DNA of 29,002 nucleotides from a virus. Its lineage: Duplodnaviria > Heunggongvirae > Uroviricota > Caudoviricetes. Shown piece after piece: positions 1 to 29,002 of the stretch. The notes below the pieces were generated by a model. It was given only the letters and a program-made list of their open reading frames with translations. It made no database searches and had not been told where the DNA came from. The translations under genes and the position numbers were made by a program. Each line of letters begins with the position of its first letter. Positions within the stretch are counted from its first letter, which is position 1. The stretch lies in the IMG/VR virus record IMGVR_UViG_3300021256_000063, positions 128,001-157,002 of that record. One strand, 5' to 3'.

Positions 1-712
1 TGCTTTCATTTCAGAAGTCGTTGCTGCTTGCTGATTTGCTTCAGCCTCTAAAGAAGATGCTTCAGCATTTTCTCGCTTGGCCTCATTAAGTCTCTCTAGC
101 GCTTCAGTTTCTTCATTAGTTAAGGCGACTTTAGCCGCATTTCCTGCATCCTCTGTGCTTTCTGTCGCTGGCGATAATGTTTTCTTAATTTCATTTAAAC
201 CATCAGGATGAGGTAGACGTTCAAAGACACCTGTTAAGACTTCTGATGCGGATTTAGAACTGTTTAATAATTGGACATATTTGACCAATAAGCTGTTGGC
301 ATTAAATAATCCTTTCACAACTGTTCCACTAAACAAAGCTGCAAATGCAAATTGAAGTCCACCAACATCGTTGATTAAGTTAAGGATTGTGGTGCCTAAA
401 TCAATGAACATGTTGATGACATCACGGTTAGCAGCATTTGCCCAAAGTTCTTGCCAAGCGTTTTGAAGTTTTGCAAGGTGACCTGAGATGCTATCTAAAT
501 ATTTCTGGTTTTCTTCTAATGCTGATCCCGCGGCTTTGGTGGAAGAGTCTTCGTAGACGGATTGGAGAACATCTGGATTTTGAAGGATACTGCTGGCTAT
601 GGACGCGCGGTTCTTTCCTGCAATTGATTCAAGCAGTAAGTTCTGACGGTTATCGCCTGTTTTTAAATCTGCTTGACGAATCTCATCCCAGATTTGGGAG
701 AGACCTAGCATT
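1..712 (-). CDS. Tape measure protein exon 3 (continues beyond the window's left edge; missing from ORF track)
   Basis: Minus-strand frame has no stop from 711 to 1: MLGLSQIWDEIRQADLKTGDNRQNLLLESIAGKNRASIASSILQNPDVLQSVYEDSSTKAAGSALEENQKYLDSISGHLAKLQNAWQELW... This is the typical second half of the phage TMP core. It joins exon 2 in frame as AT|A (Ile), giving KSTYEI-MLGLSQIWDEI. Confidence 0.92.
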
Positions 713-2252
713 CATTCTGTTACTTTTATGACCTATAAAAAATAGGCGACCAGTCATTTCTGGCTGATTCTCACGTTTCTTATTATATTGGGGTTATAGC
801 GTGAGTTCGGACTGTATATTCATATTTAAATAAAATATGTATAACTTCAATAGTATAATTGCCTATACTATCCCGCAGTCTCTACGGTTGATGTTTTAAT
901 TTGTTCAATTTTATTATTAATCAATTCTTTATATTCCTCTGATTCAAAAGTCCAATATGGGACTTCAAGATAATGATATCCTTTACTTATTGCATAATCT
1001 TTTTTTATCAAATCCTTTTGCTTTTGATATTGAAATTCTTCCTCTGGCGTTTTCCCAGAATTTTTTGATTGAGTAATATGCCATCCACTTAATTCATAAT
1101 GCTGTATCCCGTGAACTTCAACTATTAATTTTAATTCTGGAATTTCATTATCATAGGGCATTTTAAATCCTGTTTTGGGATTTATTGCAATAATAGAACA
1201 TCCATACTCACATTTTAGATTGTACCCAAGTAATAAAATATAATTCTGTACATTCTCTTCTATATAAGACACTGTTCTTTCTTTTGTACACATTGGGCAA
1301 TTAATTGCACCAGATACAGTATAATCTCTAATAGTTCTTAAATAGTCCTCATGTTTCCCTTTTTCACATTTTAGCCAGATTTTTTCATGGCTATTACATC
1401 TAAAGGTATATGGAGAGCGCCTATTTTTATTTGACCATATATTTATAATTTGAGGATATTTATGTCCTAATGAATCTAAATAATGAGTCTTTTTCTTCCC
1501 GTCTTCACAATAAGGACATCTTCGCCCCCTCGTAAAATTCGCCGGAGAAATAGAATATATATGATAATCTATTGATTGACATTTAATTAATACCTTTGGC
1601 TTGTTACTTTGTGGTGCAATTGTAAATGGATCTACATTATTGTCTTTGCTCCAATATTTAGTTAAAAAATCTCCATCTGTATTATTTATGTGATATTGAG
1701 CAAAGCTTTCTTTTGGTAGAATTCTTTTATGATTACAATAAGGGCATGTGCTACGTCCTCGAATAAAAGTATCAGGAGTAGTAATGTGTTCTGGGTGTTC
1801 AGGGTTATCAGCACAACGTACATATATTTTTAAAGTACTTCCTTTTGTAAATTCGTATGGAGATTTATTATTAGTCGGTGACCAAATTTTATATAAATAT
1901 TCTTTACCATATTTTTTTACAACATTATGTCCAAAACTATTATTAAATTTATCAAAAGGGTCTCCTCCTTTTTTTGAACGAATATTAGCTAAAGAATAAG
2001 AAACATCTTCTTCATCTGGATTTATTGTAAACCAATATTTTTTTCCATCTGACATTCGAGAATTTGCAATATCTCCATTCTTTTCATTGTTCCATATAGT
2101 AATTAAATCTTCTCTATGGTGTTCTATACACCACTTGTCGAAACTTTTTTGATACATCGTATTACCTCATGAAATTAATTAAAACATCTTACCTCGGTCT
2201 TATCTTCCCCTAAGACTTTAACCGATATAGTTATATAGAGACAATGTTGTTT
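713..2252 (-). ncRNA. Group I intron 2 in tape measure gene (1540 nt, group IA-like, carries homing endonuclease in L6)
   Basis: The 5' splice site follows U (GAGAU|), and P1 GAGAU/GUCUC (2238-2242) ends in a U.G wobble. P10: 3' exon AAUG pairs with CAUU (2243-2246). P3 UAUAACU/AGUUAUA; P4 UCGGU/ACCGA; 12-bp P6a (2177-2188 with 890-901). R ACCGUAGAGACUG (876-888) and S AAUAUACAGUCC (809-820) give P7 GACUG/CAGUC. Terminal omega-G at 713. Removal restores the TMP frame. Confidence 0.93.
868..2157 (-). CDS. Intron-encoded homing endonuclease: zinc-ribbon repeats plus C-terminal Vsr-like/PD-(D/E)xK nuclease domain
   Basis: 429 aa, GAGGT RBS 7 nt upstream. Three repeats of WSxxNxxxP(Y/F)x(F/I)xxxSxxK...C...H...CP(Y/M)C (DUF4379-like). 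C-terminal YDNEIPELKLIVEVHGIQHY...KKDYAISKGYHYLEVPYW resembles DUF559/Vsr-like (EDxHD-related) nucleases. Lies inside intron 2 between the Q and R elements. Confidence 0.85.
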   Translation of the reverse strand: MYQKSFDKWCIEHHREDLITIWNNEKNGDIANSRMSDGKKYWFTINPDEEDVSYSLANIRSKKGGDPFDKFNNSFGHNVVKKYGKEYLYKIWSPTNNKSPYEFTKGSTLKIYVRCADNPEHPEHITTPDTFIRGRSTCPYCNHKRILPKESFAQYHINNTDGDFLTKYWSKDNNVDPFTIAPQSNKPKVLIKCQSIDYHIYSISPANFTRGRRCPYCEDGKKKTHYLDSLGHKYPQIINIWSNKNRRSPYTFRCNSHEKIWLKCEKGKHEDYLRTIRDYTVSGAINCPMCTKERTVSYIEENVQNYILLLGYNLKCEYGCSIIAINPKTGFKMPYDNEIPELKLIVEVHGIQHYELSGWHITQSKNSGKTPEEEFQYQKQKDLIKKDYAISKGYHYLEVPYWTFESEEYKELINNKIEQIKTSTVETAG

Positions 2253-2494
2253 ATCTCATAAGTTGATTTGTAACGACCTAACTCGTCTTGTATATCAAAT
2301 CCTTTGTAATTATTTGAAGCTACCTTTGTAGCATTCATGATCAGTTCACGCATTTTGGATTGAGATACTATCATGTCAGATGTATCTTCACCCATTTCTT
2401 CCAATTCTTCTGCCGCTTCTTTTGTGCCTGTCAAGCGGAGGGCGATTGTTCTGACGCCCTTCCCAGTTTTACTAGCATCTTGTGTGATTAAGTT
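2253..2494 (-). CDS. Tape measure protein exon 2 (242 nt)
   Basis: NLITQDASKTGKGVRTIALRLTGTKEAAEELEEMGED...FDIQDELGRYKSTYEI is the middle of the TMP core. The ATG called by the ORF track (2495-2497) is the last three intron bases and has no RBS. Confidence 0.92.
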
Positions 2495-2862
2495 CATTTG
2501 TGTTCAGTTATATTCGCAAGATATAACTGTTAATATGTATATTTTATATAAACATATTATTTCTACGGTTACCCGTAGGATCAGACTATATCTTCATCTC
2601 TTTATTAAAAAGAGAGCACACCATTTCCATTTAAGGGATTTTCACCCACTCCATTTGCGATTGAGCCGTACTTCTATTGATTAGGATATGTATTCTCTAG
2701 TCCTAATCCCGACACGGGAATAGTCGTTGAACGTTCCATATATATTATACAAATTAATTATAACATGTCAATATGGCTTCGCTGCTGATTATCCTAATAG
2801 GATTTCCAGCAATTAGATGTGTTCTATATATGTGTTGCCACATATTCAGGCAATTTAATCTC
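2495..2862 (-). ncRNA. Group I intron 1 in tape measure gene (368 nt, ORF-less, IA2-like)
   Basis: The 5' splice site follows GGU|, and P1 CAGGU/GCCUG (2847-2851) has the U.G pair. P10 AACUUAAUC/GAUUAAAUU pairs 8 of 9. P2 AUAUGUG-GCAA-CACAUAU. P AAUUGCUGGAAA (2803-2814), Q AAUCAGCAGC (2781-2790), R GUUCAACGACUA (2721-2732), S AAGAUAUAGUCU (2583-2594). P3 CACAUC/GGUGUG, with extra helices between P7 and P3'. Omega-G at 2495. The spliced junction reads ALTTAG|NLITQD in frame. Confidence 0.95.
2744..2771 (-). promoter_or_regulatory. Consensus sigma70/sigmaA-type promoter inside intron 1 loop L6
   Basis: TTGACA (2766-2771), 16-nt spacer, TATAAT (2744-2749) on the minus strand; both hexamers are perfect. 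Activity is not shown. Confidence 0.65.
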
Positions 2863-5800
2863 ACCTGCTGTCGTCAAAGCAATTGCTTCATCAAGATCAT
2901 TGCCAGCAGTTTGTAATGCAGCCGCACCATCCTGAAGAGCAGTTGCCAATTCATCAGTTGCTATTGCATAATTATTACCAATAAGATTCAATCTATCTAC
3001 GATGTCCATCTTATCGATACCTTCTTCAGCATCAGCATACGCAGCACTCATAGCAACCAATGCAGTTGTTGCGTCATTAATATTATCAAATTCAGAAACA
3101 TTAAATAGTACGTTTGCAGTCTGTGCAGATTGAGATGCTGTCTGTAAATCCTCGCCAAGCCTCATCCAATCGGCAGTACTTGTCTGTAACTGAGCCGCAG
3201 TCGTACCGATCTGATTTGCTGTATCAAATGTACTCTTTTGATATTCTCTTAAACTACTCAGACTTTCATCTGAAACTTTTTGCATTTCCGTCAAAGCGTC
3301 ATCAAGTTCATGGATAATATTAATACCATCTTTGAAAACACCGATTACTCTGTAGAATGAAACAAAGGACAGGAGATAAGCGCCTAAGGATTTGAAACGA
3401 GTCTGGAGTTCAGACATAAATGTAGCACCAGTCCTACCAGCGGCTTGTTCAGCATCCGCAACTTGTTTCCATCCATCTGATAATTTTGTAAAATCTGCTT
3501 GACTTATTCCTTGTTGTAATTGATCAAAGTATCCTTGTAATTGTGCTTTAGCATCAGCACTGATACCCGGATTACTCTTCATAAACTGAGTAATACCCGC
3601 CCTTTGTCTTTCAATATCCCCCACATCAGCAAAAGTAAACTGCTTAGACTTTTCAACTACTTCAGCATAATTTTTATTAAGATCAGCAAATAATTTAACA
3701 ATTTCTTGAATCTGATCTTTTAATTTATCAGGTGCTAGTTGAGTCAAATCAAGACTGCCATTAGCCATGCGTTCTTGAATTTTTTGCAATTCATTTAATG
3801 AATCAACAGCACCTTGTGCATTATTTTGAAATTCTTTAAACTCACTTGCATCACCCAATCCAGCAGTGAATTTTTCACCAAAATTCTTAAAGTAATCCTG
3901 ACTTAAAAATCCTTCGCCTAAAACGTTACCCATTCTGTCTTGAACTTTAGTAAGTTCATCAGAAATATCTGTAATTAATCCACGATAACTTTCAGCAATA
4001 GCATTTCTGATTTTTTGTTGCTGTTCAATCTGACCAGCAGTAGCTTTGCCACCATTGGTGTTAAGATTTTTATTAAGAAAATCACCTTGATTTAATCCAG
4101 TAGCACGATTAAGATTTGTGATACTATCTTCAAATGTCTGAAATGTACGATCAATTTCATTCTGCAATTCGCCTAATGCCTGAGACTTAAAGGAATCTTT
4201 TATTTCTCTAAAGAAGCTTGTATAGGCACCTTTATAACTAGTAAAATAAGTGTTGATACGTCCTTGAATACCTTGTTGAGAATCAAATCTATCTTGAAAA
4301 TCACCAACATCTTCCTTCATTGCGTCAACTAATAATCTAAACCCTTTAACATTACCTTCATCCATAAACTGAAGAGGATTATTATTAATATCTGCAATAA
4401 GTTCTTTGATTACTTGTAGTAATTGCTCTGACGCTTGTAACTGTCCTTGGTATTCTTGATCGGGATTAATTAATTTCTTACTCTTTTTTTGAATACCTTC
4501 AATCTGATCCGCAACTCCAGAAAGTGATTTTTTTAAACCTTCAGCAGTCTTGTTCGCATTTGCCTCTAATTCGGATTGAGCGGCCTTATAGCCTTTATCT
4601 TCGACTTTTAGCGTACTCATTTGAGAATCTAAAGTTTGGCGCAACTCAAGCAATTCTCTTAAAGCATTAGTATCACCAAAATCAAAGGTGCCATTTTTCA
4701 TTGACTCTGCAACAGACTGCAATTTCTGCAAAGATTCTGTAACACCGTCTACAGCGGACATATAAGACCGGGCTTGCTTATCATCTATTTTTGTGTTATT
4801 AATAAAATCAAGACGCCCCTTTGTAGGATTTTGCGTATTAGTTTTATAAGCCGTATCCATTTTTTCAAAGGCTGCTTGCTGTTTTTCTGCTTCAGCAATT
4901 AATGAAGCGGTAAATTCAGCAATTTGCATTTGCCTCTGTTTTAAACCTTTAGTTTGTGCTTCGGTAGATTTTTTATAATCCGCTGGTAAATCGTTTTGAG
5001 CATACATATTAGAATTCGGGGTATAATTATCACCCATATTCTTTAATCTTGCATCCCAGAAAATACGCTCTGTTTCTGTTAAATGAGCGACAGCCGTATC
5101 AAATTCCTGAATTGATTTCGCATTAAGAACAGCATTAAAATCTTTACCATAATTTCCGTATGCTTGTGCTAATTCTTTATCATCAGCTTTGGTCTGCGCT
5201 TTTTGAGCAGCCTTTTCTGCTTGCTCTTTAGCTTTTTGTGCGGCTTTAGCTTCTTGCTCCTCACGAACTTTAGCCTCTTCTTCTGCCGCTTGTTTTTGAA
5301 GAGCAAGCATCATTTGCGTTTGTAATTCGGCTTCCTTATATCTTTGTAAATCTTGTTGCTGTTGAGCAGTAAAAGCATCATTTTCTTTCTGTAAATTTTC
5401 AATCTTTTTATTTGTAGCCTCTTCTTGCTTTTTTTGTAAATCATCAATGGCTTGTTTTTGCTCATCAATTGTTTTCTTCTGTTGTTCGGATACCTGCTTT
5501 AAAGCATCAATTTCCTGTTGAAGAGGCTTGGGATCAAAAGCTTTACTCGCATTAGCACCAGCGCCACCTTCACCATTAAGAGCACCAGTAGTATTTTGAG
5601 CGCTTTGCGCTAAATTCTGATTAGCTTCGGTTACTTGTTTTTTAGCATCAGCCAACTCTTTCATTTTAGCAGCTGCATCAGCGGCTTTATCACCTTCGGT
5701 TTGAACACCGTTACCAGTTTGATTGCCACCTAAATCAGGTTTATTTTCAACTGGTTTAGAAGGTTTCGGCTCAGTAGTTGCCTTCGGCTTTTCTGGAGCA

Positions 5801-8800
5801 GAGGTAGTAGCCTTTTCTTTAGATTGCAATTCTTCCAAGCGTGCTTGCAATCTTGCCATTATTACTTCAGCTTGTTGCTTTTGTTGTTCAAATTGCGCTT
5901 TTGCCCGTTCCGCAGCCTGAGTGGACGCCTGAGCGAATCGTTCTTCGACTTGTTTAAAATCGCTACTCGGTTCTCCTAAATTCTGATACAGTTCTTTAAA
6001 TTCTTCCATTGGCTTTGCAAAATTTTTAGAAGAACCAACATCAAGATTGTCTGCTATTTTAAATGCCTTAGAAAAACCAATCCGCATTTTATCGTAATTG
6101 TCTAATACTTCTTGTGCCTTTTGTGGATCAGCATCTTTACCTAAGCTATTAACTTCTTCTTGCGCTTTTTTTAAATCATCTGCCCATTGTTTAACTTGAG
6201 AATAAGCATTGCGTTTTTGATATTTTTCGCCAACATCAAATGTGGAATCGTCTAATGTAATACTCTTTAAGTTCTGTTCAGCATCGTTTTTTGCTTTTTG
6301 TAATTGTTCAATTTGTTCTTTAACCTGTTTAATTTCTTCAGATTCTTTTGCGAGTGTCGCTTTAGGTTTTGCTGATGGTTTAATAGTAGACTTGGATCGA
6401 GTTTGTGGTTGTTCGAGGTTTTGTCCATCAGTTCTCTGAGTAGCCTGTACCATAGCAGAAACGGCATCAGCCTCTACTTGCATCGCATCAGCCGCACTTT
6501 GGGCATTCTTACCGATATTAGCATTAACACTATCAAATTCAGAAAGTGCTTGAGTAGCAGACGGAATATCTTTAAGTGCATCTATTAAATGTAAAACTGC
6601 TTCACTTTCAGACTGTAAACCACTACTGTTTCCAGCATTATCCCCACTTTTTTCTCCATCACTGCCAAAGATAGAATCTAATAATTGTTGTTCTACATCA
6701 GACAAACTCTTTGCTTTTTCTAAATTATCGTTTGTGTGTTGTGTTTGATCTTCTAATTGTTGCGCCGCATCGGTATTTTTCTTCTCATTCTCTACTTGAG
6801 TTTGTATTTGCCCATCAATTGCTCCTTGTTGTTGTTCTTGGGTAGGCATTATAATTTTAGGTTTTTTACTTTTCTTTTTTTTTACGTTTTCCGTTTGAGG
6901 TTGCGAATCAGAAATTTGTTGTTCTGTTTCATTTATATTGTTAATTTTTTCTTGAACCTTTTGTAGCTCTGTTTGTTTTTCCTCTAAGTTTGTTTCTAGT
7001 CTCTTTAATTCTTCTGTAACTTCCTTCGTTCTATCTTTACGATATTTTTTTGCCGTCTTACCACTTTCTTGAGCATCTATTTCAAAAAACGCATCATCAT
7101 ATTTTTTTGTATCAGTTAATTGTTCCTTCGTTTTTTCTAGTTTCTTTTTTCTATCTTGTAATTTATTTACTTGACTTTGTAATTGCGATAAATTAGATTC
7201 TAATATCTCTTTAGACTCTTCTACATTATTAGCATTATTTTGTGCTACTTGATTTGCATTAGCAGATTCAGTTACAGACGTTTTTTCTGTGCCTTTAGAG
7301 GCACTTTGATTTAATTTCTTTTGAGCATCATTAGCACGTCTCACAGCTTCTTCGGATTCATCAGCGGCTTTTTTTGCTTTATCCGCAGCGTTTTGAGCTT
7401 TCTCTGCATTGCTTTGAGCCTGATCAACATCTTTTTGACCATTATCTTTTGTATCAATATTAGTGCTTTTTTCTTCTTTTTGGAATAGCTCTTTATTTAA
7501 TTGACTTTTTCTTTTTTTTAAAGCTTCAGCGTATTCTTTCCTTTTAGCCATTCTTGCTTCATATCCCACTAACCATTGCGACTCTTGATCGGTAGGACGC
7601 ATAAGGGCTATTGTTTCATCGTCAAATTTACTTTCGCCATACGAATTGTTTTGCTTAATAGTCTTTTCTAACTGATTAAATTCACCTTTTAATTCTAACG
7701 CTTTTTGTTTGCGTTCTTCCATTTGGCTAATCTGTCGGTCAATTTCCTCTAAATCCATATTTTCAATATTTTTAATATCGTAATTTTGGAAATCAGCTTC
7801 AAATTGTTGATCTTCATCAATTCTTGCTTGACGATCTTCTCTTTTTAATTTTTGTTTAAAAATTCTGCGTTGTTTTTCATCTTCTTTTTCTTGTGCTATT
7901 CTTTGTCTTGTTTCTTCTTTTAGTCTTTCTTGTTCCTGTAATGGCTCTAAATTTCTCTGCGCCCTTTCATTTGCTCTTGCCCATTGATTTCTTGTTTGAT
8001 CATAATTATCTAAAAATTTCTGGTCTGCTTCTGTTATTTCTTTTCCTTTAGATTGAGCGTCTTCTATAGCCGCTTTATATTGATCCATAACATCAAGAAT
8101 AAGTTTTATTCTATCAAGAGCATACGTGTACCCTTCAACTGTATTATCGGGTGTCATTATTGAACTTCTTTGTTCAATGTTCAAATTATATAAATCCCGC
8201 AATTGCTCAAGGGGATTTGATTTATTAAAAGCTTCTTGATATTTACTAATCTTCTCAAATATTTTAGAAAAAGTATCTATTTTTATGTTGTTTGAATCTT
8301 GGCCCAAATATAAATCCGTCCAGTCTGTATATTGATCCAGTATTTTAGTAATTCGATCTGCGTCTGTATCTGAACTAATCCAAGAAATCTGATCTAAAGA
8401 ATTTATTGCATTCCAAACTTCTTGTACATCAACAGGTGATAATTGAGCCTCTTCATCTTTTTTCCCTCTATATTTTTTTTTAATCCCTTTAAGTTTTGCT
8501 TCGGCTTCGTCTATTGAATAAACAAATTTTTGAGTCCCTTCTGCATCGCTAGCCATTTGGACTGCTTCTTTAAATCCTAACTTTTTAGTAGAAGACGGCT
8601 CATTTGTTTCTTGTAATACTTGATTTTGTTCCCTTAATAATTCAGTAGTTGCACGGGCGTTTTCGCCTAACTCTTTTTGAGATTCAGATAGTTGTTGTAA
8701 ATTATTTGTGGCACCAGAAGAAGACAAATCATTGTTTGTTGCATTTTGTTCTATAAGTGCTTGATTAACTTCTTCCACCGCATTTTTTAATTCATTTTCA

Positions 8801-9852
8801 GCTTTGATTCCTTCTTGTGCAGACTCTATATTGGGAGTTTCTGTCTTTTCTATTGCTGATTCAGGAGGTTGTTTTTGCTGATTTCCTGATTCATTATTAA
8901 TTTCATTATTTTGCTCTCTTAAAGCGTTAGTAGCACCTTCCGCAGCATTACGTAATTCTTCCTCTGTTTTAACCACATTTTTAATTGGTTTTGCATCAGG
9001 AGTAGAAACGGATGTTTCTAGTTGAGAATCGCCTTTTTGTTTTTTGGGTTTTTGGGGTGTACTTTTAGATTTTTCTGTTTTTGGGGACAAAGATGTCTTT
9101 TTTTTTGAGTCAACTCCATTAAGATACTGTAAAGTCCAATCCCAATCCGTATTTACTGTTTCATTTCTTATTGCATTTCTTAAATCTTGTTGCTTTTGTG
9201 CTAATTTATCAGTTGCTTTTTCAGCCTTTTCTATATCTCCAGCAAACTCTTCCGCATCTTGAGACGCTGCCTTTAACGTACCAGTACCATTACGAAGAGA
9301 TTCAGTAATACCTTGGACATTAGCATCTATTCGATCTAAAGTATCCCCAATTCTATTTAGCGCTTCTTCAGACGCACCAAAACCACCACCTTTACCAGAA
9401 CCACCTAATCCTTCTATACCATTAGGATATTTTTTATATAATTCTTCCAGCTTACTTTGTAAAGGTTTACCTGTTGGATTAGTGTTTGCGGTCATTGATC
9501 TAAAAATTTTAAAAATTTCTGTATCAGAAGCCGCCGCCAATTTAGACATATCTTCTGGCTTAACAGCTTGACTTAATATCTCAAATTTAGAAATATAAGC
9601 GTCTATTTTTTGATTAATTTTATCCAATGATGTCCCACTTATATCGCTAAATACCTTATCAAGATTTAACTCGCTAAAAGCCCCTTTAACATACTTTTGC
9701 ATTTGTTTTATTGATTTAGTATCAATATTAAGTTCGGGTTTTATTTGGGCTTCTTTTTCTATTTTATCTAATAAATCACCTAATGATTTAATTTTATTTT
9801 CGGCCTGAGTAGTATCAGCCATTACCGATATAATAGTACCATTTACAGCCAT
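2863..9852 (-). CDS. Tape measure protein exon 1 (2330 codons)
   Basis: AAGGAGGAG RBS at about 9860-9868. Very long Q/E/K/A-rich helical protein ending in the TMP core start (IHELDDALTEMQKVSDES...TADWMRLG...DIVDRLNLIGNNYAI...DEAIALTTAG). Located after the tail genes. The ORF-track tail EIKLPEYVATHI* is intron sequence. Confidence 0.9.
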
Positions 9853-9872
9853 GTGTTATCTCCTCCTTTTCC

Positions 9873-10298
9873 TTAAAATATATTTCCAGCTTGTACTAAG
9901 GCTACCGATTGTACCTGTGATAGAAACTCGGCAGACTCTGAAAATTGTTTAATAGAATTAAATGGAGAAGTCCTTTGTGCTGCTCCATGATATCCTTCCA
10001 TATCTAATTCAAAAATCAAATTTTTATTATAAGGGTCTTTTGTCCCTTTAGATTGATAATATTCTTCCATATTATCAGATGAAAGTAGGACACCGCCCAT
10101 TATCTTATCTAAATAAGGTTCATAAGAATTATCTTTAAAATTATCTGTACGCTTATACTTAATTGGATCATATTGATCATAATAATCTTCTTGTAATACT
10201 TGTTGCATTTTTTCTGTTAATAATATACATCCAGTTTCTGCAACTGCTTTCTTGTACCTTGTTGCCCAATCTTTAATCTGTTTATCGAATCTTCCCAT
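9873..10298 (-). CDS. Hypothetical phage tail-module protein (141 aa)
   Basis: AAGGAGG RBS. Motif YYDQYDPIKYKRT is reminiscent of small proteins preceding the TMP in large siphoviruses; function assigned by position only. Confidence 0.6.
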   Translation of the reverse strand: MGRFDKQIKDWATRYKKAVAETGCILLTEKMQQVLQEDYYDQYDPIKYKRTDNFKDNSYEPYLDKIMGGVLLSSDNMEEYYQSKGTKDPYNKNLIFELDMEGYHGAAQRTSPFNSIKQFSESAEFLSQVQSVALVQAGNIF

Positions 10299-10321
10299 AA
10301 TAATAGCCCTCCTTTTATACT

Positions 10322-10347
10322 AAAAAAGGACGGCTTTGCGTCCTTTT
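10322..10347 (-). terminator. Rho-independent terminator (possibly bidirectional)
   Basis: AAAAGGACG-caaagc-CGTCCTTTTTT on the minus strand, just after the 10354 stop. Confidence 0.7.
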
Positions 10348-10353
10348 CTTCTT

Positions 10354-10965
10354 TTACTTCTTCACAATCTCTTTCACCTTATCCATATCAACTTCCTCAA
10401 GTACTCCCTCAGCAGCACCTAAGAAGTTGTCAACCCAAGCATGAATAAGCGGAGCAAATTTTACTACCTGTTCCTTGACAAAAGCATGTGGCTCATAATA
10501 ATTTGTCATGATATCATTACTTTTCATATTAAGCACGCTATCAAACATAGCTACCTGCGCTTCAGGGATATAGCTAATAATCACATCAACCAGTCCATAT
10601 TTCTGCAACAGGTTAAAATCGCCCAACGAGTCTTCTTTATCTATTACAATATTTGTATATGTATTAAGCAACGCACTCACATACAACAAATATTTCTTGC
10701 AGGAATCAACCTTAAATTGCCCATCTGCTGTAAAATAACTAGCCGCTATAATCTGGTCACAAATAGCGCATACCACTTCATATCGCTCATATTCTTTAAT
10801 GGCAAGTGTACCCTCAAGATAAACACGTCTTGCGTCATCAGATGAACGGTTCTTCAGTGACTTTACAAAATCCTTAGCGGTCACATATTTAATCATGTTA
10901 TTATCATCAGCAGTAAAATACTGTCTTACCTTAGGTTCCTGATTCTGATTTGTATTCTTTGCCAT
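10354..10965 (-). CDS. Hypothetical protein, candidate tail assembly chaperone (203 aa)
   Basis: AAAGGAG RBS; acidic helical protein between tail tube and TMP. Function from synteny only. Confidence 0.55.
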   Translation of the reverse strand: MAKNTNQNQEPKVRQYFTADDNNMIKYVTAKDFVKSLKNRSSDDARRVYLEGTLAIKEYERYEVVCAICDQIIAASYFTADGQFKVDSCKKYLLYVSALLNTYTNIVIDKEDSLGDFNLLQKYGLVDVIISYIPEAQVAMFDSVLNMKSNDIMTNYYEPHAFVKEQVVKFAPLIHAWVDNFLGAAEGVLEEVDMDKVKEIVKK

Positions 10966-10987
10966 AATTTAATCTCCTTTTCTTCCT

Positions 10988-11458
10988 TTATCCAAACTTT
11001 TTGCAGTATGCCAGCCCAATACATATAGCATCTGCTTCGTCATCATTTACATCCATATTAAGATTATCCTTAATATATTTAATTGAAGCTTTCTTAAACT
11101 CATCTCGTTTTCTACCAAATGCCTGAAGCTTCACATACTTACGCCATTCACTGGGCGCAAATTCATAATATGTAATTCCATTAAATAAACAAAAACCATA
11201 GACCGCTCCAATAATTTTCATGAGCATATCTATAACTTTCATATTTCCAAACACAACATCTTTTTCAATAACAATAATATCGGGCTTTAATTGTCCAATA
11301 CTATCTAATAACTCTTTTGTCATTAATTTAAGACGTTCATAGCCATTCTTTACTTTTTTAAAATCATCAATGACACCAGATTCTTGATATTCACCATCTT
11401 TGAAAATAGCCCATCCCGTAGATGTAGTACTGGTGTCAAGAGATAGAAGAGTAGTCAT
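10988..11458 (-). CDS. RuvC-like Holliday junction resolvase
   Basis: RNase H-fold RuvC motifs LLSLDTSTTSTGWAIF, PDIIVIEK and DDEADAICIG; 156 aa; GGAGG RBS. Confidence 0.85.
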   Translation of the reverse strand: MTTLLSLDTSTTSTGWAIFKDGEYQESGVIDDFKKVKNGYERLKLMTKELLDSIGQLKPDIIVIEKDVVFGNMKVIDMLMKIIGAVYGFCLFNGITYYEFAPSEWRKYVKLQAFGRKRDEFKKASIKYIKDNLNMDVNDDEADAICIGLAYCKKFG

Positions 11459-11703
11459 ATCGTATCCTCCTCAAGTTCATACTTGCACCATAACTCATAG
11501 GCTTCTTTAGTTTCCTCTTTTAAGAAAATCATTACTAAAATCGTCTTGCCTGTCTTCCTGTCCATACCTGTATACACATCAATAGGATAAATCCCATTCG
11601 CTATATATAATTTAAATTGCTTCGAATTAACTATCCGTACTACTTCAGATGGATAATAAGGTCGTGGATGAAGATTAGGCGTAATAAGATCATGTCCAAA
11701 CAT
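11455..11703 (-). CDS. Small hypothetical phage protein (82 aa)
   Basis: GAGG RBS; ATGA overlap with the downstream resolvase gene. Confidence 0.7.
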   Translation of the reverse strand: MFGHDLITPNLHPRPYYPSEVVRIVNSKQFKLYIANGIYPIDVYTGMDRKTGKTILVMIFLKEETKEAYELWCKYELEEDTI

Positions 11704-11706
11704 AAT

Positions 11707-11907
11707 TTATTCCTCTCTCTTCTTATTTAAATAGTCCTTGGGACAAACCCATTGACCTTCATGTCTACCAGTTTCTGGATTATAAAGATAGATATAAACT
11801 CTATCCACATCCAAATTTTGCATACCGATCTGTAAATCGCTGTGTTGCTTATGGCGTATATAGAATCCATTCGTTACCTTATATGAATTATTTTCTCTAT
11901 AAAACAT
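11707..11907 (-). CDS. Small hypothetical protein (66 aa, start revised to MFYRENN)
   Basis: AAGGAG at 11915-11920 precedes ATG 11905-11907. The ORF-track start lies in the terminator U-tract. Confidence 0.6.
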   Translation of the reverse strand: MFYRENNSYKVTNGFYIRHKQHSDLQIGMQNLDVDRVYIYLYNPETGRHEGQWVCPKDYLNKKREE

Positions 11908-11929
11908 AGTTGTTCTCCTTTTGCCGTAC

Positions 11930-11972
11930 AAAAAAAGGGCATAACCTCGCCTGAACAGCGTAAGCTATGCCC
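11930..11972 (-). terminator. Long intrinsic terminator with possible antiterminator partner at 12053-12061
   Basis: GGGCAUAGCUU-A-CGCU-guuca-GGCG-AGGUUAUGCCC followed by a U7 tract. Confidence 0.8.
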
Positions 11973-12072
11973 TTTTATCAATATAACTATCCTCTATTAT
12001 GTAATAAAAAACTAGTAATAGGATAGTGTTTGTCAAAAGTCAAAATAATAATCACTGTTCATTCAAAAATAA

Positions 12073-12498
12073 TTAATGCTTCTTACCATTACGATAAGCG
12101 ATTGAGCGAGGAATGTTTTTACTAGATTCACGAGTGGAATCATAGACCGCTTTCTTAACTGTGTCGCCCGCAATCTGTTTTTCAACCTCTTCTTTAACAG
12201 GTTCGGATTCAGACTCTTCTACAGGTTTCTGGTCTTCAACCATAATCTTTTTATAGCTACCAGCCATAGAGTTTTTAAGCATTTTCATTTTACCCTGATC
12301 CATTCCTTGAAGCACCTTACGGGCATCTTCTTTAGAGGTTTGTCCCGCTTCAAAAGAGGAAAGTACGTCAAACAAATCTACGCACTCCTTACTACAATAC
12401 ATTGTCATATATGAAGGGTAATTAAGAAATCTATCACAATTTGTGCAGTATTCATAATGTTTTCCACATACGACACAAGTTCTATCATATTTTCCCAT
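12073..12498 (-). CDS. Zinc-finger hypothetical protein (141 aa)
   Basis: CVVC-x6-CTNC...YCSKEC cysteine pattern; AAGGAG RBS; charged C-terminal tail. Confidence 0.75.
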   Translation of the reverse strand: MGKYDRTCVVCGKHYEYCTNCDRFLNYPSYMTMYCSKECVDLFDVLSSFEAGQTSKEDARKVLQGMDQGKMKMLKNSMAGSYKKIMVEDQKPVEESESEPVKEEVEKQIAGDTVKKAVYDSTRESSKNIPRSIAYRNGKKH

Positions 12499-12502
12499 AT
12501 TT

Positions 12503-13744
12503 TTACGCTCCTTTGTTTCGTTTCTTATGATTACCTTTTAAAGATTCTCGATAATCACATAATCCTAATTCTCTCCCTTTCTGTAAATATCGCACCACAG
12601 TACCAATATGAACATGGTATTCATCTGCAATATTAGCAAGAGTCATATTAGGATTATTCTTATATAATTTACAAGTTGCAATTAACACATTTTTTTGTGC
12701 TGCTAAGTCGGCTTTATTAAAATCAACATTAGAATAATCAAATGGTATATTAGATTTAATTAAAGATTGTATGATATAATCTTTTTCAGAACGACTACAA
12801 TCTAACTCAATATAGTGTTTAATTCCATTTTGCAAAGCTAATTCTTTCTTTTGTTTATCAATCTTTCTTTGCAGTTCTATTTTATGCCATCCGTCTTCAT
12901 AATGTTGTGCGCCATTCGTTTCTACAATACAATGGTATTCTGGCAAATAAAAATCATACCGATATTTTTCACACCATTCAAAATCAGATTTATTTAATTG
13001 AGTCTTATATTTCACCCCTACTTGCTCTAAAATATTAAGAAAAAATTTTTCTGGATAACTAAACCCATCAGAACACTTAGGACATGCAAAAGATTGAAAA
13101 TATAAATTGCTCACACACATTTTCTTTTTAAAACCACAAATAGGACATGTCATATCAGTTTTTTTATTACTGGTCTTAGTATGTGTATGAACATAATTAA
13201 TATCATCAATATAAGGAACAGCCCAAGGTATGGTAGTAGATATATCATTTACACCTACAATAACCTTAGTCCCCGCACAACAACCGCATCCTTTACCGTC
13301 TCTTAAATCTGCCTCATTAACCCAGAAATCATCCATAGCGCAATCATATCCACATATTAAACATCTGTATTGATAATATTTATGATTTCTATTATTTGGA
13401 TTATTATTTATTTCAACGTATTTTCTTGCGGTTATTAATATATTTCTATCATGTGAACCAATATGATCTTTAATTATATCACCTTCAGCATATTTCCATT
13501 CTATTGTTTGCCCAAATATTTTGGCAATTCTGCCCTTTTTTATATATTTCCCATAAAGCATATATTTTTTATTTTTATATATCACATATACCTTATCTCT
13601 TGATTCGAAGTCCACAATTTTAAAACTATCCTTTAAACCATCATACTCAAATGGTATACTTAATCCAATAGTATTTCTCCAATCACAGGCTTCTTTACCA
13701 TTTTTCAGAATTTTAGGAACCTCTGTTAAATCACATTTTCGCAT
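12503..13744 (-). CDS. Free-standing homing-endonuclease-like protein (zinc ribbon, Vsr-like/PD-(D/E)xK, C-terminal HTH), 413 aa
   Basis: AAGGAG RBS before ATG 13742-13744 (MRKCDL). Cys pairs CLICG, GCGCC, CPICG, CPKC. Nuclease motif YRYDFYLPEYHCIVETNGAQHY...KKELALQNGIKHYIELD. HTH-like TLANIADEYHVHIGTVVRYLQKG. Visibly more AT-rich than the flanking structural genes. Confidence 0.8.
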   Translation of the reverse strand: MRKCDLTEVPKILKNGKEACDWRNTIGLSIPFEYDGLKDSFKIVDFESRDKVYVIYKNKKYMLYGKYIKKGRIAKIFGQTIEWKYAEGDIIKDHIGSHDRNILITARKYVEINNNPNNRNHKYYQYRCLICGYDCAMDDFWVNEADLRDGKGCGCCAGTKVIVGVNDISTTIPWAVPYIDDINYVHTHTKTSNKKTDMTCPICGFKKKMCVSNLYFQSFACPKCSDGFSYPEKFFLNILEQVGVKYKTQLNKSDFEWCEKYRYDFYLPEYHCIVETNGAQHYEDGWHKIELQRKIDKQKKELALQNGIKHYIELDCSRSEKDYIIQSLIKSNIPFDYSNVDFNKADLAAQKNVLIATCKLYKNNPNMTLANIADEYHVHIGTVVRYLQKGRELGLCDYRESLKGNHKKRNKGA

Positions 13745-13792
13745 ATAATACTCCTTTTTATATTTTTCCTTCTTTTTCTCCCTGAAACTCTG

Positions 13793-13827
13793 AAATAAAA
13801 ACATGGTGGGCTGTGACACCCACCATG
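13793..13827 (-). terminator. Intrinsic terminator downstream of tail tube gene
   Basis: CAUGGUGGG-ugucacag-CCCACCAUG (9-bp stem) followed by UUUUUAUUU. Confidence 0.8.
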
Positions 13828-13843
13828 CCATTAGTTATATTTA

Positions 13844-13871
13844 ATTATAACATGTAAAAGACATGTGTCAA
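13844..13871 (-). promoter_or_regulatory. Consensus sigmaA-type promoter with extended -10, upstream of free-standing endonuclease
   Basis: TTGACA (13866-13871), 16-nt spacer, TATAAT (13844-13849), with TG-n extended -10. Two palindromic ACATGT boxes (13850-13855 and 13861-13866) lie in the spacer. Confidence 0.7.
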
Positions 13872-13874
13872 GTA

Positions 13875-14039
13875 TTACTGCTCAGCATCAGCTGTTGCAT
13901 AGTAAACATGATACAGTGCCTTATCAGTCGAGCAGTAGTCAACCTGCAAGCTGCCGTTGAAGTCCAGAGTAGGATTATCACTATTCAGAGCGATAGTGGT
14001 CTCAGGGCTAGGCTGGAAGGACGGAAGCACGATGTAAAC
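13875..14039 (-). CDS. Major tail (tube) protein exon 2 (missing from ORF track)
   Basis: VYIVLPSFQPSPETTIALNSDNPTLDFNGSLQVDYCSTDKALYHVYYATADAEQ* (54 aa). Same GC-richer codon style as exon 1, no start codon of its own, and directly follows the intron's omega-G. Confidence 0.88.
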   Translation of the reverse strand, partial: VYIVLPSFQPSPETTIALNSDNPTLDFNGSLQVDYCSTDKALYHVYYATADAEQ

Positions 14040-14401
14040 CAAACTGTTACTTTCCCCAGTGCTTGTTGGGTACTGACTATATTACTATAGCGGATAGGAA
14101 TTTCTACCTATCTCTCACGTTTCTTATTTAGATTATTGCGTGAGTTCAGACTATATATCATCCCACATCATTCTTGTGGGCAACAGCTTCGATAAAACAA
14201 TTAGTTGTCTTATCCTGTAGTCGTTGCGGATTCTTGATAATATTACCAAGTCTTTCCTCAGGATTACCCATCTCTGGGCTTCCCCTGATATAGCTGTTAT
14301 TGACACTTATTTTATTTTAACGATGTGCAAGTGTATATAGATTACTCTATAATCGTCATTTACATATTATAAACGAAAAAATCATTATAAATATGCGACA
14401 A
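14040..14401 (-). ncRNA. Group I intron 3 in tail tube gene (ORF-less; 5' boundary uncertain: 14401, 14400 or 14371)
   Basis: P UAUCAGGGGAAG (14279-14290), Q AAUCCUGAG (14257-14265), R CGCAACGACUA (14218-14228), S GAUAUAUAGUCU (14148-14159). P3 AACAGCU/AGCUGUU, P7 GACUA/UAGUC, P8 CCCACA/UGUGGG. P9.0 GAAC/GUUU then omega-G at 14040. P10 GUUUACAU/AUGUAAAU. Confidence 0.9.
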
Positions 14402-15022
14402 AGCGCGCAGCACATCGGCCTCACAGGGATCGACGCAGAGACCCTTGAGAGTCAGACGAACAGTAGCCGGGAACTTATCAGCAGAGTTAAGAATATCAAC
14501 ACCCTCAGTAACCTGACGGTCATACTTAACAACATACTGAGCCTCAGTTGTATCTGTAGGAGGAGTCAGTTTAGTACCGTTCAGACCAAACTCAGTCGCA
14601 GAAGCAGCAGTACCCTGAGTATAAGCCTTACCCATAGCACCATTGGTACCCAGAGCATTCACACTGATACGATTACCAGTAACAAAGCCCTCCAGATCGA
14701 CAGTAGTACCACTCTTAACAGTGATAATCTTAGGCATGACAATAACATTATCAGCAGTAGCGATATTAGCATCGTTACCAGACTGAGCTGCCATAACGTT
14801 CAGGTTGAGCATTGCGTTAGTCGCAGTAAACTCACCAGTTTTTGCGTTCCAGAAACGCTTAATCAGCGTACCGTCCTTATCAACAGCGTCACGAGACTCT
14901 GCGGAAATCTCAATAGAAGCCTCAGAAAGCTGAGTCAGGACATAAAGAGGTGTGCCATCAAATTTCTCGGCATAACCCATGGAAATTCTATCAATAATCA
15001 AATCACCAAGTTTAAAAGCCAT
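14402..15022 (-). CDS. Major tail (tube) protein exon 1
   Basis: AAGGAAGG RBS; beta-rich T/A/G-rich protein with highly-expressed codon bias like the capsid gene; follows the neck genes. About 261 aa after splicing if the 5' site is after GCU. Confidence 0.8.
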
Positions 15023-15043
15023 AGCAATTACCTTCCTTTCTTG

Positions 15044-15895
15044 TTATTTTTTATTTTTAGCAATTCCCCTGTCATATTCATGTTTAATCTCACGCATGAA
15101 GTTGAATTGCTCTTTATCTACTTTAGAAACATCAGCAAAACCTGAATACGAACCGTGTAACAAAGCACTTGTAGATTCAATAATCTGCAATCTTTGCACA
15201 CTATCCATAAATTCATAATAGTTTACGTTTTTTAATTCTTGTTTGTTATACTTGAAACCGGGATGATTTATACAGCCAGATATTAGTGGTAGAAGATAAG
15301 ATGTAGAACTTGTTTCTTCATCTTTTTTAGCATTTAATTTCATTTCTTCTTCTTCAATCATCCACTCTTTAGTAGTACGATCTTTTGCTTTTTCTATTTT
15401 AGGAAACATATTAAAAGCACTTCTTAAATAATAAACGATTACATTATAACTATCTTCGTCTAACTCAAATTCTAATTCAGGATTATAGAGGGTCGAATTT
15501 CGTAAAACTTTGATAATATCTGTAATCCCTTTTTCATCAATATTTGTCCATTCTTCTTCAGGCAGAGTATATATTTCAAACTTAGAAAAATCTAAATCTC
15601 CAAAAATCAATTGGGTCTGCTCTATACTCAGAGTCCTGTAAAGAATTAAAAATAACTGATAATCATTTAAAAAAGTCCAATCAATATTCATATCTTTCCA
15701 AAGGAATAATCGATAACTCGTAGGATTCGCTGTAAATACATTCAACATCGTCCAGAAACTGGATTCGCTATATTGTTTATCATATTCCAAAATATCCCCA
15801 ATAGTAGGCTGATGAATAGTAATGAAATTATTCACTTTAAAATCATCTCCGTAGAATAGCTGCAACTGAGTAATATTAGAATTGACTGAAGTCAT
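15044..15895 (-). CDS. Hypothetical neck/tail-module protein (about 283 aa; start uncertain)
   Basis: Long ORF between the neck genes and tail tube. ATG 15893-15895 chosen to minimise overlap with the upstream gene. Confidence 0.65.
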   Translation of the reverse strand: MTSVNSNITQLQLFYGDDFKVNNFITIHQPTIGDILEYDKQYSESSFWTMLNVFTANPTSYRLFLWKDMNIDWTFLNDYQLFLILYRTLSIEQTQLIFGDLDFSKFEIYTLPEEEWTNIDEKGITDIIKVLRNSTLYNPELEFELDEDSYNVIVYYLRSAFNMFPKIEKAKDRTTKEWMIEEEEMKLNAKKDEETSSTSYLLPLISGCINHPGFKYNKQELKNVNYYEFMDSVQRLQIIESTSALLHGSYSGFADVSKVDKEQFNFMREIKHEYDRGIAKNKK

Positions 15896-16499
15896 CGTAA
15901 ATATTATTCGTGCCCATATGCCCATTAACGACATTAGGCGCTTTCATAAAGAATCTCATTCTACGGATATAATATTGTGCATCAATAATCATAGGCTTAT
16001 CTTCATAACATCTAAGTTGTCTACCTAATGCATTTGTCCAACACAACAGGTCACGAATGATATAACTCAGCAGGTCAGTGCGTGCGATACCATATTCAGT
16101 ATCCATATCATCTTCGTGAACAACACAATATACTTCGATAAGTTCATTTTTAACAGCTTTACCACCACGATCATATCTATCTGTCTGATCCCATATATCA
16201 AACATAATAAAATTAAGCACTTCCTTCTGTACCCCATTTAACTTAATCCAAGGCACAATCTGGTCATGCTTAATCGCTTCATTGTAATCTAATATTTCCT
16301 GACGTTTCTTTAATTCTTCTTCTGTGGGATTATCTTTATCCCTGTATTTATTCAGAGGCTTAGGTTGTTTAGCACCTAATACCTCTTTGAGATCTGGGTC
16401 TTCGTTAAATACTTTCATAAGCTGATCTTTTTTATAAATTATGTCATTACTATTACGATTATCCAAATCTCGTTTTATATTGGCTATATCTCTTTTCAT
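15876..16499 (-). CDS. Putative tail terminator/completion protein (207 aa)
   Basis: GGAGG RBS; ATGA coupling; IEVYCVVHED...RTDLLSYIIRDLL pattern. Function from position. Confidence 0.6.
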   Translation of the reverse strand: MKRDIANIKRDLDNRNSNDIIYKKDQLMKVFNEDPDLKEVLGAKQPKPLNKYRDKDNPTEEELKKRQEILDYNEAIKHDQIVPWIKLNGVQKEVLNFIMFDIWDQTDRYDRGGKAVKNELIEVYCVVHEDDMDTEYGIARTDLLSYIIRDLLCWTNALGRQLRCYEDKPMIIDAQYYIRRMRFFMKAPNVVNGHMGTNNIYDDFSQF

Positions 16500-17761
16500 C
16501 CTATTACCTCCACATCCATGGTAGAGCGACTTTCGCCTGTCATATCAGTAACAGTAAGCGTAAAAGTATGACCAATTAACGTCTTCGCACGCTTAGGATG
16601 AATGGATATAACATTATCATCTATTGTCTCCATTACCATCATATTATCTAAGTGTTTAATTTCAGCATCTGTTAATCCATCAGTATCTTTTAAATTAAGC
16701 TTCCATTCTGATTTCCTTTCAGGTTCAATTACCTGTTCCCCACCAACGGTTCCTGTATAGTATTCAGCCACAAAATAATACGTTCCATTGATTTCTAATT
16801 TGTTATAATCTCTATCTCTAGTTTCCTGATCGACTAAATCTAATTCTAACTCACCATCCTCATTGATATGAGCTGTGTAAATATAACTGGTTAAAGTAGT
16901 ATCTTGAGGTTCAGCTTCTGGAATAACAATTTGCGTTTCGCCTGTATCATCATAATAATTACAAATTAACAGTTCTTTGTTATCACGTTTTTCATCCCAT
17001 TCATCCTGCTTGAGAGTTAAGTTAATAACGCCCATAGGATTAAGGTCAACCACTTTCGTAATCTCATAAACTTTTGGATTTATTTTATTATGAGACATAA
17101 CAAAACGCTGTTCATGCTCCATATATCGAGTGTCACAAAGATTGAAGCGTTTAAGTCCCTCATCACCATAAAGATAATGAGTATCAGGCACCCAACCACT
17201 TGTGATGTTATCAAGGCCAACTGTATAATCAGCAGCCCAGATACCACTCGTGTATGAGTTAGCGTTTCTGCTACATCCGATAATATGCATTAACTCCATC
17301 TTACCATGAACTTTGCATATCCATCTAAAATCCCAATTACACTTCAGAATATTATATCTAACAAACTGCGCATCATCATTCTTATTAACAATCATCCACA
17401 GCTTATTCATATCAAACCCTTCATCTTGAAATGGATCGATAGGCTCAAATTCTTTAAACCCAATATCATCACTTACATCATCAGGTATAAATACATATAA
17501 TCCTATTTGATAATGAGTATTTGGTCTAAATTGAAGATAATAGTCAACAGCATCTTTCAAAATCGACACTGTTGCGTGCTTAGAATATTTGGCATCTTCA
17601 TAATGCCAGCCTCTTTCAGGATCAAGTATATATACACGTTTGTATCCTGTATCACCAGTAAAGGTAGCATTCATTATCATATCTGACTGATTCCGTCTAG
17701 CCTGTGACAAATTCCTACCTCTACTGGTCAACATTGATTTATACATATCTTGTGTAATCAA
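16496..17761 (-). CDS. Putative head-closure/neck protein with beta-rich C-terminal domain (421 aa)
   Basis: Beta-rich ORF in the neck cluster; likely start MITQDMYK (ATG 17741-17743 is an alternative). Function from synteny. Confidence 0.6.
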   Translation of the reverse strand: MITQDMYKSMLTSRGRNLSQARRNQSDMIMNATFTGDTGYKRVYILDPERGWHYEDAKYSKHATVSILKDAVDYYLQFRPNTHYQIGLYVFIPDDVSDDIGFKEFEPIDPFQDEGFDMNKLWMIVNKNDDAQFVRYNILKCNWDFRWICKVHGKMELMHIIGCSRNANSYTSGIWAADYTVGLDNITSGWVPDTHYLYGDEGLKRFNLCDTRYMEHEQRFVMSHNKINPKVYEITKVVDLNPMGVINLTLKQDEWDEKRDNKELLICNYYDDTGETQIVIPEAEPQDTTLTSYIYTAHINEDGELELDLVDQETRDRDYNKLEINGTYYFVAEYYTGTVGGEQVIEPERKSEWKLNLKDTDGLTDAEIKHLDNMMVMETIDDNVISIHPKRAKTLIGHTFTLTVTDMTGESRSTMDVEVIG

Positions 17762-17767
17762 ACCGCA

Positions 17768-18100
17768 TCAATCCTTTGAATTAATTTTATCCACTAAATT
17801 ATGCGAGTCTAACACAAACTTTCTATATACTTGATAATCAAACCGCTCAGAACATGCTTCGTTATAAGCGGCTTGCAGTTTACAACAAATCTCTACAATG
17901 GGTTCAGGATAGAAGAGTAATTCGTTCAATCCGTCTATCTCTTTCATTAGATTCACAAAATACTTTTTGAAATCTACATTTGTATATTTATCTGCTGTTT
18001 TAGGGTCTTTATAGAGTAATAGCCAAAATAATTTTTTATGGAGTTTTTCTTTAAAATCAGCAATTTGGGAATCACTGAATGTTCCATAGAGGTATTCCAT
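17768..18100 (-). CDS. Hypothetical neck-cluster protein (110 aa)
   Basis: GAGGAGG RBS; TAATG overlap with the upstream gene. Confidence 0.7.
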   Translation of the reverse strand: MEYLYGTFSDSQIADFKEKLHKKLFWLLLYKDPKTADKYTNVDFKKYFVNLMKEIDGLNELLFYPEPIVEICCKLQAAYNEACSERFDYQVYRKFVLDSHNLVDKINSKD

Positions 18101-18666
18101 TAGGATTCACCTCCTCTAAGGAACGATGAAGCTGAAGAACCATCAATATATGAATTATTTGTAAGTCCTCTATCTCTGATAAGTTTTCTTTGCAGATAAA
18201 TAGCCTTATCAAGGATTTCATTATTAACGGAATTATGATTAGCTTGTGCATAAAATTTCTCAGCGCTCGTACCATACATCTGCATCAGATTTACAGTGCT
18301 AAACACTAAAGGAGTCATCCACTGAACAATCATTCCATATCCAACTACATCCATAATAAATAATTTATCCAAGCTTTCATTAATAGATCTCACCAATTCA
18401 TATTCAATATGTCCTTCAATAATAACAGGCTCACCTGTTTCTTCATCTATTACAATCTCTCCATCTTCGTCCAACTGTTCAGTTGGGTCTACGATAGAAA
18501 GATTGGTAAACAATCTGCTTACATATGGATCACTAAGACTAGAATAAATTAAACCCCATAAAAACTCATTCCTGTACTCATCAGTAATCTCTTCTGTAAA
18601 CAGATTTAAAATCTCCCCCTTCCGAAGAAAGGAGGAGATCAATTCATCGTATGTAATAGTAGGCAT
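18100..18666 (-). CDS. Putative head-tail connector/adaptor (188 aa)
   Basis: AGGAGG RBS; helical N-terminus TYDELISSFLRK; second gene after the major capsid. Function from synteny. Confidence 0.6.
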   Translation of the reverse strand: MPTITYDELISSFLRKGEILNLFTEEITDEYRNEFLWGLIYSSLSDPYVSRLFTNLSIVDPTEQLDEDGEIVIDEETGEPVIIEGHIEYELVRSINESLDKLFIMDVVGYGMIVQWMTPLVFSTVNLMQMYGTSAEKFYAQANHNSVNNEILDKAIYLQRKLIRDRGLTNNSYIDGSSASSFLRGGES

Positions 18667-18686
18667 GTCAATTACCTCCTATTTAC

Positions 18687-19253
18687 TTACTGTACATCAC
18701 TATTCAGTCCAGTCAGAATTGCCAAATCAGTTCCCCACATGCCATCCAAGGCTCTAATAGTAGAAATACTGTCAAGTTCACCATTCCTGACCATTTCAGC
18801 AGCGATGCTTTTAAGACTGTCTACAACACCAATAGGTAGGTTAGGAATAATAGCCTGAATTTCTCTAGTCGGTCTTTGAAGCAATTCCCTCAAATCCGAT
18901 ACCGGATAAAGTTTTGCGTAAAATTCTTTCAGTTTAGGAAACTCATCAATAAAATCCTGATCCTCGACAACAATCATAGGACGGAACAACAGACTGGTTC
19001 CAGCACGCACTTCAGCAACCAAATCCTGATATTCAATCCCAATGATATCGCCCATACCTAAAAATGTGTAAATCATATTAGTTCTTTTACCAAGAAGATG
19101 TGTCTTACCAGTAAGAATAGCCTTGCAAGGAATTCTGTCATCAGACGCAAACTTCTTCTTCTGGACTGTTTCTTTAACCTCTGGTTCAATCACAACATTC
19201 TCAGCAATAGTAGGTGCAGGTGTGACCTGCGTTCTTTTAGCACTTCTAGCCAT
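18687..19253 (-). CDS. Hypothetical protein following major capsid (188 aa)
   Basis: AAGGAG RBS; position typical of SPbeta-like head modules. Confidence 0.7.
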   Translation of the reverse strand: MARSAKRTQVTPAPTIAENVVIEPEVKETVQKKKFASDDRIPCKAILTGKTHLLGKRTNMIYTFLGMGDIIGIEYQDLVAEVRAGTSLLFRPMIVVEDQDFIDEFPKLKEFYAKLYPVSDLRELLQRPTREIQAIIPNLPIGVVDSLKSIAAEMVRNGELDSISTIRALDGMWGTDLAILTGLNSDVQ

Positions 19254-19290
19254 AATTATTTACTCCTTTTATTCCATAAAATTAATTTTA

Positions 19291-20394
19291 TCAAGCGGGA
19301 AGAGTCCACATACCGAAGTAGCGACCAAGCTGGACACCGACACCGAAGCCACGGGTCATTTCATACTTCATAACATCATCCCAACGACCGTTCTCTTCAC
19401 CCTTCTCGGTGACCTGATAAATCTCGGTCTCGCCCTGATCAACAACCTTGACAAACTTATCTTCCATAACGGGCAGAATAAGCAGAATCTTGTCATCAAA
19501 AGCTTTCTGAGTCAGGGTCTTGTCAAGGAAACGCTGAGGAATCTCAACCAGTTCAGTACCCTCATAAGTACCCAGTCTACCAGTATTGGCAACGCTTTCC
19601 TTCTGAGACTGTGCTCTCCAATCAACATCAGTCAGAGCATTCAGCTTCTTCAGAGCAGTCTTTGTACCAACAATAACAGCGGGGCAACCATTGATAGCTT
19701 CAACATTAGAAATGATCTCATCAAAGGTGTCCTTAACCAGAGTATTATTACCAATCAGAGTAGGAGAAGCGGGAAGCTTCTTATATGCATCGCCAAAAGC
19801 AGCATAAATCTGATTAATAAGTTCATTCTGGAATGCCTTAGCAACAGCATTAACCAGAGCAGCCCAATCATCCTGACCTACAAGATAACGGTCAATCTGA
19901 GCACCAACAGCAGCACCATAGACTTCCTGTTTAACAGTAAATCTTTCACCTCTGCCAAGTCTCTGAAGCACGAAATCATGATGCTGACCAGAAACCTTAG
20001 CAACACTCAGCAGAGTATCATCATTAGTCACGAACTCAATAACGTCATCATTAGCGATGGAACGTCTGTCAACATACTGCATGAAGAAATCATTCTCACG
20101 AAGTCCTTCCTCAATCTTCAGGTCAACAACTTCCTCGATAACCTCAAACAGCTCTTCACCATGCTTACGCATTGCACGATGCAGAGTGCGTTTAGAGGGC
20201 TTCTCTTCATGAATGTCAAGAATCTGATAAACAAACTTTCTCAGCTTGTCATTAGCTTCCTGCTTGCCAATAATCTTGCCATCATCAACAATATCATTAC
20301 CCATAGCAAGATCAAACATCAGATTACGAACAGACTCATAAGGAGTCTCCGCAAAGATGCTTCTCAGATGTTCTGTAGAAAATACCTTAATCAT
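19291..20394 (-). CDS. Major capsid protein (367 aa)
   Basis: AAGGAGG RBS; strong highly-expressed codon bias; HK97-like C-terminal pattern (VIVGTKTALKKL...GRLGTYEGTELVEIP...ILLILP); follows protease/scaffold. Confidence 0.85.
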   Translation of the reverse strand: MIKVFSTEHLRSIFAETPYESVRNLMFDLAMGNDIVDDGKIIGKQEANDKLRKFVYQILDIHEEKPSKRTLHRAMRKHGEELFEVIEEVVDLKIEEGLRENDFFMQYVDRRSIANDDVIEFVTNDDTLLSVAKVSGQHHDFVLQRLGRGERFTVKQEVYGAAVGAQIDRYLVGQDDWAALVNAVAKAFQNELINQIYAAFGDAYKKLPASPTLIGNNTLVKDTFDEIISNVEAINGCPAVIVGTKTALKKLNALTDVDWRAQSQKESVANTGRLGTYEGTELVEIPQRFLDKTLTQKAFDDKILLILPVMEDKFVKVVDQGETEIYQVTEKGEENGRWDDVMKYEMTRGFGVGVQLGRYFGMWTLPA

Positions 20395-20421
20395 ATCGCT
20401 TTATCCTCCTTTCTTAGTCTA

Positions 20422-20889
20422 TTACGCTGCAACGACATACTTGCCGTCTGCAAAAGAAACTGCCTTGCCAACAGCGGGTTCGCCTTGGAATCCCTCAACA
20501 GACATCTCAAAGATATCGCCCTTAACCAGAGAATAACCCTTAACCACGTCACCCTTTTTGTTCACCCATGCCTTAGGGTCAAGGGTCTGAGGAATAGCCT
20601 CATAAGGGGAAATCTCAGGCATCAGAATCCAAAGTGCCTCTGTAGCATCAGTAACCTCAACATACCAATTACCATTAGCAGCCTGCTCAACAATCTTACC
20701 TGCAAAAGTATTAGGAGCAGCCGCTTCTTTGTAAGTACCAAGCTTAATATATTCACCACGACCAACCAGAACGCCATTGTCATGATCAGCAGTCAGCTCG
20801 ATATCAAAAATATGTCCACCGCCATTAGCCGCAAGCAGCCTAGAGGGGAACGCTTCATTGTGTGTAAAAGTGAAAGCAATATCAATCAT
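20422..20889 (-). CDS. Capsid-associated/decoration protein (155 aa)
   Basis: AAAGGAG RBS; beta-rich with the same codon bias as the capsid; between scaffold and MCP. Confidence 0.65.
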   Translation of the reverse strand: MIDIAFTFTHNEAFPSRLLAANGGGHIFDIELTADHDNGVLVGRGEYIKLGTYKEAAAPNTFAGKIVEQAANGNWYVEVTDATEALWILMPEISPYEAIPQTLDPKAWVNKKGDVVKGYSLVKGDIFEMSVEGFQGEPAVGKAVSFADGKYVVAA

Positions 20890-20924
20890 AGCTTTAAATC
20901 TCCTTTCTATAAATTTAATTTAAA

Positions 20925-22589
20925 TTAGTCAAAGATATTTCCATATCTCTTACTGGTTTCAGCACTCTTTCCTTCAGGAACTCTGAAGAAAGAGAATGTA
21001 TGCTGATTAGTATCTTTTGAAACATGCTCTTTCTTACTATTATTCTTAATATAAGAGAGCAGAAGAGCATCGCATTTAGCCTGAATCTCATCAGCAGAGA
21101 ATTCAGTGACCTTTTCCTTAATCTGTGCAAACTCAGCAGAATCAGAAATCAGTTCCCATTCGTCAGAATTAATAATCTCTTCTTTACGGGAATCTTCAGC
21201 GGCTTTCTGATACTTAGCCAGTTCTTCAGATACAGCAGAATACTTAGAGCGAATATTTTCAATCTCGGCCTCTTCAGTGTCTGTCACATAAATTGCATGC
21301 ACAGGAACTCTGTCACCCTTGAGAGAGAACACGCCAGCACGCTCACTATAAGCTTGACGATAAGCAGAACCAGCCCATACATCAACCATTACAAGTTCTT
21401 TGTCATAAACAAGAACACTGTAATAAGCATTATCAGATTCAGAGTAAGTATCATTTACCAGTGTACCAAGCGCATAAATCTTATCATTCAGAGACACAGC
21501 AAACTCTTTGCCATTAACACTGTAAGTAATAGAATTCTCGACCTTCTTAACGGGTTCATCATCCTGAACAGCTGGAGTCTCTTCTTGCGGCTCAGTCTCA
21601 GATTCCTCAACTTCAGGCTCGGTGTTTTCCTCTTCAGCTTCAGGCTCGTTGTCAGCTTCAGCCTCACCACCTTCAGCAGAATCAGAATCAGCTTCATCTT
21701 CAAAATTCGATTCAGGAGCAGGATCGGCCTCAGCGCTACCAAACATCTCTTCGAATTTAGCTTTCAGCTCTTCATCTGTCAGATTCTCATGCTCAAATGT
21801 GACATCTTCAGCAGTTACATTGTACTGTTCTAAAAGTTGCTCAAATAAGCCCATTTCATCTTTTCCTCCTTTCATAGAATTTTGATCTATCTCAAATGTG
21901 GCTTTATCCACATTGAAATTTAATAAAGATATGTTAGCACCTTCCATAGCTGGCTCAACTACAGAGCCATCTTCATAATAACCAAGAATTGTGATTCCCT
22001 TAAATACAAAATCATCAATATTTAATATCTTTTCCTTGGCATCATATGAAAAATCATAGACATCAATTTCAACAGACACTGGGCACTTCCCTTCGGCGTC
22101 CATTAAAATGTCAGGTGCCTTTGTATAACCCTCATAAAGATAAGCATCAGTTTCAATATATTCCTTATCATTATCAGCGTCATAAACTAATTCAGGCTTT
22201 GCATCGGCAGGAACATGACCAACAGGAATCTCGTCATATACGACTTCTCCATTATCACCTTCATGCATTGCATGCCAACCAAATACATTCTTTTCTTCTC
22301 CATCGATTTCCAACTGGTGAATGTACGCTAAAATAGGTCGATTCTTAATACTCTTGAGATTCTTCTTCATAGAATTATAAGTGATCTGACTTCTATTTCT
22401 ATTCTTACCAACATGGGCAGCTTGCAGATGCGCCCTTACAAGACCATCTTTAGACGTGTCATTGCTAAAAGACAGCGATCCCTCAAGACCGACTGCTACA
22501 AATGAGGCACCAAACTCATCTTTAGAAAATTTAAGATTGGTTCCCTTATTTACTAAATAATCATAAAAAGCATCTATACTAATAAACAT
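20925..22589 (-). CDS. Prohead protease fused to acidic scaffold domain (554 aa)
   Basis: AAGGGGG RBS before ATG 22587-22589. N-half HVGKNRNRS...RPILAYI...FGWH...PVSVEI...FKGITILG...VEPAMEGA resembles prohead serine proteases. C-half is acidic/coiled-coil. Lies between portal and capsid. Confidence 0.8.
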   Translation of the reverse strand: MFISIDAFYDYLVNKGTNLKFSKDEFGASFVAVGLEGSLSFSNDTSKDGLVRAHLQAAHVGKNRNRSQITYNSMKKNLKSIKNRPILAYIHQLEIDGEEKNVFGWHAMHEGDNGEVVYDEIPVGHVPADAKPELVYDADNDKEYIETDAYLYEGYTKAPDILMDAEGKCPVSVEIDVYDFSYDAKEKILNIDDFVFKGITILGYYEDGSVVEPAMEGANISLLNFNVDKATFEIDQNSMKGGKDEMGLFEQLLEQYNVTAEDVTFEHENLTDEELKAKFEEMFGSAEADPAPESNFEDEADSDSAEGGEAEADNEPEAEEENTEPEVEESETEPQEETPAVQDDEPVKKVENSITYSVNGKEFAVSLNDKIYALGTLVNDTYSESDNAYYSVLVYDKELVMVDVWAGSAYRQAYSERAGVFSLKGDRVPVHAIYVTDTEEAEIENIRSKYSAVSEELAKYQKAAEDSRKEEIINSDEWELISDSAEFAQIKEKVTEFSADEIQAKCDALLLSYIKNNSKKEHVSKDTNQHTFSFFRVPEGKSAETSKRYGNIFD

Positions 22590-22600
22590 AACACACCCCC

Positions 22601-22789
22601 TTACAGACATACCGTTCTTGAGAAGGTGCATTTATCTACAGGGACAGTACTGAACTCCCCATTTTCAAAACGACCTATATTAACAAATACAAACTGGCTT
22701 CCCTCTTTCTCCATTTCAGGATAACCAGCTTGTCTAAATAACTCAGCCACCTCTTCATCAGAGGTTTTAATAAACGGCATTTTTTCCAT
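22601..22789 (-). CDS. Small hypothetical protein (62 aa)
   Basis: AAGGAGG RBS at about 22798-22804; fills the gap between portal and protease. Confidence 0.7.
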   Translation of the reverse strand: MEKMPFIKTSDEEVAELFRQAGYPEMEKEGSQFVFVNIGRFENGEFSTVPVDKCTFSRTVCL

Positions 22790-22804
22790 TTTTGAAACCT
22801 CCTT

Positions 22805-24397
22805 TTATTCGTTTGATCTGTCTCTTTTTTCTCTTGAAATTTCCCCGTCATTGCTCAAATCTGAGTCGTCAGACTCTGGTCTACCAACCTCACCATCACT
22901 ATTACCAGAGGACGTATGACTAGATGCAAGAGGACTATTAAACTTTTCAGACAGACCAAGAATATTTTCTTCAAGATAATTAGTAGCTAATGACTCATAT
23001 TCACTAATGCCATTGAGCGCATTAAGTGCAAGTTTTACAGGAAGACCATAAGTACCATTCTCCAGTAATTCTTTCCTAAAGTCCTCTTTTGTATAAGCAC
23101 TAATAGGGAAGAACACTACTTTACAAGGTGTACTCAGATTATAAGTTGCATATCTATTAACCCATCCCTGAGTCTGTCCAAGTAAAGAACTGATTGCCAA
23201 TTCTGTATCAACCTTCATTGCCAGTTTCAGACCAGTTGTACCTGTAATAGATATACTATTCAGTACTTGTCCACCCATACCAGAATTAAGTACATTTTCT
23301 GTAGCTTTAGTAACTTTATTGCTATTAGTCGTAGCATCATTATCACTAAATCCAATAGTATTTAATTTTCCGGGCACAATAGCAGCAGAAGTGTAATCAG
23401 GCAATGCCTCTTCACACATTCTATTAAAGTATTGAATAATAATCTCAGGATCAACTTTCCAGTCGTCTATATTTTTACTGCCAGAGATAGTTTCCATCTC
23501 TAACCAGATTAACTTATAAATATCCTGTTCATCTGCAATAGCTTGGAAATCTTTAACATCTTCCAGATTAATTAATTCTGCAAATAAACCAGAATAATAT
23601 GGGACAATAACTCTCCAGTCTTCAGTATTTAATTTTAAACATACAGTATATTCTTCTGGAAATATCTGCCATCTAAAATCATCACCACCAGATTCATACT
23701 GACGATACATACTTTCAAAAGGTTCACCCCAATACTCTAATAAATAATTATAAGTTCCTGTAAAATATGACATGTCCATAGCAAAGGCAAAATCACCACT
23801 TGCAAATCTACCCGCAATCCTACAATAATCGGGATCAAGTGGAAGAATAAACAAGCCATTATCGTCATAATATGCGCAACCATAAAATACATCCTGAAGA
23901 AAACAGATAAGATATATCATTAAGAATTTCTGTTGAAGATCGAGACTATCAATAAATTTAGCTGTTTCAGCATATTCTTTTAATATCTTCTTATCATTTT
24001 GTGTATTAGCAGTTACATCATAATTTGGTATAATGCGCCTTGCATCCAATTCAAACATAGTCGCATTATAATTAATAAGTTTCTTATACATCTGTGACCT
24101 ATAATAAAGATACCAAGAAAGATTCCTGAGGTTCTTTTCATTATTACTGATATTCTTTAAATAAGTAAGAAGTTTTTCCTTATTAAACGTAGGAATTGCT
24201 TTTCTGGTATTCTTAGTCACATCTGTAATTTGCTTAAATGAATTTTCAGCAGCTTCAAAATTCTTTATCTTATTATAATTATCGTTATAAAAAGATTGTA
24301 ATTCTGAAACTGTCTTTACTCCATGCTGAGTATTAATTGACTCTCGTGTCTGGGCTGTGCTCGACACATTGCGATTTTTTCTTCTTTTACGTGCCAT
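22805..24397 (-). CDS. Portal protein (530 aa; start revised to MARKRRKN)
   Basis: GGAGGTG RBS at 24401-24407; directly after the large terminase; typical size; acidic C-terminal GEVGRPESDD tail common in portals. Confidence 0.8.
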   Translation of the reverse strand: MARKRRKNRNVSSTAQTRESINTQHGVKTVSELQSFYNDNYNKIKNFEAAENSFKQITDVTKNTRKAIPTFNKEKLLTYLKNISNNEKNLRNLSWYLYYRSQMYKKLINYNATMFELDARRIIPNYDVTANTQNDKKILKEYAETAKFIDSLDLQQKFLMIYLICFLQDVFYGCAYYDDNGLFILPLDPDYCRIAGRFASGDFAFAMDMSYFTGTYNYLLEYWGEPFESMYRQYESGGDDFRWQIFPEEYTVCLKLNTEDWRVIVPYYSGLFAELINLEDVKDFQAIADEQDIYKLIWLEMETISGSKNIDDWKVDPEIIIQYFNRMCEEALPDYTSAAIVPGKLNTIGFSDNDATTNSNKVTKATENVLNSGMGGQVLNSISITGTTGLKLAMKVDTELAISSLLGQTQGWVNRYATYNLSTPCKVVFFPISAYTKEDFRKELLENGTYGLPVKLALNALNGISEYESLATNYLEENILGLSEKFNSPLASSHTSSGNSDGEVGRPESDDSDLSNDGEISREKRDRSNE

Positions 24398-24407
24398 ATG
24401 CACCTCC

Positions 24408-26186
24408 TCAAATAACTCTATTATTTCTTGTACGTCCTCTTCTAATAGGAAGACTATATACAAGCTGTTCCACATCAGATATATTGGGTTTTAATTGCAA
24501 TTCTAATTGTTTCATGCACCAGTAATTATATGACAGAGAAGAGTAACGGTCTTTCCTATTACCCTTTGTCTCGAATACTTTCAACTTACCATCTTTATAA
24601 TAGCCTTTTAATTTTACCAACTCAAAAATAGCAGCTGATGTTTCTGCATATGATTTAAGCAATTCACCCTTTTCATATACAGTCAATTTCTTATAACCCT
24701 TAAATTCTTTAGAAAGATATATTTCCGCATCATTTTCAGATACTAAGAAATCAACATTGCCATTCTGGATTGCGTTACGGAGTAAGAGACAATATACACT
24801 ATTAGAATCGGCTGACGCTTTAACAGAATACACAACTTTTTTAGCATCACGAACTTTACAACGCTGTGCCATTTCATCATTATTACAACAAGTTAAGGCT
24901 TTATAAGTGTTTCCTGTTTCAGGATCATATTGGTCTTTTATAATATAATCATAAACTCCTAGGCCACTCCCGTTGGTATCAAGTACTAAATATGTACAAC
25001 CATACTCATAAAAATATCTCATAACAATTAAAGCCAATTCGTCTGTAGTAAGTCCCTCAAAAGTATCACCAAATATAAAGTGGGCTTTATATTTTGTATC
25101 TGTAGTCTTAATTGCGTCATTAATATATATAGCAGCAGCGTCATTTTTTTTCTTTTTAGTAGAAGCCATAAGTGCAACGTCAACTGATAATATGCGTTCT
25201 CCATTTCTAGGAGCGTGTGGAATAGGATTATCTTTAGAATAAAATTTTAAAGGTAATAATCCTTTTTTATTTACCCTTAATCGAGTAGCTTCATCAAAAC
25301 TAAATACACCACCTTCATTATCACCATACCAAAAACAATCATCTTCCATATGAAAAGCAACTTCATCAAAATCGTCTTCTGACATACGGTCTTCAACTTC
25401 ATCTCTCATCAATAATCCTTCAAGAATAGATATCTGATAAGGAAGACCACAAACAAAATATTTTCTTTTTGGATTAATAAAATTTTTAAAATACGCTAAA
25501 AACTTATCATAACCCCAGCTTGATTTTAACCACGCAGAAGACATGTATATTTCTTTATTACGTTCTTGAAGATGGGAATATTCTGGTTTACTAAGGTAGC
25601 CCGGTGATCGAGGGGCTTTCAAAAATTCACGAATAACACTATCAATAATACGTTTATCTGTTTTAACGTATTCGTCTACTATAATAATATTACAGTGAGC
25701 GGAACGTGCATTGTCTGTACTAGTAGTTATTTTAATCCAACTATCATTTTTAAAATATACTGAACCGTCATTCTGCCCTATACTGATTTTAGCTATTTCA
25801 TTTCTTAAAAAGCTGCTTTGGGGACAAAATTCATCTCTAATTTTTAGCAACGATTCAGCGGCCTGTTTTAGTACAGGTGCTGTTATTATAACTTTAGAAC
25901 CGGGATATAAAATACAATATATTGTTGCCACGAGTGCAACTAACATAGTTTTGCCTTGACCCCTTGCGGCTAAGTAGAGGACGTAATTATTATGCATCAT
26001 TGCCCATAATAATAATTCCTGAAACCATCGCAACCGAATAGTTTTAAATTGTAACACATCCTTTACAAATCTTTGTGGATTTGCTCGATAATACCCAGCA
26101 CGCCAAGCAATGGTTTTCATTAATTTGTTATGCTTTTCTTCTTTAACTTCATCTATACTTCTAGTTTCTTCTATAAATTCAGCCAT
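24408..26186 (-). CDS. terL: Terminase large subunit (592 aa)
   Basis: Walker A AARGQGKT, Walker B IIIVDE, motif III YMSS, nuclease motifs LSVDVA, LVLDTNGSG and RKDRYSS. Confidence 0.93.
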   Translation of the reverse strand: MAEFIEETRSIDEVKEEKHNKLMKTIAWRAGYYRANPQRFVKDVLQFKTIRLRWFQELLLWAMMHNNYVLYLAARGQGKTMLVALVATIYCILYPGSKVIITAPVLKQAAESLLKIRDEFCPQSSFLRNEIAKISIGQNDGSVYFKNDSWIKITTSTDNARSAHCNIIIVDEYVKTDKRIIDSVIREFLKAPRSPGYLSKPEYSHLQERNKEIYMSSAWLKSSWGYDKFLAYFKNFINPKRKYFVCGLPYQISILEGLLMRDEVEDRMSEDDFDEVAFHMEDDCFWYGDNEGGVFSFDEATRLRVNKKGLLPLKFYSKDNPIPHAPRNGERILSVDVALMASTKKKKNDAAAIYINDAIKTTDTKYKAHFIFGDTFEGLTTDELALIVMRYFYEYGCTYLVLDTNGSGLGVYDYIIKDQYDPETGNTYKALTCCNNDEMAQRCKVRDAKKVVYSVKASADSNSVYCLLLRNAIQNGNVDFLVSENDAEIYLSKEFKGYKKLTVYEKGELLKSYAETSAAIFELVKLKGYYKDGKLKVFETKGNRKDRYSSLSYNYWCMKQLELQLKPNISDVEQLVYSLPIRRGRTRNNRVI

Positions 26187-27283
26187 TATTCATCATCCGA
26201 TTCAAATTCTTGAGCCATTTTATTTCCGAAAATTTCGTCAAAAATAGCTTCTGTATCATCGCCCTCTTCATATTCAGGACGTGTCACAGTAAATTTACCA
26301 ATAAATCTTTCATATATAGAAGAAAAAGCATTTTTTAAATTAAGCATTTTAGCCAAGTGTCCTTTAAAGAACACATCAATTAACAAGCCAATCCTATCCA
26401 CATCAGCCCATTCACCCTCTGGTTCAGGAATTGGTCTTTCCATCTCCCAAGCTTTAATTAATTCACCGAAACTTTTTTGATCAGTCATAGCATCAGTAGA
26501 ATTCTGTGTAGGCTTAATTCCTAAACTTGTCATAATATCCTGACAAGATTTAATAGCATCTTTAGGATCTGACCCCTCTTTAGCTAATTGTCTGGCTCTC
26601 ATATCTTGTATACACAACTGTTCAAACAAAACCTCTTGAGCCTTAGCTTCGGCAGGATATCTGGACACCCAGTCTTCATAAGCACTTTCAAGTTGATATA
26701 ATTCTTCAGCAGAATAAGCGCCAAACCTTTTACGACCACGTTTAATTATCTCTTGGTCTTCATCAACTATATCAATCCTATCTGGTTGCTTAGTAACAAG
26801 CTTTTCGCCCCATTCAGAGTTCTCCCATGTTTTATCTTTATATGCTGGGAAGCTATTTATCTGAGTCATATATCTTTGGAATGGCATCATTTTTGCCTTA
26901 CCAGAATCATTAGATTCTTCATTGTTATATGCATTAACACAGCTAACATATAAACTTTCAATAAAAGGTCTATCCATTTTCCGTAGAACTCTTTGGACAG
27001 ATAATTTAGTCTCTTTAGGCTGATCCGTAGGCTTTTCTATATTCTCCGCATCTCTAAAGACACACTCTTTACAATATGGATAAAACCCATGTATTGTATT
27101 TCTATCTGCATAAAAGTTTTCTCTCTTTGCAGATTTTAATCGTCCACAAGAAGGACACACCAAATCATCACATTTCGTGATTCTTGTATAGCGTTCTGCA
27201 AGAGCATTATATTCGTTTCGCAAATCGCCCACTCTCATTTTTTTTACAGCTTCTTGGCTCTTAACCTCACGAAGATAAGCCAT
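26186..27283 (-). CDS. Zinc-finger protein upstream of TerL, putative terminase small subunit (365 aa)
   Basis: CPSC...CKEC; TAATG coupling to terL; AGGAAGGTG RBS. Function from synteny. Confidence 0.6.
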   Translation of the reverse strand: MAYLREVKSQEAVKKMRVGDLRNEYNALAERYTRITKCDDLVCPSCGRLKSAKRENFYADRNTIHGFYPYCKECVFRDAENIEKPTDQPKETKLSVQRVLRKMDRPFIESLYVSCVNAYNNEESNDSGKAKMMPFQRYMTQINSFPAYKDKTWENSEWGEKLVTKQPDRIDIVDEDQEIIKRGRKRFGAYSAEELYQLESAYEDWVSRYPAEAKAQEVLFEQLCIQDMRARQLAKEGSDPKDAIKSCQDIMTSLGIKPTQNSTDAMTDQKSFGELIKAWEMERPIPEPEGEWADVDRIGLLIDVFFKGHLAKMLNLKNAFSSIYERFIGKFTVTRPEYEEGDDTEAIFDEIFGNKMAQEFESDDE

Positions 27284-27335
27284 GCAATCACCTTCCTTTT
27301 TTATCTGTTTGATTCATTAAAAGTTACATACGAAA

Positions 27336-27412
27336 TAACGGGAGGGGGATTTGAACCCCCGAATCTCTAGCCTATGAAGCTAGCGAGTTAAACCGAACTT
27401 CTCCATCCCGCA
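27336..27412 (-). tRNA. tRNA with CAU anticodon (Met/fMet-like), CCA not encoded
   Basis: Cloverleaf: acceptor (U)GCGGGA/UCCCGU(U) with discriminator A; D-stem GAG/CUC; anticodon stem CUAGC/GCUAG with loop UUCAUAG; T-arm GGGGG-UUCAAAU-CCCCC. Confidence 0.9.
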
Positions 27413-27415
27413 TAT

Positions 27416-27451
27416 ATAATAAAGAAGAGATACGTTTGCACGCATCTCTTC
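27416..27451 (-). terminator. Hairpin/terminator between phosphoesterase and tRNA
   Basis: GAAGAGAUGCGU-GCAA-ACGUAUCUCUUC (12 bp, GNRA loop) followed by UUUAUUAU. It may instead be a processing element for the tRNA. Confidence 0.6.
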
Positions 27452-27455
27452 CTAT

Positions 27456-28679
27456 TTATAATATGAATTTATATGATTCATTATGACCATAAATATGATG
27501 AAAACCAAAAATCTTCACAGCTGGCTTACTACCTTTAAAAATACTATCTGCATAAGGATCACATCCCACAAAACTAGGACACACTAAAACCTCAGTATCA
27601 TGACAGCATCCTTCAGAACCACTGATTTCTTTACTGGTATGCGTATGCCCAATAATAAGGTAATCAACCATTTCATCCTGTTTAACAGACAACATACTTA
27701 ACGCATTCTCAAAACTCTTAATCTGATGACCATGCATCGCAATTACATTAAATCCAGTCACATCAATTTTAGTAAACCATTCACCCTCTTTAGGGGTATT
27801 AACTGTAATCCGCTTATTTGATACACACAAGTCTTCAATATAATGCCCGATAATATATTCCACGTCTTCATCCATCAGCTCATTAGGTCTTGTACCAAGC
27901 ACTCTAAGTTGAGAATGATTAGAAGAGCCTACATGATAATATTTAATATAAGCATATTTAGACAATTCTGTTAAGAATGCAGCCACAGTCTTAGATACTT
28001 CAACAACAGCAACCACCATGGAAGAATCATTAATCTTTAAATCATTGGCATGAATAAGACCTTGAACAAAATCACCCAGACCAAGCACTGTCAGTTCTTT
28101 GACCTTATGAAAACGAATAAAATTCACGATATCCACAACCAACAGATCAAATCTATCCTTCATAATATCCAATGAATATTCATTAGTTAAAGATGTAAAC
28201 TTTGCACCTGCATGAATATCTGCAAGACACAAAACATATGCCTCTTCACTATTATCGTTAACCTGAATGGCTTCAAATTCTGGAACAGGAATAGTCTGAG
28301 CTAAGCTATGAACTTGTTCAAAGAATAATTCCCTACGAGCCTGTTCTCTATCAATCCTGTTGCGCTCAACATTTAACGTCTGTATTTTAATTCTTTCACG
28401 TCTAAGTTCCGCAAGTTGCTTCTGAATGTTAGGATCATATTCAGCATCTGAAATCATAGTACTAAATACATTATCATAATACCTTTTAGCAGTTGATACC
28501 TGACGTCTATAAGTATCGCTATTTTTCCATTGGCTTTCATCTGTATATAACTGAGCATTTACTGTATCAGCCACGTCTTTCCATGAATCAATCAGCCCGT
28601 TACCAATATAATGCCCAATTCTCCAAATATATTGTTCTTCTGATTCAGTAGGTAATTTATTTAATAATTGTTTATCCAT
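27456..28679 (-). CDS. Calcineurin-like metallophosphoesterase (407 aa)
   Basis: Motifs LADIHAG, LGDFVQG, SSNH (GNH variant), MHGH and GHTH; N-terminal helical/coiled-coil extension. Confidence 0.85.
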   Translation of the reverse strand: MDKQLLNKLPTESEEQYIWRIGHYIGNGLIDSWKDVADTVNAQLYTDESQWKNSDTYRRQVSTAKRYYDNVFSTMISDAEYDPNIQKQLAELRRERIKIQTLNVERNRIDREQARRELFFEQVHSLAQTIPVPEFEAIQVNDNSEEAYVLCLADIHAGAKFTSLTNEYSLDIMKDRFDLLVVDIVNFIRFHKVKELTVLGLGDFVQGLIHANDLKINDSSMVVAVVEVSKTVAAFLTELSKYAYIKYYHVGSSNHSQLRVLGTRPNELMDEDVEYIIGHYIEDLCVSNKRITVNTPKEGEWFTKIDVTGFNVIAMHGHQIKSFENALSMLSVKQDEMVDYLIIGHTHTSKEISGSEGCCHDTEVLVCPSFVGCDPYADSIFKGSKPAVKIFGFHHIYGHNESYKFIL

Positions 28680-28688
28680 ATATTATCC

Positions 28689-29002
28689 TCATTCAAAAAT
28701 ATAAGTCAGTTCAACATCCTGCCCAATAATCTTATCTACAACACCCAAGTCCTTACCCTTATCAGCAAAGAAGTAATATTCCTTATCAAAAGTCTTATCA
28801 TAGAACTCTGGATCAATTTTGGTTACAGACAAAATCATTTTCTTGATTCTTTCCTCGGTATAGTCATTAAAAGCAATGAAATCCTTAACCTTGGAATTAG
28901 AACCAGCAATATCGATGGTTCCGTCATGCTGAAGGAATGTTGTATTTTCAAATGCAATTCTGTCATGCCCGTTAATATAGATATAGTAAGCAGCCGATGC
29001 TA
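28689..29002 (-). CDS. ClpP-like serine protease, 3' part (missing from ORF track)
   Basis: Hand translation: ASAAYYIYINGHDRIAFENTTFLQHDG...KEYYFFADKGKDLGVVDKIIG...IFE*. It matches the ClpP Ser (AS), His (QH) and C-terminal G(L/V)(I/V)D motifs. Confidence 0.8.
   Translation of the reverse strand, partial: ASAAYYIYINGHDRIAFENTTFLQHDGTIDIAGSNSKVKDFIAFNDYTEERIKKMILSVTKIDPEFYDKTFDKEYYFFADKGKDLGVVDKIIGQDVELTYIFE

Follow-up and report, generated by a model that had tools for sequence, protein, structure and literature searches.

The tape measure gene of a ~157-kb phage, known only as a metagenome contig, is very probably interrupted in its TP901-type core by two independent group I introns, the second of which (intron 2) would be mobile, while the first (intron 1) would represent a nuclease-less stage of the homing cycle. 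The window – the whole stretch of 29,002 nt that was analysed – carries these elements on its minus strand in the order exon 1, intron 1, exon 2, intron 2, exon 3; all coordinates given below refer to that strand. That tape measure genes can harbor group I introns has been known since 2008, and the present case is a fresh and clean example that does not change understanding of them.

One tape measure frame in three exons

Exon 1 (2863..9852) comprises 2330 codons and begins, according to the list of open reading frames, with the ATG at 9852. Exon 2 (2253..2494) is 242 nt long and supplies codons 2331-2410 together with two bases of Ile2411, and the start of exon 3 (1..712) leads into a segment that runs past the window and has 3061 codons in all. 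Joined, the three exons form one open frame of 2648 codons within the window and 5472 in the whole contig, the spliced product being a tape measure protein of 5472 aa. Since 242 is 3×80+2, skipping of exon 2 would shift the frame. The original prediction had placed two introns around a 242-nt exon that is not a multiple of three, in the most conserved part of the gene, and within a single spliced frame of at least 2648 codons continuing past the window: each of these points was borne out, and all coordinates were verified on the minus strand. Tandem repeats were considered as a cause of the length of the gene and rejected (there is one weak 21-nt array only).

The identity of the gene is evident from both outer exons. 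Exon 1 matches phrog_4211 (tape measure) with an E of 3.6e-32, and exon 3 matches positions 829-956 of the same family. The tape-measure core profile TIGR01760 is matched collinearly over the exons: the tail of exon 1 (38.2 bits, against a cut-off of 28.8) covers positions 4-163 and ends exactly at junction 1, with its last ~160 codons forming the opening part of the TP901-type core; the head of exon 3 covers positions 210-301 from its very start (25.4 bits, which alone is under the cut-off of 28.8). Exon 2 alone gives no match to TIGR01760, and Pfam searches of the exon products returned nothing useful. Exon 2 is encoded in 16 related viral contigs, and since on its own it gives no tblastn match among 50,697 phage records, collinearity was derived from longer spliced segments.

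Collinearity of the spliced translation with intron-less homologues, as had been anticipated, is found at both junctions. In MT837120.1 one gap-free tblastn HSP spans the two; contigs L033 and L037, which are without both introns (80% amino acid identity), are gap-free across the junctions, as are seven further contigs, and nucleotide alignments with intron-less alleles contain no indel at either position. The intron-2 site is empty in L032, L033, L034 and L037, and in L032 (~95% nucleotide identity) intron 1 is present next to the empty site. Carriers of intron 2 read GAG AT|A at the insertion point and empty alleles GAA ATC (GAG ATC in L037): the bases that differ are those completing P1 and P10. 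Judged from sequence comparison, both insertions are group I introns within one tape measure frame.

Two group I introns of different structure

Intron 1 (2495..2862; 368 nt) is ORF-less and IA-like, with P2 and P7.1/P7.2 present. It matches Rfam RF00028 over the full model (1-253; 85.6 bits, gathering score 50, E 1e-20), and the alignment puts the conserved U.G at U2863, the last base of exon 1 and the partner of a G in P1 (CAGGU/GCCUG). P10 forms eight of nine pairs (AACUUAAUC/GAUUAAAUU), and the terminal (omega) G is 2495, in keeping with the clean P1, P10 and omega-G first recognized in the sequence. Removing the intron exactly at these ends gives a frame collinear with intron-less alleles. 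Homologues occupy the same site in L032 (95% identical), in L035 and L036 (88%) and in L034 (90%), where the intron has a Vsr-like nuclease ORF of its own (383 aa), located after P9 and before the terminal hairpin. In a pooled Rfam search L034 gave no RF00028 match despite the 90% identity to intron 1, which is probably a filter effect. Because the L034 copy has its own nuclease ORF, intron 1 of the window looks like the ORF-less form of an autonomous intron; as to direction, we infer that the difference between the copies reflects loss of the ORF rather than gain. The P6 loop of intron 1 further holds a promoter-like TTGACA-16-TATAAT (2744..2771; 12/12 consensus match), which is conserved in homologues of intron 1, among them the L034 copy with its ORF, and in the related third intron of L035 (11/12 each).

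Intron 2 (713..2252; 1540 nt) has no P2, carries an ORF in L6 and belongs to a family missed by Rfam. RF00028 – a single model, which may not cover every group I subgroup – gave no match to the whole region or to its 3' half alone, nor, even at E<=10, to the halves of intron 2, to a 300-nt slice or to the ORF-less relatives in L038 and L030; the sole matches were chance-level, to Ref70. A blastn search of phage records with intron 2 and an ORF-less relative found only TR-TP1, TR-TP2 and one unannotated clone, and 18 contigs share the core 19-mer of the family. A hand fold places the IGS/P10 strand at 2246-2238, P3 at 2235-2229, P4 at 2224-2220, the 3' strand of P6 at ~901-890, the strands of P7 at 880-876 and 814-810, and omega-G at 713. 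P1 is GAGAU/GUCUC, with U2253.G, and P10 is AAUG/CAUU. In the TR-TP1 homologue, where homology stops exactly at base 713, the corresponding helices are AGGGU/GCCCU and GUUG/CAAU, so that the guide sequence tracks its exon context; in L016 P1 of this family reads GUGGU/GCCAC.

The assignment of intron 2 rests on comparison: by helix covariation across nine members of its family, this Rfam-missed intron is group I. P3 occurs in eight variants and P5, P6, P7.1 and P8 in nine each, all of them paired. P6 has 9-14 bp and spans an ORF of 1-1.5 kb, against an average of 6.9 bp for non-cognate strand pairs, although these lengths are inflated, since the helix search took the longest candidate from each anchored stretch of AT-rich sequence, and the non-cognate controls reach 10 bp for P6 and 7 bp for P3. 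RNAalifold and the single-sequence MFE fold of an ORF-less member (MFE z -4.1) recover the same helices. The 5' strand of P3 comes before that of P7, and the two strands of P7 enclose P3': the family has the P3-P7 pseudoknot of group I introns together with P4-P5-P6, P8 and P9, with compensatory changes, the U.G pair, the terminal G and an exon-tracking internal guide sequence. There is no blastn similarity between the two introns, and their architectures (P2 and P7.1/P7.2 in intron 1; no P2 and the ORF in L6 in intron 2) differ, as had been claimed. That both are group I also stands, for intron 1 through Rfam and for intron 2 through comparative analysis, Rfam finding intron 1 only.

Both introns are expected to self-splice. 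They would be excised from the mRNA by guanosine-initiated two-step transesterification, with 5' splice sites expected after U2863 and U2253 and 3' splice sites after G2495 and G713, to yield one 5472-codon message. It is improbable that intron 2 is degenerate or protein-dependent, that is, incapable of self-splicing and in need of a phage or host factor, or of its own nuclease as maturase. Such a state would fit its small, P2-less core, the 1.3-kb insert in L6 and the failure of RF00028 to recognize the family, but the resemblance to intron 1 extends to all core helices, to the A-rich J4/5 and J5/4 and to the J8/7-P7 segment, and their maintenance by compensatory change across nine members at different insertion sites argues for continuing selection on a working ribozyme.

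The predicted intron 2 nuclease and the probable movement of the introns

The P6 loop of intron 2 contains a gene (868..2157) for a predicted homing endonuclease of 429 aa, the last ~11 codons of which overlap the 3' strand of P6, J6/7 and the 5' strand of P7. The N-terminal 295 residues consist of three DUF4379 treble-clef zinc-finger units (PF14311, E 3e-22), with neither NUMOD nor helix-turn-helix, and are followed by a C-terminal Vsr/I-Bth0305I-like nuclease domain. Pfam gave nothing useful for the C-terminus, and because phmmer against PDB sequences returned only a DUF4379 protein and not 3r3p, the link to Vsr required a fold search. Residues 297-422 of an AF2 model (pLDDT 93) align with 3r3p_A (Z 11.3, rmsd 2.4 A, 96/97 residues), and the model also matches Vsr (1cw0 and 1vsr; Z 11.2 and 10.4, respectively): the predicted fold is that of a Vsr-like nuclease. 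D336, E347, G350, H353, D382 and K385 are invariant in 48 homologues, D336, E347, H353 and D382 among them being candidates for the catalytic E, D, H and D residues of the EDxHD class. The protein would act as a homing endonuclease that presumably cleaves alleles without the intron close to the Glu-Ile-Met codons, after which repair of the cut allele would copy intron 2 in.

A trace of such an event is present among the relatives. In a comparison of the window with L035, the two copies of intron 2 agree at 97.7% and their flanks at 79-88% (exon 2 82%, intron 1 85-88%, head of exon 3 84%), the values for exon 2 and intron 1 being background identity. Outward from the intron, the first mismatch comes at 20 nt on the upstream side and at 4 nt on the downstream side. 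Because intron 2 stands at 97.7% but exon 2 and intron 1 at background, co-conversion is taken to have reached <=20 nt upstream, and neither exon 2 nor intron 1 travelled with the last transfer. Intron 2 would be a recent arrival in this lineage, its co-conversion tract measuring about 20 nt or less. In the window, intron 1 and exon 2 are of the L032 type and intron 2 is of the L035 type; the two introns appear, on sequence grounds, to move independently and not as a pair.

The original prediction had instead proposed that intron 1 may hitch-hike, spreading inside the co-conversion tract of the intron 2 nuclease, so that the two introns form one unit. Homing of introns is known to co-convert flanking markers, and three of three intron-2 carriers among the contigs compared (the window, L035 and L036, of which the latter two are near-identical in the region and so represent few independent lineages) also hold intron 1; moreover, every ORF-less intron-1 copy in these contigs lies within ~360 nt of a nuclease-bearing intron. 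This proposal is nevertheless unlikely and is not supported by the comparison: intron 1 is found in the absence of intron 2 both in L032, with its ~95% identical background, and in L034, where it has a nuclease of its own, and both the short conversion tract and the mixed L032 and L035 types in the window are at odds with joint transfer. A looser form of hitch-hiking may apply, given the proximity of a nuclease-bearing intron to each ORF-less copy. Under the favored reading of two independent introns, intron 1 would be an intron that is ORF-less here but retains the nuclease gene in a sister copy at the identical position; most simply, it would be at a point of the homing cycle where the nuclease is absent, and would now be vertically inherited.

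It is very hard to credit that there is no splicing at all and that the tape measure protein is made as three separately translated, assembling polypeptides (cf. nuclease-split phage genes), for although an in-frame ATG stands at the close of each intron (2497-2495, ahead of exon 2, and 711-709, where exon 3 starts), a Shine-Dalgarno sequence is absent before either, both insertions contain ribozyme cores backed by a covariance model or by covariation, and the insertion ends match the U.G and omega-G sites and the empty alleles to the base. An intein or split-gene reading was rejected on the same evidence.

Relatives and known systems

Among the relatives of this phage there are at least seven intron sites within ~200 codons of the tape measure core. 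A broader scenario, possible but rather doubtful, is that the core is an unusually dense landing zone (up to three introns per gene, with exons down to 39 nt) in which two ribozyme families exchange Vsr-like nuclease cassettes, the intron-2 type being a compact, P2-less group I lineage missed by the Rfam model, and in which the conserved promoter-like site of ORF-less intron 1 may now drive the nuclease of intron 2. If true, this promoter-like site would be a functional link between neighbors besides co-conversion.

The td intron of T4 is an IA-type phage group I intron from which the I-TevI ORF is looped out of P6, with its own ribosome-binding site, and which homes by double-strand-break repair. 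The present arrangement is alike in its IA-type phage group I intron and in a nuclease ORF in P6 with its own ribosome-binding site; the nuclease, however, is GIY-YIG there and Vsr-like here, and here the 3' end of the ORF enters P6', J6/7 and P7. Three group I introns interrupt orf142 of Staphylococcus phage Twort. The terminase and DNA polymerase genes of Bacillus phage Moonbeam contain two each (PMC4299906). As in these phages, one conserved phage gene houses more than one group I intron, nuclease genes being present in some of them, but the genes and the intron lineages are others.

I-Bth0305I, encoded in a recA group I intron of Bacillus phage 0305phi8-36, is the prototype of the EDxHD (Vsr-like) homing endonucleases (PMC3239194). 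Shared with it are residence in a phage group I intron, an N-terminal DNA-binding part and the C-terminal Vsr-like catalytic domain (the Z of 11.3 above); here, in contrast, the N-terminus is built of the three DUF4379 units and not of NUMOD/helix-turn-helix, the ORF lies in P6 and not in P5, and a match to 3r3p at the sequence level is absent. Close precedents are the group I introns TMP-IVS1/2/3 of Bacillus cereus-group prophages, in which tape measure genes are interrupted at three sites (Tourasse and Kolsto 2008, PMC2504315). As here, these are IA-type introns, up to two per gene, in which related introns have been retargeted to other sites via changes in P1 and P10; some copies are without a nuclease gene, and there is a tail tube intron in the same phages. 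The present phage is of a different lineage, with DNA similarity not found; its introns lie 242 nt apart (39 or 75 nt in relatives) in a core with the many sites noted above, and its nucleases are zinc-finger/Vsr-like.

The related contigs include alleles with filled and with empty sites, a natural series that also captures a homing event with a very short co-conversion tract. The same intron occurs among them with and without a nuclease gene, which suits models of the homing cycle and tests of zinc-finger/Vsr-like nucleases. As the intron-2 family is unseen by RF00028, similar interruptions have probably been missed in many viral metagenome contigs. Gene callers fragment the 5472-codon gene, and the GenBank record of Thomasclavelia phage TR-TP1, which suffers likewise, lists the tape measure gene in the form of three proteins and two "HNH endonucleases".

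Tape measure gene and its uninterrupted alleles

The tape measure gene lies on the minus strand, and its first exon of 2330 codons runs from an ATG at 9852 to U2863. It is followed by intron 1 (2862..2495; 368 nt, without an ORF), exon 2 (2494..2253; 242 nt), intron 2 (2252..713; 1540 nt, containing a 429-codon nuclease ORF at 2157..868) and exon 3, which starts at 712 and runs out of the window. Junction 1 (exon 1/exon 2) falls between codons 2330 and 2331, and junction 2 (exon 2/exon 3) splits the Ile2411 codon behind its second base. The tail of exon 1 matches positions 555–758 of the tape measure family phrog_4211 and the head of exon 3 positions 829–956; for TIGR01760, the TP901 tape measure core, the corresponding matches are 4–163 and 210–301, the first of which stops at the final residue before junction 1. 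Because both profiles are matched on either side, the introns lie inside a TP901-type core, as originally predicted.

In the 157,002-base IMG/VR record, of which the window is bases 128001–157002, exon 3 is open for 3061 codons. The spliced product, encoded by window 1–9852 (-) and by the contig as far as base ~119,528, would therefore comprise 5472 aa; the longest PHROG tape measure profiles that it matches have 2625–2675 positions, about half as many. The TP901 core sits mid-protein (about aa 2170–2500) and not near the N-terminus. As a general rule, a tape measure protein corresponds to ~1.5 Å of tail length per residue; at that ratio a tail of roughly 800 nm would be predicted from 5472 aa.

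The spliced protein segment was used as a query and then mapped on relatives. A single gap-free HSP to MT837120.1 (an unannotated clone; 28% identity, E 9e-41) spans both junctions, and Thomasclavelia phage TR-TP1 (PQ571309.1) is also collinear with the segment. A search with exon 2 returned 16 related viral contigs. Both junctions are uninterrupted in relatives L033 and L037 (80% aa identity) and in seven more distant contigs; in L034 only junction 1 is interrupted, by an insert of 1.5 kb, and L035 and L036 carry both introns. L032 has an insert at junction 1 and none at junction 2, with another, different insert about 35–40 codons past junction 2. At the nucleotide level, too, the alignments are free of indels at both junctions. 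Compared with intron-less homologues, as the original prediction had proposed, the spliced translation is thus collinear and gap-free across both. All carriers of intron 2 read GAG AT|A ATG at the insertion site, most empty alleles read GAA ATC ATG, and L037 reads GAG ATC ATG: the two bases changed in carriers are those that complete P1 and P10.

Structures of the two introns

Intron 1 is recognized by the Rfam group I model RF00028 (2872..2562; 85.6 bits, gathering score 50), the alignment placing the conserved U.G on U2863. P1 is CAGGU/GCCUG, the terminal base is G2495, and P10 pairs AACUUAAUC with GAUUAAAUU (8/9 pairs). Introns from Bacillus phages AR9/PBS1 and from Vibrio phages share similarity with parts of the core.

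Intron 2 went undetected by Rfam, whether searched whole or as halves. Its 3' half is 75% identical to TR-TP1 sequence, with similarity stopping exactly at base 713, and 18 viral contigs contain a 19-mer taken from its P7 3' region. The family layout was deduced by comparing nine distinct members: P1 with U.G and the P10 strand immediately 5' of the guide; P3, then J3/4 (AUAU); P4 (CGGUY/GACCG); P5, flanked by A-rich J4/5 (AAA) and J5/4 (UAA); a long P6 with the ORF in its loop; P7 (GACUG/CAGUC), between whose strands lie one extra hairpin, P3', P8 and J8/7 (AAUAUA); and, after P7', P9, two more hairpins and a terminal G. P3 and P7 are interleaved, forming the group I pseudoknot. Among the nine members P3 occurs in 8 paired variants, and P5, P6, the extra hairpin and P8 in 9 each; P6 joins strands 1–1.5 kb apart through 9–14 bp, whereas non-cognate strand pairs average 6.9 bp. 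The guide tracks the exon (GAGAU/GUCUC in the window, AGGGU/GCCCU in TR-TP1, GUGGU/GCCAC in relative L016). This layout and covariation, in place of an Rfam match, bear out the assignment of intron 2 to group I. An ORF-less 258-nt member (L038 3743–4000), folded alone, gives the same helices (z -4.1). ORF-less members of about 260 nt (this one and L030, reverse strand around 2400–2800) adopt a group I-like core when folded, yet are unmatched by RF00028 at E<=10, which may reflect a blind spot of the model and not a property of the RNA.

Nucleases and intron movement

The intron-2 nuclease contains three DUF4379 treble-clef units (Pfam), and PF14311 is present in all 170 homologues found; zinc-ligand Cys/His and D336, E347, G350, H353, D382 and K385 are invariant in 48 that were aligned. 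In the AlphaFold model (pLDDT 93), residues 297–422 superpose on the catalytic domain of I-Bth0305I (Z 11.3, rmsd 2.4 Å, 96/97 residues), and comparison with Vsr gives Z 10.4–11.2. I-Bth0305I, the prototype of the EDxHD homing endonucleases, has N-terminal NUMOD motifs (PMC3239194), whereas the intron-2 nuclease has zinc fingers. The final ~11 codons of the ORF overlap with the 3' strand of P6, with J6/7 and with the 5' strand of P7.

Intron 2 is 97.7% identical between the window and L035, compared with 79–89% for exon 1, 85–88% for intron 1, 82% for exon 2 and 82–87% for exon 3; the mismatches closest to intron 2 lie 20 nt upstream of it and 4 nt downstream. Between the window and L032, which lacks intron 2, the exon 1 tail, intron 1 (ORF-less in L032 also, 95% identity), exon 2 and exon 3 head are 94–98% identical. 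Since intron 2 is L035-like and its flanks L032-like, an L035-like donor is indicated: judged from these profiles, intron 2 entered an L032-like gene already holding intron 1, with almost no flanking sequence co-transferred. For this visible event the same profiles contradict the earlier proposal that intron 1 hitch-hikes with intron 2. In a looser model, any neighbouring nuclease may aid ORF-less intron 1: every ORF-less copy has a nuclease-bearing intron within ~360 nt.

The intron 1 of L034 (90% identical over positions 9–306, 81% over 313–368) has a 383-aa ORF, distantly related to the intron-2 nuclease, and a ribosome-binding site between P9 and the terminal hairpin. Where L034 has this ORF, the short spacer of the window copy keeps an ATG, two codons and a stop, which looks like a deletion scar. 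The P6 loop of the window copy also contains a promoter-like TTGACA-16-TATAAT (2744–2771, minus strand; 12/12 consensus match), kept in L032 and, with a 17-nt spacer, in L035/L036; the L034 copy and the third intron of L035, each followed downstream by a nuclease gene of its own, have the site at 11/12. This candidate promoter is consistent with a relic of one that served a nuclease of intron 1 itself.

Insertion hotspot and further elements

Numbered by window tape measure residues, insertions in related contigs fall at 2292/3 (L046; intron-2 type, 306-aa ORF), 2317/8 (L036, L038, L039; intron-1-like core, 334-aa ORF, RF00028 65.4 bits), 2330/1 (intron 1; window, L032, L034, L035, L036), 2342 (L038, L039; ORF-less intron-2 type), 2410/1 (intron 2; window, L035, L036), ~2444–2453 (L032; partial similarity to the intron-1 core) and 2489 (L035; RF00028 69.8 bits), with a further TR-TP1 site shortly past 2419. 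In this tape measure core, exons between paired group I introns can be short: 39 nt in L036 (3578–3617), encoding NDLDEAIALTTAG, and 75 nt in L038 (3668–3742).

In the GenBank record of TR-TP1 (6900–12330) the tape measure is annotated as gp27, gp29 and gp31 plus two intervening 'HNH endonuclease' genes. The first gap has an RF00028 match (54.6 bits) and the second an intron-2-type intron; the record contains two unannotated group I introns.

In B. cereus-group prophages, group I introns of types IA1/IA2 have been described at three positions within tape measure genes (Tourasse and Kolsto 2008; PMC2504315), with no more than two per gene, P1/P10 retargeting and some copies without a nuclease gene; a tail tube intron is also described there, and Moonbeam has genes with two introns (PMC4299906). 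Given these reports the present case belongs to a known kind; its support is good, and natural variants document it to an unusual degree.

Immediately downstream of ORF 14360–15022 (phrog_2729, virion structural protein), and overlapping its 3' end, the segment 14137–14381 (-) matches RF00028 below threshold (38.2 bits, E 2e-9). It is probably a third group I intron, located in a gene for a tail or structural protein. Adjoining it is a free-standing 442-aa ORF (12506–13831 (-); phrog_4538, phrog_559, phrog_9084) that shares the intron-2 nuclease domain (30% identity over 121 aa, E 7e-7). Another sub-threshold RF00028 match lies outside the window in the same phage genome (contig G000:C1:63247-63510 (+); 39.9 bits, E 6e-10), and a tRNA gene occupies 27336–27412 on the minus strand (RF00005, 49.1 bits).
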